Shown here: in pieces, positions 1-64,000 of the stretch | Numbering within the stretch: position 1 is the stretch's first letter | Layout of the letters: each line of letters starts with the position of its first letter | Made by a program: the position numbers and the translations under genes | Notes under the pieces: model-generated | What the model saw: only the letters and a program-made list of their open reading frames with translations | Told to the model about the DNA's origin: nothing | Database searches by the model: none | Origin: Spirochaetia bacterium | Lineage (GTDB): Bacteria > Spirochaetota > Spirochaetia > SZUA-6 > Bin103 | Direction: 5' to 3' | DNA: 64,000 bases | NCBI GenBank assembly: GCA_965198005.1 | Contig: CBDAOI010000002.1 | Location: 288,001 to 352,000 of the forward strand

Positions 1-2348
1 TAGTACCGGGTCGCGCCCAGGTTGGAGTGGGTCTGCGCGCTGTGGGGATTGATCTCGACCAGAGTCCGGTACAGTTCCAGCGCCTCCGCATACCTCTGTT
101 CGGCGAAGCGCAGCATGGCAAGGTGGTCGATCGCCGCGGTATCGCCCGGATCGAGCTCGACGGCGCGCGCGAAGTGGTCCGCCGCCTCCACCCGCCCCAA
201 CTGCTGCGCGGCCCGGCCCATGAGACGATGCAGCGCCCCCGCGATCGGCAGGTCGGGCTGCAGGGAGACCGCCTGCGCGAGCGCCGCCAGCGCCTGTTCG
301 TAGCGCTCCTGGCGGAACAGCGCATCGCCCATGCCGGCGTAGGCCAGCGCGTATCCGGCGTCCACCTCCAGGACCGCACGGTACGCCGCCAGCGCCTCGT
401 CGTAGCGCCCCTGCGTGCGGAGCGCCTCGGCCACGTTCTGCAGCGTGGCCGGATCGCGCGGTTGCAGCGCGCGGGCGCGGGCCAGCAACGCGTCGGCCTC
501 GGACGGCCGCTGCTGCGCGGCGCGCAGATTGGCCAGGTCCAGCAGCGGCGTGGCATCGGCCGGGTCGATCTCCATGGCGCGCCGGAAGTGTTCCTCCGCC
601 GCGTCCAGCCGGCCCAGCTCGCGTGCCGCCCGCCCCATGAGAGTCTCCATCCGGCCGGCCATCGGCAGGCCGGGCTGCAGGGCCAGCGCCTGCGCCAGCG
701 CGTCCAGCGCTTGGTCGTAGCGCTCCAGGTGGAACAGCGCATCGCCCATCCCGGCGTAGGCCAGCGCGTACCCCCGGTCGCGCTCCAGGACCGCGCGGTA
801 GGCTTCGACCGCGGCCGCGTGCCGCCCCTGTTTCCTGAGCAGCTCGCCCGTGTTCTGCAGGGCGCTCCGGTGGCGCGGGTCGAGCTCCAGGGCACGGCGC
901 AAGGACGCCCCGGCCGCGGTGAACCGCTCCAGATTCATCTGCGCGAGACCGAGGTTCGAGTGGGCGTCGGCGGAATCGGGCCGCTGCTCCACCGCGATCC
1001 GGCTGGCGGCGAGCCCCTCCTCGAACCGGTCCGCTTCGATCAGCGCGTTGCCGAGGTTGAGATGCGCGTCGCGCGCCGCCGGATTGTGCGCCACCACGTG
1101 GCTGAAAAAGGTCGCCTCGTCCCGGTAGATCCCCGCCTGCCGCCAGGTCAGCCCGCCCAGCACCAGCACCACCACCGCCGCCATCCCCCACGCCCCCATC
1201 CGCACCCCGCGCGGCAGCCGGCCCGCAGCGTACGCCGCGGCCCCGATCACCACCGCCAGCATCCCGATCCCCGCCAGATACTGAAACCGGTCCGCCACCA
1301 GCGAAAACTGCATGTACCCGTAGTCCACGAACCCCAGCACCGGCCCCAGCGTCACCGCATACCACAGCGCTCCCGCCAGCGGCCCCCGCCCCAGCCGCCG
1401 CCGCCCCAGCCACAGCCCCGCCGCCAGCACCGCCGCCGCCGCCGGGTACCCCCAGGCCAGCAGCTCGCCGGCGTCGATCTCCCACAACGGATAGATCACC
1501 GCCAGCTCCGCCGGCCATACCAGCTTGCCGGCGTAGAACCACAGCGCCCGCCCCGCGATCAGCGCCCGCTCCACCACCGTGTACCCCAGCTCCAGCGGCT
1601 CCCTCCCCGCGTAGTACGCCAGGTCCGCCGCCGTTATCGCCGCCCCGATCACCGCCAGCGGCGCCACCCGCAGCAGATCGGTCCGCGTCACCCGCCCCGC
1701 CCGCCACCACTGCCAGATCAGCAGCGCCGCCGGCAGCGTCACCACCACCGACTTGCTCAACAGCCCCGCCGTGAACAGCACCACCACCAGCGCGTAGCCG
1801 CCCGCCCGCGGCGCCTCCGTGAACCGCACCCAGGCCAGCACCGCCCCCACGTACAACAGCCCCGACAGCACGTCCTTGCGCTCGATGATCCACGCCACCG
1901 ACTCCACGTGCAGCGGATGCACCGCGAACACCGCCGCGATCACCACCGCCCCCGGCACCGCCGCCCGCACCAGCAGCCGCCACAGCAGCAGGCTGTTCAG
2001 CAGGTGCAAAACGATGTTCACCGCGTGGTACCCGACCGGCGCCAGCCCCCACAGCTTGTGCTCCAGCCAGAAACCGGTGTAGACCAGCGGCCAGTAGTGC
2101 CCTTCGTTCTTGATGTCGGCCGGTGCCAACCAGATGCTGCGCAGGCCGGACGGTGAGTGAATCACCGGCTCCTCGGCGAAGATCACGTCGTCCCACACGA
2201 ACCCGCCGGCCAGCGCCGGGAAGTAGCACACCGCCACCAGCAGCCCCAGCGCCAGCGCCGCCTGCCCGTCCCGCGGCCCGAACTCGCCCAGCCACGCCGC
2301 GCGGCGTGGGAGCGGCGGGGCCGCGGGCGACACGCGATCCACGGTCAC
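1..2348 (-). CDS. TMTC-like GT-C membrane glycosyltransferase (putative protein O-mannosyltransferase) with C-terminal TPR repeats; runs off the window edge
   Basis: Manual translation of the minus strand (absent from the ORF track because it has no stop in the window): GFVWDD, HYWPL, YHAVNIVLHLLN, AVFAVHPLHVESVAWIIERKDVLS, multiple TM helices, then TPR-like helices. The GTG start overlaps the rsmD stop (GTGA). Confidence 0.85.
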   Translation of the reverse strand, partial: MTVDRVSPAAPPLPRRAAWLGEFGPRDGQAALALGLLVAVCYFPALAGGFVWDDVIFAEEPVIHSPSGLRSIWLAPADIKNEGHYWPLVYTGFWLEHKLWGLAPVGYHAVNIVLHLLNSLLLWRLLVRAAVPGAVVIAAVFAVHPLHVESVAWIIERKDVLSGLLYVGAVLAWVRFTEAPRAGGYALVVVLFTAGLLSKSVVVTLPAALLIWQWWRAGRVTRTDLLRVAPLAVIGAAITAADLAYYAGREPLELGYTVVERALIAGRALWFYAGKLVWPAELAVIYPLWEIDAGELLAWGYPAAAAVLAAGLWLGRRRLGRGPLAGALWYAVTLGPVLGFVDYGYMQFSLVADRFQYLAGIGMLAVVIGAAAYAAGRLPRGVRMGAWGMAAVVVLVLGGLTWRQAGIYRDEATFFSHVVAHNPAARDAHLNLGNALIEADRFEEGLAASRIAVEQRPDSADAHSNLGLAQMNLERFTAAGASLRRALELDPRHRSALQNTGELLRKQGRHAAAVEAYRAVLERDRGYALAYAGMGDALFHLERYDQALDALAQALALQPGLPMAGRMETLMGRAARELGRLDAAEEHFRRAMEIDPADATPLLDLANLRAAQQRPSEADALLARARALQPRDPATLQNVAEALRTQGRYDEALAAYRAVLEVDAGYALAYAGMGDALFRQERYEQALAALAQAVSLQPDLPIAGALHRLMGRAAQQLGRVEAADHFARAVELDPGDTAAIDHLAMLRFAEQRYAEALELYRTLVEINPHSAQTHSNLGATRY

Positions 2349-2929
2349 CGCGTCACCGCGGCGGGTACGCGGCCGTCCGGAGCCGTGAGAAAGTACACCA
2401 GCGCACCGCCGTAGCGACGGCGGTCGACGCCAGCCAAGCCGGTGGAATCCAGTGCCAGTGGTGCGGGTGTTGGAACGTGGATCACGACCATTCCGCCGGG
2501 GCTCACGAGCCGGCCGCGTGCCAGGGTCGCGAGCAGCGGCTCGCGCCGGCGGTAGGCGTAGGGCGGATCGACGAACACCACGTCCCAACTGGTCCCGGCG
2601 TGCCCCTGCGCGCGTGCCAGAAACCGCTCGCACGATACGGTATGGATGCGTACCGGGACGGTCACGAAGCTGGTGTTGCGCCGCAGGCAGGCACGCATGC
2701 GCGGGTCACGTTCCACCAGGGTAAGTTGCGCCGCGCCGCGCGAGGCCGCCTCCACCGCGACGATCCCGGAGCCGCTGAACAGGTCGAGGAAGCGGCCGCC
2801 GCGCAGCCCGACGGCGCGCGCCGCCAGCACGCCGAACACCGACTCGCGCATGCGGTCGGTGGTCGGCCGCACCGGTCCCGGGGGCACCTCCAGCCGGCGC
2901 CCGCGGTAACTGCCGCCGGTAATGCGCAT
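2345..2929 (-). CDS. rsmD: 16S rRNA m2G966 methyltransferase RsmD
   Basis: MRITGG..RGRRL, RPTTDRMRESVF, LDLFSGSG and DPPY motifs. Confidence 0.92.
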   Translation of the reverse strand: MRITGGSYRGRRLEVPPGPVRPTTDRMRESVFGVLAARAVGLRGGRFLDLFSGSGIVAVEAASRGAAQLTLVERDPRMRACLRRNTSFVTVPVRIHTVSCERFLARAQGHAGTSWDVVFVDPPYAYRRREPLLATLARGRLVSPGGMVVIHVPTPAPLALDSTGLAGVDRRRYGGALVYFLTAPDGRVPAAVTR

Positions 2930-2933
2930 CCCG

Positions 2934-4997
2934 CTACGCCCCAGGACCGCCGCCGGTCGGAGCGGCCCCGAACGGCCACGCAGCCGGTGGCCCATCCCGT
3001 CCGTTCACCCGCCCGCCGGCGAGCGCGGCGGCGTCGCGCCGAGCTTGGCGCGCCAGCCCGAGGTCCCGCCGCAGATCCGCGACCCGCAGCTCCGGCAGGC
3101 CCGCTTGGCGCAGCCCGAGCAGCTCGCCGGGACCGCGCTGCGCCAGATCGCGCTCGGCGATTTCGAACCCGTCGCCGCTCTCCTTCATCGCCCGCAGGCG
3201 CGCGACGCCGGCCCGGCCGAGATCCGGCGCGTATGCCAGGAACGCGTACGCCTGGCGCGGGCCGCGGCCCACGCGCCCGCGGAGCTGGTGCAGGGTCGCC
3301 AACCCGAACCGTTCGGCGCCGAGCACGACCATGCAGGTTGCGGCGGCCACGTCCACGCCCACCTCGACCACCGTGGTGGCCACCAGGATCCGCAGCCGGC
3401 CGGCGTGAAATGCCTTCATCGTCGCGTGCTTGTCCTCGTCGTCCATGCCGCCATGGATCAGCCCCACCTTGAACTGTGGATATACGGCACTGCTCAGGGT
3501 GGCATGCAGTGTTGCGGCGGCCGGCGCGGGCATGGCGGCCCCGTTCGGCTCGGGCGCATCCGCCGCCGGCGCCGCAATTCGAGGCACAACGAAGTACGCT
3601 TGGCCACCCGCGGCCAGCTCCTCACCTACCCGCGCGTACACCTTCTCCATGCGGTCGAGGCGGGCGAGATGGGTACGCACCGGCACCCGCCCCGGCGGCA
3701 ACTCACGGATCGCCGAGACCTCCAGGTCGCCGTACACCGTCAGCGCCAACGAACGGGGAATCGGCGTCGCCGTCATCAGCAGCAGATCCGCCGCCGGGTT
3801 CCGCTGCAACAGGTGCCGGCGCTGGGCCACCCCGAAGCGGTGCTGCTCGTCGACGACCACCAGGCCCAGGCGGCGAAACTGCACGTCGGCCTGGAGCAGC
3901 GCGTGCGTACCGAGCAGCAGGTCGATCTCGCCCCCGCGCAACGCGTCCAGCAGTTCGCGCCGGGCGGCCGGCCGAGCGCCGCCGGTCAGCAGCTCCACGC
4001 GGATCCCGCATGGCGCCAGCACGCGCCGGGCAGTCTGCACGTGCTGCCGCGCGAGCAGCTCGGTGGGGACCACCAGCGCCGCCTGTTCCCCTGCCTCGAC
4101 CACCGCCGCCGCACTGAGCAGCGCCACCAGGGTCTTGCCGCTGCCGACGTCGCCCTGCAGCAGACGCACGTCCGGAGTGGCGGCGCGCAACCCCTGCTCG
4201 ATCGCGCGCACCGCCGCACGCTGGCCGTCGGTCAGGACGAACGGCAGGCTGCGGACCACACGCGCGCCCAGCGCTCCGCTGAAGCGCCGCGCCGGCCGGC
4301 ATCCCGGCTGCCGCCGCCGCAGCTCGACCTGCAGGCGCAACAGCTCGGCGTACGCGAGCGACCGCCGCGCCGTTTGCAACCGCTCGAAGTCCGGCGGGAA
4401 GTGGATCGCGGCGACCGCCGCGGCTACCGGCAGCAGGCCACGGCGCACGCAGCAGCCATCCCACGGCGTGTCCCTTCCGGCCAAGCGCGCGCACGCGGCC
4501 AGCATCGTCCGGCGCAGCAGGGCGGGCCGCAACCCCTCCGTGAGGGGATAGACCGGCACCACCCGTCCGAAGCTCGCGCTGTCGGCGGCATGGTGCACCT
4601 CGAAGGTGGAGGCTTCCAACATCGCCCCGCGGCGTTCGAAGGTCGCCGCCACGGTCACCGAGGTGCCGACCGGGAGCGACCGCGCCAGGTAACTGCGCCC
4701 GAAACAGAGCAGAGCGGTCCGGGCCGTCCGGTCGGCCAGCTCCACCCGCAGGAACCGCCCGCGCGGGCCGAACCGGCGGTGGGCGGTGACCGCCGCGCTC
4801 ACCACCACCGGCCGGCCCGGCTCGACCGCCGGCAGCGGGGTCACCCGGCGGCGATCCTCATGGCTCCGCGGATAATGTTCGAGCAGCTCGCCCACGGTCC
4901 GCAGCCCGAGCCGCGCCAGGCGCCGGGCCGCCGCCGGTCCCACGCCCGGCAACTCCGTGACACAGGCGTCGACGCCCGCCAGCAGGACTGCCGTCAA
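2934..4997 (-). CDS. recG: ATP-dependent DNA helicase RecG
   Basis: LLQGDVGSGKT, DEQHRFGV, MTATPIPRSL, LHQLRGRVGRG, DGFEIAERDL..RGPGE. Confidence 0.96.
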   Translation of the reverse strand: MTAVLLAGVDACVTELPGVGPAAARRLARLGLRTVGELLEHYPRSHEDRRRVTPLPAVEPGRPVVVSAAVTAHRRFGPRGRFLRVELADRTARTALLCFGRSYLARSLPVGTSVTVAATFERRGAMLEASTFEVHHAADSASFGRVVPVYPLTEGLRPALLRRTMLAACARLAGRDTPWDGCCVRRGLLPVAAAVAAIHFPPDFERLQTARRSLAYAELLRLQVELRRRQPGCRPARRFSGALGARVVRSLPFVLTDGQRAAVRAIEQGLRAATPDVRLLQGDVGSGKTLVALLSAAAVVEAGEQAALVVPTELLARQHVQTARRVLAPCGIRVELLTGGARPAARRELLDALRGGEIDLLLGTHALLQADVQFRRLGLVVVDEQHRFGVAQRRHLLQRNPAADLLLMTATPIPRSLALTVYGDLEVSAIRELPPGRVPVRTHLARLDRMEKVYARVGEELAAGGQAYFVVPRIAAPAADAPEPNGAAMPAPAAATLHATLSSAVYPQFKVGLIHGGMDDEDKHATMKAFHAGRLRILVATTVVEVGVDVAAATCMVVLGAERFGLATLHQLRGRVGRGPRQAYAFLAYAPDLGRAGVARLRAMKESGDGFEIAERDLAQRGPGELLGLRQAGLPELRVADLRRDLGLARQARRDAAALAGGRVNGRDGPPAAWPFGAAPTGGGPGA

Positions 4998-5039
4998 CTG
5001 CGCCGCACGCCGGTGCCCCGGTGTACCCCTCGAGCCCGG

Positions 5040-5669
5040 TCAGCCGGCGCCCGGTCCCTGGCTCATGGATCCCTGGCCCATGGACAGGAAGTAACCCACC
5101 AGAAACCCGGCGAGCACGCGGCCGGCAATCCACAACCCGAACAGCACCACGATAGCCACCAGCAGATAGTTGAGCTCGCTGCCGTGCTCCCGCAGGTTGA
5201 TGAACCGCGCCACGCCACGCACCGGAGCGGCCGACAGCGCTTCGGTGATCCGGCTCACCGGGCTGTCGACCCGACCGAGAAACCGCAACGACACGAAGCG
5301 CGCCACGCACGCCACCAGCAGCACCAGCAGCACGATCGAGACCATGCGCCACGCCGCGTACACCGTCACGCCCAGGAAGTACTCCGGCGTCACCTGCTGC
5401 TGAGTGGCCAGTCGGCGGGTCATCTCCGCGGCGATTACCAGCACGAAGATTCCCGCCATGGGGGTGAAGTCCAGGCCGCTGCTGCGCAGAAAGCCGAAGC
5501 GCGCGAACAGCTGCAGGTAAGGATCGGTCGCCTGGTGCAGATACCGGGTAAGCGTGTTCACCCAGGGACCGAGATTGGCGCCCCGCAACCACGACGACAT
5601 GATACGCAACACGATCAACACCATGTAGATGATCAGAGCCGCGTTTATGACACGAAAGAAGTCCTGCAT
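5040..5669 (-). CDS. yggT: YggT family membrane protein (two YggT-like repeats)
   Basis: RIMSSW...LHQATDPYL...LDFTP motif, repeated in the second half. Confidence 0.8.
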   Translation of the reverse strand: MQDFFRVINAALIIYMVLIVLRIMSSWLRGANLGPWVNTLTRYLHQATDPYLQLFARFGFLRSSGLDFTPMAGIFVLVIAAEMTRRLATQQQVTPEYFLGVTVYAAWRMVSIVLLVLLVACVARFVSLRFLGRVDSPVSRITEALSAAPVRGVARFINLREHGSELNYLLVAIVVLFGLWIAGRVLAGFLVGYFLSMGQGSMSQGPGAG

Positions 5670-5711
5670 GTTGTGAGCGCTCTCCTGCCTATCCGTTGTT
5701 TGCCGGCGCGA

Positions 5712-7039
5712 CTACCTGTCCGCACCGGACGCGCCGTCGAGTATGCGATAGAAACGTGATTCGGGAAAGATGCCGGGCGCGGCAGTGATTGCCGCCAGCG
5801 CGGCGCGCGCCCGCCCTTCGTCGACCGGATCCACCAGCACGTAGAGATCTGACGACTGCCGCGGGTCTTCCCACTTCTGATGCACCGATTCGATATTGAT
5901 CTCGTGTTTGGCCAGCAGCCCCGTCACCTGCGCCCAGATCCCGGGGCGATTCTCCGTAACGAAGTGAAAATAGTAGCGGAAGATGAGCCGCTCGGCCGGG
6001 AACAGTGGTTGCGGCGCGGCCGGCAGGCCGTGGGTTCCGGCGTGGCCCCCGCCGATCAGGTCGCCAAGATCAGCGGCCACCGAGGAGGCGGTGGCCTCGC
6101 CGCCTGCCCCGCGCCCGACCAGCACCGACGGTCCCTGGAAGTCGGCATCGATCATCACCGCGTTGAATTCGTCGCCGACGCCGGCCAGCGGGTGGCCCCG
6201 GCGGATCAACGCCGGGAACACCGCCACCGATACCTGGCCGTCGATCATCCGGCCGCTGGCGACCAGCTTGAACACGAAACCCGCCAGCCGCGCAAACTCC
6301 ACGTCCTTGGGTGAAACGCTCTCGATCCCCTCGCACAGGGCGTCCTGATGGCGGCACCAGCGGCCGAACGCGAGACTGCTGAGAATCGCCATCTTCTGTA
6401 CCGCATCGGTCCCGTCCACGTCCAGGGTGGGATCGGCCTCGGCGAACCCGCGGCGCTGGGCCTCGGCCAGCGCCGCGGCGAACGAGGTGCCGGTCTCGGT
6501 CATGCGGGTCAGGATGAAGTTGGTGGTGCCATTGACGATCCCGGTGAGCGAACGGATGCGGTTGGCACTCAGGCTCTCGCGAATCACCTTGATCACCGGG
6601 ATGCCGCCGCACACCGATGCCTCGAACCGGAGTTGCACCCGGTGACGGTGGGCGAGCGCCAGCAACTCGTCGCCGCAGGTCGCGATCAACGCCTTGTTGC
6701 CGGTTATCACGTGCTTGCCCGCCCGGATGGCGGCGGTGACAAGCTCGCGCGGCTGCTCTACGCCGCCCATCAACTCCACGACCACGTCCACCGCGGGATC
6801 CGCCACCACCTCACGGAAGCCGCCAACCACCAGTTCGGCAGCCACCGGCCGCGGTCTGGCGGGGTCCGCGACTCCGACACGGGCCAGCTCGACCCGCGCA
6901 CCGAACCGCCGGCCGAATGCCTCGCCATTCGCTGCCAGCAGGCGCGCAAATGCACTGCCCACGGTGCCCAGACCCACCAGACCGATCCCCACCCGCCGGC
7001 CGCCCCCGGCCTCGAATCCGCCACCGGTCATCGTGCTGC

Positions 7040-7043
<4 letters not shown>
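5712..7043 (-). CDS. hom: Homoserine dehydrogenase with C-terminal ACT domain
   Basis: GLGTVG, FEASVCGGIP, GIVNGTTNFIL, GFAEADPTLDVDG, GRGAG. Confidence 0.95.
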
Positions 7044-14950
<7,907 letters not shown>

Positions 14951-14957
14951 CGCCGCG

Positions 14958-16376
14958 ATGACAACGATTGTCACGCCGATCCTGGCGATCGACATCGGGA
15001 CTTCGGTGGTCAAGTGCGGGCTGGTGCGGCCGGACGGCACGGCCGCGGTGGCGGCGCGGCCGATCGCGCCTGCGGTCAGCGCCGGTGGGCGGCACGAGGT
15101 GGAGCCGGCGGCGTGGCTGCGGGCGGTCGCCGCCTGCGTGCGCGAGCTGGGCTCGCCGCGGGCGCTGGCCGCAGTGGTGGTCACGGGCAACGGTCCCACG
15201 GTGGTGCCCACCGCGGCGGACGGCGCAGCCGTGGGCAACGCCATCACCTGGCTCGACCAGCGCAGCGCCGCCGAAAGCCGGCTGATCGCCGAGCATACCG
15301 GCAGTGCCCGGGAGGCCGGGTTCTTTCTGGCGAAGATCTACTGGCTCCACCGGCATGCGCCGGCGCTCTGCCGGCGCACCCACGGGTTTCTCTGCGCTCC
15401 CGAGTTCGTCGAGCTGCGCCTTACCGGACACTGGCATACCAACCTGCCGGCGCCCGCGTTCCAGCGGTACTACTGGGAACCGGACACGGTCGAGCGGCTG
15501 GGGATGGACGCCGCCAGGTTTCCCGCGTTCGTCGCCACCGGGACCCCGGTCGGCGCCACCACGCCGCGGGCGGCGGCCGAGCTGGAGGTTCCGGCCGGGA
15601 TTCCGGTATTCGCCGGCGCGCCCGATTTCGTCATGGCGATGCTGGGCAGCGGGGCGGTGGCGGAGGGAGACACCTGCAACCGTTCGGGAACCTCCGACGG
15701 GATCAATCACTGTTCCCGCACCCCGGTCGACGATCAGCGCCTGATCTGCCTGCCGCACGTCGTCGATCGCCTGTTTACCGTGTCCGGCGTGATCTCCACC
15801 ACCGGCAAGGCGCTGGAGTGGTTCGCCCGGCTGGTGAACGGCGACCGGACGCTGTTCGAACGCGCGGCGCAGGTGGCGCCCGGCGCCGGCGGGGTACTGT
15901 TCCTGCCTTACCTGGCAGGTGAGCGCACGCCGCTCTGGCGCGGTGACCTGCGCGCGGTGTTCAACGGGCTGGGGCTGGAACATGGGGCGGTCGAGCTGGC
16001 CCGGGCGGTGCTGGAGTCGGTGGGCTACGCGTTGCGCGACAGCGTGGCGCTGATCGAGGCCAACGGCGGCCGGGTGGACGCGATCCGGCTGGCCGGTGCG
16101 CGCGCCCGGGCGCCGTGGCTGAACCGGATCAAGGCCGACGTCCTCGGCCGGCGGCTGCTGGTGCCGGCGGTGCCGGACGCGGAACTGACCGGTTGCGCGT
16201 GCGTCGGCCTGCACGCGCTGGGGGTGGAGCCCGGTCTGGCCGCCGCGGCCCGACGGCTGGTCCGGGTGGTGGACGTGGTCGAGCCGCAACCCGCGCACCG
16301 CGCCCGGTACGACGAGGGGTACGCCCGGTTCAAGCGCGCCCAGGCGAACCTGGTCGCCACCGACTCGGCGCCATGA
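14958..16376 (+). CDS. FGGY-family carbohydrate kinase (xylulokinase-like)
   Basis: LAIDIGTS, AITWLDQRS, GTS, FLPYLAGERTP, RAVLESV. Confidence 0.9.
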   Translation: MTTIVTPILAIDIGTSVVKCGLVRPDGTAAVAARPIAPAVSAGGRHEVEPAAWLRAVAACVRELGSPRALAAVVVTGNGPTVVPTAADGAAVGNAITWLDQRSAAESRLIAEHTGSAREAGFFLAKIYWLHRHAPALCRRTHGFLCAPEFVELRLTGHWHTNLPAPAFQRYYWEPDTVERLGMDAARFPAFVATGTPVGATTPRAAAELEVPAGIPVFAGAPDFVMAMLGSGAVAEGDTCNRSGTSDGINHCSRTPVDDQRLICLPHVVDRLFTVSGVISTTGKALEWFARLVNGDRTLFERAAQVAPGAGGVLFLPYLAGERTPLWRGDLRAVFNGLGLEHGAVELARAVLESVGYALRDSVALIEANGGRVDAIRLAGARARAPWLNRIKADVLGRRLLVPAVPDAELTGCACVGLHALGVEPGLAAAARRLVRVVDVVEPQPAHRARYDEGYARFKRAQANLVATDSAP

Positions 16377-16416
16377 GTCGGGCGGACAACGACCGAATTC
16401 CTAGCGTTCGGAGGCG

Positions 16417-17004
16417 CTATGAGCGCGCGAACATCTCGCCCAGCTCCTGCCGCACCTGCTGCAGGACGTTGCCGTAGCGGTCCTCCAGCAACGCCATCTG
16501 CCGCCGCAGGAGCTGGACATACTCCGGGTCGGAAGTGGGATCCAGGCGCACGCGGGTCCCGGTACGCCGCGCCAGCTCCTCTTCCTTCTGCTGCAGGCGC
16601 GGGGCGTACTGGCGGTCGACGTTCTCCTTGAGCTGCGACCGCTCCTGCAGATACTCGGTGAAGAACTGCTCGAGTTGCTGGGCCATGATCCGGAGGCGGC
16701 GCTGGTCGCGGATCACCTGCGCCAGGCCGTCCGTCGCGCGCCGGTTGCGCTTGAGCGAAAACTCGTCGGACGGCAGCGCCAGGTTCGACGCGAGTGCCTC
16801 GAACACGCCGGTACGCACCCAGGCGCGCCGCTTGCCCTCGTATTGCTTGAGCTTCTGCGCGAGCGACAGGTCCGGATCGGCGAGAAACCGGGACGCCAGT
16901 TTCTTCCCGGTCGTGGTGTAGCTGCTGGCCTCCAGGTGCTCCCGATCAGCCGGCACGTCCTTGGTGCGCTCGAGTGCAATCTCGAGCGACGACTTGATAC
17001 TCAT
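16417..17004 (-). CDS. Conserved helical protein (resembles the DUF6657 family)
   Basis: N-terminal IKSSLEIALERT motif; helical, charged. Confidence 0.6.
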   Translation of the reverse strand: MSIKSSLEIALERTKDVPADREHLEASSYTTTGKKLASRFLADPDLSLAQKLKQYEGKRRAWVRTGVFEALASNLALPSDEFSLKRNRRATDGLAQVIRDQRRLRIMAQQLEQFFTEYLQERSQLKENVDRQYAPRLQQKEEELARRTGTRVRLDPTSDPEYVQLLRRQMALLEDRYGNVLQQVRQELGEMFARS

Positions 17005-17015
17005 CTTCCTGCTGC

Positions 17016-17576
17016 CTACTCCGCCTCGATCGCTACTACGCGGTCGACCGCAACGTCATGTGTCGAACACGGCACGGCGCCGACCAGTTGCTCCGGCATG
17101 CACACCCCTACCAACAGCGCCGCCGGACTGTACCTGCGAACCTCGTGGAGAGCCCGGTCGTAGTGACCGCCGCCCCAGCCGAGACGCCGGCCGGCGCGAT
17201 CGAAGGCCGCTCCCGGCACCAGCACCAGGGTCGCCGCCGGCAGCCGCTCCAGCGCTACCGGCGCCGCCGTAGCCGGCGGCTCCGGGATTCCGCGGAAACC
17301 GGAAACCAACTCCACCACCGCCTCGGCCCGATCCACGCGGTGAAACACCAGCCGCCTGCCCGCGACCCGGGGCAGCGCCAGCGCCATCCCCGCGGCGGCG
17401 GCCGCGGCCAGCGCCGGGGCCGTGGCCGGCTCCCGGCCGGTTGCCGCAAACCCCAGCAGCCAGCGCGTCCCGCGCCACTGGGGGAGCGCCGCCAGCTTCG
17501 CGGCCAACGCCACGCCGGCGGCCGCGAAGCGCGCGCGCGGCAACGCGCGCAGGCGCGCGCGCATCCGTGCGCGCAA
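17016..17576 (-). CDS. ygfA: 5-formyltetrahydrofolate cyclo-ligase
   Basis: KRALRARMR, LALPRV, FRGIPEP, LVPGAAFDRAGRRLGWGGGHYDR, HDVAVD; start uncertain (TTG 17576 or ATG 17564). Confidence 0.9.
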   Translation of the reverse strand: MRARMRARLRALPRARFAAAGVALAAKLAALPQWRGTRWLLGFAATGREPATAPALAAAAAAGMALALPRVAGRRLVFHRVDRAEAVVELVSGFRGIPEPPATAAPVALERLPAATLVLVPGAAFDRAGRRLGWGGGHYDRALHEVRRYSPAALLVGVCMPEQLVGAVPCSTHDVAVDRVVAIEAE

Positions 17577-17596
17577 CGCCCGCTTGGAATCATCAG

Positions 17597-17669
17597 TCGG
17601 GCTGGGCGGACTTGAACCGCCGACCCCACGCCCCCCAGACGTGTACGCTACCAACTGCGCCACAGCCCG
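17597..17669 (-). tRNA. tRNA-Pro(GGG), CCA not encoded
   Basis: CGGGCTGTGGCGCAGTTGGTAGCGTACACGTCTGGGGGGCGTGGGGTCGGCGGTTCAAGTCCGCCCAGCCCGA folds into a cloverleaf with anticodon GGG. Confidence 0.95.
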
Positions 17670-17678
17670 CTGGCGGCA

Positions 17679-17707
17679 ACTGTACTCCGGCCGCCGTGCA
17701 AGGTCAA
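17679..17707 (-). promoter_or_regulatory. sigma70-type promoter of tRNA-Pro/ygfA
   Basis: TTGACC-17bp-TACAGT, about 9 bp before the tRNA 5' end. Confidence 0.65.
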
Positions 17708-18186
17708 GCCGGTGACTCCCGGTCCGCCGGCAAGAACTCGCGGAACTCATACTGAACGCGGCCATCCTCGGTGACCGTCACCCCGGCATGGCCGTGGCGC
17801 GCCATCTCATCCAGCGTACGCTCCGATTCCGCGATCGACAGGGGGGTATCGAGCGCGACCATCGACGCGGTCACCCGGCCGCGGTACTCGCGTGCGACCC
17901 GCAACACCTCCTTCTGCGGATCCGGCCGCGCCGGCCGCGCTACCCCGGACCGACGCCGCCGCCACAGCTCGAACCCCGCCTGCAGCGCCGGCATCACGCC
18001 GGCGAAGGCCAGCGGGAAGATCCAGTACCAGCCGCCGTGGAACAGGAGCAGGGCACCGAACACGCCGGCAAAGGTGAGTCCGCTGGTCAACTGCGCCTCC
18101 AGCTTCCTCTGCCGCTTGCGGCTGCTCGAACCCTGCTGCACTCCCCGTCCGGTCGCTCCGGCCATGTCGCCTGCAATAATACCCAT
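17704..18186 (-). CDS. Two-TM membrane protein with C-terminal winged-helix-like domain
   Basis: Two hydrophobic helices, then KEVLRVAREYRGRVT..LSIAESERTLDEM..G...YEFREFL. Confidence 0.7.
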   Translation of the reverse strand: MGIIAGDMAGATGRGVQQGSSSRKRQRKLEAQLTSGLTFAGVFGALLLFHGGWYWIFPLAFAGVMPALQAGFELWRRRRSGVARPARPDPQKEVLRVAREYRGRVTASMVALDTPLSIAESERTLDEMARHGHAGVTVTEDGRVQYEFREFLPADRESPA

Positions 18187-18241
18187 CCGGCGCGGTCCGG
18201 GCTATCGGCCGCTGGTCCGTTCTTGGCCGTTGCTACCGAAG

Positions 18242-19450
18242 CTACCCCTCCGCCTGACTCAGTGCGCGCACCTGTTCCGGCAGCCCGTACAGGTTGATGA
18301 AACCGGTGGCGTCGGCGTGGTCGTAGCTGCCGGCCGCGAACGAGGCCAGGTCGCGGCGATACAGGCCATGCGGCGACTCCCGGCCGGTGACCGTAAGATT
18401 GCCCTTGTACAGCGCCAGGCCGACCGCGCCGGTCACCACCCGGCACAGGCGCTCGCAGAACGCCTCCAGGGCAAGCCGCAACGGCGTGAACCACTTGCCG
18501 TTGTACACCAGCTCGGCGTAGCGCAGCGCCAGCTCCTGCTTGGCGTGCAGCGCGTCGGCGTCCAGGGTCAGCGCTTCCAGCTCGCGCAGGGCGGTCCACA
18601 GGATGGTGCCGCCGGGAGTCTCGTACACGCCGCGGCTCTTCATCCCCACCAGGCGCGACTCCACCAGGTCGGCGCGGCCGACGGCGTTGGCCCCGCCGAT
18701 GCGGTTCAGCTCCGCCACCAGCGCCACCGGCTCGAGCCGCCGGCCGTCCACGGCCACCGGCACGCCGGCCTCGAACGCAATGGTCAGCTCGGTCTCCCGG
18801 TCGGGGGCCTCCTGCGGCGCCACCGACCGCTGAAACAGGGACGGCGGCGGGCGGTTGACCGGGTCCTCGAGGTCGCCACCCTCGTGGCTGGTGTGCCACA
18901 GGTTGGCATCCCGCGAGTAGATGTTGCGGCGCGAGATGCCGGCCAGATCGATCCCGCGGCTGGCCGCATAGTCGATCGCCTGCTCGCGGGAACGGATCTG
19001 CCAGCGCCGCCACGGCGCGATCACGGTGAGCTGCGGGGCCAGCGCCCGATAGGTCATCTCGAACCGCACCTGATCGTTCCCCTTGCCGGTGCAGCCGTGG
19101 GCCAGCGCGTCGGCCCCCTCCGCCAGCGCCACCGCCACCTGGTGCCGGGCCTGCAGCGGACGGGCGATGGAGGTACCGAGCAGGTACTTGCCCTCGTACA
19201 CCGCCCCCGAACGCAGCAGCGGGAACAGGTACTCGGTCACGAACTCGTGCCGCAGATCCCGCAGGTGCAGCTTGCTGGCGCCGGCGGCGCGCGCCCGCGC
19301 CTCCAGACCGCGCAAGTCCTCTTCCTGCCCCAGATCCGCGCAATAGGCGACCACCTCGGCACCCGGGTAGTGCTCCTTCAGCCACGGGATGATGATCGAC
19401 GTATCCAGACCGCCGGAGTAGGCCAGCACGATCTTGCGCACCGCCGCCAT
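18242..19450 (-). CDS. argG: Argininosuccinate synthase
   Basis: VLAYSGGLDTS, YLLGTSIARP, HGCTGKGNDQVRFE, GMKSRGVYETPG. Confidence 0.98.
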   Translation of the reverse strand: MAAVRKIVLAYSGGLDTSIIIPWLKEHYPGAEVVAYCADLGQEEDLRGLEARARAAGASKLHLRDLRHEFVTEYLFPLLRSGAVYEGKYLLGTSIARPLQARHQVAVALAEGADALAHGCTGKGNDQVRFEMTYRALAPQLTVIAPWRRWQIRSREQAIDYAASRGIDLAGISRRNIYSRDANLWHTSHEGGDLEDPVNRPPPSLFQRSVAPQEAPDRETELTIAFEAGVPVAVDGRRLEPVALVAELNRIGGANAVGRADLVESRLVGMKSRGVYETPGGTILWTALRELEALTLDADALHAKQELALRYAELVYNGKWFTPLRLALEAFCERLCRVVTGAVGLALYKGNLTVTGRESPHGLYRRDLASFAAGSYDHADATGFINLYGLPEQVRALSQAEG

Positions 19451-19451
19451 G

Positions 19452-20678
19452 CTATCCTCCCGCGAGGTCGGACACCGCACGCGCGATGATCGCCAGCGCC
19501 CCGTCGATCTCGGCTTCGCTGACGATCAGCGGCGGCGCCAGCCGCAGCACGTCGTCCCCGGAGCGCAAGGCGAGCAGCCCCGCGTCACGCAGCGCCGGCA
19601 CCAGCTTGCCGATCGCGGGGGCGCCGTCCACCTCGCCGGTCACCGTGACCCCGGCCAGCAGACCGGCGCCCTTGACCCGCTCCAGCAGCGGACTGCCGCC
19701 GGCAAGCCGCTCCAGCCCGGCCCGCAGATAGCGTCCCCGGTCCGCCACGGTGGCGATGAACCCCGGGGCGGAGACGATGTCCCACACCAGGTTGCCGACC
19801 GCACAGGTCACCGGACCACCGCCGAAGGTCGTGCCGTGGTCGCCGACGTGCAGCTCGGCGTTGATCGCCGCCGGGATCAGGGTCGCCGCCAGCGGCAGAC
19901 CGCCGCCGAGCGGCTTGGCCAGCGTGATCAGATCCGGCTCCAGTCCCACCAGCTCGGACGCATACAACGCCCCGGTGCGGCTCAGCCCGGTCTGCACCTC
20001 GTCGGCGATCAGCATGATCCGGTGGCGGCGGCAGAGCTGGTTGAGGGTCTCGGCGAAGGCGCGGCTCATCAGGTCCAGCCCGCCTTCCCCCTGCACCACC
20101 TCGACGATCAGCGCACAGAAGCTGCCGTCGAGCGCGTCGCGGGCGGCGGCCGCATCGTCGTAGGGCAGCACGGTCACGCCGGGAATGAGCGGCGCGAACG
20201 GCTCCTGGTACTTTTCGGTGGGGGTGCAGCTCAGCGCCCCCATGGTGCGGCCGTGGAAGCCGCCGGTGAAGCAGGCGATGCGGTGCTTGCCGTCGGCGCC
20301 GCCGCGCTGAGCCAGCAGCCGCGCGTACTTGAGCGCGGTCTCGTTGGCCTCGGAGCCGCTGTTGGTGAACTGCACCTTGGCTATGTCCGCGCGCTGCGGG
20401 GCCGAGGCGATCAGCTTCCCGGCCAGCGCCAGGGCGGGTTCGGTGGCGTAGAGATTGGATACGTGGACCAGCCGGCGCATCTGCGCGGCGGCGGCGGCGG
20501 CCAGATCCTCGCGCCCGTAGCCGAGCGCATTCACGGCGATCCCGCCGGCGAAGTCGAGGTACCAGCGGCCGGCCACGTCCTGGACGCGGCAGCCCGTACC
20601 CTGGTCGAGCACCAGCAGCTCCGGGGTGAATACCCCGGGCATGGGATGATCGCGGACTACTGCACCGTTTCGTTGCAT
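19452..20678 (-). CDS. argD: Acetylornithine aminotransferase
   Basis: YLDFAGGIAVNALG, FHGRTMG, DEVQTG, AKPLGGGLP, HGTTFGG; inside the arg operon. Confidence 0.93.
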   Translation of the reverse strand: MQRNGAVVRDHPMPGVFTPELLVLDQGTGCRVQDVAGRWYLDFAGGIAVNALGYGREDLAAAAAAQMRRLVHVSNLYATEPALALAGKLIASAPQRADIAKVQFTNSGSEANETALKYARLLAQRGGADGKHRIACFTGGFHGRTMGALSCTPTEKYQEPFAPLIPGVTVLPYDDAAAARDALDGSFCALIVEVVQGEGGLDLMSRAFAETLNQLCRRHRIMLIADEVQTGLSRTGALYASELVGLEPDLITLAKPLGGGLPLAATLIPAAINAELHVGDHGTTFGGGPVTCAVGNLVWDIVSAPGFIATVADRGRYLRAGLERLAGGSPLLERVKGAGLLAGVTVTGEVDGAPAIGKLVPALRDAGLLALRSGDDVLRLAPPLIVSEAEIDGALAIIARAVSDLAGG

Positions 20679-21535
20679 CGGTGTTCCTCCTGTGGGGTTG
20701 GTTGGTGTGGTACCTGCCGGAGAATGGTCGTCCCGGCGGCCCCGGTCAACAGCCTGGCCAGCTCGCCCGCCGCCGCGTACCGCCCGATCACGACCCGCCG
20801 CACGCCCTGGTGCAGAGCGTGCACGGCGGCCTCGAGCTTGGGAATCATGCCGCCCCGGATGGCGCCGCCGGCGATTTCTTCCTGGGCCTGCGCGGGAGTC
20901 AGCGCCGCCAGCACCCGGCCGGCCTTGAGCACGCCCGGCACGTCGGAGAGAAACAGCAGGCGGTCGGCGCTCAGCGCCGGTGCCAAGCGCAATGCCACCG
21001 TGTCGGCGTTGATGTTCACCGGCAGACCCGGCGGTTCCAGACTGGTGGGAGCCACCACCGGCAGGTAGCCATGGTCGAGCAGGAGGCGCACCAGCCGGGT
21101 GTCGACCGCGGCCACGCGCGCCGTGTGGCTGTCACCCAGCCGCGCGCCGGTGAAGATCGGGCCGTCGGCGCCGGTCAGGCCCACCGCCCGCAGCCCGGCC
21201 GCCGCGCAGGCGCGCACCAGCCGGGTGTTCACCGCCCCGCCGAGCACCATGTCGACGTAGGGCATCTCCTGCGCGGAGGTGATCCGCACCCCGTCGACGA
21301 AGCGCGGCTCGAGGCCGACCCGCCGGGTAAGCTCGCTCACCTCGGCGCCGCCGCCATGTACCAGGACGACGCGCGCACCGCCGCGGACCAGGCCGGCCAG
21401 CTCGCCCGCCAGCGCGGCCAGTACCGACGGCTCCTCGCCGGCGGCGCCGCCCAGCTTGATCACGATCAGCTCCGCCGCGCCCGGCGGCCGCTGGGGTCCC
21501 GCGGGGCGCGCGGTTCCGCGGCCCGAAGATGCCAT
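20657..21535 (-). CDS. argB: Acetylglutamate kinase
   Basis: VIKLGG, LVHGGG, FVDGVRIT, NINAD, GGMIPK. Confidence 0.95.
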   Translation of the reverse strand: MASSGRGTARPAGPQRPPGAAELIVIKLGGAAGEEPSVLAALAGELAGLVRGGARVVLVHGGGAEVSELTRRVGLEPRFVDGVRITSAQEMPYVDMVLGGAVNTRLVRACAAAGLRAVGLTGADGPIFTGARLGDSHTARVAAVDTRLVRLLLDHGYLPVVAPTSLEPPGLPVNINADTVALRLAPALSADRLLFLSDVPGVLKAGRVLAALTPAQAQEEIAGGAIRGGMIPKLEAAVHALHQGVRRVVIGRYAAAGELARLLTGAAGTTILRQVPHQPTPQEEHRCNETVQ

Positions 21536-22575
21536 CAGGTCTCGCCGAACCGCGGCAGTCCGGCGGTCTCCTCCAGCCCGAAGCGGAGGTTCATGTTCTG
21601 GATCGCCTGACCGGCGGCGCCCTTCACCAGATTGTCGATTACCGAGAACAGCAACACCTGGTCGCCCGCAACGCGCCAGCCGATGTCGCAGCGGTTCGCC
21701 CCCCACACGTCGGCAGTGGCGGGAATACGGTCCCCCGTGAGGTGCACGAACGGCGCCTCCGCGTAGCCCCGCTCCAGTGCCTGCGTGACCCGGCCGGCGG
21801 CGCGCGGCGCCCGCAACGTGGCCACGGTGGTGGCGGCCAGCCCGCGCCGCATCGGCACCAGGTGGGGCGTGAACAGCAGGTCCAGGTCGGACGCGACCGC
21901 GGCGAGCTGCGCCATCATCTCCGCGTGGTGGCGGTGGCTGCGCCCGGGAGCGTAGGCGGTGACGTTCTCGCTCAGCTCCGTGAACAGGTATTCGACGCTC
22001 ACCTTGCGCCCGGCACCGGTGATGCCGCTCATCGCGTTGGCAATCACGGTGCCGCGCAGCAGCCCCGCCGCGGCCAGCGGCAGCAGCGGCAGCAGCACCG
22101 CGGTGGGATAGCAGCCGGGGTTGGCGATGATCGGAGCGCCGCGGATCGCGTCGGCGTGCCACTCGCACAACCCGTATGCCGCGCGCGGCAGCAGGTCCGG
22201 CCGTGGCGGGGCGGTCCCGTACGCGGCCGCGAACCGCGCGTGGTCCTGAATCCGAAAATCGGCCGCGAGGTCGATCACTACCGCCGAATCGAACCAGGGC
22301 GCGGCGCCGGCCGCGGAGGTGAGCGGCGGCAGCGCGGAGAACACCACGTCGGTCGGGCGTTGCGCCGCCGCGGCGGCGTCGACCAGCAGACCGTCCCCCA
22401 GCTTGGGATGCGAGCCGCCGGCGAGGGGCGCGAACCCGGGCACCACCGTGGCCAACGGCTCGCCGGCGCGGGAGCCGGACACCGGGATCAGACCGGTGAC
22501 CGCCGGGTGATCGACGAGCAGCCGCAGCAGGTGCGCGCCGGAGTAGCCGGTGGCGCCGAGCACGGTCGCGATCAC
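21535..22575 (-). CDS. argC: N-acetyl-gamma-glutamyl-phosphate reductase
   Basis: GATGYSG, IANPGCYPT, FTPHLVPMRRG, IDNLVKGAAGQAIQNMN. Confidence 0.97.
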   Translation of the reverse strand: MIATVLGATGYSGAHLLRLLVDHPAVTGLIPVSGSRAGEPLATVVPGFAPLAGGSHPKLGDGLLVDAAAAAQRPTDVVFSALPPLTSAAGAAPWFDSAVVIDLAADFRIQDHARFAAAYGTAPPRPDLLPRAAYGLCEWHADAIRGAPIIANPGCYPTAVLLPLLPLAAAGLLRGTVIANAMSGITGAGRKVSVEYLFTELSENVTAYAPGRSHRHHAEMMAQLAAVASDLDLLFTPHLVPMRRGLAATTVATLRAPRAAGRVTQALERGYAEAPFVHLTGDRIPATADVWGANRCDIGWRVAGDQVLLFSVIDNLVKGAAGQAIQNMNLRFGLEETAGLPRFGET

Positions 22576-23090
22576 GACGCCTGCTCCACGAGCGCCGGCA
22601 CGCGCCGGCGCAGGGCGCGCTCGGCGGCGGCCGCCGTGGTCCCGTCCGCGAGCACCGCGAGGATGGTGTCGTCGCCGGCTACCGTGCCGAGGATGCCGGG
22701 CACCTGCAGCTTGTCCAGGGCGAAGGCAACACTGCTGCCGTGGCCCGGCAGCGTGCGGATCACGACCAGGTTGCCGGAAAAGGCGATCGACCGATACCCG
22801 TACAGAAACGCGTGCTGCAAGCTGGCGTCCGACCCGGAGGTGTCCAGCTCGTCGCGAAAGGCGTAGCTGTAGCCGCCGCGCCCGTCCGGCAGCTTCCCGA
22901 CCTTGAGCAGCTTGAGGTCACGCGACAGCGTGGCCTGGGTCACCCGATGCCCACGCGCCGCAAGCGAGCGCAGCAACTGCCCCTGACTGGTGACGGCGCC
23001 GCCGGCGATCAGTTCCCGCACCAGCCGCTGGCGCGTCGCCGCCGCGGCCCTGCCCCGCGGGGCGGACGTCACGGCCGTATTTTCATTCAT
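22572..23090 (-). CDS. argR: Arginine repressor
   Basis: VTQATLSRDL, VVIRTLPG, ILGTVAGDDTI. Confidence 0.96.
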   Translation of the reverse strand: MNENTAVTSAPRGRAAAATRQRLVRELIAGGAVTSQGQLLRSLAARGHRVTQATLSRDLKLLKVGKLPDGRGGYSYAFRDELDTSGSDASLQHAFLYGYRSIAFSGNLVVIRTLPGHGSSVAFALDKLQVPGILGTVAGDDTILAVLADGTTAAAAERALRRRVPALVEQAS

Positions 23091-23128
23091 GGATCAGCAT
23101 GAATACTCACTCCGGTTGGAGTGGTCAA
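23075..23128 (-). promoter_or_regulatory. arg operon promoter with two ARG-box-like sequences
   Basis: TTGACC-17bp-TATTCA; AT-rich cores GGAGTGAGTATTCA and TGAATGAAAATACG overlap the -10 and the argR start. Confidence 0.55.
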
Positions 23129-23275
23129 GCGCCGCGTGGTTCGGGCCAAGCAGAAACTTCGTCAGGCAAAGACCAAGCCAGCACCGGCCGCGCCGCACGG
23201 ACAGATCTTCCGCCGGTTGCGCAGCCGCCGTGGAAGCGGTACCGTGCCCGAGAGTCTCCGATCCGATCGCAGCGC

Positions 23276-24382
23276 ATGAGTTTCGACCCAGAGGCCAACG
23301 CCGCTCCCGGCATCGGCCGCATCGCACCCTACGTTCCCGGACGCACCATCGACGAAGTGGCGCGCGCGCTCGGCTTGTCGGACATCATCAAGCTCGCCTC
23401 CAACGAGAATCCGCTCGGCATCAGCCCCCGGGCGGCGGCCGCGATCCGGGCGTGCGCCGGCCGCGGCCATCTGTATCCCGAGATCGTCCAGCCGGAGTTG
23501 CAGACCGCGCTCGGACAGGCCAACGGGGTCGCACCGGAGTGCATCGTGACCGGCAACGGCGCCGACTCGATCCTGTACTGCGCCGCGCTGGCGTTTCTGC
23601 GACCGGGCGACGAGGTGCTGGTGCCGGCAGTGACGTTCGACCTGTACCGCACCGTGGCGCTGACCAAGGCGGCCACGGTAGTCGAAGTTCCCATGCCGGG
23701 GCTCCGGATCGACCCGGCGGCGATCCTGGAGCGGGTCACTGCGCGCACCCGCATGCTGTTCGTGTGCAATCCCAACAACCCCACCGGGGGGCTGGTCTCC
23801 GCCGCCGCGTTCGAGCGGCTGTTGGCGGGGCTCCCCGAGCGGGTGGTGCTGGTGCACGACGAGGTGTACCGCGAGTTTGCCGACGCCGCCGAGTTTCCCG
23901 ACCTGATCGCGCGCGTCGCGGGCGGGGCCGGCAACCTGATTCTGGTGCGCAGCATGGCCAAGGCGTACGGTCTGGCCGGCGTGCGCTTCGGGTACGGCAT
24001 CATGGCGCCCCCGACCGCCGCCCTGCTGCACCGCGTGCGGCCGCCGTTCGACACCTCGCTGCTGGCCCAGGCGGCGGCGCTCGCGGCGCTGACCGATGAC
24101 GAATTCCTGCAGCGCACGCTGGCCCTCAACCGCGCCGGCAAGCGGCAGCTCTACGGCGCGTTCAGCCGGCTCGGGCTGCAGGCGCTGCCCACGCACGCCA
24201 ATTTCATTCTGGTCGACGTCGGCCGCGACGCGCGTACCGTGGCCCGCCGGCTGCTGGAGCAGGGCGTGATCGTGCGCACCCCGCGCCACCCCGCGCTGGC
24301 CCGCCATCTACGGGTGAGCGTCGGGACGGAAACCGAGAATCGCCGTTTCATCGCCGCGCTCGAACCCACCCTGCGAGCATGA
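23276..24382 (+). CDS. hisC: Histidinol-phosphate aminotransferase
   Basis: PYVPG, IKLASNENP, CNPNNPTG, RSMAKAYGLAGVRFGY, LRVSVGT..EN. Confidence 0.93.
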   Translation: MSFDPEANAAPGIGRIAPYVPGRTIDEVARALGLSDIIKLASNENPLGISPRAAAAIRACAGRGHLYPEIVQPELQTALGQANGVAPECIVTGNGADSILYCAALAFLRPGDEVLVPAVTFDLYRTVALTKAATVVEVPMPGLRIDPAAILERVTARTRMLFVCNPNNPTGGLVSAAAFERLLAGLPERVVLVHDEVYREFADAAEFPDLIARVAGGAGNLILVRSMAKAYGLAGVRFGYGIMAPPTAALLHRVRPPFDTSLLAQAAALAALTDDEFLQRTLALNRAGKRQLYGAFSRLGLQALPTHANFILVDVGRDARTVARRLLEQGVIVRTPRHPALARHLRVSVGTETENRRFIAALEPTLRA

Positions 24383-25047
24383 TCGCGGCCCGCCCGCGTG
24401 GGGCGCTGGTACTGGCGGGGCTGGCGGCGGGGCTGGCGCTGGCAGGCTGCGAGACGCGCGCACCCGAGCTGCGTGAGCTGCACTGGCAACTGGTCGACTT
24501 CCACGACCAATCGCTGGATGACCGGTACGAGGCCCTGAGTCTGTTCGCCCGGGTGAGCGACGCCGACGGTGCGGACGATCTCGATGAACTGTACCTGATC
24601 TTCGAGGCGGGTGAGCTGTATTGGCGCCTGACGGCCGACGACTGGATCCAGACCGACCGAAACGGCGCGGTCTGGATCGGCAGTACCACGCTGGCGATGC
24701 CGGGCCGGGAGCCGTTTCCTCCCGGAGAGTACCGCGTGCTGGTGGTGGACATCGGCGGCGAGCGGGCCGAGCTGCGGTTCGTGCTTCCCGCCCGGCGCAG
24801 CGCCACGCCGGCGCCCGAGGTCAGGGCTACCGACACCGGCTTCACGGTGCGCGGCGCGACCGACTACGAACTGTGGGTCCTGGCCGAGGGCAACCTGGTG
24901 GCGACGATCGACGCCACCGAACCGGTCGATCTCGTGCGCCGCCTCGACGGCCGCGACGAGACCCGCTATCAGGTGTACGTATACGGACACCTGCCCGCAA
25001 CGGAGCAGGGAGTCCTGGCCGGTCCATACGAATGGCGCCGGCCGTAG
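24379..25047 (+). CDS. Putative lipoprotein, function unknown
   Basis: Signal peptide with LAGC lipobox; coupled to hisC (ATGA overlap). Confidence 0.7.
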   Translation: MIAARPRGALVLAGLAAGLALAGCETRAPELRELHWQLVDFHDQSLDDRYEALSLFARVSDADGADDLDELYLIFEAGELYWRLTADDWIQTDRNGAVWIGSTTLAMPGREPFPPGEYRVLVVDIGGERAELRFVLPARRSATPAPEVRATDTGFTVRGATDYELWVLAEGNLVATIDATEPVDLVRRLDGRDETRYQVYVYGHLPATEQGVLAGPYEWRRP

Positions 25048-25070
25048 TGCCAGCTGCCGGGCGGGGCACA

Positions 25071-25143
<73 letters not shown>

Positions 25144-25500
25144 GGGGCCTTGGATTGTCCCCAATTTACCACGCCGCGCAGCACCGGATCAACCGGATCC
25201 ATCCGGGCGATCCGGGCGGTCTCTAGACGCGGTTTCTGGGATCGCCAAGAAGGACGCCGTGAAAGGACGCCGGATCGATGTCTGACTTGAGGAAACAGCG
25301 TATGGGTGACGCACGCGAGCCAACGTCCTCGTTGCCGTGCTGATCGGCGGCACCGCCGGATTCTTCGGTGGCGTCACTGCAGCGGCCTGCTGGCCGTGGT
25401 GCTCGGGATCGTGCTGCCGCTGTTGATCGGCGTGGCGCTTCGTGCAACCGGCAAGGCCGGCAAGGTTGATGCAATGACGCGATGCTGCCATGATGCTCTC

Positions 25501-25725
25501 ATGCGAACCACCGTCACGATCGACGATGATGTAATCGCCGTTGCGCGCACGCTCGCGCAGAATAGCGGCAGCAGTCTGGGGAGCGCGTTGTCCGTGCTCG
25601 CACGTCGCGGTTTCAGGCGGGTAGAAACCGACGACGCGGGCGAAGTACCGGTATTTCGGATTGCTCCCGACACCCCCCCCATTACCAGCGAGGATGTCCG
25701 TAAGGCGCTGAGCGATTGGCCATGA
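25501..25725 (+). CDS. VapB-type (CopG/RHH) antitoxin
   Basis: MRTTVTIDDDV...SLGSALSVLARRG...PITSEDV; ATGA overlap with the PIN gene. Confidence 0.85.
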   Translation: MRTTVTIDDDVIAVARTLAQNSGSSLGSALSVLARRGFRRVETDDAGEVPVFRIAPDTPPITSEDVRKALSDWP

Positions 25726-25982
25726 TCGCGTTACCCGACGTCAACGTGTTGATTGCGCTCGCCTGGCCTAATCACGTGCACCATGATCCAGCGCGGTCAT
25801 GGTTCGCGGCCAACCGCAACACCGGGTGGGCGACCTGCCCGCTAACTGAAGCCGGGTTTGTACGCGTCTCCTGCAATAGCTTGGCGGTCAAGCCGGAGGT
25901 CGCACGCGCTCGCACCGCCCTGCGTGACACTTTGTCACCCCTGCGCTGCAATCGTCCTCCAAACCAGATCTTGCCCCTCTGA
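25722..25982 (+). pseudogene. Truncated VapC-type PIN toxin
   Basis: LPDVNVLIAL..HVHH..ARSWF..WATCPLTEAGFVR, then similarity is lost after about 55 aa. Confidence 0.75.
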
Positions 25983-26101
25983 TTCACTCAATACGAGACC
26001 TACACCCAGATGATATGATCCGCGACGCCGCACATCGCGGCGGGGGCCGGCGGGGCCGGGCGGTTGTCAAGCGTACGGGCGGCTGGTAGCGTGATGGCCG
26101 G

Positions 26102-27148
26102 ATGCCCGCGCACATCACCCATCTTCTGTTCGCCGAGGATGTTCTGCGGCAGGCCACGGCCAACGCGGACGCGATTCTGGAGCGCGCCGGCAACCTGTTC
26201 TGCCTGGGTGCGCAGGGGCCCGACATCTTCTACCACAATCAACGTACGCGCCCGTTCGCACTGCGCTACGGCACGCTGCTGCATCGCCGGGGCTACGGCA
26301 CGGTGATCGCGCACATGGCGGAGCTGCTGGCCGCGGCGACGCGCCGTGGCGGTCTCGATTGGGAGGCGGCGGGCTACCTGCTGGGGTTCGCCACCCACGC
26401 CGAGTTGGACCGCCACACCCATCCGTACATCATCTGCCGCGGCGGCTGGGTGCGATCCGACGACGCCGCCAGCCGCGTGTACTTCCGCTGCCATGCCTTC
26501 CTCGAACGCATGCTCGACGTGGTGGCGCTGCGCGAGCTGCGCGGAGCGGAGTTGCACCAGTTCGACTTCTTTTCCCGGATCTACTGTGGCGAGAACCTGC
26601 CGTACACGACCCTCAAGATGCTGCTCAAGGCGATTGACGCGGCCTACCCGGATGCCCGCTACAAGTCGCGCAACCGGCGCCGGATCGAGAATGCCTACGC
26701 GGATTCGATGCGGTTCTATACGCTCACCGATCATCGCAATCCGCAATTGCGCCGGAAGGCACTGGAACTGGACCGGAGCGAGGGGTTCCAACGGCGCCGC
26801 ATTGCCGTGTTTCACTTTCCCGAGCACGGCCAGGAGCTGGATCCCGGCAACCTGCAACACCGGCCGTGGCCCCATCCGTGCGCTCCCGAGGTCCGCAGCA
26901 CGGACAGTCTGATCGACCGGATGGCCGCGGCGCGTGCCGTGCTCACGCCCCGGCTGCGAACCCTGGCGGCAACCGTCGGCGTCGCCTTCGACCCGCCGGC
27001 GGCCCCGCTGCCGGCCGCCGACCTGGCGGCGCTGTTCGGCGACCAGAGCCTCGGGGCCACCCTCGACGCCCGCACCTGTACCCCGATTCACGCCGAGCCG
27101 CTGCCGTTGCCCGCGGTGTTCGACCGGCTGTACGCGGAAACCGCATGA
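26102..27148 (+). CDS. Zinc-dependent phospholipase C family protein
   Basis: MPAHITH, GAQGPDIF, LH, GFATHAELDRHTHPYI, H..LE. Confidence 0.8.
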   Translation: MPAHITHLLFAEDVLRQATANADAILERAGNLFCLGAQGPDIFYHNQRTRPFALRYGTLLHRRGYGTVIAHMAELLAAATRRGGLDWEAAGYLLGFATHAELDRHTHPYIICRGGWVRSDDAASRVYFRCHAFLERMLDVVALRELRGAELHQFDFFSRIYCGENLPYTTLKMLLKAIDAAYPDARYKSRNRRRIENAYADSMRFYTLTDHRNPQLRRKALELDRSEGFQRRRIAVFHFPEHGQELDPGNLQHRPWPHPCAPEVRSTDSLIDRMAAARAVLTPRLRTLAATVGVAFDPPAAPLPAADLAALFGDQSLGATLDARTCTPIHAEPLPLPAVFDRLYAETA

Positions 27149-28173
27149 CCCGGCCCACCGATGCGGCGACCCGCGGGTTCCTGCGCGGCACCGCGCGCGA
27201 TCGGGGCTACGAGCGCGTGGCCAAGTTTCTGCTTCTGCAGGGCGCCGGGCCGGCAGCCCGGGTGCTGGCCGGGCTGACCGAGGGAGAGGCGATCGGGATC
27301 GTCTCCGCGATCGCCGGGATCCGGTTCGTGGGGCCGCACGAGGCGCGGCGGATCCTCGACGAGTTCGGCTATCGGCTGGCGCACCGGGAGCTGCTGGCCC
27401 ACGGCGGCCGGGCCGCGGCGCGCATTTTCCTGGCCGCGGCGGTGGGCGACGAGCGCGCCGACGAACTGTGGGCGCAGGTGCGCGCGCCGCTGCCGCCGGC
27501 CGCGGACCAACGGCAGCCGGAGCACATGGTCGCCGCGGTGAGTGGTGTTCCCGTGGCGACCGCCGCCTCGATCGTTGCCCGCCTGCCCGCTCGGCTGGGC
27601 GGGGCCGTGCTGGAGCGACTGCGCCCTGCCCGCCGTGACGACCTTGCCTACCGGATCGCGGAGTCGGGAGCGGCAGTGCCGGCACCGGGCGCGCAGCAAC
27701 CGGAGGCGTCCTCCCCAGCGGCCGATGCGGCCGGCGCGGCGGCGCCGCGCGTGGACGGTCCGGTCGTCCTCAGCGGCATGCTCGCGCACGTGGCCCCTCC
27801 TGCGCGGGCAGCGATGCTCGACGCGCTGGAGCGGCGCCACGCCGGCCTGGCGGACGAGGTGCGGCGCGGCCTGCTGTGCGCGCCGCAGGTGCCCGAGCGG
27901 CTGCTGCCGCGGGTCGCCGCGGCCGACCTGCGGCGCCTGCTGTGCGCCCGCACCGACCGCCAGGTCGCCCTGCTCCTGGCCGGCGCCGCACCGCCGCTGG
28001 CGCGGCTGCTGCGCGCCCATCTTCCCCAAGACCGGCTGCCGGCGGTGCACCGCGGCGCGCCCCCGCCGCCCCTGGCGTGCGAGGAAGGCGGCGCCCTGCT
28101 GGGGCTGGTGGAAGAGGTAGAGCGCGCGGCACGGGCGGGGACGATCACGCTGAACGGAGCCGCGCCATGCTGA
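27145..28173 (+). CDS. Divergent FliG-like protein
   Basis: RVAKFLLLQG..A.RVL..L...E, GGRAAARIFL..AVG, LAYRIA, VDG..VL..ML; follows the FliG N/M/C layout. Confidence 0.7.
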   Translation: MTRPTDAATRGFLRGTARDRGYERVAKFLLLQGAGPAARVLAGLTEGEAIGIVSAIAGIRFVGPHEARRILDEFGYRLAHRELLAHGGRAAARIFLAAAVGDERADELWAQVRAPLPPAADQRQPEHMVAAVSGVPVATAASIVARLPARLGGAVLERLRPARRDDLAYRIAESGAAVPAPGAQQPEASSPAADAAGAAAPRVDGPVVLSGMLAHVAPPARAAMLDALERRHAGLADEVRRGLLCAPQVPERLLPRVAAADLRRLLCARTDRQVALLLAGAAPPLARLLRAHLPQDRLPAVHRGAPPPPLACEEGGALLGLVEEVERAARAGTITLNGAAPC

Positions 28174-29456
28174 TCGCCGAGTTGCCGGGCCACGTGGGCC
28201 GCCAGGTGGAGGTCGCGGGCTGGCTGTACAACCGCCGTTCCACCGGCAAGATCCACTTCCTCCAGCTCCGCGACGGCAGCGGCCGCGTGCAGGGCGTGGC
28301 GGTGCGGGACGAGTGCTCGCCGGCAACGTTCGCCGCCATCGGCACCCTCAAGATGGAGGCAAGCCTGCGCGTGCGCGGCACCGTGCGTAGCGACCGGCGC
28401 GCGCCGAGCGGGGTCGAGCTGGCGGTCACCGAGGTCACGGTGTGCCACAACCCGACCGCCGACTACCCGATCGCCAAGAAGGAGCACGGCATCGACTTCC
28501 TGCTGGAACACCGCCATCTCTGGCTGCGTTCGGTGCGTCAGGAGGCGATGCTGCGCATCCGCAGCCGCACGGCCGCCAGCCTGCGGCGGTTCTTCGACGA
28601 GCGTGGATTCACCCTGGTCGATACGCCGATTCTGACCGGCACGATCGGCGAGAGTGCGGGCGCGCTGTTCACCCTCCCCTACTTCGATCTGGGGGATGCG
28701 TACCTGGCGCAGACCGGTCAGCTCTACCTCGAGGCCGCCTGCGCGGCCCTGGGCAAGGTGTACAACTTCGGTCCCACGTTTCGCGCCGAGAAATCCAAGA
28801 CCCGCCGCCATCTCACCGAGTTCTGGATGCTGGAGGCGGAAGTGGCGTTCATGGACAGCGCGGGCAATCAGGAGCTGCAGGAACAGTTGGTCAGCGCCGC
28901 GGTGGCGGACGTGGCGGCGCAGTGTGCGGGTGAGCTGGACACGCTGGGCCGCGATCCGGCGCCGCTGCGCGCGGTGCGGCCGCCGTTTCCGCGGCTCGAC
29001 TACGGCGAGGCGGTCGAGCGGCTGCGCGCCGCCGGCAGCGCCATCGCCTGGGGCCAGGACCTCGGCGCCGACCACGAGACCATCCTGGCCGGCCAGTTCG
29101 AGCGCCCGGTGTTCGTGGTCAACTACCCGCGCGCGGCCAAGCCGTTCTACATGAAGCGCAACCCGGACGACGAGCGCACCGTGCTGTGTTCCGACCTCCT
29201 GGCCCCCGAGGGGTACGGCGAGATCATCGGCGGTTCCCAGCGCGAAGATGACTACGACGCCCTGCTGGCGCGCATCCGCGAAGCCGGCCTGCCGGAAGAC
29301 TCCTACCGCTGGTACCTGGATCTGCGCCGCTACGGCAGCGTGGTCCATTCCGGGTTCGGAATCGGCCTCGAGCGCACCGTGGCGTGGCTCACGGGCACCC
29401 CCCACGTCCGCGAAAGCTCCCCGTTCCCGCGCACCTTGTCCCGCATCTATCCGTGA
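28167..29456 (+). CDS. asnS: Asparagine--tRNA ligase
   Basis: [57 protein letters not shown]. Confidence 0.97.
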
Positions 29457-29523
29457 TCGGCGCGCCGTCGGTATACTCAGGCGGAATGCATCACCGACGC
29501 ATCGCAGACCGGGGGAGCGTGGC

Positions 29524-30027
29524 ATGAACTCCTCGTTGTCGCTGGCAATGGCCTACCTGCTGTGGGCGGTCGGCGGATTCGGCACCCTCGGCCTGCACCG
29601 CTTCTACCTGAGCAAGCCGGGCACCGGCGTGTTGTGGCTGCTCACCGGCGGCCTGCTCGGGATCGGAGCGCTGGTGGATCTGTTTCGGATGCCGACCCTG
29701 GTGGACGAAGCGAACATCCTGGACCGCCACCGGGCGCAACTCGACCTGCCCCCCGACCCGGAGCCGCAACGCGTGGCCGCACCCCCGCCGGACTCGCTCG
29801 AGCGCGTGATTCTGAAACTGGCCAGGGCCGACGGCGGTCTGGTGTCACCCGGCGAAGTCGCCACCCGCGGCAACTGGACCCTGGACGAGGCCAAGGCGTA
29901 CCTGGAGACGATGGTCGAGAAGGGACACGCCGAGCTGCGCGCCACCAGGAGCGGCTCGCCGGCGCTGGTCTACGTGATTCCCGAGTTCCTGACCGACGAG
30001 ACCCGCCGCACGATCGAGGAGCTGTAG
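29524..30027 (+). CDS. TM2/NINE domain membrane protein with C-terminal winged-helix-like domain
   Basis: [29 protein letters not shown]-terminal [10 protein letters not shown]....VYVIPEF. Confidence 0.85.
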
Positions 30028-30036
30028 CGGCGCCGT

Positions 30037-30642
30037 TCAGCCGATGCGGCCCTTGGTCGACATGCCGCCGGTGGCCGGGGCGTAGGCTCCGGCCAGGGCG
30101 CGGCCGAGCGCCTTGAACAGCGCCTCGACCATGTGGTGTGCGTTTTCGCCGTGGCGGACCGTGGCGTGGAGGTTGATCTGGGCGCGCGTGGCGAGGGCGC
30201 CGAGGAACTCCCGCACCAGCGCGACCTCGAAGGTCCCGACCGTGGACTGCGGATAGCGCGCCGCGTAGTGCAGATAGGGACGGCCCCCCACGTCGACCGC
30301 GACCTCGGCCAGGGCGTCGTCCATCGGAATCAGCGCGCTGGCAAACCGCCGGACCGGACCGAGGTCGCGCACCGCGCGCAGACAGTCGCCCAGCACCAGC
30401 CCCACGTCCTCGACCAGATGGTGAGGATCGACCTCCTCGTCGCCGCGCGCCCGCACCTGGAGCTCGAAGCCGCCGTGGAACGCCATCGCTTCCAGCACGT
30501 GGCTGAAGAACGGCACCGTGGTGTCGACCCGCACCGATTCACGCCGGTCCAGATCCACCTCGACCGTCACGTCGGTTTCGCTGGTGGCGCGCTCCCTGCG
30601 AGCCCGGCGCGCGCCGGTGGCCGGAGGATCCGCCCTCGCCAT
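30037..30642 (-). CDS. hisB: Imidazoleglycerol-phosphate dehydratase
   Basis: RATSET, FFSHVL, DPHHLVEDVG, PMDDAL, ENAHHMVEALFKA, STKG. Confidence 0.96.
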   Translation of the reverse strand: MARADPPATGARRARRERATSETDVTVEVDLDRRESVRVDTTVPFFSHVLEAMAFHGGFELQVRARGDEEVDPHHLVEDVGLVLGDCLRAVRDLGPVRRFASALIPMDDALAEVAVDVGGRPYLHYAARYPQSTVGTFEVALVREFLGALATRAQINLHATVRHGENAHHMVEALFKALGRALAGAYAPATGGMSTKGRIG

Positions 30643-30647
30643 GCCTG

Positions 30648-31157
30648 CTACCAGTGTTCGTAGGCGACGATGTCCGCCAGCGGCTTGCGCGAGCTGACCG
30701 GCGGCTTCTGATCGGTGTAGCCGAGGGCGACGACAATCACCACCCGCATCGCGTGCGGAATGCTCAGCAGATCCTGCACCTCCTGCTCGTCGAAGGTGGT
30801 GATGGCGCAGGAGCCGAGCCCTTCGTGCGTCGCCTGCAGCAACATGAAGCCGGCGGCCAGGCTGAGGTCGACCGGATAGGAAAGCTGGCCGTTGGGCATG
30901 CGATAATCGATATTGGTGGTACAGACGGCTATACTCACCGGAGCGGTCAGCATCTGTTCCGCACCGAACGCGGCGTCGGCGAGCCTGCTTCTCAGATCCG
31001 TCCGCGTGACCACGACGAAGCGCCACTCCTGTCGATTCTTGGCCGAGGGAGCAAGGCGGCCTGCGGTCAGGATGCGTTCGATAATGCGCCCACTGACCGG
31101 TCGCGGAAGGAACTTCTTGGCACTCCACCGTGCCTTTATTGCCGGAAGAATGTTCAT
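30648..31157 (-). CDS. Nitroreductase family protein
   Basis: IKARWS, APSAKNRQEWRFVVV, LQATHEGLGSC. Confidence 0.9.
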   Translation of the reverse strand: MNILPAIKARWSAKKFLPRPVSGRIIERILTAGRLAPSAKNRQEWRFVVVTRTDLRSRLADAAFGAEQMLTAPVSIAVCTTNIDYRMPNGQLSYPVDLSLAAGFMLLQATHEGLGSCAITTFDEQEVQDLLSIPHAMRVVIVVALGYTDQKPPVSSRKPLADIVAYEHW

Positions 31158-31214
31158 GAACACGACTACGGGCGGCCGGACAACGCAGGGTAGCATACCT
31201 TGACCGGGGGTGCA

Positions 31215-33512
31215 ATGACGCGGGCGACCGCGACCCTGGCCGCCGTGGTCGGCCTGCTCCTGTGGCATCAGACCATCGTTGCGCCGCGGCTGGAGGCTCA
31301 AACCGCCGCTCCCGAGAACGCTGCGCGCTGGCGTGCCACGCTGGCACGGGATGCCGAAACCATTACCGCGCTGGGAGCGCGGGTGGATGGCTCGGCCGCC
31401 GAGTCGGCCACCGTCGACTACCTGATTGGTGAGCTTGCCGAGCTGGGCCTGACGCCGCGCCGGCATACCTTTTCCGAGGCCGACTTCGCGCACTCGTTCT
31501 CCTCGATCGTGGACGTGACGATCGCGGGGGTGCGCCCGGACGTCCTGGTGGTGGCGGTGCCGCTGGCGGCCGCGCGGGCGGCCGGGTTCGGCTCGTCCAC
31601 GGCGCTGGAAACGGACGCGACCCCCGCCGGACTGGCCCTTGCCCTCGCCTTTGCCCGCGACGTCGCCCTCGCTGAACGACCACCTCCGGTCTCGGTGCGG
31701 TTCGTCTTTCTGGGCGCCGAGCGCGGCGATCCCGTCCACGGCTATCCGCTCGGCAGCCGCCTGTTCCTGCACCTGTTTCAACCCACCGCTCCGGTCGCCG
31801 TGGTCTACCTCGACCTCGACCGGCCGGCGGCGCGGTTGGTGATCAAGACCGGAGGCAGCAGCGGAGCGGCGGCGCCCTGGCTCATCGAACGGACCGCGGC
31901 CGCCCTGAATGCCGGTGGCCAGCGGTTTCGGATCACGCCCCACATCACGCAGCTGGTGCGGCTCGGCCTGGTCCGCGAGCCGCTGCTGGAGCCGTTTCTC
32001 CAGGCCGGCTATCCGGCCTTGCGGCTGGCCGGTCAGGGGGCGCCACGTGACGACGCTGCCGGCTATCGGTGGCTGGATCGGATGCACGGCTTCTTTCCGC
32101 AGTTTCTGGCCGGGTTCGGCCAGGGGATTCCCGAAACCTGGGAACGTCACTATCTGCTGTTCCAGGGCCTCGGGTCGTTCCTGATCGTGCCCGAACCGGC
32201 ATATCTGATCGGTTTGATCATCGTGCTCTCAATCGCGGTCAGCTACGCGTTCGTGGTACCGCACCGGTTTGTGCGCTACCTCTGGCTGGTTCGCACGGAC
32301 GGCTGGCGCATCGTCCTGATCGCGGCACTCACCTTCGGTGCGTTGAGCGGTGGCACCGCGATCCTCAAGCTGCTGCTGGAAGTGCGCGGCATTCCCACGC
32401 TGTGGGAGGTTGCGCCGGTGCTGCTACTCACGCTGAAGGGCGCCATCGCCCTGCTGCTGGTATGCGCACTGATACGACTACCCTGGTGGCGGCGGTTCCC
32501 GGTGCTCGGGTTCGCGCCGGTCGGCGGGTTTTACGGCGCCGCGGCAATTCTGGTACTGATACTCGAGTTGATGGCCAGCGCAGGCATCAACATCACGCTT
32601 ACGTTCTACTTTGCCTGGGCGTTCGGGTGTGCCCTGCTGGCAAGTCTGGCACGCAACCGCTGGGTGAAGTTGATCTGGATCGCGCTGGCGCCGTACTGGA
32701 TCGCGCGCGCGGTCGGCGGCCTGGTTCTGTTGCCGGTGTTGCCGTTCGTGCAGACGGTCCTGCTCTCCACCGTGAACGGCGACCTGGTCTCGACCGTAGT
32801 ACTGCTGCCATTCGTGCTGCTGGTGATGCGCGCCGTGCACGGGTTCGTCGACCATCGCCGCGACCCGCGGGCGGCGTACCGCTACCCGCTCTGGCTGATC
32901 GGGGCCATATCGGGGCTGGCCCTGGTCGTAGTGGGCTCCGGCTCAGCGATTCTGACGATCAATCCCTACGGCCCGGGACGCGAGCAACCCCTGAGCGCGC
33001 GCACGGTGATCGATCAGGATACCCGTTCCGGCGCGCTCACGCTGTCGAGTCCGGCACCGATCGGCTGGGTGGAGGTCACGTTCGCCGGCACCGGGCGCTC
33101 GCTCAACACCCGTGAACGGGCGTTGACGATGCCGCTGGAACCGGTCTCCGACCTCGTGCGGTTCGAGGAGTGGTCGACCGGTGCGCTGGGCGGACGCAGC
33201 ATCGCCATCACGTTCATGCCGGAGGGCACACCCAACGCCATTCTGCTGACCCTGGATTCCAGCGACAGGTTCGACCTGCTGGAGGCCAACTATCCGTTTC
33301 ACCGGCGCGGCGCGGGCAGCTATGAGATCCTGGTGGGAGCCCGCCCACCCAACCCACTGGCCATCGAACTGACCGTGCCGCACGACCTGATGTTGGCGCT
33401 GCATTACGCGGTCGACTACGATCGATCGCCGCTGGAACTCACCATCGAAAGTCCCCGGAAAGAAATCACCAGCTCGTTGCGGGTGGCGGGCTCGATCGCT
33501 ATTTCGACCTGA
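31215..33512 (+). CDS. M28-peptidase-fold polytopic membrane protein (ERMP1/GPAA1-like layout)
   Basis: Signal helix, M28-like domain (VRFVFLGAE, YLDLD), about 9-10 TM helices, C-terminal soluble domain. Confidence 0.65.
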   Translation: MTRATATLAAVVGLLLWHQTIVAPRLEAQTAAPENAARWRATLARDAETITALGARVDGSAAESATVDYLIGELAELGLTPRRHTFSEADFAHSFSSIVDVTIAGVRPDVLVVAVPLAAARAAGFGSSTALETDATPAGLALALAFARDVALAERPPPVSVRFVFLGAERGDPVHGYPLGSRLFLHLFQPTAPVAVVYLDLDRPAARLVIKTGGSSGAAAPWLIERTAAALNAGGQRFRITPHITQLVRLGLVREPLLEPFLQAGYPALRLAGQGAPRDDAAGYRWLDRMHGFFPQFLAGFGQGIPETWERHYLLFQGLGSFLIVPEPAYLIGLIIVLSIAVSYAFVVPHRFVRYLWLVRTDGWRIVLIAALTFGALSGGTAILKLLLEVRGIPTLWEVAPVLLLTLKGAIALLLVCALIRLPWWRRFPVLGFAPVGGFYGAAAILVLILELMASAGINITLTFYFAWAFGCALLASLARNRWVKLIWIALAPYWIARAVGGLVLLPVLPFVQTVLLSTVNGDLVSTVVLLPFVLLVMRAVHGFVDHRRDPRAAYRYPLWLIGAISGLALVVVGSGSAILTINPYGPGREQPLSARTVIDQDTRSGALTLSSPAPIGWVEVTFAGTGRSLNTRERALTMPLEPVSDLVRFEEWSTGALGGRSIAITFMPEGTPNAILLTLDSSDRFDLLEANYPFHRRGAGSYEILVGARPPNPLAIELTVPHDLMLALHYAVDYDRSPLELTIESPRKEITSSLRVAGSIAIST

Positions 33513-33525
33513 TTGGCTGATTCGG

Positions 33526-34254
33526 TCAGGCGCGGGCGGCTGCTTCGGTCACGTAGCTGCCGTCCAACCCGTCGACGGCACGCACCGAGTCCAGCGATCG
33601 TTCCGCCTCCAGCCGGGTGGCGTATGGCCCCACCCGTACCCGGTAGAACACTTCGCTGTCCGTCTCGCGGATCGTGATCCGGTTGTTCAGCCCCTGGCGG
33701 CTCAACTGTTCGCCAAGGGCCAGAGCGCGGCCGTGGCTGACGAAGCTCCCCACCTGGATCCAGAACGGCTTGAGCGGGAGCTGCGCGCGCGCGGGTTCCG
33801 GAGCCGGCGCCGCCTGCTCGACCGGTCTGGGTGCCGGCAGCGCCGCCTTGGGCGACTGGACCTCGGCGGCAGGCGAGCGAGCGTCCCTGCGCGGCGCAGG
33901 AGCGGGCGCCGGAGCAGGAGCGGACGCCGGAGCAGCCTCCTGCCGCGGCGCCGGCTCGGTCGCCACCGCGTTCCGCGACTCCTGCGGGCGGCCAGCTTCC
34001 GGCGCAGCCGCGTCGGCGGTCACTGCGTCCGCCACCACCGGCGCCCCGACCGCCACGGTCGGCTGCACCGGGGTGGACTGGTCGCTGACGTACTCGAACA
34101 TCTCGGACGGGCGGGCCAGCGGGCGCCACGGGTCGCCGCCGGCGCGGGTCACGGCGGCAGCCGGCCGCAGCCAATACAGGCCGCCCGCGAGCACCACCAC
34201 CAGCAGCACGCTGGCACCTGCCACCACTCCCCAGAGCCGATAGCGCAGATCCAT
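33526..34254 (-). CDS. SPOR-domain (FtsN/DedD-like) membrane-anchored protein
   Basis: N-terminal TM, Pro/Ala linker, FWIQVGSF...YRVRVGPY. Confidence 0.88.
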   Translation of the reverse strand: MDLRYRLWGVVAGASVLLVVVLAGGLYWLRPAAAVTRAGGDPWRPLARPSEMFEYVSDQSTPVQPTVAVGAPVVADAVTADAAAPEAGRPQESRNAVATEPAPRQEAAPASAPAPAPAPAPRRDARSPAAEVQSPKAALPAPRPVEQAAPAPEPARAQLPLKPFWIQVGSFVSHGRALALGEQLSRQGLNNRITIRETDSEVFYRVRVGPYATRLEAERSLDSVRAVDGLDGSYVTEAAARA

Positions 34255-34323
34255 TACCGTTTCAATATCGACCGGCCACGCGCGCGACTTGACCGCCGGC
34301 CCCGGCGCACCGCCGCGCCGGCC

Positions 34324-35808
34324 TCAGGCCGCGAACGACCGTGCCAACTCGGTGCGGGCCTCGGCCGGGAACTCAACTCCGGTGAACAGCCGGAACTGTT
34401 CGTACGCCTGACCGAGCAGCATGGCGCTGCCGCCAATCGTGCGGCATCCGGCCGCGCGCGCCCGCCGCAGGAGCGGAGTGACCGGCGGGGTATAGACGAT
34501 GTCGTATACGATTTCCCTTCCGGTCAGCGGAACCGCCGCCAGCGGGTCGTGCGCACCCGGTGCCGCATCCATACCGAGGCTGGTGGCCTGGACGATCAGG
34601 TCGTGGTGGCCGGCGATCCGCGCGGCGAGCTCTTCGGCCTCCAGCGCGACGAACGCGGCGCCCAGCTCATGCGCCAGCCGCCGGCCCCGCGCCCGGCTCC
34701 GATTGGCGATCAACACCGTGACGCCGGCCTCGCGCAGGGCCCAGACGATGGCCCGCGCGGCTCCCCCCGCCCCGATCACGGTCGCCCGCCGGATCGGTCC
34801 GACGGCCCGCAGCGGGGCCATGAAGCCGGACGCATCGGTGTTGTATCCGACCCACCCGCCCGGCTCGCGAACCAGGGTGTTGCACGCGCCCATCGCCTCC
34901 ACCGCGCGCTCGGCGCGCGCCAGCAGCGGCACCACGGCCTGCTTGTGCGGCAGCGTCACCGACAGGCCGCGCACGCCCAAGGCCGGCGCCAGCCGCAGAA
35001 ACCCGGCTACCGTATCGACCCGGAACGGCAGGTACACTCCGTCGCGTGCGGCCGCCGCCAGACCGCAGTTGTGCACCTCGGGCGACCGCGAGTGCTCCAC
35101 CGGATTGCCGATTACGCCAAACACGGGCGTGTCCGGCGTAATCTCCCGGAACCGGTAGCGCCCGTTCAAGGCAACCGGATCCAGATGACCGGGAGCGGCG
35201 CTGGGCTGGCCGGCGGCGGAGGTGAACGTGAGCCAGCAGCCGAGCCGTGCCGCCAGCACCCGCGTGGCGGTGCCGTAGTCGCCCATTCCCAACACGATGC
35301 GGGGGGTGCGGACGGCACCGGCCGCGGCCACGATCCGGGCCAGATCCGCGACCCCGGACGGGGTCACCGCCAGCTTGGCGATTTCGCCGGGTCTCCGGGA
35401 CAGCCAGCGCAACAGCGACTCCAGGTGGGGCGGAGTGGCGCGGGTATCGTGGAATGAGCGGATTACGCGCGGGCCGCCGCGCGGAACCGGCACCGCGTCC
35501 GCCGGCAGGTCACCCTCCAGGTCCAGGTACCGAAACCGTCCGGCCGCCGCGCGCCGCAGCAACCGCCGCCGCGGGCGCTCGCCGCACGGCCAGCGGCCCC
35601 CGTCGCGGGCGCGCCGTATCGTGCAGATCGCCGGCAGCGGACACGCGCGCGCAAAGCCGTCGATCCCTCCCCACTGGCTGGGGGCGAGCAGGTCCACGCG
35701 CAACTCCACCAAGTCCACAAGGCCGCGGTACCGGCTCACCAGAGCCAGGTTCCCGGCCAGCGTGGACGCGGTGAGCGCCAGGCACAGGAGCGGCTGCGCC
35801 CCGGCCAC
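34324..35808 (-). CDS. aroD-aroE: Bifunctional type I 3-dehydroquinate dehydratase / shikimate dehydrogenase
   Basis: VELRVD, IRSFHD, AKLA, APGHL, then IGNPVEHSRSP, SVTLPHK, GACNT, NTD, IGAGGAARA, YDIVYTP. Confidence 0.9.
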   Translation of the reverse strand: MAGAQPLLCLALTASTLAGNLALVSRYRGLVDLVELRVDLLAPSQWGGIDGFARACPLPAICTIRRARDGGRWPCGERPRRRLLRRAAAGRFRYLDLEGDLPADAVPVPRGGPRVIRSFHDTRATPPHLESLLRWLSRRPGEIAKLAVTPSGVADLARIVAAAGAVRTPRIVLGMGDYGTATRVLAARLGCWLTFTSAAGQPSAAPGHLDPVALNGRYRFREITPDTPVFGVIGNPVEHSRSPEVHNCGLAAAARDGVYLPFRVDTVAGFLRLAPALGVRGLSVTLPHKQAVVPLLARAERAVEAMGACNTLVREPGGWVGYNTDASGFMAPLRAVGPIRRATVIGAGGAARAIVWALREAGVTVLIANRSRARGRRLAHELGAAFVALEAEELAARIAGHHDLIVQATSLGMDAAPGAHDPLAAVPLTGREIVYDIVYTPPVTPLLRRARAAGCRTIGGSAMLLGQAYEQFRLFTGVEFPAEARTELARSFAA

Positions 35809-35810
35809 TG

Positions 35811-37160
35811 CTACTGGCCCGCGGGTCCCCTGGTCGCCTTCTCTTCCTCCGTTACCGGCGGAATCACCAGCTCCCAACCGGGAAAGATCAGGTCGGGGTC
35901 CTGGATCAGCTTGCGGTTGCGATGGAAGATCTTGGGCCACAGCCACGGGTTGCCATAGATGAAGTCGTACTCGGCAATCCGCCACAACGACTCGCGCCGG
36001 TCGGGAATGAGACGCACGGTATACACCGTCAGCACCGCCAGACCGGTATATGCCTGGACGTGGAGCCGCGCCTCTTCGAAGTAGGCCACCGCGGTGGCCG
36101 GATCGCCGGCCGCGCGCTCCGCCACGCCGGTCTTCCACAGCTCCTTGGCCCGCTCCAGCAGCAGATGCTGCGGCACCTGGTCGACCCCGCCCGCGCCGGC
36201 GTCCGGCGCCATGCCGCCGGCGGCCATCTCCAGCGCCTGCGCGCCATCCCACGGTTGCGGTTCCACCATCACGCCGTCGTCGGCGACGATGGAAAGCTGG
36301 GAGGCGGCTTCGATTTCCCGCATTACCGCGCGCATCAGCTCCTCGGCGTCGCCCCCGGTCAGGTCCGGCGACTCCATCCTGGCGCTGTCCAGGGCGGTGG
36401 CCGCGGCGGCGCCCGCGGCCTGGAAACTGGCGACGGCGTCCGACAGGTCGTAGCGGTTCATGGCCTCCTTACCGGCCTGGAGGCTCGCTTCCGCCTCGCG
36501 GAACCGCTCGCCGGCCAGCAGATGGGCGTCGGCCGCACGCGCCTCGTCCAGCAGATCCATGGCCGAGCCTTCCAGCTCCGTGATCCGCGTAAGCTGCCCC
36601 TCCACCCGGTTGTACAGCAACTCCATGCGTCCGATCAGGTCCAGAGCCGCAGCGCGCGCCTCGCCCAGCGATTCCTGCTGCAACATCGCCGAAGCCCGCT
36701 GGACGTCCTGCTCCACGGTCGCGTACTCGGCCGGCGCGTAGAGGTCTACGCTCAAGCCGCGCAGGCGCCACAGCCAGTCCTCGATCTCCAGCAGAAGCTG
36801 TTCCACCGCCGCCAGACGGTACGCTTGGTCCGCGAACTCGAGCGCCCGGTTTGCCGCGGACAGCGCCCGCTCGGGATCGCGCGCACTCCAGGTCTCCGCC
36901 TCCGTCAATGCGTTGCGGGCTTCCCGCAGGTTCTCGGGGTCGTGAAACTCGGCGTCGGCCTCTTCCGCCCGCACCACGGCAGCCCGGGCATTGCCCAGTT
37001 GCCGGTTCAACTCCTCCGGCGCCACCTCGGCCGATGCCTCCGGGGCGCCCTCGGGACCCACGTCGTACATCTCCTCGGACACGGGCGCAGGATCGCTGCG
37101 GCAGTAGACCAACAGCACCGAAAAGAGAACGACTATCAATAACTTGCACCGCTTCATCAT
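35811..37160 (-). CDS. Helical lipoprotein with C-terminal LysM-like domain
   Basis: Signal peptide ending LLVYC; Ala-rich helices; ESLWRIA...YGNPWLWPKIF..N...I.DPDLIFPG. Confidence 0.8.
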   Translation of the reverse strand: MMKRCKLLIVVLFSVLLVYCRSDPAPVSEEMYDVGPEGAPEASAEVAPEELNRQLGNARAAVVRAEEADAEFHDPENLREARNALTEAETWSARDPERALSAANRALEFADQAYRLAAVEQLLLEIEDWLWRLRGLSVDLYAPAEYATVEQDVQRASAMLQQESLGEARAAALDLIGRMELLYNRVEGQLTRITELEGSAMDLLDEARAADAHLLAGERFREAEASLQAGKEAMNRYDLSDAVASFQAAGAAAATALDSARMESPDLTGGDAEELMRAVMREIEAASQLSIVADDGVMVEPQPWDGAQALEMAAGGMAPDAGAGGVDQVPQHLLLERAKELWKTGVAERAAGDPATAVAYFEEARLHVQAYTGLAVLTVYTVRLIPDRRESLWRIAEYDFIYGNPWLWPKIFHRNRKLIQDPDLIFPGWELVIPPVTEEEKATRGPAGQ

Positions 37161-37203
37161 CGGTACTCCCTGTTCTTGCAGCCCGCCAGGGCCGCGATCG
37201 TGC

Positions 37204-38319
37204 TTATGCGCGGACACCGCTCGGTTGGGCGACGGCGGCTTCCGTATCCTGGTCGAAGACATGGAGCTTGCTTACGTCGGGATGCAAATTGACTTCCTCG
37301 CCCACGTGAAAGTCGTGCCGCGGAGGTACGCGGACAATGATCCGGTTGTGCGCGGTGCTCGCATACACGTGGATTTCGGCCCCCAGCGGCTCCACCACCT
37401 CGACCCGCGCGCTGATGTTGTTGCGGCTCGCGGGTTGCTCGTCGTACACCAGATCTTCCGGCCGGATTCCGAACAACACCTCTTTGCCGACGTACGGCCG
37501 CAGGCTCTCGATCATCGCCGTTTCGGGCTGAATCCGGAACTCACCCTCGTCAATGATGACCCCCCCGTTGGACTCGACGATGCTGGCACTCATCAGGTTC
37601 ATCGGCGGGGAGCCGATGAAGCCGGCCACGAATCGGTTGTCCGGCTTGTTGTAAAGCCCCAGCGGCGTCCCGATCTGCTGCACCAGCCCGTCGCGCATCA
37701 CGACGATTCGGTCGCCCATGGTCATCGCCTCCACCTGGTCGTGCGTGACGTAGATCATGGTCGCCTGCAGACGTGAGTGCAGCGAGGAGATCTCGGCCCG
37801 CATCTGCACCCGGAGCTTGGCGTCGAGATTCGAGAGTGGTTCGTCGAACAGGAACACCTTGGGCTTGCGCACGATCGCCCGGCCCACCGCAACCCGCTGC
37901 CGCTGGCCGCCGGACAGCGCCTTCGGCTTGCGTTCGAGCAGCTCCTCGAGGTCGAGGATACCGGCCGCCTCGTGCACCCGGACGTCGATCTCCTGCTTCG
38001 GGTATTTCCGAATCTTCAGCCCGAACGCCATGTTCTCGTACACGGACATGTGCGGGTAGAGCGCGTAGTTCTGGAACACCATTGCAATGTCGCGATCCTT
38101 GGGAGCCACGTCGTTCATGACCTTGCCGTCGATGAGCAGGTCGCCGGAGGTAATCTCCTCGAGCCCCGCGATCATGCGCAGCGTGGTTGACTTGCCACAG
38201 CCCGAGGGGCCGACCAGGACCACGAATTCCTTGTCATCGACCGCGATGTTGGCGGCGTCAACGGCCTTGACCCCGCCTTCGTAGACCTTGGTGACGTTCT
38301 CAAGCTCGACGTTAGCCAT
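37204..38319 (-). CDS. Sugar ABC transporter ATP-binding subunit (MsiK/UgpC/MalK family)
   Basis: GPSGCGKST, MVFQNYALYPH, LSGGQRQR, DEPLSNLD, C-terminal TOBE. Confidence 0.95.
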   Translation of the reverse strand: MANVELENVTKVYEGGVKAVDAANIAVDDKEFVVLVGPSGCGKSTTLRMIAGLEEITSGDLLIDGKVMNDVAPKDRDIAMVFQNYALYPHMSVYENMAFGLKIRKYPKQEIDVRVHEAAGILDLEELLERKPKALSGGQRQRVAVGRAIVRKPKVFLFDEPLSNLDAKLRVQMRAEISSLHSRLQATMIYVTHDQVEAMTMGDRIVVMRDGLVQQIGTPLGLYNKPDNRFVAGFIGSPPMNLMSASIVESNGGVIIDEGEFRIQPETAMIESLRPYVGKEVLFGIRPEDLVYDEQPASRNNISARVEVVEPLGAEIHVYASTAHNRIIVRVPPRHDFHVGEEVNLHPDVSKLHVFDQDTEAAVAQPSGVRA

Positions 38320-38410
38320 CTGCGTCCTTCGTGCCGGCTGCAAGACACGGCACCTTATCCTACTCTCCCCACGCTTCCCCCCCAGGCTGAAATGAACGGG
38401 GAGCTACAAG

Positions 38411-39724
38411 TTATCTGAAACCGGACTGCACTGTCAAACGGAGAGCATCCTCCCGCCACGCCCGAACCGCCGCGGTCAGTCCCGGCGCGGTGCTCGGCGG
38501 GATGCCGCCGGCGGCGACCGCCGCGCGCATCCAGGGCCACACCACCTGCTGCTTTGCCTGATTCCAGCCGGGGGGCGTGGACGCCGGGACGCGCAGCAGC
38601 TCCGCGTCCGGCAGCCGGCCGATCAGGAACTCCTGGTAGCGTGGCAGGGTAAGCTCGCTGACCCCGCGCAGGGCCGGAAAGCCGCCGGCGAGCCCGAACA
38701 CCCGCAGGCGCTTGAGCGTGGCCGTGGCCAACAGTCGGGCCTGCACCTGCGGCTGAAAGATCCAGCTCAGAAAGCGACGCGCGCCGGCGGGGTTGGACGC
38801 CGCCGCCGGGATCGCGAACGAGCGGTAGCTGTCGATCACGGGAACGCGCCCGTCCACCGCCAACCAGCGGAAGTCGAGTTGCGCCCGCTTGCGCTCCGGG
38901 ATGAGATGGAAGCTGACGACGTCGCTCAGGTACATGCGGATCCGACCTTCGAGCACCAGCGCGTAGAACGGTTGATGAAAGTAGGTGCTCTGAAACTGGT
39001 CATCCGGCGCGATGCCGCCGTGGCTCAGGTTGATCCAGTCGTGGGCAACCGCCAGCGCCGCCTGCACCGCCGACTCGTCGATCACCACCTGGCCGCCGCC
39101 GGTGGACGCGAACCCGCCCCCGCGCGCCGCCGCCAAGTAGTAGACCAGTTCCATGTTCCACAGCGGCGAGAATCCGATCCTGGTCGGCCGCGCCGGCGGC
39201 CCGGCAACGTACTCCCGGCCGAGTGCCCGCAACTCCTCCACGCTGATCACGAACTGATTGAGATCGGCCGGCACGGCATCCCGCGCAAACACGATCACGG
39301 GCAGGTTGAAGGCAAACGGCAGACTCGTCTGGCGCTGCCCGGCCATGCCCTGCGCCAGCAGCTCGGGATAGAACGCCGTTGCCTCGAGACGGTCGCGCAG
39401 CAGCTCGTCGAGTGGTGCCAGCAGGCCGGTCAGCTCGGGGCTGGCCAGCCAGGAGCCGAGCACCAGATCCGGCGCCTCGAACTCCGGGAGCGCCGTGCCG
39501 CGCAGCAGCTCCCGGGCCGGCTCCTCGACGTGGATCAGCTCAACCTTGACCGGGGCGTCGCTCGCGTTGAAGGTCTCGACGTACGCGGCCAGCTCCGCGC
39601 GATCGCTCCACAGCACCACGATCGACGGCAGCCGGGCGCAGCCGGACAGGGCACAGGCCGCGAGCGCCACGAGTGCCACGCGAGCCAGCGTGGGCGCGCT
39701 CCTGCGCCGCAACCGGCGACCCAC
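38411..39724 (-). CDS. Extracellular solute-binding lipoprotein (carbohydrate ABC type, divergent)
   Basis: LSGC lipobox; APDL, LPFAFNLP, FAIP..A.NP..A..FLSW; adjacent to the ABC ATPase. Confidence 0.7.
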   Translation of the reverse strand: MGRRLRRRSAPTLARVALVALAACALSGCARLPSIVVLWSDRAELAAYVETFNASDAPVKVELIHVEEPARELLRGTALPEFEAPDLVLGSWLASPELTGLLAPLDELLRDRLEATAFYPELLAQGMAGQRQTSLPFAFNLPVIVFARDAVPADLNQFVISVEELRALGREYVAGPPARPTRIGFSPLWNMELVYYLAAARGGGFASTGGGQVVIDESAVQAALAVAHDWINLSHGGIAPDDQFQSTYFHQPFYALVLEGRIRMYLSDVVSFHLIPERKRAQLDFRWLAVDGRVPVIDSYRSFAIPAAASNPAGARRFLSWIFQPQVQARLLATATLKRLRVFGLAGGFPALRGVSELTLPRYQEFLIGRLPDAELLRVPASTPPGWNQAKQQVVWPWMRAAVAAGGIPPSTAPGLTAAVRAWREDALRLTVQSGFR

Positions 39725-39758
39725 GGTCCGCGACCGATTTCCCAGCGCCCCGAAACCG

Positions 39759-41054
39759 CTACCGGGCCAGCGCGGCGGCCGCGGCGTAGATCTCCGCGAA
39801 CAGCGCCTCCAGATCGTCCAGCGCTACGGTGGAGTACGCGACCCGCAGGTAGTCATCTCCCACCGAGATGGTGCCGATGCCGCGCCCGTGCAGCAACTCG
39901 AGGCGCAACGCCTCGGCCTTGCCTCCTACCACTCGCAGGGTGAGGAAGTACCCGGAGTTGAACGGCAGCGGTTGCAGCGACCCGTCCGGCGCCGCCCGGG
40001 CGGCGAGGAGCTCGCGCACCCGCCGGTAGCGGGCGGCGACCGCTTCCAGGTTGGCTGCCCGCTCGGCCTGGTAGGTGCCGGACCGCATGGAACGGAGAAT
40101 CAGGTTCTGGGCCAACGTGTTGGAACTGGAAACCGATGAGCGCACGGCTCCCATCACCTTCCGCTCCAGGGCCGCGAACTGCTCGTCCGTGACGCCGGGT
40201 GCCCCGAACGTCAGGAAGCCGACGCGAAATCCCCACACGTAGCTCTCCTTGGTCGCGCCGTCCACCTTGACCGCGAGGATCCGGCGATGCGCGTTGCTCA
40301 GCCGGGCGAACAGCGACTCCCGATAGCTCGCGGGGTCGTAGAACAACCCGAAGTACGCGTCGTCGCAGATCACGACCTGCCGGAGGCCGCGCCGAGCGTG
40401 GTGCAGCAACACCTCCAGCAGGCGCTCGACTTCCGCCTGAGCCGGGGTGTAGCCGGTGGGATTGTTGGGGAAGTTCAGCAGCAGCACCGCCTTGCCGCCG
40501 CCGGGCAGCCGCTCGAGCGCGGCGTCGAACGCCCCCACGTCGAGCTGCCGCGCAGCGTCGAAGAAGGGCACCGTCTCCAGCACCGCGCCCCGCCGCTCTT
40601 CCATTATGAGGCGGTAGTTGCCCCAGAACATGTCCGGCACCAGCACCCGGTCGCCGCGGTCCACCAGCAGATCGGCGGCCACGGCGATCCCGTGCGTCAG
40701 GCCGGCGGTCACCAGCGGCAGCGACACCGGGCCGGTGAGGCCGGGGTTCTTCTGTTTCATCTCCGCCAGCCAGCAGGTGCGCAACTCCGGAAGTCCCCCG
40801 GTCGGGGCGTAGGCGAAGATCTGGTCCGGCTCCAGCTCCGGCACCAGCCGCCGGATACTGTCCAGAAACAGCGGCGTCCGGCCGTCGGTGGCGATGCCCA
40901 CGGTAGCGTCGAACCGATGCGCGTGCTTGGCGGCCTCCGCGGTCTGCGCCACCACCCCGCGCGGGAAGTACAGGCGGCGCCCCAGGTCGGACAGCAGCGG
41001 CGCGATTTCAGTGTCGGCGAGGGTCTGGTTGAGCTGTGCGGCGAGTGGATTCAT
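39759..41054 (-). CDS. PLP-dependent aminotransferase class I/II
   Basis: NFPNNPTGYTP, DDAYFGL, DGATKE..WGFRVG. Confidence 0.9.
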   Translation of the reverse strand: MNPLAAQLNQTLADTEIAPLLSDLGRRLYFPRGVVAQTAEAAKHAHRFDATVGIATDGRTPLFLDSIRRLVPELEPDQIFAYAPTGGLPELRTCWLAEMKQKNPGLTGPVSLPLVTAGLTHGIAVAADLLVDRGDRVLVPDMFWGNYRLIMEERRGAVLETVPFFDAARQLDVGAFDAALERLPGGGKAVLLLNFPNNPTGYTPAQAEVERLLEVLLHHARRGLRQVVICDDAYFGLFYDPASYRESLFARLSNAHRRILAVKVDGATKESYVWGFRVGFLTFGAPGVTDEQFAALERKVMGAVRSSVSSSNTLAQNLILRSMRSGTYQAERAANLEAVAARYRRVRELLAARAAPDGSLQPLPFNSGYFLTLRVVGGKAEALRLELLHGRGIGTISVGDDYLRVAYSTVALDDLEALFAEIYAAAAALAR

Positions 41055-41098
41055 GGCGCGAGTCATCGCCCTACACTGTGCGCAGAGCGGCGCGGCCT

Positions 41099-41134
41099 TT
41101 GTCAACGCGGCTCCGGCAAGCTACATTTGCGTAA
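41099..41134 (+). promoter_or_regulatory. sigma70-type promoter of the activator, overlapped by a CTAC-N6-GTAA box
   Basis: TTGTCA(41099-41104)-17bp-TACATT(41122-41127); box CTACATTTGCGTAA at 41121-41134. Confidence 0.6.
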
Positions 41135-41139
41135 CCTGT

Positions 41140-42696
41140 ATGGCGTCTCCCCTGCCATCGGCCGACGTGCGGCGCGAGGTGAGCGAGCTGGCGATGCTGT
41201 TCGAGATCAGCCGCATTCTCGACTCCAGCCTCGATCTGCGCGACGTCGTGCATCCGATCCTCGAAACGCTCGGCCGCCACCTGGGCATCCGGCTGGGCGT
41301 GCTGAGCCTGGTAAACCGCGCCACCGAACGGATCTCGATCGAGGCCGCCTACGGTCTGTCGGAGAGCCAGCAGCGGCGCGGCCGGTACAAGATCGGCGAG
41401 GGCATCACCGGCGGCGTGGTGCAATCCGGCGCGCCCGCCATCGTACCGCGCATCGCGGACGAGCCCGGCATGGTGCACCGCACCCGCGCCGCCACCAGTC
41501 CGGAGCTGGCCGACCTCTCCTTCATCTGCGTGCCGATCAAGTCGGGCAACACCGTGATCGGCTCGCTGAGCACCGACAAGCTGTTCCCGGCGCACGTACC
41601 GTTCGACGAGGACGTACGGTTGCTTTCCATTATTGCGTCGATGATCTCGCAGGCGGTAAAGCTGCGTCAGTCGGCGCAGGAGGAGCGCCGGCGGCTGCTC
41701 GAGGAGAACGACCGGTTGCAGGAGCAGTTGAAGAACCGGTTTCGGCCGAAGAATCTGATCGGCAGCTCCGAGGCGATGAACAGCGCGTTCCGGCTCGTGG
41801 GACAGGTGTCACGGAGCGATGCCACGGTGCTGATCCGGGGCGAGACCGGCACCGGCAAGGATCTGGTGGCGCAGGCGATCCACTACAACAGCGCGCGCAC
41901 GGCGAAACCGTTCATCAAGGTGAACTGCGCCGCGCTGCCCGAGTCCGTGATCGAGAGCGAGCTGTTCGGCCATGAGCGCGGGGCGTTCACCGGCGCGATC
42001 GCCACCCGCAAGGGTCGGTTCGAGCTGGCCCACGGGGGAACGCTGTTCCTGGATGAGATCGGGGACCTGACCGCGGCGACCCAGGTCAGGCTGCTGCGGG
42101 TGCTGCAGGAGCGCGAGTTCGAGCGGGTCGGCGGTACCGCCACGCTGCGCAGTGACGTGCGCGTGCTCGCCGCCACCAACCGCAACCTGGAAGAGCTGAT
42201 CGAGCGCGGCGAGTTTCGCGCCGATCTGTATTACCGGCTGAACGTGTTTCCGATTCACATCCCGCCGCTGCGCGAGCGCAAGACCGACCTGCTGCTGCTC
42301 GCAGATCACTTCGTCGCGCGCTACGGGGCCGAGAATCACAAGCACGTCAAGCGGATCACCACGCCCGCGATCGACATGCTGATGAGCTACCACTGGCCCG
42401 GCAACGTGCGCGAGCTGGAGAACTGCATCGAGCGTGCCGTCCTGCTGAGCAACGACGAGGTGATCCACGGCCACCACCTGCCGCCCACGCTGCAGACCGC
42501 CGAGGCCAGCGGCACCACTCCGCGCGGCAGCCTGCGCGGCACCGTCGACGCCATCGAACGCGAGCTGATTCAGGACGCCCTGAAGTGGGGCCGGGGCAAC
42601 CTGGCGCGCGCCGCCCGCTCGCTCGAGATCAGCGAACGGATCATGGGACTGCGCGTACGCAAGTATCGGATCGATCCCGACACCTACAAGCGCTGA
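41140..42696 (+). CDS. sigma54-dependent enhancer-binding protein, GAF-AAA+-HTH (NifA family, AnfA/VnfA-like HTH)
   Basis: GAF (GEGITG, SFICVPI), GETGTGK, intact GAFTGA, WPGNVRELEN; HTH GNLARAARSLEISERIMGLRVRKY. Confidence 0.92.
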   Translation: MASPLPSADVRREVSELAMLFEISRILDSSLDLRDVVHPILETLGRHLGIRLGVLSLVNRATERISIEAAYGLSESQQRRGRYKIGEGITGGVVQSGAPAIVPRIADEPGMVHRTRAATSPELADLSFICVPIKSGNTVIGSLSTDKLFPAHVPFDEDVRLLSIIASMISQAVKLRQSAQEERRRLLEENDRLQEQLKNRFRPKNLIGSSEAMNSAFRLVGQVSRSDATVLIRGETGTGKDLVAQAIHYNSARTAKPFIKVNCAALPESVIESELFGHERGAFTGAIATRKGRFELAHGGTLFLDEIGDLTAATQVRLLRVLQEREFERVGGTATLRSDVRVLAATNRNLEELIERGEFRADLYYRLNVFPIHIPPLRERKTDLLLLADHFVARYGAENHKHVKRITTPAIDMLMSYHWPGNVRELENCIERAVLLSNDEVIHGHHLPPTLQTAEASGTTPRGSLRGTVDAIERELIQDALKWGRGNLARAARSLEISERIMGLRVRKYRIDPDTYKR

Positions 42697-42722
42697 CGGT
42701 GCGCCAACCGCAGCCAGAAACC

Positions 42723-42767
42723 CCACATTTGCGTAGCACGCGGCCTGAGTTCCTACGCTGAGGTAGG
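42723..42767. promoter_or_regulatory. Tandem upstream activator boxes for amtB-glnK
   Basis: CCAC-ATTTGC-GTAG (42723-42736) and CCTAC-GCTGAG-GTAGG (42752-42767), 30 bp apart. Confidence 0.7.
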
Positions 42768-42830
42768 CCCGCGGGCCGCGGCGGGCGCCGCTCGCCGCCC
42801 CTCCTGCCCGATCCTGATGCTCGGCTGCGT

Positions 42831-42847
42831 TTGGCACGCATCTTGCT
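42831..42847 (+). promoter_or_regulatory. sigma54 -24/-12 promoter of amtB-glnK
   Basis: TTGGCACGCATCTTGCT matches TGGCAC-N5-TTGC; RBS AAGGAGAGG before amtB. Confidence 0.9.
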
Positions 42848-42889
42848 TTGGTACGGGCAACCAACCTCATTCCAAGGAGAGGCTGAACG

Positions 42890-44227
42890 ATGCGAAGATT
42901 TCTCATTATCGCTGCGGCGCTGCTGGTATTCGGCGCCGTGCATGGATTCGCGGACGCCGATTCCAACGCCGTGGCCATCGATACGGTATGGACGATCATG
43001 GCCGCGGTGCTGGTATTTCTGATGCAGGCCGGCTTCGCGATGCTGGAGACCGGATTCACGCGCGCCAAGAACGCGACCAACATCATGATGAAGAATCTGC
43101 TGGACTTCTCGATCGGGACGCTCGCGTTCTGGGCGATCGGTTTCGGGATCATGTTCGGAGCCGACGCCGCGGGCCTGCTCGGGACCGACAAGTTCTTCCT
43201 GGGCGGGGCCGTGGTGGACGAGGCGTTCTCCGACTTCACGTTCTGGATCTTCCAGGTGATGTTCGCCGCCACTGCCGCCACCATCGTCTCGGGAGCGGTA
43301 GCGGAACGTACGCAGTTCAAGGCGTATCTGGTCTACTCGGTATTCGTCAGCGCGCTCATCTACCCGGTGGTCGGCCACTGGATCTGGGGCGGCGGCTGGC
43401 TCGGTTCGCTGGGCATGATCGACTTCGCCGGATCCACCGTAGTCCACTCCGTGGGCGGCTGGGCCGGTCTGGCGGGCGCGATCGTCCTGGGTGCGCGCGA
43501 AGGCAAGTACGTCCGCACCGGCAACGGCAGCAGCCAGGGCAGGCCGGTGGTAAACGCGATCCAGGGGCACAACATGCCGCTGGCCGCGCTCGGCGTGTTT
43601 CTCCTGTGGTTCGGGTGGTTCGGGTTCAACGCCGGCAGCACGGTGGCGGGCACCGACCTGTCGATCGCGGCAATCGCCGTAACCACCAACCTGGCGGCCG
43701 CGGCCGGCGTGGTGGGCGCGCTGATGATGGCCTGGATGATCTCCGGCAAGCCCGACCCGACGTTCGCGCTCAACGGCGCCATTGGCGGTCTGGTGGCGAT
43801 TACCGCGGGCTGCGCCAACCTGTCACCGGGCAGTGCGGTGGTGGTCGGCTTTCTCGGCGGCGTGCTGGTGGTGTTGTCGGTGCAATTCATCGACCGCGTG
43901 CTCCACGTCGACGATCCCGTGGGAGCGGTCTCCGCGCACGGCGTGGTCGGCGCCTGGGGCACGATTGCGGTGGGTCTGTTCGCGCAGGAGCAGTACGGCG
44001 GCACCAACGGTCTGTTCTTCGGCGGCGGCTTCGGCCAGCTCGGGATTCAGATCGTAGGCGTCCTGGCGGTATTCGCGTGGACCTTCGCTACCGCACTGAT
44101 TCTGTTCAAGTTGATCAAGGCCACCGTCGGTCTGCGCGTGACCCGCGAGGGGGAACTGCGTGGACTCGACATCGGCGAGCACGGCACGGAGGCGTACACC
44201 GACTTTCAGGTGTACACTACCCGTTAA
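42890..44227 (+). CDS. amtB: Ammonium transporter
   Basis: [57 protein letters not shown]. Confidence 0.97.
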
Positions 44228-44255
44228 CGCCGCAACCGGCAGACAGGAGGTCGGC

Positions 44256-44597
44256 ATGAAACTGATTATCGCCTACGTTCAGCCGCACAAGCTGAACGAC
44301 GTCAAGCAGGAGCTGTTCAAGGAGCAGGTGGGCAAGATGTCGGTCACCAATGCCTTGGGCTGCGGGCAGCAGATGGGCTACACCGAAACCTACCGGGGAG
44401 TCCAGATCGAGGTCAACCTGTTGAAGAAGGTTCGCCTCGAGATTGCGGTCAACGACGAATTCCTGGAACGTACGATCGATGCGATCGTGCGCGGCGCCCG
44501 CACCGGCGAGATCGGCGACGGCAAAATCTTCGTGACGGAGCTGAGCCAGTGTATCCGCATTCGCTCGGGCGAAGTGGGTGCCGTAGCAATTGGATAG
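44256..44597 (+). CDS. glnK: PII nitrogen regulatory protein (GlnK-type, Tyr51 replaced by Ile)
   Basis: [42 protein letters not shown]. Confidence 0.95.
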
Positions 44598-44646
44598 CGC
44601 CCCAAGACCGCCGCCCGGGGCGCCGCTCTTGGCCCATCCCGTCCGA

Positions 44647-44766
44647 TCACTAGGAGTCTGTCGCAATCCGACAGACTCCTAGTGAGACGGCCTGACCTTA
44701 TTGACCGGAGCGCGGTCAGGCCGTCAGGGGAGGGGGGCCGGCGTCCACCTGTGGGCGCCGGCCCCC
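44647..44766. repeat. Three consecutive hairpins between convergent glnK and glnE (probable bidirectional terminator region; first hairpin possibly an IS/MITE scar)
   Basis: Perfect 17-bp IR TCACTAGGAGTCTGTCG/CGACAGACTCCTAGTGA (44647-44685); 12-bp IR GACGGCCTGACC/GGTCAGGCCGTC (44686-44725); GC hairpin at about 44733-44766. Confidence 0.75.
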
Positions 44767-44778
44767 CGAACCGCTCGA

Positions 44779-47700
44779 TCAATCCGATCCTGCCACCCGG
44801 CAATAGGCGGCGTGCACCCGGGTCGTGACCTCCGCGACCCGTTGCTCGAACGCGGGCACGGTCGCGCCGGTACCCAGCAGGTGGCGCGCCAGGGTGGTCA
44901 GCGCCGTCCGGGAGGTGGGCAGCGCGTGTACCTGACGATCCTCCAGCACCTGCAGGAAATGTTCCAGCCGCCGCAGGAACAGGTAGTCGTCGCGCAGGTG
45001 CCCGGCGGTTGCGGTGTCGAGCACCGCGGCCCGCTGCAGACGCCCCAGAGCCTCCAGGGTGTTGCCGCACTGCAGGTGCGGAATCCGCGGCAGGTGCACC
45101 AGTTGCAACCCCTGCACCAGGAATTCGATCTCACGTAGACCACCGATCCCGGACTTCACGTCACGCCCCTGGCCGAGCCGGGCCTTATGGGCGAGGGCCA
45201 GCGCCCGCATCCGGCGGATGGAGCCGAACACCCGCGCGGCGCGGCTCGCGGGGTCGTCTCCGAAGCGCGCGAAGGCAGCCTGCGTCTGCTCCAGCAGCGC
45301 GTTGCCGAGGGCACGGTTGCCACCCACCGGGCGCATCCTCAGCAATGCCTGCACCTCCCAGTCGTTGGCCGGTCCGCCGTAGTAGGCGACCAGTGCGCGC
45401 AACGAATGGGCCAGCTCGCCGGAGCTGCCGTAGGGGCGCAGCCGCCAGTCCACCCGATACGCGGCGCTCTCCTCGGGATGGGAGGAGAGCACCTCACGCA
45501 AGCCGCGGGCGAGCGCGGAGACGGCCTGACTCAACTCCGCACCGGCCGCGGCGCCCAGGCCCCGGTCGTCGTACAGCGCGACCAGATCGATGTCCGAGCT
45601 GTAGTTGAGCTCCTCCGCCCCCAGCTTGCCCAGCGCCAGAATGCAGGTACGCTCGCCCAGCGCCGGCTGCTCCGGCTGCCGCGTCAGGGCGGTGAGCGCG
45701 GCGTCGACGAACGCCTCCGCGACGGTGGAGAGATCGGCCATGACGTCGGTCACCGGCGCCTCGAGGCAGAAGTCGCGGATGGCGATGCGCAGAATCTCGC
45801 GCCGGCGCAGGGCGCGCAGCCGCCGCAGCCAGGCAGTGCGGTCCGGCGCGCCGCCGGCCGCGGCCTCCAGCTCCAGCGCCACGTCCTGCAGCCGGCGGCG
45901 GCCGTGCAGCCGCTCCGGCTCCTCGGTAACCCAGTCGAACAGCTCGGGGCCGCGCACCAGGGCGTCGGCCAGAAACTGGCTGGTGGCGAAGATTCGCAGC
46001 AGCAGCTCCAGCCGCGTGGGTTGGCGCAACAAGGTCCGGAAGTGGCGCCCGGGATCGTCCAGAGCCGCGGCGAACCGTTCCCAGTTGTTGAGCGCGCGAT
46101 CCGGATCCGGTTGCAGGGCCAGGGTGTCGCCCGCCAGCACCGCCAGCCGCGCGAACTCCGTGCGATCCGGGGCACGGCGCGCCAGCCGGATGACGTTGCC
46201 CGCCGCCCGCTCCGGCTGCGCGAACCCGAGCCGGCGCAGAACGGTGGCCGGGGCGGCATCCGCGGCGGCGCGGGCGGTGTCCGCTGGCGGCAGGCTCAGC
46301 ACCAGGTCGGCGAGACCGGTGATCGTGTCGGAGCCGAGCGAGCCGCGCCCGAGGCGGGTGTCGATGAAGCGCCGCACCGCCGCGCGGCGGGTTTCCAGCT
46401 CCAGGCGGAGCTGCTGCGCCGGGGCCAGACCGTCCGCCTCGCGGTAGCCCATGCGGCGCGCCAGATGGCCGTACTCGGGAGCGTGCGCCGGCGGCAGGTA
46501 CAGGTCACGGGCCGAGCCGCGCAGCATGCGCAGGGCGTTGATCAGCAGGCGGAAAAACCCGTACGCGCCCTGGATCTGCTCCGCCTCCTCGGCCGCCAGC
46601 AGCCCGGCCTGCGCCAGCCCATCCAGCGCCTGATGGACGCTGGAGCTGCGCAGTTCCCGGTTGGTCTCGCCATAGCGCACCTGCAGCATCTGGACCGCGT
46701 ACTCCACGTCCACCAGCGTGCCGGGGCTGAACTTGGCGTTGAGCCTGGTGGCGGCGTCGTACTCGGCCACCTGCCGGCGGCGCATCCGGTGCACCTGTTC
46801 CAGGGCGACCGCGCCGGCCGCGTACACGAATTGGTCGCGCAGCCGCTCCAGCCGCGCGCCCAGCGCGGGGTCGCCGGCCACGGCGCGCAGCCGCAGCAGC
46901 GCCAGCCGCTCGTACGCCAGCGCGGCGCCGCCGGGGCCGTAGTAACGGGTGAAGCTTTCCAGACTTACGGCGCGGGGTCCGGCGGCGCCGTACGGGCGCA
47001 GGCGCAGGTCCACCTCGAAGATGCCGGCCCGGCGGGCGCTGATGCGCGCGGTGGTGGCGCGCACCAGTTGCTCGTAGTACTCGGCGTTGCCGACCCGGCG
47101 CGGGCCGGTGGTGCGGCCCTGGTCGCTGTACACGAACATCAGCTCGACGTCGGAGGCGTAGCCGAGCGCGCGTCCCCCCATCTTGCCCAGCCCCATCACG
47201 GCCAGCCGCGTATCGATGCCGCCGACCGTTTGCGGTACACCGAACTGCGGCCGCAGGGCCGCCGCCGCCAGCTCCAGCGCACCGGCCAGCACGCAGTCGG
47301 CAAGCTCGGTCAGGCGGCCGGCGAGCGTCCGCACGCCCCAACCCGGCCCGAGAATGTGCTCCAGATCGATCAGAAACGCCTCGCGATCCTTGAACCGGTT
47401 CAGCGTCGCCACCTTCTCGTCGGCCGTGGCCGCCGCGTCCACCGCCGCCCGCAGGCGCGCCGCGACCGTGGCCGGATCGGTGAACCGGTGGGTCGCCTGC
47501 GGTTCCAGCAGCGGCAGCAGGGTCTCGAACTGGCTGCGGACGAAGTCCTCCCACAGGTAGTCGCTGCTGCCCAGCAGCACCGCCAGCTCGCGCATGATGC
47601 GCGGGTCGGCCAGCAGATCCGGCAGCCGGCCCGCCTCCGGCAACTCGAGCATCCGCTCGGTGAGCTGTTCGAAGCGCATCAAGGCGGCGTACGGGTCGGG

Positions 47701-48630
47701 GGCGACGCCGACGAAGTAGGCGAACTGCTTGGTGAGCAGCACCGAGAGCTTGATCTGGTTCAGCAGCGTAGCGTCGCGGATCGGCGCGCCGGAGCGATCG
47801 ACCACGTCCACGGTATCCTCGACGCGGCCGGCGACGGTGCGGATCCGCAGCCGTTGAATCGCGACCCCGCGCAGCGCGAGCGCGGCGCTGAAGCTGTAGA
47901 GGAACAGCGGCGTGTCCTGGGAGACGATGCGCATGCGGGTCACCGCCCCGCCGGCGGTCACCGCCGCGGGGTTGCCGATCGTGATTTCAACCGGGTACAG
48001 AGTCGGCGGCGCCGACCAGGTGCGGCGAATCCGCTCCGCCACCAGTTCGCTGACCCGCCGGCGGGCCGCGTCCCGGGCCCCGCGCTCCAGATCGGAAGCG
48101 ACCGCCAGCAGCCGTTGCTCCAGTTGTTGCCGCCACTCGGCCGTGCTCAGCACCCGCGCCTCCGGCGTCTCGCGCCGCCCGTGGAAACAGTCGATCAGCA
48201 TGCGGCGCCCTGCGCCCGGCCGCGGCCCCACGACACGGCGCCGCGCACCCGGACGCCGGCGCGCGCGCATCCCGCTCGGTGCGGTCTCGGTGGCGGGCGC
48301 CGGCCCGTAGGTGTGGGCGGTCCCGCGGTCGATGGCGAACCCGGCCGCCGCCAGCACCCCCGTAATCAGCGAGAAGGCGCCGGGGTAGTCGTAGCCGACA
48401 ATCGTGCAACCGAGCGTCCCGGCTTCGCCGCCGGTCTCGGCGACGGCAACCGCCAGCGGCCGGCGCTCATGCAGCCGGCTCAGCCCGCGGATGTGTCCGG
48501 CCACCTCCGGCAGCGAAAACTCGTCGAAGTAATCGTCGCCGAGACGTGCCAGATGCCGATCGATGAAGTACTCGTCGACTCCGGCCAACTCGTTGCGGAG
48601 TTGCTCCCTGTCTCGCGCCGACGCAGTCAC
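44779..48630 (-). CDS. glnE: GlnE-like glutamine synthetase adenylyltransferase/adenylyl-removing enzyme with N-terminal GlnD-like ACT domains
   Basis: Two NTase motifs GKMGGRALGYASDVE and GKLGAEELNYSSDID, each followed by VDxRLRPYG; N-terminal DYPGAFSLITGVL and DTPLFLYSFS ACT-like motifs; start approximate. Confidence 0.88.
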   Translation of the reverse strand: MTASARDREQLRNELAGVDEYFIDRHLARLGDDYFDEFSLPEVAGHIRGLSRLHERRPLAVAVAETGGEAGTLGCTIVGYDYPGAFSLITGVLAAAGFAIDRGTAHTYGPAPATETAPSGMRARRRPGARRRVVGPRPGAGRRMLIDCFHGRRETPEARVLSTAEWRQQLEQRLLAVASDLERGARDAARRRVSELVAERIRRTWSAPPTLYPVEITIGNPAAVTAGGAVTRMRIVSQDTPLFLYSFSAALALRGVAIQRLRIRTVAGRVEDTVDVVDRSGAPIRDATLLNQIKLSVLLTKQFAYFVGVAPDPYAALMRFEQLTERMLELPEAGRLPDLLADPRIMRELAVLLGSSDYLWEDFVRSQFETLLPLLEPQATHRFTDPATVAARLRAAVDAAATADEKVATLNRFKDREAFLIDLEHILGPGWGVRTLAGRLTELADCVLAGALELAAAALRPQFGVPQTVGGIDTRLAVMGLGKMGGRALGYASDVELMFVYSDQGRTTGPRRVGNAEYYEQLVRATTARISARRAGIFEVDLRLRPYGAAGPRAVSLESFTRYYGPGGAALAYERLALLRLRAVAGDPALGARLERLRDQFVYAAGAVALEQVHRMRRRQVAEYDAATRLNAKFSPGTLVDVEYAVQMLQVRYGETNRELRSSSVHQALDGLAQAGLLAAEEAEQIQGAYGFFRLLINALRMLRGSARDLYLPPAHAPEYGHLARRMGYREADGLAPAQQLRLELETRRAAVRRFIDTRLGRGSLGSDTITGLADLVLSLPPADTARAAADAAPATVLRRLGFAQPERAAGNVIRLARRAPDRTEFARLAVLAGDTLALQPDPDRALNNWERFAAALDDPGRHFRTLLRQPTRLELLLRIFATSQFLADALVRGPELFDWVTEEPERLHGRRRLQDVALELEAAAGGAPDRTAWLRRLRALRRREILRIAIRDFCLEAPVTDVMADLSTVAEAFVDAALTALTRQPEQPALGERTCILALGKLGAEELNYSSDIDLVALYDDRGLGAAAGAELSQAVSALARGLREVLSSHPEESAAYRVDWRLRPYGSSGELAHSLRALVAYYGGPANDWEVQALLRMRPVGGNRALGNALLEQTQAAFARFGDDPASRAARVFGSIRRMRALALAHKARLGQGRDVKSGIGGLREIEFLVQGLQLVHLPRIPHLQCGNTLEALGRLQRAAVLDTATAGHLRDDYLFLRRLEHFLQVLEDRQVHALPTSRTALTTLARHLLGTGATVPAFEQRVAEVTTRVHAAYCRVAGSD

Positions 48631-48683
48631 CGGTCCCGATGCTACCACCACATCGGGGCCGGTGTATCGCCAGGGCGCGCGCG

Positions 48684-50105
48684 TCAGATGTCGTAGTACA
48701 TCGCGAATTCCCACGGATGCGGCCGCAGGTCCAACGCGGTTACCTCGTTCTCCATCTTGTAATCGATCCAGGTCTCCAGCACGTCCTCGGTGAACACGTC
48801 GCCCTTGAGCAGGAACTCGTGGTCGTCGCGCAGCGCCTCGAGCGCCTCGCGCAGCGAGCCGGGCGTGGTGTTGACCTTGGCCAACTCCTCGGGCGGCAGG
48901 TCGTAGAGGTCGCGGTCGAGTGGGTCGCCGGGGTGGATCTTGTTGGTGATGCCGTCGATCGCGGCCATCAGCATCGCCGCGAACCCGAGATAGGGGTTGG
49001 AGGAGGCATCCGGGCAGCGGAACTCGATGCGCTTCGCCTTGGGGGAGGTGGAGTACATGGGCAGCCGTATCGCCGCGCTGCGGTTGCGGCGCGAGTAGGC
49101 CAGATTCACCGGCGCCTCGAAGCCCGGCACCAGCCGCTTGAAGCTGTTGGTGGTCGGGTTGGTGAAGGCGATGATCGCCGCCGCGTGGGCCAGCAGGCCG
49201 CCGATGGCGTACAACGCCATCTCCGACATCCCGGCGTAGCCGTCGCCGGCGAACAGGTTGCTGCCGTCCTTCCACAGCGAGATGTGGGTGTGCATGCCGC
49301 TGCCGTTGTCCCCGAACAACGGCTTGGGCATGAAGGTGGCGGTCTTGTTGTAGCGCCGGGCGGTGTTCTTGACCACGTACTTGTACTTGAGCATGTTGTC
49401 GGCCATGGTCACCAGGGGCGCGAACCGCATGTCGATCTCACCCTGGCCGGCGGTGGCCACCTCGTGGTGCTGCGCCTCGATCAGGACCCCGATGCTCTCC
49501 AGCGTCAGCATCATCTCGCTGCGCAGATCCTGCAGGCTGTCGGTGGGCGGTACCGGGAAGTAGCCCTCCTTGTAGCGCGGCTTGTAGCCGAGGTTGGGGT
49601 TCTCGTCGCGGCCCGAGTTCCAGCGCCCCTCTTCCGAGTCGATGTGGTAGTAGCCTTCGTGCTCGTTCTGGTCGAAGCGCACGTCGTCGAACACGAAGAA
49701 CTCCGCCTCCGGCCCGTAGTAGGCCACGTCCGCCAAGCCCGACGAGCGCAGGTAGCCCTCCGCCTTGCGCGCGATGTTGCGCGGATCGCGGGTATAGTCC
49801 TCGCCGGTCACCGGATCGGAGATGTTGCAGATCAGGACGATCGTCTTGCGCGCCAGAAACGGATCGATGAAGCCGGTCTCGGGCACCGGCTTGACCAGCA
49901 TGTCCGATTCGTTGATCGACTGCCAGCCGCGGATGCTGGAGCCGTCGAAGCCCAGGCCGGCGGCGAAGTCGTCCTCCGACAGCTCGCGCGCCGGGATCGA
50001 GAAGTGCTGCCACAAGCCGGGAAAGTCCATGAAGCGCAGGTCAACGACCTCCACTCCCTCGTCGGCGATCAGCTTGAGCACGTCGCCAGGGGTTTTCAGT
50101 GTCAC
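48684..50105 (-). CDS. glnA: Glutamine synthetase type I-beta
   Basis: [36 protein letters not shown], adenylylation loop [19 protein letters not shown] before GTG. Confidence 0.98.
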
Positions 50106-50146
50106 GGGTTCCTCCTCATGAATAGCTATCGTGTCACGGTTGCGAA

Positions 50147-50163
50147 AGCAAGAACCGTGCCAT
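50147..50163 (-). promoter_or_regulatory. sigma54 -24/-12 promoter of glnA-glnE
   Basis: Minus strand ATGGCACGGTTCTTGCT matches TGGCAC-N5-TTGC. Confidence 0.9.
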
Positions 50164-50205
50164 ATCCAAAGCTGGCGCTCCGGCGGCAGCAACGGCGGCA
50201 GAGTA

Positions 50206-50250
50206 CCACATTTTCGTAGGCTCGTGCCGATCCATCCTACCTGACGGTCT
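50206..50250. promoter_or_regulatory. Tandem upstream activator boxes for glnA
   Basis: CCAC-ATTTTC-GTAG (50206-50219) and degenerate CTAC-CTGACG-GTCT (50237-50250), 31 bp apart. Confidence 0.6.
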
Positions 50251-50287
50251 GTTGCTCATGCGCCCCGGCACGTGTTATACCGTGGGC

Positions 50288-50713
50288 GTGGCGAACCTAT
50301 CAAGGACCCTTGCGTTAATCAAAGCCGATGCCTTCGGACGCAACCTGACCGGCAAGATCATCGACGCGGCGCTCGACGCCGGACTGGCGATCGTGGCCCT
50401 CAAGAGCGTCAACCTCAACCGCGCCCAGTCCGAGACGTTCTACGCGGTGCACCGCGCCCGCCCCTTTTTCGCCGACCTGGTGACCTTCATGACCTCCGGC
50501 CCCACCGTGGCCCTGGTGCTCGAGGGCCCGGACGCGGTTGCCACTTGGCGTCGCGCCATGGGCGCCACCGACCCGGCCGAGGCGGACGCCGCCACGATCC
50601 GCCGCCGGTTCGGCGAATCGATCGAGCGCAACTGCTGCCACGGCTCCGACTCCGACGCCAACGCCGCCTTCGAGATCGGCTGCTTCTTCAGCGGCGAGGA
50701 GCTGCTGCGCTGA
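50288..50713 (+). CDS. ndk: Nucleoside diphosphate kinase
   Basis: RTLALIKAD, FYAVH..RPFF, MTSGP, MGATDP, NCCHGSDS. Confidence 0.96.
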   Translation: MANLSRTLALIKADAFGRNLTGKIIDAALDAGLAIVALKSVNLNRAQSETFYAVHRARPFFADLVTFMTSGPTVALVLEGPDAVATWRRAMGATDPAEADAATIRRRFGESIERNCCHGSDSDANAAFEIGCFFSGEELLR

Positions 50714-50798
50714 CCCGTAGCCCACGCTCGGCCCCGGATGAACGCACCTGTCCTTGCCTTGCCAGACGGGAAAACGGTTTGGATGGAGATGACGACCA

Positions 50799-51886
50799 AT
50801 GTTCCATGTAGATAGATCCGCGAAACGCATGATCAAGCTTCAGACGAGACGCTTTTCCGATCTCGGTCTACGGGAGCGTGTCGACCTTCAGGAGTGGCTC
50901 GAGGGTACGCCCGAGGCACTCGGCGAAGATCTCTTGATCATCCAAAAGGAATTCGACGGCTTTGCCGACACGCGTGAACGACTCGACCTGTTGGCGCTCG
51001 ACAAAGCCGGGAAGCTCGTGTCATCGAACAAACTCGACGACACCGGCCGCGATGTGGTTTGGCAAGCGATCAAATACGCCGCCTACTGCTCCAACCTGAA
51101 TAAGACCGAGATCGTCCGGTACCTTGACCGCAAGCACGTCGGCGAGAATGCCGAGACAAAGATCAGAATTCCTCGATGAGGATACACTCGACGAGATCGT
51201 TCTCAACGCGAGCAACGATCAACGAATAATGCTCATCGCCGGACTTTCGCAAGGAAGCGACGGCGAACGTACAGTGCTTCCGTGTTGTCCCCTACTGTTT
51301 CTGTGAAGAGATTCTCGTTGACCTTCGGCAGATTATCCCCACCCCGGAAGCCGAAGACTTCATGATCAGCATGGCGACCAAGGGGGCCGAGGAAAAGTCT
51401 ACGGAAGACGCTCAACGCCGAAGCCACAAGCTACGCTTGGCGTTCTGGGAGCAGGCGTTGGAGGCACTGCGTGCACGCGGCCTCCCGAAATATCAGAACA
51501 TAAGCCCCTCGAGGGAACACTGGCTGAACTGCGGCACCGGCGTGTCTGGTTGTTACTACGCTCTGATTGTTCTGAAGCAAGAAGCACGCGTCGAATTGAC
51601 TCTGCAACGGGCCAACACGAAAGAAAACAAGTGGCTATTCGATAAGCTGGAAGAAAAACAGGAAGCGCTTGAGAGCGACTTTGGGGAAGCCCTGGAGTGG
51701 AAACGCATGCCAGACAAGAAGTCGAGCAAGATCCAACTAGCGCGGCTATGCGACGGCTACGATAGGGACGAATGGCCCGCGATTATTGAGTGGTTGGGAG
51801 ATCGCGTCAGTCGGCTCGCAAAGACATTCGATGAACATCTTGAACGCTTGAAGCGGGAGTTGAAGGCGACTACGGGGGCTTCGTAG
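50799..51886 (+). pseudogene. Frameshifted PD-(D/E)XK (NucS-like) + DUF4268 protein
   Basis: ERxDLQEW..P..LGEDLLIIQKEF..ERLDLLALDK, a damaged ENK motif (LVSSNK), several frame jumps at 51120-51360; the C-terminal DUF4268-like part (FWEQ..SPSREHWL..ARVEL..LEW) is intact. Confidence 0.75.
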
Positions 51887-52511
51887 GGTGCCGCGGAAAC
51901 CAACGGCGCAGCGTGTTCTTGAATTCATTGAAGGCCGGATCCTGGCAGCGGTCAAAGTCAACGGCTTTCGCGAGTTCCGAGAACATGCGAGCGGATCGTT
52001 GGACACGTCCGCGCCGCAGCGCTTCCAACATCGCCTTCTTCGGTCGTGTCGGTTTCGCGTCACTCGACGGCCATAATCCCTCGATTGCCAGCCATCGTCG
52101 CAATTCACGGTAGCGCCCGCCCCAACCCAATACCTGCGGGACTGCTGGGGAGTCGCTCCACACCCACAATTCAAGTTCGGGTTCGATTACGATGACGCTC
52201 GCACGGGTCCCCCATCCGTTGCGTGCGAGCCGTTGCTCCAGATCCCGCTGGATGTGTGCTCTGGGAAGCGTGCTCCCACAACCATGATGATCGAATATGA
52301 CCATCACGTATCGATACTTCCCGAGATACGGCCTCAGATACTCCACCGCGTCACTGCGGCAACCGCTGTCTCGGTTCACGTGTCGCTCAATATCAGATTC
52401 TATCTCGCTGATACCAAGATCCTGCGCACGTGACAGCAATCCGTCAACGGCGTTCGCCAACTCCAAGTCGGCGGCCAGTATGAAAAGATCCTTGGGGCTC
52501 GTGTTGATCAT
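51870..52511 (-). CDS. Mad4-like / TOPRIM-like partner of an ABC-type ATPase
   Basis: KDLFILAAD, H..RDSGC, VIFDHHG, VIEPELELWVW, C.DPAF; ATGA-coupled to the ATPase. Confidence 0.65.
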   Translation of the reverse strand: MINTSPKDLFILAADLELANAVDGLLSRAQDLGISEIESDIERHVNRDSGCRSDAVEYLRPYLGKYRYVMVIFDHHGCGSTLPRAHIQRDLEQRLARNGWGTRASVIVIEPELELWVWSDSPAVPQVLGWGGRYRELRRWLAIEGLWPSSDAKPTRPKKAMLEALRRGRVQRSARMFSELAKAVDFDRCQDPAFNEFKNTLRRWFPRHPTKPP

Positions 52512-53776
52512 CCAATGACGCCGGAGGCGAACAGCACTTCCATGTTCGGTGAGCCCTGCCAATCTCTAAGTCGCGGATGCGAATTGCCCGCTACGATGTC
52601 GGTTGCTCCGTCGGAATCCTTTGCGAAACAAAGAGCCTCTTCCAAATCCGCCATCCTGAGCACAACCGGGGAGTGGGTAGCAAGGAGAACCTGCGACTCG
52701 TAGACCGAAGTGAGTGACTGGAACACGCAATCTACCGCCAGTGGATGGATTCCATTCTCGGGTTCTTCCAAAATGTATATCTCATCCGATCCGGGCAAAT
52801 AGGCCGGGAGCGTCAGTGCCAACAATCTGAGCGTGCCGTCGGACGCCATCCACGACGGAACCTCCACGCCCGACCTGTAACGAAGCCGCAGATACGCGTG
52901 GCGGTCATCTTCGCGCTCCACGACGCCGACGTAGTCCAGTTCGGAGAGCGTCGTTTGCACGTGTGACAACCACTGCCGGTAGGACTCCGGATGCTCTCTT
53001 TCGAGCTTCTTGATCACCCATGGGAGGTTTGATCCATCCTGTGCGATGCCGTCTTCACGCTTTGCCGGTGGACTCGCTTCGCGCATCCGAAGGCTGTCAA
53101 GAAAGAACGACTTTATCGAGCTTCCCAGTAGCTTCTTCACGTAGGTCGAGACTGGGAAACTCGTTGGTGATTCAGGGAGATTCCCGAGAGCCGAGCGGCG
53201 ATGCCCGAACGCGATACTCGTCGCCCATCCCTTCCCCGACTTGGAGGACGTCTCGAGGTTGAAATTGTCCTTGGCCTGACTCGACTTGCTCAATATGGTG
53301 CGCCATCCCCGCCGGTTTCCGCCGACCAGTATGGACGATGGAGGTTGCATTGGTTCGGGAAAGAGTTCGCGCTGGGCTGGCTCTTGTGATTCTCGCACAG
53401 GCGTCAGTATACCACGTTCCGAGTCGATTCTTATGTCACCACCGGTCTCTGTTATCGCTACTTCGTAGCGGAAAACGCGATAGTCTCGTTCCGGCGGCAA
53501 CAGTTCCCGGAGGTCTTCCGGGATGTCGAACTCTACCGCGAGCTCGAAGCCCAGACGGTCCCTCGGCCGCCCCCATACCAAATCCTGAAAATTGCTTGTG
53601 CGGCTGTCGACGGCTTTCTCAAGCCCTGTGGACACCAAGTCCCCGAGGAAGGCAATGACATCAAACAGCGTGCTCTTGCCGCTTGCGTTGGGGCCTACGA
53701 GGACGTGGAAACGATCGAGCTCGACATCCACGTACCGCAAACAGCGGTAGTTGAGGGCCTGGAGGCGCCGGATCAT
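52508..53776 (-). CDS. AAA_21/ABC-type ATPase (Mad3-like)
   Basis: NYRCL, Walker A GPNASGKST, signature SDGTLR, Walker B EEPENGIHP, ATHSP. Confidence 0.85.
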   Translation of the reverse strand: MIRRLQALNYRCLRYVDVELDRFHVLVGPNASGKSTLFDVIAFLGDLVSTGLEKAVDSRTSNFQDLVWGRPRDRLGFELAVEFDIPEDLRELLPPERDYRVFRYEVAITETGGDIRIDSERGILTPVRESQEPAQRELFPEPMQPPSSILVGGNRRGWRTILSKSSQAKDNFNLETSSKSGKGWATSIAFGHRRSALGNLPESPTSFPVSTYVKKLLGSSIKSFFLDSLRMREASPPAKREDGIAQDGSNLPWVIKKLEREHPESYRQWLSHVQTTLSELDYVGVVEREDDRHAYLRLRYRSGVEVPSWMASDGTLRLLALTLPAYLPGSDEIYILEEPENGIHPLAVDCVFQSLTSVYESQVLLATHSPVVLRMADLEEALCFAKDSDGATDIVAGNSHPRLRDWQGSPNMEVLFASGVIG

Positions 53777-53889
53777 GGTACAGCCTCAACACTACCACAG
53801 ATGCGGAGCGTCAAGAATCGAGGAGCGGCGCCAGCGGAATTGCCGGAGACTCACGAGCACACGAGCACGGCACGCGGTATACTGACGGC

Positions 53890-54525
53890 ATGGTGGCAAC
53901 GAAGCACCCCACCCTGGCTGCGTCGGCCACACAGGACGCGCTGGCATCCCTCTTGAGCGACGTCCTGCCAAAGCAGGGAGCCTGGAGCGACGATGCCTAC
54001 CTGTGGCTCACCGACCACGGAAACCGTCTGATCGAGTTCACCGACGGCCACCTCGAGGAATTGCCGATGCCCACCTCCAGCCATCAACTGGTCCTGCTGT
54101 TCCTCTACGACCTGTTCCACACCTACCTGAAGCCTCGCGGCGGGGTCGTGCTGGTGGCCGCGTTGCGCATGCGCATCCGCGCGGGCAAGTTCCGCGAACC
54201 CGACCTGTTGCTGCTCCTGGACCGCACCGACTCCCGCTTCCGGAACCGCTACTGGCAGGGCGCGGACCTGGTGGTTGAGGTCGTCAGCCCCGACAACCCC
54301 GGGCGCGACCTCGTGGAGAAGCGGGTCGACTACGCCGAGGCGGGCATCCCGGAGTATTGGATCGCGGACCCGCGCGACCAGACCATCACCGTGCTCACGC
54401 TCAGGGGCGACGAGTACGTCGAGCATGGCGTGTACTCCCGCGGCGGTGCGGCGAGGTCGCTGTTGCTCGACGGCTTCTCCGCCGACGTTGCCTCCGTGTT
54501 CGACGCCGCGGAGTCCGGCACGTAA
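53890..54525 (+). CDS. Uma2-family PD-(D/E)XK endonuclease-like protein
   Basis: IEFTDG, HQ, REPDL, DLVVEVVSP, DLVEKR.DYAEAGIPEYWIADP. Confidence 0.92.
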   Translation: MVATKHPTLAASATQDALASLLSDVLPKQGAWSDDAYLWLTDHGNRLIEFTDGHLEELPMPTSSHQLVLLFLYDLFHTYLKPRGGVVLVAALRMRIRAGKFREPDLLLLLDRTDSRFRNRYWQGADLVVEVVSPDNPGRDLVEKRVDYAEAGIPEYWIADPRDQTITVLTLRGDEYVEHGVYSRGGAARSLLLDGFSADVASVFDAAESGT

Positions 54526-54535
54526 GGAGGGTCGT

Positions 54536-55486
54536 TCACCCGGTCACCGCGGCGCGTTGGGCCAACACGAATCCGGTGAGGGCGTCGAGCGCGGTGCGTG
54601 CCTCGGAGTCGGGCAGAGCCGCGAGCGCGGCCTGCGCCCGGGCACCGTGGGCGCGGGCGCGGGCAGCCGGGGCCAGACCGTTGGTGGCGGGGGCGTCCTG
54701 GTCCATCTGGTCGTCCATCAACTGGAAGGCGAGCCCGAACTGGAGACCGAACTCGCCAGCGGTCGTGATCTGGGGCTCGGTGCCGCCACCGACCAGGGCG
54801 CCGGCGGCACAGCAGGCGGACATCAGCGCGGCGGTCTTGCTGCGGATGATCGCCAGGTAGTCGTCGATGGTGACCTCCAGCTCGTAGCGCTTGGCGCCGT
54901 GCTGAAAGATCTCACCCTGGCTCATGGTCTTGGTGACGGCACAGAACACCTGCACCAGCCGCAGCCGTTGCGCGGCCGGCAATGGCAGCTCCGCGATCAG
55001 CGTGAAGAACTGGGAGTAGAGCACGTCGCCCACCAGCACGGCGATGGCGGTGCCGAACTCGCGGTAGAGCGCCGCGTGCGCGCGCCGGGTCAGCGCGCGA
55101 TCGATGATGTCGTCGTGAATCAGCGACGCCGCGTGCACCAGCTCGGCCGCCACCGCCATGCCGAGGAGCGGCGGCGGGGCGCTCGCGCCGCCCCCGCCGG
55201 GGGCGCCCACCGCCTTGCCGGCGAGCAGCACCAGCGCTGGGCGCAGCAACTTGCCGCGCATGGCGCTGAGCGTGGCGATTACCTCCCTGAGGTACGCGTG
55301 CCGCTCGATCAGCTTGTCGTGCTGCTCGGCGAGCGACCGGATCTGGCGCTCCAGCCCGGCCTCCACGCGCCGCAGGTCCGCCGCAATCGGGCGGTAGATC
55401 CGGGCGAGCGCGGCGGAGCGGTCGCCCTGCGCGGCGTCCGAAGTTCCGGCCGCGGCGGCGGGGGTGGTCGAACGCGGCGCAGCCAG
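54536..55486 (-). CDS. Polyprenyl diphosphate synthase family protein (short C-terminus; start uncertain)
   Basis: GKLLRP, HAASLIHDDIID..RR (FARM), GD, GE, KTA, AFQLMDD (SARM). Homology extends upstream of the GTG at 55366 (IYRPIAADLRRVE). Confidence 0.85.
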   Translation of the reverse strand: MAAPRSTTPAAAAGTSDAAQGDRSAALARIYRPIAADLRRVEAGLERQIRSLAEQHDKLIERHAYLREVIATLSAMRGKLLRPALVLLAGKAVGAPGGGGASAPPPLLGMAVAAELVHAASLIHDDIIDRALTRRAHAALYREFGTAIAVLVGDVLYSQFFTLIAELPLPAAQRLRLVQVFCAVTKTMSQGEIFQHGAKRYELEVTIDDYLAIIRSKTAALMSACCAAGALVGGGTEPQITTAGEFGLQFGLAFQLMDDQMDQDAPATNGLAPAARARAHGARAQAALAALPDSEARTALDALTGFVLAQRAAVTG

Positions 55487-55487
55487 A

Positions 55488-56708
55488 TCAGAACTCGTCG
55501 TAGCGGATCATCTCGGGTTCGACGCCGAGGTCGTAGAGCATCTTCTGCACCGCGGTCAGCATCAGCGGCGGGCCGCACAGGTAGTACTCAATGTCCTCCG
55601 GCGCCTCCTGCTTGCCCAGGTACTCGTCCAGCACCACCTGGTGGATGAAGCCCACCGGACCGTCCCAGTTGTCTTCGGGCAGCGGCTCCGACAGCGCAAT
55701 GTGGAAGGAGAAATTGGGGAACTTCTGCTCGATGTCGCGGAAGTGGTCCTCGTAGAAGATCTCGCGCTTGGAGCGCGCACCGTACCAGTAGGAGACCTTG
55801 CGCCCGGTCTTGAGAGTGTGGAACAGGTGGAAGACGTGGGCGCGCAGCGGCGCCATGCCGGCACCGCCGCCGACGTATACCATCTCCCGATCCGTTTCCT
55901 GGATAAAGAACTCCCCGTACGGACCTGAAATAGTCACCACGTCGCCCGGCTTGCGCGCGTACACGTAGGAGGAGGCCAGCCCCGGCTGCACCTGCATGCC
56001 GCGCGGCGGCGTGGCGACGCGCACGTTGAGCATCACGATGTTGCCCTCGGCCGGGTGGTTGGCCATCGAATAGGCGCGCTGAATCGGCATCGTGTTCTTG
56101 GCGCTGAGGGAGAACAGTTTCATCCGCTGCCAGTCTTCGAGGAACTCCTCCTCGATCTCGATGTCCTTGGCGAAGTCGATCTCGTAGGGGGGCACTTCGA
56201 TCTGGACGTAGCCGCCCGACTTGTGGTTGAGCTCCTCGCCCTCGGGCATGCGCAGCACGAACTCGCGGATGAAGGTGGCCACGCTCTCGTTGGAGATCAC
56301 TTCGCACTGCCACTTGTTGATCGAGAACACCTCGTCCGGCACCTGCACCTGCAGGTCGTCGCGCACCTTGACCTGGCACGACAGCCGCCAGTTGTCCTTG
56401 GCGTCGCGGAAGTTGACGTGCTGCTGCTCGGTCGGCAGGATGTCGCCGCCGCCGGCCAGCACTTGGCAGCGGCACACCCCGCAGGTGCCGCCGCCGCCGC
56501 ACGCCGACGGCAGCATCACGCCATTGCTCGACAGGGTGTTGAGCAGGGTGCCGCCGGCATCGGTCTCGATCGCGCCCTGCTCGTCGCCGTTGATGGTGAT
56601 CTTGACCTTGCGCTGCGGCCGCAGCCGCGCCTCGGCGACCAGCAGGGCGACCGTGAGCAACCCGATCACCGCCGGGAATACGACAATGCTTCCCAATACC
56701 TGCAACAT
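55488..56708 (-). CDS. nqrF: Na+-NQR subunit F
   Basis: SACGGGGTCGVC 2Fe-2S, RAYSMAN, GGGAGMAP, YYLCGPP. Confidence 0.97.
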   Translation of the reverse strand: MLQVLGSIVVFPAVIGLLTVALLVAEARLRPQRKVKITINGDEQGAIETDAGGTLLNTLSSNGVMLPSACGGGGTCGVCRCQVLAGGGDILPTEQQHVNFRDAKDNWRLSCQVKVRDDLQVQVPDEVFSINKWQCEVISNESVATFIREFVLRMPEGEELNHKSGGYVQIEVPPYEIDFAKDIEIEEEFLEDWQRMKLFSLSAKNTMPIQRAYSMANHPAEGNIVMLNVRVATPPRGMQVQPGLASSYVYARKPGDVVTISGPYGEFFIQETDREMVYVGGGAGMAPLRAHVFHLFHTLKTGRKVSYWYGARSKREIFYEDHFRDIEQKFPNFSFHIALSEPLPEDNWDGPVGFIHQVVLDEYLGKQEAPEDIEYYLCGPPLMLTAVQKMLYDLGVEPEMIRYDEF

Positions 56709-56738
56709 GCTCTCTCTCCCCGTCTCTCCCCGGCCCGC

Positions 56739-57350
56739 CTACAGTTGGATGCCGGAGAATGCCATGAAGCCGACCGACATCAAGCCGGTCAACAACATCG
56801 TCATCCCCAATCCGCGCAACGCCGGCGGCACGTTGGAGTAGCGGATTTTCTCGCGAATCGAGGCCAGGGCGATGATCGCCAGGGCCCAGCCCACTCCCGA
56901 GGACAGCCCGAACACCACCGACTCGCTGAAGTTGTAGCTGCGCTCCACCATGAACAGCGACCCCCCGAGAATCGAACAGTTCACCGTAATCAGCGGCAGG
57001 TAGATGCCCAGCGCGTGGTACAGGTTGGTCGAAGTTTTTTCGATGACCATCTCCACGAGCTGCACCATGGCCGCGATCACGGCGATGAAGGCGATGAAGT
57101 TGAGAAAGCTCAGGTCCACCTCGGCCATCGCCGGGCTGACCCAGGCCAGGCTGCCCGCCTTGAGCAGGTACTCGTGCATCGCCCAGTTGATCGGCACCGT
57201 GATGCCGAGTACGAAGATCACCGCGAATCCCAGGCCGATGGCGGTCTTGACCTGCTTGGAGACCGCCAGGAACGAGCACATCCCCAGGAAGAAGGCCAGC
57301 AGGATGTTCTCGACGAAGATCGCCTTGAGCGCCAGGTTGATCAGTGCCAT
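56739..57350 (-). CDS. nqrE: Na+-NQR subunit E
   Basis: [31 protein letters not shown]. Confidence 0.97.
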
Positions 57351-57409
57351 GTTCTCTTACACCCCCCGTTATCGCCGCACTCTCGTGTCCGGTTGACCGT
57401 CGCCATCGC

Positions 57410-58084
57410 CTACGCCTCCTCGGTGTAGCCGCTCATGCGGCGTTGCGCCCAGATCAGGAGGCCCATCAGGATGAACGCCCCCGGAGCCAGCACCATCAGC
57501 CCGTTGTCCACGTAGCCGGCGTTGTACAGCCCCTGCGGGATCACCTGCAATCCATAGATCTTCCCACTCCCGAACAGCTCTCTCAAGAACCCGACGGCGA
57601 GGATCACCAGGGCGTAACCCAGGCCGTTGCCCAGGGCGTCCAGCACGCTCGGCCACGGCTTGTTGGTCATCGCGAACGCCTCCAGCCGGCCCATGATGAT
57701 GCAGTTGGTGATGATCAGGGCCACGAACACCGAGAGCTGGCGCGAGACGTCGAACGCGTACGCCTTGAGCACCTGGTCGACCAGCGCCACCAGCGACGCC
57801 ACCACCGTCATCTGCACGATGATGCGCACGTTGTTGGGAATCAGGTTGCGCATCAGCGAGATGACCAGGTTCGATGACACCAGCACGAAGATCACCGCGA
57901 TCCCCATCACCAGCGACGGCTTGACCTGGGTGGTGACCGCCAGCGCCGAGCAGATGCCGAGCACCTGGATGGTGATCGGGTTGTTGTCCGACAGCGGGTC
58001 CTTGAGCACCGTCCGGTTCTGCGGTGAGAACAGGGGCTCGCGCTCCTTGGCCGGTGCCTGTGGGAGTACCTTGGGATCTGCCAT
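57410..58084 (-). CDS. nqrD: Na+-NQR subunit D
   Basis: [29 protein letters not shown]. Confidence 0.97.
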
Positions 58085-58836
58085 TACTTCACCTCCGCCT
58101 GAGTCTCGGCTCGTACCCGTCTGATATAAGGTTCGTAGATTGCGAGTTTTTCTTCCAGCAGGTTGGTCACGCCGCGGCCGGTCATGCTGGCGCCGCTGAT
58201 GCCGTCGACCGCGTAGGTGTGATCGGCGGCGTTGGAGAACACGTCCGCCACCTTGCCCTTGACCACCTGAATCGAGCGCAGCGCGCTGCCGTCGAAGATG
58301 CGCTTGCCGACGAAGTTGGCCTGGAACCAGGCCTGGTCGATCTCGGCGCCGAGCCCGGCGGTCTCGGCGTGGTCGTAGAAAGTCATGCCGCGCACCGTGT
58401 CAAGGTCGGCCTCCAGGGCCAGGTAGCCGTACAGGGTGGACCACAGTCCCATGCCGTGCACGGGGATGGCGTACACGCTCGCCCTGCCGCCCTCGGTGAC
58501 CACGAACACCGGCAGCCGCCAAGCGGCCGCGTCGGGGTTCTCCAGCTCGTCCTCCAGGTCCACTCCCTCGGCGCTGAAGCCGGGAATCACCTTGCCCTCA
58601 TGATCCACCAGGAAGCTCTCCACCGAGTCGTCATAGAGCTGATTGAGCGCGTCCGGTTCGAGCCCTTGGTCGCGCTCCATCAGCCCCAACGCCAGCAGGA
58701 TGTTGGTGCGCATGTTGAGCGTCTCGTTGGCCTGCTGCGGCTCGCGCAGCGAGGTGGCGGCGAACGAGAGCACGAACCCCCAGAACACCGTGATGATCAG
58801 GACGAACACCACCGAATAGAGTTTGCTGCGATTCAT
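58084..58836 (-). CDS. nqrC: Na+-NQR subunit C
   Basis: [18 protein letters not shown]-attachment motif DGISGASMT. Confidence 0.95.
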
Positions 58837-58846
58837 CTTCCCACAC

Positions 58847-60085
58847 TCACTCCGCGACCCGCGCGTCCGGCGCCGCGGCCGGTGTCGCCACGGGAACCGC
58901 CCGCGCCAGCCGTTGCTTGACGTTGGCGCGCACCACGAAGTGGTCGATCAGCGGCGCGAACATGTTCATGAACAGTATCGCCAGCATCACCCCTTCGGGG
59001 AACGCCGGGTTGAGAATCCGGACCAGGATCGACAGTACGCCGCACAGGAACCCGTAGATCCACTTGCCGGCGTCGGTGGCGGCGGCGGACACCGGATCGG
59101 TGGCCATGTAGGCCAGGCCGAAGGCGAAGCCGCCCAGGGTCAGGTGATAGTGGATGGGAAGCGCCAGAAAGTGGCCCGGATGCGGGGCGGCGAGATTGAG
59201 GATCGCGGCCATCGCCACGCCGCCGATCAGCATCGACAGCATGATGCGCCAGCTCCCGACCCCGGTGATCAGCAGCAGGCCGATGCCGAGCAGAATCGCC
59301 AGCGTCGAGGTTTCTCCAATGCTTCCGGGAATCAGCCCGATGAAGGAATTCCACCAGGTCACGCCCTGGGCGGCGAGCACGTCGACGATCGGCGTCTCCG
59401 CCCCTTCGGCGACTACCGCCAACGGACTTGCGGAAGAAAAACCGTCCAGGGCCACCCACACCCGGTCGCCGGAGATCTGCGCCGGGTAGGCGAAGAACAG
59501 GAACGCGCGCACCACCAGCGCCGGGTTGAAGATGTTCATGCCGGTGCCGCCGAAGATCTCCTTGCCGATGACCACCCCGAAGCTGGTGGCGATGGCGAGC
59601 TGCCACCAGGGAATGGTGGGCGGCACGATCAGCGCGATCAGGAAGCCCGACACCAGGAACCCCTCGCTCACCTCGTGGCGGCGGATCACCGCGAACAGGA
59701 ACTCCCAGCCCAGCCCCACGGCGTAGGTGACGATCAGGATCGGCAGGAAGCGAATCAGACCTTGCACCACCGCCTGGATGAAGGTGAAGTTCGCCCCCAT
59801 GGCGCATACCTCGGCGCCCGATGCCATGCACTCCGCCAGCAGCCGTTGGAAACCGATGTTGAAGATGCCCACCAGGGTGGGCGGGATCAGGGCGAAGATC
59901 ACGGTCACCATCATCCGCTTGGAGTCGAAGTCGTCGCGGATGTGGGCGCCCGCCCTGGTCCGGTTGGGCAACACGAACGCCAGGGTCGCGAACGCGTCGT
60001 ACGCCGGATACAGCTTCTCCAGCTTGCCGCCCTTCTCGAACAGCGGTTCGACCCGCTCCAACAACCCCTTCAGCAACTGCTGCAC
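58847..60085 (-). CDS. nqrB: Na+-NQR subunit B
   Basis: HIRD..DSKRMM, KEIFGGTGMN..NPAL, DGFSSASP, GSIGETS, MATDPVS. Confidence 0.96.
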   Translation of the reverse strand: MQQLLKGLLERVEPLFEKGGKLEKLYPAYDAFATLAFVLPNRTRAGAHIRDDFDSKRMMVTVIFALIPPTLVGIFNIGFQRLLAECMASGAEVCAMGANFTFIQAVVQGLIRFLPILIVTYAVGLGWEFLFAVIRRHEVSEGFLVSGFLIALIVPPTIPWWQLAIATSFGVVIGKEIFGGTGMNIFNPALVVRAFLFFAYPAQISGDRVWVALDGFSSASPLAVVAEGAETPIVDVLAAQGVTWWNSFIGLIPGSIGETSTLAILLGIGLLLITGVGSWRIMLSMLIGGVAMAAILNLAAPHPGHFLALPIHYHLTLGGFAFGLAYMATDPVSAAATDAGKWIYGFLCGVLSILVRILNPAFPEGVMLAILFMNMFAPLIDHFVVRANVKQRLARAVPVATPAAAPDARVAE

Positions 60086-60108
60086 GTCATCTGGCTCCTA
60101 CGTAGCTC

Positions 60109-61458
60109 CTACGTCTCGCGCTCGATGAAGTCGAGCCCGCGGCGCGTGATCTGTTGCCACTCGATCTTCGAGGGGCAGATGTACTCGCAGAGGGCCACGT
60201 CCTCCTCCGCGATCTCGTGAATGCCCAATCCCTCCATCTGGGGGATGTCCTCGGCGAGGATGCTCTTCATCAGGAACTCCGGGTGGATGTCGATCGGCAG
60301 CACCTCGCGGTAGATGCCGGTGGCGATGAAGGCGCGCTCGCCGCCGTGCAGCCCGGTATGCTTGCGCACCGGGCGCGCCGGCGCCAGCCAGGAGGAGAGG
60401 AAGGTGCGCGAGCGGCTGCCGGCCTTGAATCCGGGCAGCGCCCAGCCGATCAGCTCCGGCTCCACCACCTCCGGCAGCAGGGTCAGCGAGCTGTCGAAGA
60501 ACCCCAGGAAGCCGGCCGGCGTGATCTGACGGCCGGTAAGCGGGTTGCCGGAGATGAAGCGGGTGGCGGCCGGGTCGCCGGCGGGTCCGGCAAGCCCCTC
60601 GACCTGGGCGCCGTGGACGGTGCGCAGGTAGCCGCGCCGGGCGGCCGCGGAGCCGCTCACCGCGACCGTGACCATGGGATCGACCGCGCCGTCGGCGAAC
60701 AGCGACCCGATCATCAGCACGCCCTTGAGCGGACAGGTCCAGACCACGTCGTTGCGGCCGGCGATCGGCGCGACGTGGTGAACGTGCACCCCCACGTTGC
60801 CGGCCGGATGCGGCCCGCTGAACGTGTGTACCTGGAGGTTGCCGATGGCCGACAGGTCCGGCAGCGGCGGCCCGTCGGGGGCCACCCCGACGTGCAGCGC
60901 GCCCGGCGTCAGCGCCGCCAGGGCGCGCAGGCCGAGCACCAGGTGCTGCTCGCGGCCGGCCAGCAGCAGCTCGGGCTGCGCGCCCAGGGGCGCGGTGTCC
61001 ATGACCGACACGAACAGGTCGCGCGGCACGTCGGCGGGGTTCGCCAAGCGGGCCAGCGGGCGCTGCACCAGGAACGGGAACAGGCCGGAGCGCAACAGCG
61101 CATCGAGCACTGCCTCGCGGCCGGCATCGGGACGCGGTACCGGAAACGACTCGCGCTCGCCGGCGCCGTCGGTCCGGATCACCACCTCGTGGATGGCGCG
61201 GCGCGGTCCGCGCTGGACGTTCACCACCATCCCGCTCGCGGGCGCGGTGAACAGCACGTCGGGGTACGTCTTGTCGTGAAAGATCGGGGTCCCGAGCTTG
61301 ACCTGATCGCCCTCGGCCACGTCCATGCGCGCGATCAGGCCGTGGAAGTCGAGCGGCTTGATCGCCACGCTGCGTGGCGCCGGCGCGTCGGTGATCGACG
61401 GCTCGGCCGCTCCCTCGAGCGCGATGTCGTAGCCCCGTCTAAGCTTTATCGTTGACAT
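60109..61458 (-). CDS. nqrA: Na+-NQR subunit A
   Basis: IKLRRGYDI.L.G, FTAPASG, GPHPAGNVG, EEDVALCEYICPSK. Confidence 0.96.
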   Translation of the reverse strand: MSTIKLRRGYDIALEGAAEPSITDAPAPRSVAIKPLDFHGLIARMDVAEGDQVKLGTPIFHDKTYPDVLFTAPASGMVVNVQRGPRRAIHEVVIRTDGAGERESFPVPRPDAGREAVLDALLRSGLFPFLVQRPLARLANPADVPRDLFVSVMDTAPLGAQPELLLAGREQHLVLGLRALAALTPGALHVGVAPDGPPLPDLSAIGNLQVHTFSGPHPAGNVGVHVHHVAPIAGRNDVVWTCPLKGVLMIGSLFADGAVDPMVTVAVSGSAAARRGYLRTVHGAQVEGLAGPAGDPAATRFISGNPLTGRQITPAGFLGFFDSSLTLLPEVVEPELIGWALPGFKAGSRSRTFLSSWLAPARPVRKHTGLHGGERAFIATGIYREVLPIDIHPEFLMKSILAEDIPQMEGLGIHEIAEEDVALCEYICPSKIEWQQITRRGLDFIERET

Positions 61459-61528
61459 TACCTATTTGGAGATAGCGGCGGGGGCCGTCCGCCGGCGGTT
61501 GGCGCACTGGTGCCCGCGTCCCGTGCTA

Positions 61529-61557
61529 TATATAGAGAATAAACCGTCGGGGTGCAA
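61529..61557 (-). promoter_or_regulatory. Possible sigma70-type promoter of the nqr operon
   Basis: TTGCAC-17bp-TATATA in an AT-rich patch upstream of nqrA. Confidence 0.5.
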
Positions 61558-61701
61558 GCAGTACAACCCACCGACGGCGTGAATCCCATCAAATTCCTGA
61601 AGTCTGGCCCCCGGCGGCCTCAACGGCGAGCGCAGCCACCGGCGACGGCCTCCGGCGTCAGGTTCCCGCTTGGGGAGCGGCGCCGGGCCGGTCGCGGGGC
61701 G

Positions 61702-61870
61702 TCAGGCCTCCGCGTTCGGGGCGGCGCCGGCCAGCAGCGCTTCAATCCGGGCGCGGTGCGGCATGGAGGGCTGCGCCCCTTCCTGCCGCACCGACAGCGC
61801 GGCAGCGGCGGGCAGCCGCTCCACGTAGACCACCAGATCGGTGTTGATCGAACCCACCACACACACCGCA
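61702..61870 (-). pseudogene. Internally deleted ribokinase remnant
   Basis: N-terminal VCVVGSINTDLVVYVERLP joined in frame to C-terminal AAAALSVRQEGAQPSMP. Confidence 0.8.
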
Positions 61871-61904
61871 GCCGCCGCAGCCCGGCGCGCGCCGCCCGCA
61901 CCCA

Positions 61905-62050
61905 ACCCGGAAGCTCCACCCGCAGGTCGTCCTGCTCCCCGTGATAGCGGGTCACGATCGCCCCCGCCTCCACGTCCCTCGTCACCCACGCGTTGGCGCC
62001 GATGATCGAGCCCCGCCCGAGCCGCGTGCGCCCCAGGATGGTCGCCCCCG
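61905..62050 (-). pseudogene. C-terminal remnant of a serine O-acetyltransferase-like hexapeptide protein
   Basis: GATILGRTRLGRGSIIGANAWVTRDV. Confidence 0.65.
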
Positions 62051-62129
62051 ACATGCAGCGGGTCATGGCGGCCATCATTCCTCGGCATCTGGCCGCGGCG
62101 CAGTCACTTCCGAGTGACACAGGGACCGG

Positions 62130-62735
62130 CTACGCGCCGCTGCGAGCCGGACTGCGCTGACCGAAGGTGCGCGGCGTGAAGCCTTCGGGGTTGGTGATGC
62201 TCGCGCTGCTGCCGGTGGCCCGGATCACGTACAGTCCCTGCCGCCCGGCATGGACCGTCACCGATCCATCCGCCTTCAGGTAGGCCACCGCCCCGTACGC
62301 TCGCCGGTCGTCGTATTCCGGCATCAGTTCCGGGAACTCCTGCAACCGCTCCACGAAATAATCGACGTCGGCGACCTTGAGCGTGGTCTTTACCTCCACC
62401 ACCACGACCTGCTCGCCGTTGACCGCCAGAATGTCGAACTCCCAGCGCCGCTCCCCGTAGTTCTTCTTCGGATTGGCTAGCGTGTGGTCCACTGCGATGC
62501 CGCGCTGATTCAGCAGGTGCACGAGGTCGCCCTCCACCAGGGACTCCATCAGCTTTCCCCACTGCCCGTTGAACAGCTCGTCAAGCCGGCGCAAGCGCAG
62601 GTCGGTCTCCTGCATGTGGCGGTCGGTCTCCTGCATGCGGCGGTCGGTCTCCTGCTGGCTCTCCGCTAACTCGCGCAGGATGTTCCAGATCTCCTCCGGC
62701 GTCGCCGGTTCCCGGTGTCCGTCGTGGTCAGCCAT
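62130..62735 (-). CDS. Coiled-coil + PD-(D/E)XK protein (DUF3782-like)
   Basis: QETDRRM heptads, WGKLMESLV, EFDILAVNG..VVVEVKTTL. Confidence 0.8.
   Translation of the reverse strand: MADHDGHREPATPEEIWNILRELAESQQETDRRMQETDRHMQETDLRLRRLDELFNGQWGKLMESLVEGDLVHLLNQRGIAVDHTLANPKKNYGERRWEFDILAVNGEQVVVVEVKTTLKVADVDYFVERLQEFPELMPEYDDRRAYGAVAYLKADGSVTVHAGRQGLYVIRATGSSASITNPEGFTPRTFGQRSPARSGA
62601..62660. repeat. 21-bp in-frame tandem repeat (QETDRRM-like, 3 copies)
   Basis: GTCGGTCTCCTGC recurs at 21-bp spacing. Confidence 0.8.
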
Positions 62736-62889
62736 GCCGCAACTCGATGCTCCGAGTGTACTCACCGCCGCACGACCGGGCAATGGCCCCCGCGCTGCTC
62801 CAGCGCTGCCCACGGGAGGCACCGATTGCAGGGAACGATAGCTCGGCATCAAGTCTCGGATTGCGCTTGCTTGGATGGGTGTCAGGCGA

Positions 62890-63482
62890 ATCATGGGTGG
62901 CCACGATAATCTGTCGATCCATCGAACGCTGTTTGATCATGCCAGCGATCAGGCCGATCGCCGCCGGATGCAGGCCAAGTTCGGGTTCGTCCAGCAGGAC
63001 TACGTCGGGAAGCATGTAGGAAGGGAGGTTCAGCAGCGTCACGAGAGCGAACAGACGCAGCGAAACGCCTCATCGACGAACATGAACCGGTCGGGTTGCG
63101 CGTGCGCCAGTGCGAATCGATATTCGTTCCTGGCTGCGTCGGTGCGCATGACCAGCGTCGCTTCCATGCGTGGACTCACACTGCTGCCGCGAAACAACTG
63201 ATCGTCGGCTCCACCCTGATGTGTGATGAACTGAGCCAAGCGGCGAGCCCTCAGCATCCAGCTCATCATCTCGAAGAAACGGATCAGGTTGGACTTGCCC
63301 GAGCCGTTGGCGCCGATGAGCACCGCGGCTCGAGGAAGGTGCCGTATGTCGATATCCGCAAGCGATCGGAAGCCTTGGATACGGATCGCTACCAGAGATG
63401 TTGGGCTAGGCAGCGAACCCCCGCTGCCTGCCCCGGGTTCCGACCTGGATCCGGGTGGTTCTGGTAACCGGACGGTTGTCAC
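62890..63482 (-). pseudogene. Internally deleted AAA_21/ABC-type ATPase
   Basis: Walker A GANGSGKS fragment (63039-63482) abuts, in another frame, a Walker B DEPELGLHP..QIIVATH fragment; the middle is missing. Confidence 0.8.
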
Positions 63483-63774
63483 GGTGCTCGCCTCAGACTC
63501 CTCCGTTTCGCCTCAACGTGCGCCGCGCCTGCACGTCGCGGGAAGAAGTCGGCTGTATCATAGCGCTGTCCCTCGGGACGCTGTAGCGATGACGATACGT
63601 CCACCATAGTGAATACGACATCACAACAGTATTATACGTCCTGCACCCTGACTCGAACAGTCGCGAGGCAACCAGGCGATTGGCCGGCTGCGGGAGCGTT
63701 ATCCGCGCGTGGGACGGTCCGACACGCTGGAGTTGCACACGGCCCGGCGCGGGCCGCCGCCACCGGCAGCCGCT

Positions 63775-63905
63775 CGTAGGCGCTCACGTTGTCGCGCAGC
63801 TGCCACATGCGATCGAGGAACGGCCCATGCGAATAGCGTTCGACGTCAAGTCGGCGCCACTGGTCGAGCGTGAGCTCCCCGCGCTCGGCAGTCAGCCATC
63901 CGGTG
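63775..63905 (-). pseudogene. PIN/VapC toxin fragment
   Basis: VERYSHGPFLDRMWQLRDNVSAY resembles the VapC mid-region; N-terminal D motif absent. Confidence 0.55.
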
Positions 63906-64000
63906 GTTCGGGGAGCCACGGTTCAAGTTCTTGACCCTGGCGAAGGTGGCCCGATCTGAGCATGCCGCTGGCAACTTCGCATATCCGGGACGCGGGTTGA

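Follow-up and report, generated by a model that had tools for sequence, protein, structure and literature searches.

In enterobacteria, NtrC (NR-I) works with sigma-54 to activate glnA, amtB/glnK and the genes of nitrogen-scavenging transporters. Its paired sites lie about three turns apart, and it represses its own promoter through a site located over a sigma-70 promoter.

The sites of the alternative-nitrogenase activators AnfA and VnfA are described in two papers, as two TAC-N6-GTA sites for Rhodobacter capsulatus AnfA and GTAC-N6-GTAC for Azotobacter vinelandii VnfA (PMC7294313), and as the ChIP-seq motif GT(T/A)C-N6-GTAC for VnfA1 (PMC9542535). The latter also reports that the AnfA/VnfA GAF domain has conserved cysteines at its N-terminus, and in another paper (PMC12093980), P-II control through the GAF domain was proposed for R. 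palustris AnfA. Kazakov et al. 2015 (PMC4641369) used comparative genomics to predict the targets of DVU1949, a single-component sigma-54 activator of Desulfovibrio vulgaris Hildenborough; its predicted nitrogen-assimilation regulon comprises DVU1231-1233, DVU1258, DVU3392, DVU1823-1821 and others, with self-regulation. In Leptospira interrogans, EbpA, a GAF-containing sigma-54 activator, binds upstream of amtB and is needed for amtB expression and low-nitrogen growth, as stated in a review (PMC12655853). A literature search on the motif, or on NifA-type assimilation regulators in non-diazotrophs, which covered articles without their supplements, turned up little of relevance beyond the AnfA paper, namely the Desulfovibrio regulome and the review that covers EbpA of Leptospira.

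The window analysed here is a 64,000-nucleotide stretch of DNA from a Spirochaetia bacterium. Its activator would have the same physiological role and logic as NtrC, but a GAF domain would do the sensing in place of a phosphorylated receiver, and the operator is different. The GAF-AAA+-HTH_8 architecture is the same as that of AnfA of R. capsulatus and AnfA/VnfA of A. vinelandii. As described for these activators in PMC7294313 and PMC9542535, two TAC-N6-GTA-type dyads and then a sigma-54 promoter lie directly downstream of the activator gene; the original prediction had cited TAC-N6-GTA and GTAC-N6-GTAC as AnfA/VnfA sites, correctly. The clade and the similar recognition helix, judged from four anfG-linked activators, are further points of likeness. 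However, AnfA/VnfA control anf/vnf genes, whereas the targets here are uptake and assimilation genes for ammonium, glutamine and urea (in relatives also nitrate), and the dyad flanks are C/G (cCTAC...GTAGg) here and G/C (GTAC) in the AnfA/VnfA sites. DVU1949, compared by its published description, is likewise predicted to be a one-component nitrogen-assimilation activator. EbpA, also compared by description, is a spirochaete GAF sigma-54 activator for amtB, but the review likens it to FhlA and gives it two GAF domains (PMC12655853).

Results

Paired boxes upstream of the amtB and glnA promoters

The features of the locus are listed in Table 1. Four boxes of the form CYAC-N6-GTAG, in pairs upstream of two sigma-54 promoters, had been predicted at 42723, 42753, 50206 and 50237, and all four were confirmed there. 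The box starts are 30 bp apart in the amtB pair and 31 bp apart in the glnA pair, and the box centres lie 50-102 bp upstream of the promoters, as measured from the box centre to the first base of TGGCAC. Exact TGGCAC-N5-TTGC matches were found at amtB, glnA and urtA. The amtB and glnA promoters are the only exact matches in the window, where six sites were found with up to one mismatch (5.37 expected). The box at 42753 is the second best site of the genome by matrix score. The box at 50237 had been called degenerate; this holds for its second half, which is weak, but its CCTACC half-site is strong and the whole box scores about as high as its partner. This box abuts the upstream region of the divergent ndk gene.

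No TGT-N10-ACA sequence (NifA UAS) was found in the amtB or glnA promoter region, and the sole match in the window is at 24974. An NtrC-like TGCACC-N5-GGTGCA site was also not found in either region with up to three mismatches.

Table 1. Features of the activator-amtB-glnA locus (positions in the window; distances from box centre to the first base of TGGCAC)
Feature	Sequence	Position	Strand	Remarks
Sigma-70-like promoter of activator gene	TTGTCA, 17 nt spacer, TACATT	41099..41127	+	
Single box	CTACATTTGCGTAA	41121..41134	+	Overlaps -10 hexamer; matrix score 10.8
Enhancer-binding protein gene (activator)		41140..42696	+	518 aa; Pfam: GAF, sigma-54 AAA+, AAA lid, HTH_8
amtB distal enhancer box (putative)	CCACATTTGCGTAG	42723..42736	+	Centre 102 bp upstream; matrix score 12.2
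amtB proximal enhancer box (putative)	CTACGCTGAGGTAG	42753..42766	+	Perfect CTAC/GTAG dyad; centre 72 bp upstream; score 19.4
amtB-glnK sigma-54 promoter	TGGCACGCATCTTGC	42832..42846	+	Exact TGGCAC-N5-TTGC match
amtB, ammonium transporter		42890..44227	+	ATG at 42890; Pfam PF00909, E 1.2e-127
P-II protein (glnK-like)		44256..44597	+	113 aa
glnA, glutamine synthetase type I		48684..50105	-	GTG start at 50105; AGGAGG before start
glnA sigma-54 promoter	TGGCACGGTTCTTGC	50148..50162	-	Exact TGGCAC-N5-TTGC match
glnA proximal enhancer box (putative)	CCACATTTTCGTAG	50206..50219	+	Centre 50 bp upstream; score 15.0
glnA distal enhancer box (putative)	CTACCTGACGGTCT	50237..50250	+	Centre 81 bp upstream; score 14.5

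Occurrence of the boxes in the genome

The loose pattern CYAC-N6-GTAG matched 11 times in the window against 1.25 expected, and seven of these matches are elsewhere and unpaired. By itself this pattern is weak evidence; because it was enriched mostly outside the loci, matrix and pair analyses were used in its place. The core ACATTT[GT]CGTA occurs only six times in the 4.89-Mb genome, three times in the locus of Table 1, twice as a 31-bp pair at urtA, and once in a restriction-subunit gene. The last match (C3:195039) was dismissed, as it is within an AT-rich type I restriction S-subunit gene.

A weight matrix was made from 48 sites of relatives, excluding the genome itself. Among the 220 sigma-54-like sites of the genome, three showed high pair scores (32.0, 31.6 and 29.5), and the next best score was 0.9. 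The three promoters are those of amtB, glnA and urtA (urea uptake; urtA is outside the window), and the regulon predicted from paired boxes with -24/-12 elements consists of these. When any spacing from 15 to 59 bp was allowed, four box pairs were found in the genome, three of which are the amtB, glnA and urtA pairs at 30/31 bp. Other high-scoring single boxes (C4:1464919, C3:88619/83023, C2:740044, C4:1358172, C3:1204400 and others) were set aside as chance matches, because they are inside long open frames, unpaired and without a sigma-54 promoter.

Conservation of the box pairs in relatives

Dyads were counted without bias in the regions that follow the activator gene in relatives (25 orthologous regions, leaving out the genome itself). 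The top dyad was TAC-N6-GTA, present in 18 of the 25 regions as compared with 0.45 in shuffles, where the best count for any dyad was at most 8. Pairs at 30-31 bp were found in 22 of the 25. The pair score was at least 20 in 26 of 29 glnA loci and in 10 of 10 urtA loci outside the own genome, although such counts overstate the statistical weight, because related genomes are not independent. The glnA loci that failed were L141 and, with one strong box only, L147 and L148; L150 passed only nominally: the pair scored 20.3, its second box 3.3, and the boxes lie 212-243 bp from the promoter. A strict composite pattern (two boxes and TGGCA) gave 15 matches in 12 of the 41 genomes, and the reversed control pattern gave none. 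New targets obtained with this pattern were a NarK-family nitrate/nitrite transporter gene and a second amt gene, which are preceded by pairs in some relatives. Taken together, sequence comparison confirmed the paired boxes as a shared conserved cis element with the consensus cCTAC-N6-GTAGg, as had been expected of orthologous promoters.

The pairs upstream of amtB, glnA and urtA recur across the order with fixed spacing and helical phasing. The proximal box centres lie on a ladder of about 50, 61, 71 and 84 bp, with a best period of 10.5-11 bp (R = 0.79, n = 47, collated by hand and ignoring kinship among genomes; 99th percentile of the null, 0.39). Position, spacing and dyad are kept where the activator is only 63-69% identical, but the sequence between the boxes is not. 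In most relatives, the amtB (or glnA) promoter comes immediately after the activator gene. In L022 and L023, only 14-23 bp separate the sigma-54 promoter from the activator stop codon and this gap holds no box; the boxes sit upstream of the activator gene. In the glnA promoters of genus g2, (C/T)TGT replaces TTGC as the -12 element, and no box was found before the activator gene in this genus.

Orthologues of the activator were found in 40 of the 41 genomes. The sole relative without it, G026 (89% complete, fragmented), has a glnA gene with neither boxes nor a sigma-54 promoter. For the co-occurrence of activator and boxes, G026 is the one informative negative.

Outside the order, GlnA was not found in four of five genomes with our own query (E 1e-60), and among the amtB loci only L181 and L185 have pairs. 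In a Desulfobacteraceae MAG, an amtB sigma-54 promoter is preceded by two boxes at 30 bp.

The activator and its family

The activator matched Sigma54_activat (PF00158) with an E value of 1.4e-72, and the Walker A motif GETGTGK and the GAFTGA loop are present in the translation. The N-terminal domain is GAF, not a receiver, and the match to the NtrC model (TIGR01818) begins at model position 116 and reached 354-356 bits against a cut-off of 558.6. By the NCBIfam NifA model (TIGR01817), the score was 535.3 bits, marginally above the cut-off of 528.85, for residues 16-447 (model positions 3-438 of 534). The match ends at residue 447 and leaves the C-terminal HTH uncovered. NifA is the name that automatic annotation would give from GAF and AAA+, and the JGI name of close orthologues is 'Nif-specific regulatory protein'. 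When named AnfA/VnfA proteins were sought with the HTH alone (residues 460-518), 17 of the 41 candidates came back, all close orthologues and three so named, which provided no gauge of AnfA likeness.

The activator nevertheless differs from NifA in its helix, in its clade, in the absence of TGT-N10-ACA at its targets and in that no nif genes were found. Four activators whose genes lie some 3 kb upstream of anfG (the anfG-linked activators) are 49.5-50.7% identical to it across residues 14-518, as compared with 36-46% for annotated NifA. The window's activator has the recognition helix SERIMGLRVRKY, the anfG-linked proteins have TRRILGLRMEKH and NifA has TPRQVAYRIQTM; the first two have the pattern x(E/R)RI(M/L)GLRxxK in common, and SERIMGLR of the window's activator compares with TPRQ(V/I)AYR of NifA. 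In the HTH core, only 8 of 27 residues are identical to annotated Pantoea NifA. In the tree, the window's family is a 13-row clade (SH-aLRT 98) within a 23-row clade (97) that also includes the anfG-linked proteins and the activator of a Desulfovibrio MAG (L065), and annotated NifA lies in another clade. The claim that the HTH is AnfA-like is borne out by these comparisons.

At its N-terminus (MASPLPSADVRREVSELAMLFEIS), the activator has no cysteine, where the anfG-linked activators read ..C(F/E)(T/S)GEC... Judged from sequence, the activator belongs to the clade of the anfG-linked activators and not to that of NifA, and it is not AnfA/VnfA proper, as it has neither the N-terminal cysteine motif nor a link to anf/vnf. 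The anfG-linked proteins are taken as AnfA because anfG is their neighbour; annotation played no part in this. DVUA0143 (D. vulgaris, plasmid pDV) was tried as a stand-in for AnfA and rejected, as its helix, TPRQMGYR, is of the NifA type and the tree groups it with NifA; its N-terminal domain is called AnfA/VnfA-like by Kazakov et al. (PMC4641369).

The gene anfG was found in 6 of 130 genomes of one order, and was not found in five genomes that hold NifA-like loci. A matrix scan of the anfG loci gave no strong pairs. The anfH promoters beside the anfG-linked activators have GTAC-N6-GAAC-like repeats by eye, with poor matrix scores, so the specificities within the clade would be similar, not identical.

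The promoter of the activator gene

One promoter-like site was found before the activator gene, as compared with 0.2 expected. The activator ATG is 13 nt past the -10 hexamer, so the leader would be very short or absent. In genus g1, the TTGTCAACGC motif and the box are both conserved, the box keeping this position in each of the 10 loci (scores 6.8-16.2). Because this single box lies on the -10 element of the activator's own promoter, the activator may repress its own gene, and the position suggests a candidate site of negative autoregulation.

Nitrogen-related genes of the genome

In the genome (90.4% complete), the best nifH match was 31.7 bits against a cut-off of 394, and PF00148 (nitrogenase) had no match. 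PF00148 was above the cut-off in 2 of the 41 genomes, and the 24 genomes of the family yielded no nitrogenase. Neither NtrC nor GlnD was found in the genome above its family cut-off. The P-II protein has Ile at the position that we take to be the uridylylated Tyr51, from an alignment to the T-loop of E. coli GlnB. Five sigma-54 activator genes were found; only the GAF activator has the xERIMGLR helix, and the other four have a generic NtrC/RtcR-type HTH or none.

Discussion

We consider it probable, at about 85%, that the boxes serve the GAF-AAA+-HTH activator as upstream activating (enhancer) sites; adjacency, HTH homology and co-occurrence point to this protein as the one that uses them. The word operator, chosen in the original prediction, would fit only the box on the activator's own promoter, which had been missed. 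Each TAC-N6-GTA dyad (more fully, cCTAC-N6-GTAGg) would bind one HTH dimer, and the two boxes, three helical turns apart and on a fixed helix face relative to -24/-12, would nucleate the active AAA+ oligomer, which would contact the sigma-54 holoenzyme via short-range looping. The regulon predicted from sequence is amtB-glnK, glnA and urtA, joined in relatives by the NarK-type transporter and the second amt, and from this content the activator appears to play the part that NtrC has in enterobacteria. Through the single box on the -10 element, the activator would repress its own gene. The signal of nitrogen status probably enters through the GAF domain (2-oxoglutarate), through the co-transcribed P-II protein or through both, by analogy with what is reported or proposed for NifA and AnfA.

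Dyads of the CTAx-N6-xTAG type also serve unrelated regulators, such as the AmtR box of corynebacteria, and one box overlaps the sigma-70-like -10 element as a repressor site would. The boxes might thus be bound by a different, non-sigma-54 nitrogen regulator, a repressor or co-regulator, with the activator working elsewhere or from solution. However, no competing conserved dyad was found in the promoter regions, the 30-31-bp pairing and the phasing to -24/-12 are typical of enhancer sites, same-helix relatives of the activator are reported to bind TAC-N6-GTA, and in G026 the boxes, the activator and the sigma-54 promoter are all missing together, which makes this explanation improbable. It is still less probable that another sigma-54 activator uses the boxes and the GAF protein has other targets. 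The best candidate would be the response-regulator type protein at G000:C1:297350-298525, the best NtrC-model match of the genome (424.6 bits, under the cut-off of 558.6), but its HTH (GISRKTLLRKLREYGL) is a generic one of the NtrC/AtoC kind and differs from the AnfA-type helix, its gene is unlinked to amtB, glnA and urtA, and the NtrC-like site was missing from both promoter regions. The GAF activator gene, on the other hand, adjoins box pairs across the order and has its own box.

The seven loose matches elsewhere in the window, and the single high-scoring boxes inside coding regions, could be taken as signs that the similarity of the boxes is due to chance, or that they are a functionless remnant of a repeat or mobile sequence. 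This explanation is effectively refuted by the dyad count, the pair scans and the loci of relatives: the only three paired promoters of the genome all serve nitrogen uptake or assimilation, the reversed control pattern gave no match, and the arrangement of the boxes is kept in genomes where the intervening sequence is not and the activator itself has diverged.

With the boxes read as enhancers of the GAF activator, the best reading of the sequence data is that an AnfA-related, cysteine-less activator serves as the general nitrogen-assimilation regulator here. The original prediction had assigned this role to an alternative-nitrogenase-type activator; the role fits the regulon, and no nitrogenase or NtrC was found, but the protein is not AnfA/VnfA proper, and the evolutionary direction implied by the wording of recruitment is not settled by the tree. 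The mechanism is not of a new kind, since paired-enhancer sigma-54 control of glnA/amtB is textbook knowledge and a one-component activator of nitrogen assimilation was already predicted in Desulfovibrio. If DVU1949 is an orthologue with the same operator, our finding extends that predicted system to another lineage.

Cysteine-less members of the clade were found in the window's order, in MAGs labelled Spirochaetaceae, Blastocatellia and Vicinamibacteria, and probably in Desulfobacterota. A tentative proposal, to which we give somewhat less than even odds, is that this widespread clade of GAF activators governs nitrogen assimilation in several phyla as a master regulator independent of NtrBC, using 30-bp-phased pairs of xAC-N8-GTx dyads, and that AnfA/VnfA branched off from it, acquiring a cysteine (metal/redox) sensor with no change in DNA specificity, the general regulator being ancestral. 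If so, recruitment would have run in the reverse of the predicted direction, with the nitrogenase-specific regulator derived.

The analysis corrects an annotation trap, in which proteins are named 'nif-specific NifA' in genomes without detected nitrogenase. For a lineage that is little studied and mostly uncultured, and probably for others, it provides a testable cis code for nitrogen control, cCTAC-N6-GTAGg in 30-31-bp pairs phased to -24/-12, so that sequence by itself suffices to read the regulon. The analysis also links the poorly defined DNA specificity of AnfA/VnfA to a much larger family, whose dozens of natural site and helix variants may be used to work out how the HTH reads TAC-N6-GTA, and it bears on the origin of the alternative-nitrogenase regulators.

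Paired boxes at the amtB and glnA promoters

The gene for a sigma-54 enhancer-binding protein (hereafter, the activator) lies near amtB, a P-II gene and glnA in a genome of 4.89 Mb and 66% G+C. Exact TGGCAC-N5-TTGC elements occur only twice in the window, at amtB and glnA, and each is preceded by a pair of 14-bp boxes, dyads of the CTAC-N6-GTAG type. The box starts are 30 bp apart at amtB and 31 bp apart at glnA, and the box centres are located 102/72 bp and 81/50 bp, respectively, upstream of the first base of TGGCAC. All of these four boxes had been claimed in the original prediction, and each was found in its place. The loose pattern CYAC-N6-GTAG gave 11 matches in the window against 1.25 expected, but this enrichment alone proves little, because seven of the 11 lie away from the loci. 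Far more telling is the longer core ACATTT[GT]CGTA, which occurs six times genome-wide: three copies at the window locus, including an overlooked one at 41121, two on contig C4 as an inverted pair 31 bp apart, and one within an AT-rich restriction-subunit gene.

In the stretch 50237-50300, the upstream region of ndk, a divergent gene with a likely GTG start near 50287 (MANLSRTLALIKAD...), directly adjoins the distal glnA box. A TTGCTC...TATACC pair was seen by eye between this box and ndk, where the automatic promoter scan found no promoter. The activator might influence ndk too. The glnE-like frame and the 3' end of glnA share about 590 bp, read in different frames, and the Pfam matches of the former (GlnE twice, GlnD_UR_UTase twice) fall in residues 1090-1490.

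Table. Positions of genes and predicted regulatory sites at the activator locus
Feature	Position	Strand	Remarks
Fifth box	41121-41134	+	CTACATTTGCGTAA; matrix score 10.8; overlooked in the original prediction
Activator gene	41140-42696	+	518 aa; GAF, Sigma54_activat (GETGTGK, GAFTGA), AAA lid, HTH_8
Sigma-54 promoter of amtB	42832-42846	+	Exact TGGCAC-N5-TTGC
amtB	42890-44227	+	Next after the activator gene
P-II gene	44256-44597	+	Downstream of amtB
glnE-like open frame	44779-49275	-	Listed as 1498 aa
glnA	48684-50105	-	Opposite strand to activator, amtB and P-II genes
Sigma-54 promoter of glnA	50148-50162	-	Exact TGGCAC-N5-TTGC

Box pairs in the whole genome

Downstream of the C4 pair, at 60 and 91 bp from its boxes, comes a third exact sigma-54 promoter, TGGCACGCCGTTTGC, and the gene behind this promoter is urtA, which encodes the binding protein of the urea ABC transporter (TIGR03407, 582.9 bits). 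A genome scan for paired boxes before -24/-12 elements, as the original prediction had proposed, was performed with a symmetrised weight matrix made from 48 distinct sites of relatives, with the own genome left out. Among 220 sigma-54-like sites (at most one mismatch), only three had pairs 29-32 bp apart upstream, namely urtA (32.0), amtB (31.6) and glnA (29.5); the fourth-best site had a pair score of 0.9. A promoter-blind scan with spacings of 15-59 bp gave four pairs above the threshold genome-wide, three of which were those of urtA, amtB and glnA, at 30 or 31 bp. The remaining high-scoring single boxes lie within long open frames.

The fourth pair, located 134-193 bp past the window end (contig C2, 352134-352193; scores 7.1 and 17.3), has a spacing of 40 bp and lies in an apparently non-coding stretch, in which the promoter scan found no sigma-54 promoter. 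Identical 20-mers were also repeated in the matrix scan (C3: 83023, 88619; C4: 279072, 1007813, 1030707; C1: 83076, 89238), a sign of repeat elements, probably mobile ones, in the genome.

Conservation of the boxes

Orthologues of the activator were found in 40 of the 41 genomes of the order, own genome counted, with 63-87% identity. A sigma-54 promoter was present within 300 bp downstream of the activator stop codon in 26 of 30 fetched loci, followed by amtB or, in two families, by glnA. We counted every 3-mer dyad with gaps of 0-12, without bias, in 25 regions downstream of the activator gene, own genome excluded. The top dyad was TAC-N6-GTA, found in 18 of the 25 regions versus 0.45 in shuffles, where no dyad whatsoever exceeded 8. 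The next in rank were the nested dyads ACC-N4-GGT, CTA-N8-TAG and CCT-N10-AGG, and the consensus is therefore cCTAC(c)-N4-(g)GTAGg. With no more than one mismatch allowed in the core, 22/25 of these orthologous regions have kept a pair spaced by 30-31 bp, which bears out the claim of a shared paired cis element. The pair centres are about 101/71 bp from TGGCAC in one genus of the order (g2) and the own genome, and about 92/62 bp in another (g1); some g2 loci add a weaker third box at 41 bp.

At glnA of the relatives, the pair score was at least 20 at 26 of 29 non-own loci; loci L141, L147 and L148 failed the pair test, and L150 passed it nominally only. The box centres at g1 glnA are about 81/50 bp. 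urtA was detected in 11/41 genomes, with the pair and the promoter at all ten non-own loci and centres at 90-92/60-61 bp in 9/9 g1 loci. With the strict composite pattern TGCCA-N20-50-TAC-N6-GTA-N18-20-TAC-N6-GTA, 12 of the 41 genomes yielded 15 matches in all, and the reversed control yielded none. The targets were glnA, amtB, a second amt gene (TIGR00836, 401.3 bits) and, in three genomes, a NarK-family nitrate/nitrite transporter (TIGR00886, 285.7 bits with a partial query, under the cut-off of 311.7). All targets found are nitrogen-uptake or nitrogen-assimilation genes. The proximal box centres form a ladder at about 50, 61, 71 and 84 bp, with a best period of 10.5-11 bp (R = 0.79, n = 47 loci, null 99th percentile 0.39, kinship among genomes ignored; values entered by hand), which fits a need for one helix face.

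The g2 glnA promoters (L131-L139, L142, L143) read TGGCAC-N5-(C/T)TGT, with GT replacing the canonical GC at -12; strong box pairs still precede these promoters with their conserved non-canonical -12. In two other loci, L022 and L023, the sigma-54 promoter is only 14-23 bp past the activator stop codon with no box between, and 30-bp box pairs sit upstream of the activator gene. This enhancer might thus work over the full 1.5 kb of that gene; alternatively, it might drive the activator gene.

Outside the order, pairs were seen immediately downstream of homologous activator genes in L041 (67% identical, a MAG labelled Spirochaetaceae), L044 (57%, Blastocatellia) and L050 (54%, Vicinamibacteria), the last followed by amtB and P-II. 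In a MAG of the Desulfobacteraceae, the boxes TTACATTTTTGTTT and CAACATTTTTGTCA form a pair 30 bp apart, about 105 bp upstream of the amtB sigma-54 promoter. The invariant part of all these pairs is AC-N8-GT. L041 and L042 nest within the order in the tree, which may point to a spirochaete lineage.

Probable identity of the box-binding protein

Sigma-54 promoters require an enhancer-binding protein. Five sigma-54 activator genes were found in the genome, and the products of the four others carry an HTH of generic NtrC/AtoC or RtcR type or lack an HTH; the activator gene adjoins box pairs across the order. Stand-ins for AnfA were obtained by searching anfG (PF03139) in 130 genomes of one order. 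It was present in six, and a full-length activator, taken as AnfA from its position beside anfG, lay about 3 kb upstream in four of the six fetched regions; the activator was split in the fifth (L164) and none was found in the sixth (L160). These four proteins are 49.5-50.7% identical to the window protein over residues 14-518, and annotated NifA proteins on plasmids 36-46%. Within the 27-residue HTH core, the window protein has 12 residues in common with the anfG-linked proteins and 8 with NifA; the recognition helix is SERIMGLRVRKY in the window protein, TRRILGLRMEKH in the anfG-linked proteins and TPRQVAYRIQTM in Pantoea NifA. A quick maximum-likelihood tree was made for 49 proteins, with five response-regulator types as the root, and in it the family of the window protein (13 rows, SH-aLRT 98) lies inside a 23-row clade (SH-aLRT 97). 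Other members of this clade are the anfG-linked proteins, cysteine-bearing proteins of MAGs labelled Bacteroidales, Plebeiibacterium and Acidobacteriales, and two proteins from MAGs labelled Deltaproteobacteria and Desulfovibrio; a separate 11-row clade contains DVUA0143 and the annotated NifA. The identity of about 50%, the common helix type and the shared clade agree with the AnfA-like HTH claimed originally.

PMC7294313 gives two TAC-N6-GTA sites for R. capsulatus AnfA and GTAC-N6-GTAC for A. vinelandii VnfA, and PMC9542535 gives GT(T/A)C-N6-GTAC for the latter; the AnfA/VnfA sites named in the original prediction match these. The type of helix thus matches the type of dyad, which by homology supports the local activator as the predicted box-binding protein. 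The sole relative without the activator at E 1e-100 (G026; 89% complete, 660 contigs) has neither boxes nor a sigma-54 promoter at glnA.

In the anfG genomes, GTAC-N6-GTA(C/T) boxes were seen upstream of the anfA-like gene itself (L161, 4124-4172; L164, 3773-3905), followed in L164 by TGGCCCGAAATTTGC, and GTAC-N6-GAAC-like repeats occur in the anfH promoters. In L164, the match to the anfA-like gene is broken in two, suggesting a frameshift.

Other identities were considered. The NCBIfam NifA model scored 535.3 bits against a cut-off of 528.85, over the GAF and AAA+ parts only. In the genome (90.4% complete), no nifH was found at the cut-off and the nitrogenase component-1 family had no match; the latter exceeded its cut-off in 2/41 genomes of the order versus 40/41 for the activator, and the 24 genomes of the source organism's taxonomic family gave no match above it. 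No TGT-N10-ACA was present near the amtB or glnA promoter. From the narrow partial score, the missing nitrogenase genes and the missing sites, a NifA function was rejected. NtrC was rejected as well: the activator has no receiver domain, no protein in the genome reached the cut-off of the NtrC family model, and neither promoter region has NtrC-like sites. The activator is not AnfA or VnfA proper, since it lacks the N-terminal cysteines that mark that group (PMC9542535) and that the anfG-linked proteins do have (..CFTGEC.., ..CESGEC..).

Possible autoregulation and nitrogen sensing

The fifth box lies 6 bp before the activator ATG and overlaps the -10 hexamer of the one sigma-70-like promoter found in 40900-42950 (TTGTCA, 17 nt, TACATT). 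A box occupies the equivalent place in 10/10 g1 loci, and in the loci of four other families (L022, L023, L026, L027) the activator gene is preceded by a box pair or by one strong box; none was found there in the g2 loci. The predicted site over the -10 element suggests that the activator represses its own gene. The distance from the -10 hexamer to the ATG is 13 nt (41127-41140), with no Shine-Dalgarno visible between, and the mRNA may be leaderless.

By analogy with NifA and R. palustris AnfA, nitrogen inputs would reach the activator through the co-transcribed P-II protein and its own GAF domain. The P-II protein has Ile at what we take to be the position of the uridylylated Tyr51, from alignment to the E. 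coli GlnB T-loop, and no GlnD was found in the genome at the family cut-off (best match 31.2 bits, inside the glnE-like gene). From these two features, P-II signalling may be independent of uridylylation and would rest on binding of effectors (2-oxoglutarate, ATP/ADP). P-II control has been proposed for R. palustris AnfA (PMC12093980).

Relation to known systems

A sigma-54 activator with paired enhancers three turns apart and self-repression is a textbook mechanism. Two systems with a comparable role have been described: Desulfovibrio vulgaris DVU1949, a one-component activator predicted for a nitrogen-assimilation regulon (PMC4641369), and EbpA of Leptospira, an activator of GAF type for which a review (PMC12655853) reports activation of amtB. 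The operator of the window protein's family, its AnfA kinship and its role in lineages without nitrogenase were not found in the published literature searched. The original prediction held that an alternative-nitrogenase-type activator serves as the general ammonia-assimilation regulator; the AnfA kinship and the nitrogen-gene targets speak for this, but without the cysteines the protein does not belong to AnfA/VnfA itself. It may be, though this is less likely than not, that AnfA and VnfA derive from a general nitrogen regulator.

Follow-up and report, generated by a model that had tools for sequence, protein, structure and literature searches.

The window, by which we mean the whole stretch of 64,000 nucleotides analysed from a Spirochaetia bacterium, carries a glnE-like gene that lies between glnA on one side and a convergent amtB-PII pair on the other (Table 1). 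The glnA product, which shares 56% identity with its E. coli counterpart, is the sole GS found in the genome; its DLYDLPPEE aligns with NLYDLPPEE of the E. coli protein, so that the adenylylation target (Tyr398, Met1 counted) is kept, as had been claimed in a preliminary description of this DNA. Since glnA ends only 33–54 nt upstream of glnE, the two genes probably form one operon. The genome's PII protein has an Ile (codon 44406–44408) where that of E. coli has Tyr51. If translation starts at another GTG, at 48651, the glnE-like protein is 1290 aa long, as in the protein database (P0002); the start of the homologues aligns with 48630.

Table 1. Features of the glnE-like gene and its surroundings (nucleotide positions are those of the window; residues are those of the 1283-aa protein)
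Feature	Position	Strand	Residues	Remarks
amtB	42890..44227	+		exact sigma-54 consensus ahead at 42832–42846
PII gene, glnK-like	44256..44597	+		genome's only PII; downstream of amtB, convergent with glnE
glnE-like gene (P0001)	44779..48630	-	1283 aa	GTG start 48630, TGA stop 44779–44781
GlnD-type N-terminal module	47731..48630	-	1–300	GlnD models, AF2 model, ACT-fold matches, profile match
Helical linker of N-terminal module			about 5–51	AF2 model, GlnD models
ACT1			about 59–153	disordered Arg-rich loop at 108–143
ACT2			about 215–277	connecting helices between ACT1 and ACT2
Module 1, assigned to AT lineage	46348..47733	-	300–761	trees, AU test, residue columns
Module 1 catalytic motif GKMGGRALGYASDVEL	47140–47187	-	482–497	G490, D494, E496 (DxE)
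Module 1 motif FEVDLRLRPYGAAG			538–551	
Module 1 motif GTLVDVEYAVQ			637–647	
Module 2, AR type	44788..46143	-	830–1281	1V4A match E 2e-44, phmmer, tree
Module 2 catalytic motif GKLGAEELNYSSDIDL	45583–45630	-	1001–1016	N1009, D1013, D1015
Module 2 motif YRVDWRLRPYGSSG			1058–1071	
Module 2 motif GGLREIEFLVQ			1163–1173	
glnA (GSI)	48684..50105	-		adenylylation Tyr kept, codon 48903–48905
Sigma-54 promoter consensus, exact (TGGCAC-N5-TTGC)	50148..50162	-		upstream of glnA

Pfam assigned to the 1283-aa protein two GlnE stretches (PF03710, E 9e-95) and two GlnD_UR_UTase stretches (PF08335, E 5e-37), and a search of the genome returned the same two of each for this gene. The NCBIfam GlnE equivalog cut-offs were missed (NF008292, 432.6 vs 487 bits; NF010707, 430.2 vs 625; NF010706, 371.9 vs 724), and the closest relatives of the protein share 61–78% identity with it. 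E. coli GlnE/ATase (946 aa; 1V4A is its N-terminal adenylyl-removing (AR) half and 3K7D its C-terminal adenylyltransferase (AT) half) likewise has two GlnE NTase modules, each with a GlnD_UR_UTase helical domain, and the catalytic G-x-G, D-x-[DE], D and RLRPxG are common to both modules of both proteins. All NTase motifs attributed to the protein in the preliminary description are present at the residues and coordinates checked, and the E. coli AR and AT motifs quoted there were confirmed in alignments to 1V4A and 3K7D. We interpret the domain order as ACT-ACT-AT-AR rather than AR-AT, a reading that the sequence analyses below support with caveats.

The only NCBIfam models that match the N-terminus are those of GlnD. 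NF003467 aligns residues 6–107 with its positions 675–776 of 940 (E 8e-17), and TIGR01693 aligns residues 6–293 with positions 601–841 of 850 (E 3.6e-14); the score of the protein against the latter, 52 bits vs a cut-off of 519.4, comes from the linker and ACT region only. Moreover, a profile of the N-terminal module (22 sequences) matches E. coli GlnD at 651–745 and 792–872, colinear with both ACT domains. Searched by phmmer as a single sequence against five GlnD proteins, the N-terminus gave no match up to E 10, and the relation to GlnD is therefore seen at profile level only. The Pfam ACT model PF01842 has no match in the 1283-aa protein at E up to 1 and is precomputed for 4 of 120 among the homologues listed, while PF01842 and PF24931 match GlnE proteins of the mid form described below. 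The AF2 model of the N-terminal 330 aa (pLDDT 88.2, pTM 0.87) has the secondary structure of two beta-alpha-beta-beta-alpha(-beta) units (pLDDT 88), and matches best, among PDB entries, the regulatory ACT region of aspartate kinase from Synechocystis (3L76_B, model residues 67–312, 162 residues aligned, Z 10.9), followed by the regulatory domains of threonine dehydratase (Z 7.7) and by CASTOR1/2 (Z 6.4–7.3). Hence the N-terminal ~300 aa, previously proposed to be the linker and the two ACT domains of GlnD, match GlnD models over this region and are predicted to fold as a tandem ACT.

Judged by its sequence, the second NTase module is clearly of AR type, in agreement with the resemblance to the E. 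coli AR domain noted earlier. It is about 30% identical to 1V4A, scores 158 bits in phmmer against the E. coli AR half vs 91 against the AT half, and groups with canonical N-terminal (AR) modules in a maximum-likelihood tree of 58 modules (LG+C20+F+G4). It has N, DxD, E and Q aligned with E. coli N169, D173/D175, E381 and Q385; N and DxD are found in 171/171 second modules, and E and Q in 168/171. The columns of E. coli G689, G692, D701 and R756 are invariant in all 171, and that of D752 in 170. Counter to the AR assignment, module 2 has the AT-type Arg at the column of E. coli K300/R828. We also modelled residues 300–1283 (pLDDT 84.9, pTM 0.81) and compared the model with both E. coli halves by Foldseek and VIA-align. 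Both 1V4A (Z 38.3, rmsd 2.9 Å, model residues 538–982) and 3K7D (Z 35.3) superposed on module 2, and this structural test of module identity was uninformative for module 1.

The first module was assigned to the AT lineage on the basis of the tree. In the 58-module tree, the split between AR and AT has a support of 96/98 and module 1 lies on the canonical C-terminal (AT) side; the opposite grouping of the two halves was not recovered. The canonical references in the trees come only from Pseudomonadota, Thermodesulfobacteriota and Spirochaetota, without Actinobacteria or Alphaproteobacteria; in a search for diverse references, the best 80 of 587 stretches were nearly all from Gammaproteobacteria, with a few from Betaproteobacteria and Desulfobacterales. 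AU tests, for which the constrained IQ-TREE searches were run under LG+F+G4 and not under the mixture model, gave p 0.984 for module 1 as AT and module 2 as AR, p 7e-49 for the order colinear with E. coli and p 0.016 for reversed roles, the last being more weakly rejected than the colinear order. When the tree was rooted on the GlnD NTase region, canonical AT and ACT-linked modules formed a clade (SH-aLRT 98). Relations within the AT side of the 58-module tree are weakly supported (66/22), and since the AT-side groups are the tree's long branches, their grouping could be due to long-branch attraction. The swapped order put forward in the preliminary description thus fits the module tree and the AU tests; counted against it is NCBIfam PRK14109, which aligns residues 300–987 colinearly to model positions 44–714.

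The resemblance of module 1 to the E. coli AT domain, also claimed earlier, stands in the tree and the AU tests and is not supported by raw similarity. By phmmer, module 1 scores 108 bits against E. coli AT vs 103 against AR, which does not separate the halves. HMMs built from canonical sequences only gave module 1 of this gene 191.5 bits for AR vs 165.6 for AT and ranked AR over AT in 203/218 ACT-linked modules. Used as a classifier of module 1, they contradicted the tree, and we count them as evidence against the AT reading; the likely reason for their preference is that AR-type modules are more conserved and form a basal grade in the GlnD-rooted tree. We confirm the DxE described in place of DxD at the first site (D494 and E496): it occurs in 218/218 ACT-linked modules and in no canonical AT or AR module examined. 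In the same 218 modules, the columns of E. coli G689, G692, D701, D752 and R756 are invariant, the second acidic residue being E, and the column of G697 is Gly, which we count in favour of the AT lineage. The HMM ranking, the near tie in phmmer, the long branches and the private DxE would all suit an arrangement in which the ACT-linked module removes AMP and the C-terminal module adds it, or in which module 1 is a third paralogue with a function of its own. We regard this as very unlikely, because module 2, unlike module 1, keeps the residues specific to AR in the columns of N169, E381 and Q385, because reversed roles fare poorly in the AU test and in the outgroup-rooted tree, and because the ACT-linked module holds the C-terminal (AT) position in the mid forms.

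Comparison with relatives indicates that the unit conserved in evolution is a cassette, namely a GlnD-type tandem ACT sensor placed directly before a DxE module of apparent AT lineage. An AR module stands behind the cassette (long form, as here), before it (mid form, colinear with E. coli), or there is none. The ACT-linked modules of long and mid forms make up one clade (support 100/100). Among 280 stored proteins, the order is ACT-AT-AR in 183 and AR-ACT-AT in 10, and about 20 complete ACT-AT proteins measure 725–813 aa. The design is widespread: labels of the homologues among the matches listed include Kiritimatiellae, Lentisphaerota, Verrucomicrobiota, Spirochaetales, Deltaproteobacteria/Desulfatiglandales/Syntrophobacteria and Firestonebacteria. 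A literature search found no paper describing an ACT-sensor GlnE with swapped catalytic halves. The mid-form proteins (for example P0212 and P0241; loci L042–L052, same phylum) share with the protein studied here the ACT-ACT-AT(DxE) cassette and the AR-type residues of its partner; their AR module is N-terminal, and the gene in the window is a circular permutation of the mid form. glnA lies within the fetched flank at 2/6 long-form and 3/12 mid-form loci, therefore its adjacency is not a family trait.

We then considered GlnD and PII. A PF08335 search for GlnD in the window's genome (90% complete) matched only the glnE-like gene. Among 151 genomes sampled from the phylum (Spirochaetota), full-length GlnD was found in none of 6 long-form genomes, in 3 of 12 mid-form genomes and in 7 of 8 with a canonical-size GlnE. 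A PII with Tyr51 is present in 7/7 GlnD-positive genomes examined vs 1/8 GlnD-negative ones, all of these genomes being relatives and not independent samples. As an ACT-linked GlnE and GlnD occur together in three of the twelve mid-form genomes, the ACT pair is no mere substitute for GlnD. The presence of GlnD's sensor module and the convergence of the gene with amtB-glnK might suggest an enzyme whose target is not GS, for example one acting on PII in the manner of GlnD. This is extremely unlikely: both modules fall within the GlnE family, far from the GlnD NTase region (branch length 2.8), Pfam finds no HD domain, the only PII lacks Tyr51, and the gene directly follows a glnA whose product keeps the target Tyr.

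Textbook accounts of the regulatory cascade of GS adenylylation derive almost entirely from work on Proteobacteria. Unlike E. coli GlnE, in which AR and AT follow each other across a linker, the protein described here would have AT before AR, with a ~300-aa GlnD-type ACT pair ahead of AT and DxE within it; the E. coli enzyme relies on GlnD and on a Tyr51 PII, neither of which was found in the window's genome. The linker and tandem ACT of GlnD are homologous to the N-terminal module, and its NTase and GlnD_UR_UTase regions are distantly related; GlnD (NTase-HD-ACT-ACT) differs in that its ACT pair is C-terminal, whereas here the pair is N-terminal, there is no HD domain and the NTases are of GlnE type. 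On these grounds the gene probably encodes a bifunctional GS adenylyltransferase/adenylyl-removing enzyme of order ACT-ACT-AT-AR, in which glutamine would directly gate the adenylylation of GS, independently of GlnD and PII-UMP. Architecture, fold, lineage, conserved catalytic residues, target Tyr and the missing GlnD and Tyr51 rest on the results above; what each module does, that glutamine is what the ACT pair binds and any residual role of PII are inferred. At high glutamine, the ACT pair would bind it and turn on the neighbouring AT module, which would adenylylate the conserved Tyr of the adjacent GlnA and turn GS down; at low glutamine, the AR module would take AMP off by phosphorolysis. 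With an ACT-gated AT and an AR on one protein, GS could thus be controlled without GlnD and without PII uridylylation.

ACT domains are diverse in ligand. The pair may instead sense a different amino acid, 2-oxoglutarate or a nucleotide, or serve mainly in oligomerisation or in docking on the GS dodecamer, with the architecture as described. The nearest ACT folds, which bind Thr/Lys (aspartate kinase), Ile/Val (threonine dehydratase) or Arg (CASTOR), and a relation to GlnD that escapes phmmer speak for such a role. We nevertheless find it unlikely, since only GlnD models of NCBIfam match the N-terminus and the profile is colinear with both GlnD ACT domains. ACT domains are required for the glutamine response of GlnD, according to PMC11190351 and PMC3173338, citing Zhang 2010, and the former also attributes the glutamine activation of an algal alpha-amylase, Chlamydomonas AMA2, to a GlnD-like ACT module. 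Moreover, according to a bioRxiv report (10.64898/2026.09.02.748916), the glutamine-responsive site of canonical GlnE has been narrowed no further than the central plus AT part, the half that bears the ACT module here. AMA2 and plant ACR11, as described in PMC11190351 and PMC3173338, have a GlnD-like ACT attached to or beside a metabolic enzyme, as here, with a different host enzyme and kingdom.

If glutamine is indeed the ligand, a wider reading, which we hold tentatively and at somewhat less than even chances, is that the three-protein cascade of GlnD, PII-UMP and GlnE may have collapsed into one polypeptide where GlnD and a Tyr51 PII were not found. The portable ACT-ACT-AT(DxE) would then be a self-contained, glutamine-gated off switch of GS, combined with AR as the on switch in no fewer than three arrangements (before it, behind it, or with AR as a separate or absent gene), and the permuted form in the window would control nitrogen assimilation as a natural one-component system, independent of PII. 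The sensor of GlnD on GlnE's own AT half, together with GlnD and Tyr51 PII not being found, suggests that the link between glutamine and GS activity is simpler and direct. ACT-linked GlnE would thus be a clean system for studying where and how GlnE senses glutamine, and its natural permutations would reveal which inter-domain contacts are required for reciprocal AT/AR control. Annotation is also concerned: the ACT-linked GlnE proteins carry the plain name 'glutamate-ammonia-ligase adenylyltransferase' despite scoring below the equivalog cut-offs.

The glnE-like gene encodes an open frame whose product carries two GlnE nucleotidyltransferase (NTase) domains and two GlnD_UR_UTase domains in Pfam. 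The start of homologues is level with the GTG at 48630; an upstream GTG at 48651 gives a 1290-aa product, to which the database protein P0002 is 100% identical. The glnE-like start lies 33-54 nt past the glnA stop (48684), and the gene is convergent with amtB-glnK. Three NCBIfam GlnE equivalog models match the protein strongly, each under its cut-off (432.6 vs 487, 430.2 vs 625 and 371.9 vs 724 bits).

Coordinates of the glnE-like gene and of features around it
Feature	Position	Strand	Remark
PII gene (glnK-like, after amtB)	44256-44597	+	single copy in the genome
PII codon at the Tyr51 position	44406-44408		Ile
glnE-like gene	48630 (GTG) to 44779-44781 (TGA)	-	open frame, 1283 aa
Arg-rich loop of the glnE-like product	48202-48309		residues 108-143
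GAF-sigma-54 AAA+-HTH activator	40888-42696	+	no receiver domain; immediately upstream of amtB
Sigma-54 consensus TGGCAC-N5-TTGC, exact	42832-42846	+	just upstream of amtB
Sigma-54 consensus TGGCAC-N5-TTGC, exact	50148-50162	-	just upstream of glnA
Low-G+C region	about 50800-53800		G+C falls from about 0.65-0.73 to 0.55-0.60
DUF4268 protein	51362-51886		low-G+C region
230-aa ORF, unassigned	51870-52562		low-G+C region
AAA_21/AAA_15 ATPase	52508-53776		low-G+C region

The preliminary description had likened the N-terminal ~300 residues to the C-terminus of GlnD and read them as a pair of ACT domains, and both profile searches and structure prediction bear this out. Several GlnD models of NCBIfam match residues 1-300, among them NF003467 (residues 6-107 on model positions 675-776 of 940, E 8e-17) and TIGR01693 (residues 6-293 on positions 601-841 of 850, E 3.6e-14). 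A 22-sequence profile of the N-terminal module aligned colinearly with E. coli GlnD, at 651-745 and 792-872 of 890 (E 5e-13 in a five-protein database); the N-terminus as a single sequence gave no match in the same five GlnD proteins. The AlphaFold2 model of residues 1-330, computed from the same 22-row alignment (pLDDT 88.2, pTM 0.87), has a helical lead-in followed by two beta-alpha-beta-beta-alpha units. Among 48,161 PDB representatives, the closest to it was 3L76_B, an aspartate kinase of Synechocystis, through its ACT regulatory region (Z 10.9, rmsd 4.8 A over 162 residues, spanning model residues 67-312). The regulatory domains of threonine dehydratase (Z 7.7), CASTOR2 (Z 7.3), CASTOR1 (Z 6.4) and ACT-like domains from plants (Z 6.2 and 5.9) followed well behind. 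Foldseek ranked highest the large glutamate dehydrogenase that bears ACT domains (E 2e-4) and regulatory subunits of aspartate kinase. Within the first ACT unit, the model has a disordered Arg-rich loop between strands (pLDDT about 50-61), which varies in length among homologues and precedes a conserved stretch, RR-x-I-[IV]-D-x-F-x-G.

The two NTase halves had been proposed to stand in the order adenylyltransferase (AT) then adenylyl-removing (AR), the reverse of canonical GlnE. For the second half, the AR likeness is borne out: it gives 158 bits against the E. coli AR half and 91 against the AT half, residues 880-1242 match the E. coli AR domain (1V4A) at E 2e-44 in a PDB sequence search, and 1V4A is the best structural match on this half of the model of residues 300-1283 (pLDDT 84.9, pTM 0.81), with Z 38.3 and rmsd 2.9 A over 417 aligned residues. 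The AT likeness of the first half is supported with caveats. Residues 462-698 match the AT domain (3K7D) in the PDB sequence search and the trees place this half on the AT side, but it scores 108 bits against the E. coli AT half and 103 against the AR half, and HMMs built from the AR and AT halves of 14 canonical proteins give it 191.5 bits for AR and 165.6 for AT. With these HMMs, the AR model beats the AT model in 203 of 218 ACT-linked modules. In structural comparison 3K7D was likewise placed on the second half (Z 35.3, rmsd 4.7 A). Judged by raw sequence similarity, the second module is thus assigned clearly and the first is left without assignment; the matches to the predicted model are consistent for the second and uninformative on the first.

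Phylogeny of the modules, excised by an HMM trained on both halves, argues for the AT-AR order. A quick tree (LG+G4) held 98 modules. Of the 57 proteins compiled, 51 contributed; two near-duplicates, one partial protein and three proteins with interrupted modules were left out, as were the decayed second modules of the four short forms. The tree split AR-type from AT-type modules (SH-aLRT 91) and united the ACT-linked modules of the long forms (ACT-ACT-AT-AR, as in the window) with those of the mid forms (AR-ACT-ACT-AT), with support 100. A more careful tree of 58 modules (LG+C20+F+G4, PMSF), taken from 29 proteins picked for speed and spread, gave the split support 96/98, with canonical N-terminal, mid-form N-terminal and long-form second modules on the AR side and canonical C-terminal and ACT-linked modules on the AT side, the latter forming a clade of their own (100/100). 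AU tests on constrained searches (LG+F+G4) gave the best likelihood to the ACT-linked module on the AT side with the second module on the AR side (p 0.984); the colinear order was rejected (lnL difference 185, p 7e-49), and grouping the ACT-linked module with canonical AR was worse by 34 lnL units (p 0.016). Rooting a quick tree on GlnD, with the NTase region of five proteins as a long-branched outgroup, recovered canonical AT and ACT-linked modules as a clade (98) and left the AR-type groups as an unresolved basal grade. Such a grade would account for the good scores of all modules on AR models, and hence for the HMM preference of the first half. The AT-side groups are long branches, so some long-branch attraction is possible in these trees.

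Signature columns were counted in 218 ACT-linked, 171 long-form second and 9 mid-form N-terminal modules. ACT-linked modules have Gly at the N169/G697 column (E. coli numbering) in 218/218 and Arg at the A915 column in 215/218. Long-form second and mid-form N-terminal modules have Asn at the former column (171/171 and 9/9) and Glu with Gln at the E381 and Q385 columns (168/171 and 9/9). At the acidic pair (E. coli D173/D175 or D701/D703), both of these sets read D-x-D throughout (171/171 and 9/9), and the D-x-E noted earlier at the first site of the window protein recurs in all 218 ACT-linked modules; by these counts it marks the whole family rather than this protein alone. At the K300/R828 column, the second module has the AT-type Arg. 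The columns of G689, G692, D701, D752 and R756 are invariant across all three sets with one exception, and therefore neither module resembles a dead copy.

The arrangement extends beyond this genome. Searching the full protein library with the N-terminal 330 residues returned 543 proteins at E <= 0.001; 280 stored proteins were sorted with Pfam and HMMs from the same families, a partly circular procedure, into ACT-AT-AR as in the window gene (183), AR-ACT-ACT-AT (10), ACT-AT alone (54) and ACT-only or AR-ACT pieces (33). About 20 of 51 plain ACT-AT proteins, P0145, P0163, P0226, P0199, P0239 and P0190 among them, are 725-813 aa long; their AT-lineage module is complete, and no more than 27 residues follow it. 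They look like genuine stand-alone enzymes lacking an AR half rather than fragments. Of 151 genomes sampled from the phylum, 34 had GlnE above cut-off: 6 with long forms (window gene counted), 12 with AR-ACT-ACT-AT forms, 8 with canonical-size forms, 4 with short forms whose second module is decayed and 4 with fragments. One mid-form gene (L066, G119:C18) lies in two frames, of 846 aa (AR-ACT-ACT and the AT start) and 413 aa (the AT remainder), which is either a genuine split or the product of a frameshift or sequencing error. Canonical-size GlnE at loci L054, L059 and L060 (genomes G021, G047 and G005) has an N-terminal module without some conserved catalytic residues, and the 902-920-aa proteins at L061-L064 (G086, G103, G076 and G146) pair a good AR-type first module with a decayed second (56-61 bits); both groups may be one-activity derivatives.

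The nitrogen genes around glnE bear on its input. The genome yielded a single GS, the neighbouring GlnA. It shares 56% identity with its E. coli counterpart and, as the preliminary description had it, keeps the adenylylation Tyr, which aligns with that of E. coli. In the 4.9-Mb, 90%-complete assembly, PF08335 and PF03710 match the glnE-like gene only, and no GlnD was found. Within the phylum sample, near full-length TIGR01693 matches occur in 7/8 canonical-size, 3/12 mid-form and 0/6 long-form genomes. Gapless alignment of the window PII with E. coli GlnB puts Ile at the position of Tyr51, the uridylylation site according to PMC3612183. We surveyed PII genes in 16 of 26 classified genomes (7 with GlnD, 9 without); in these related genomes, whose counts are descriptive only, Tyr51 was present in 7/7 with GlnD and in 1/8 without GlnD but having PII, and the ninth GlnD-negative genome yielded no PII. 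In this set, genomes without GlnD tend to lack Tyr51 as well, so gaps in the assemblies are unlikely to account for the missing GlnD.

The ACT pair directly adjoins the AT-lineage module. In the simplest reading, glutamine would bind the ACT pair and switch on GS adenylylation, which the AR module would reverse, so that GS could be controlled with no need for GlnD or PII-UMP. As reported elsewhere, the glutamine response of GlnD requires its ACT domains (PMC11190351, PMC3173338), an algal amylase is glutamine-activated through an ACT domain (PMC11190351), E. coli and Herbaspirillum GlnE have a glutamine-responsive site in the central plus AT part, and PII regulation of GlnE differs widely among bacteria (both from the 2026 preprint 10.64898/2026.09.02.748916). 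The full-text literature, with subscription journals and supplements outside its scope, gave no bacterial description of a GlnE or GS adenylyltransferase with ACT domains; its matches were one plant paper, the papers cited here and unrelated ones. The ACT-linked form of GlnE is real, occurs widely and is suggestive of a mechanism, but it elaborates a known enzyme and is not a new system.

The amtB and glnA sites are the only exact sigma-54 consensus matches in the window, and the GAF-sigma-54 activator could be the nitrogen regulator here, replacing NtrBC. The low-G+C region, with a possible defence-like ATPase pair, may be an acquired island.
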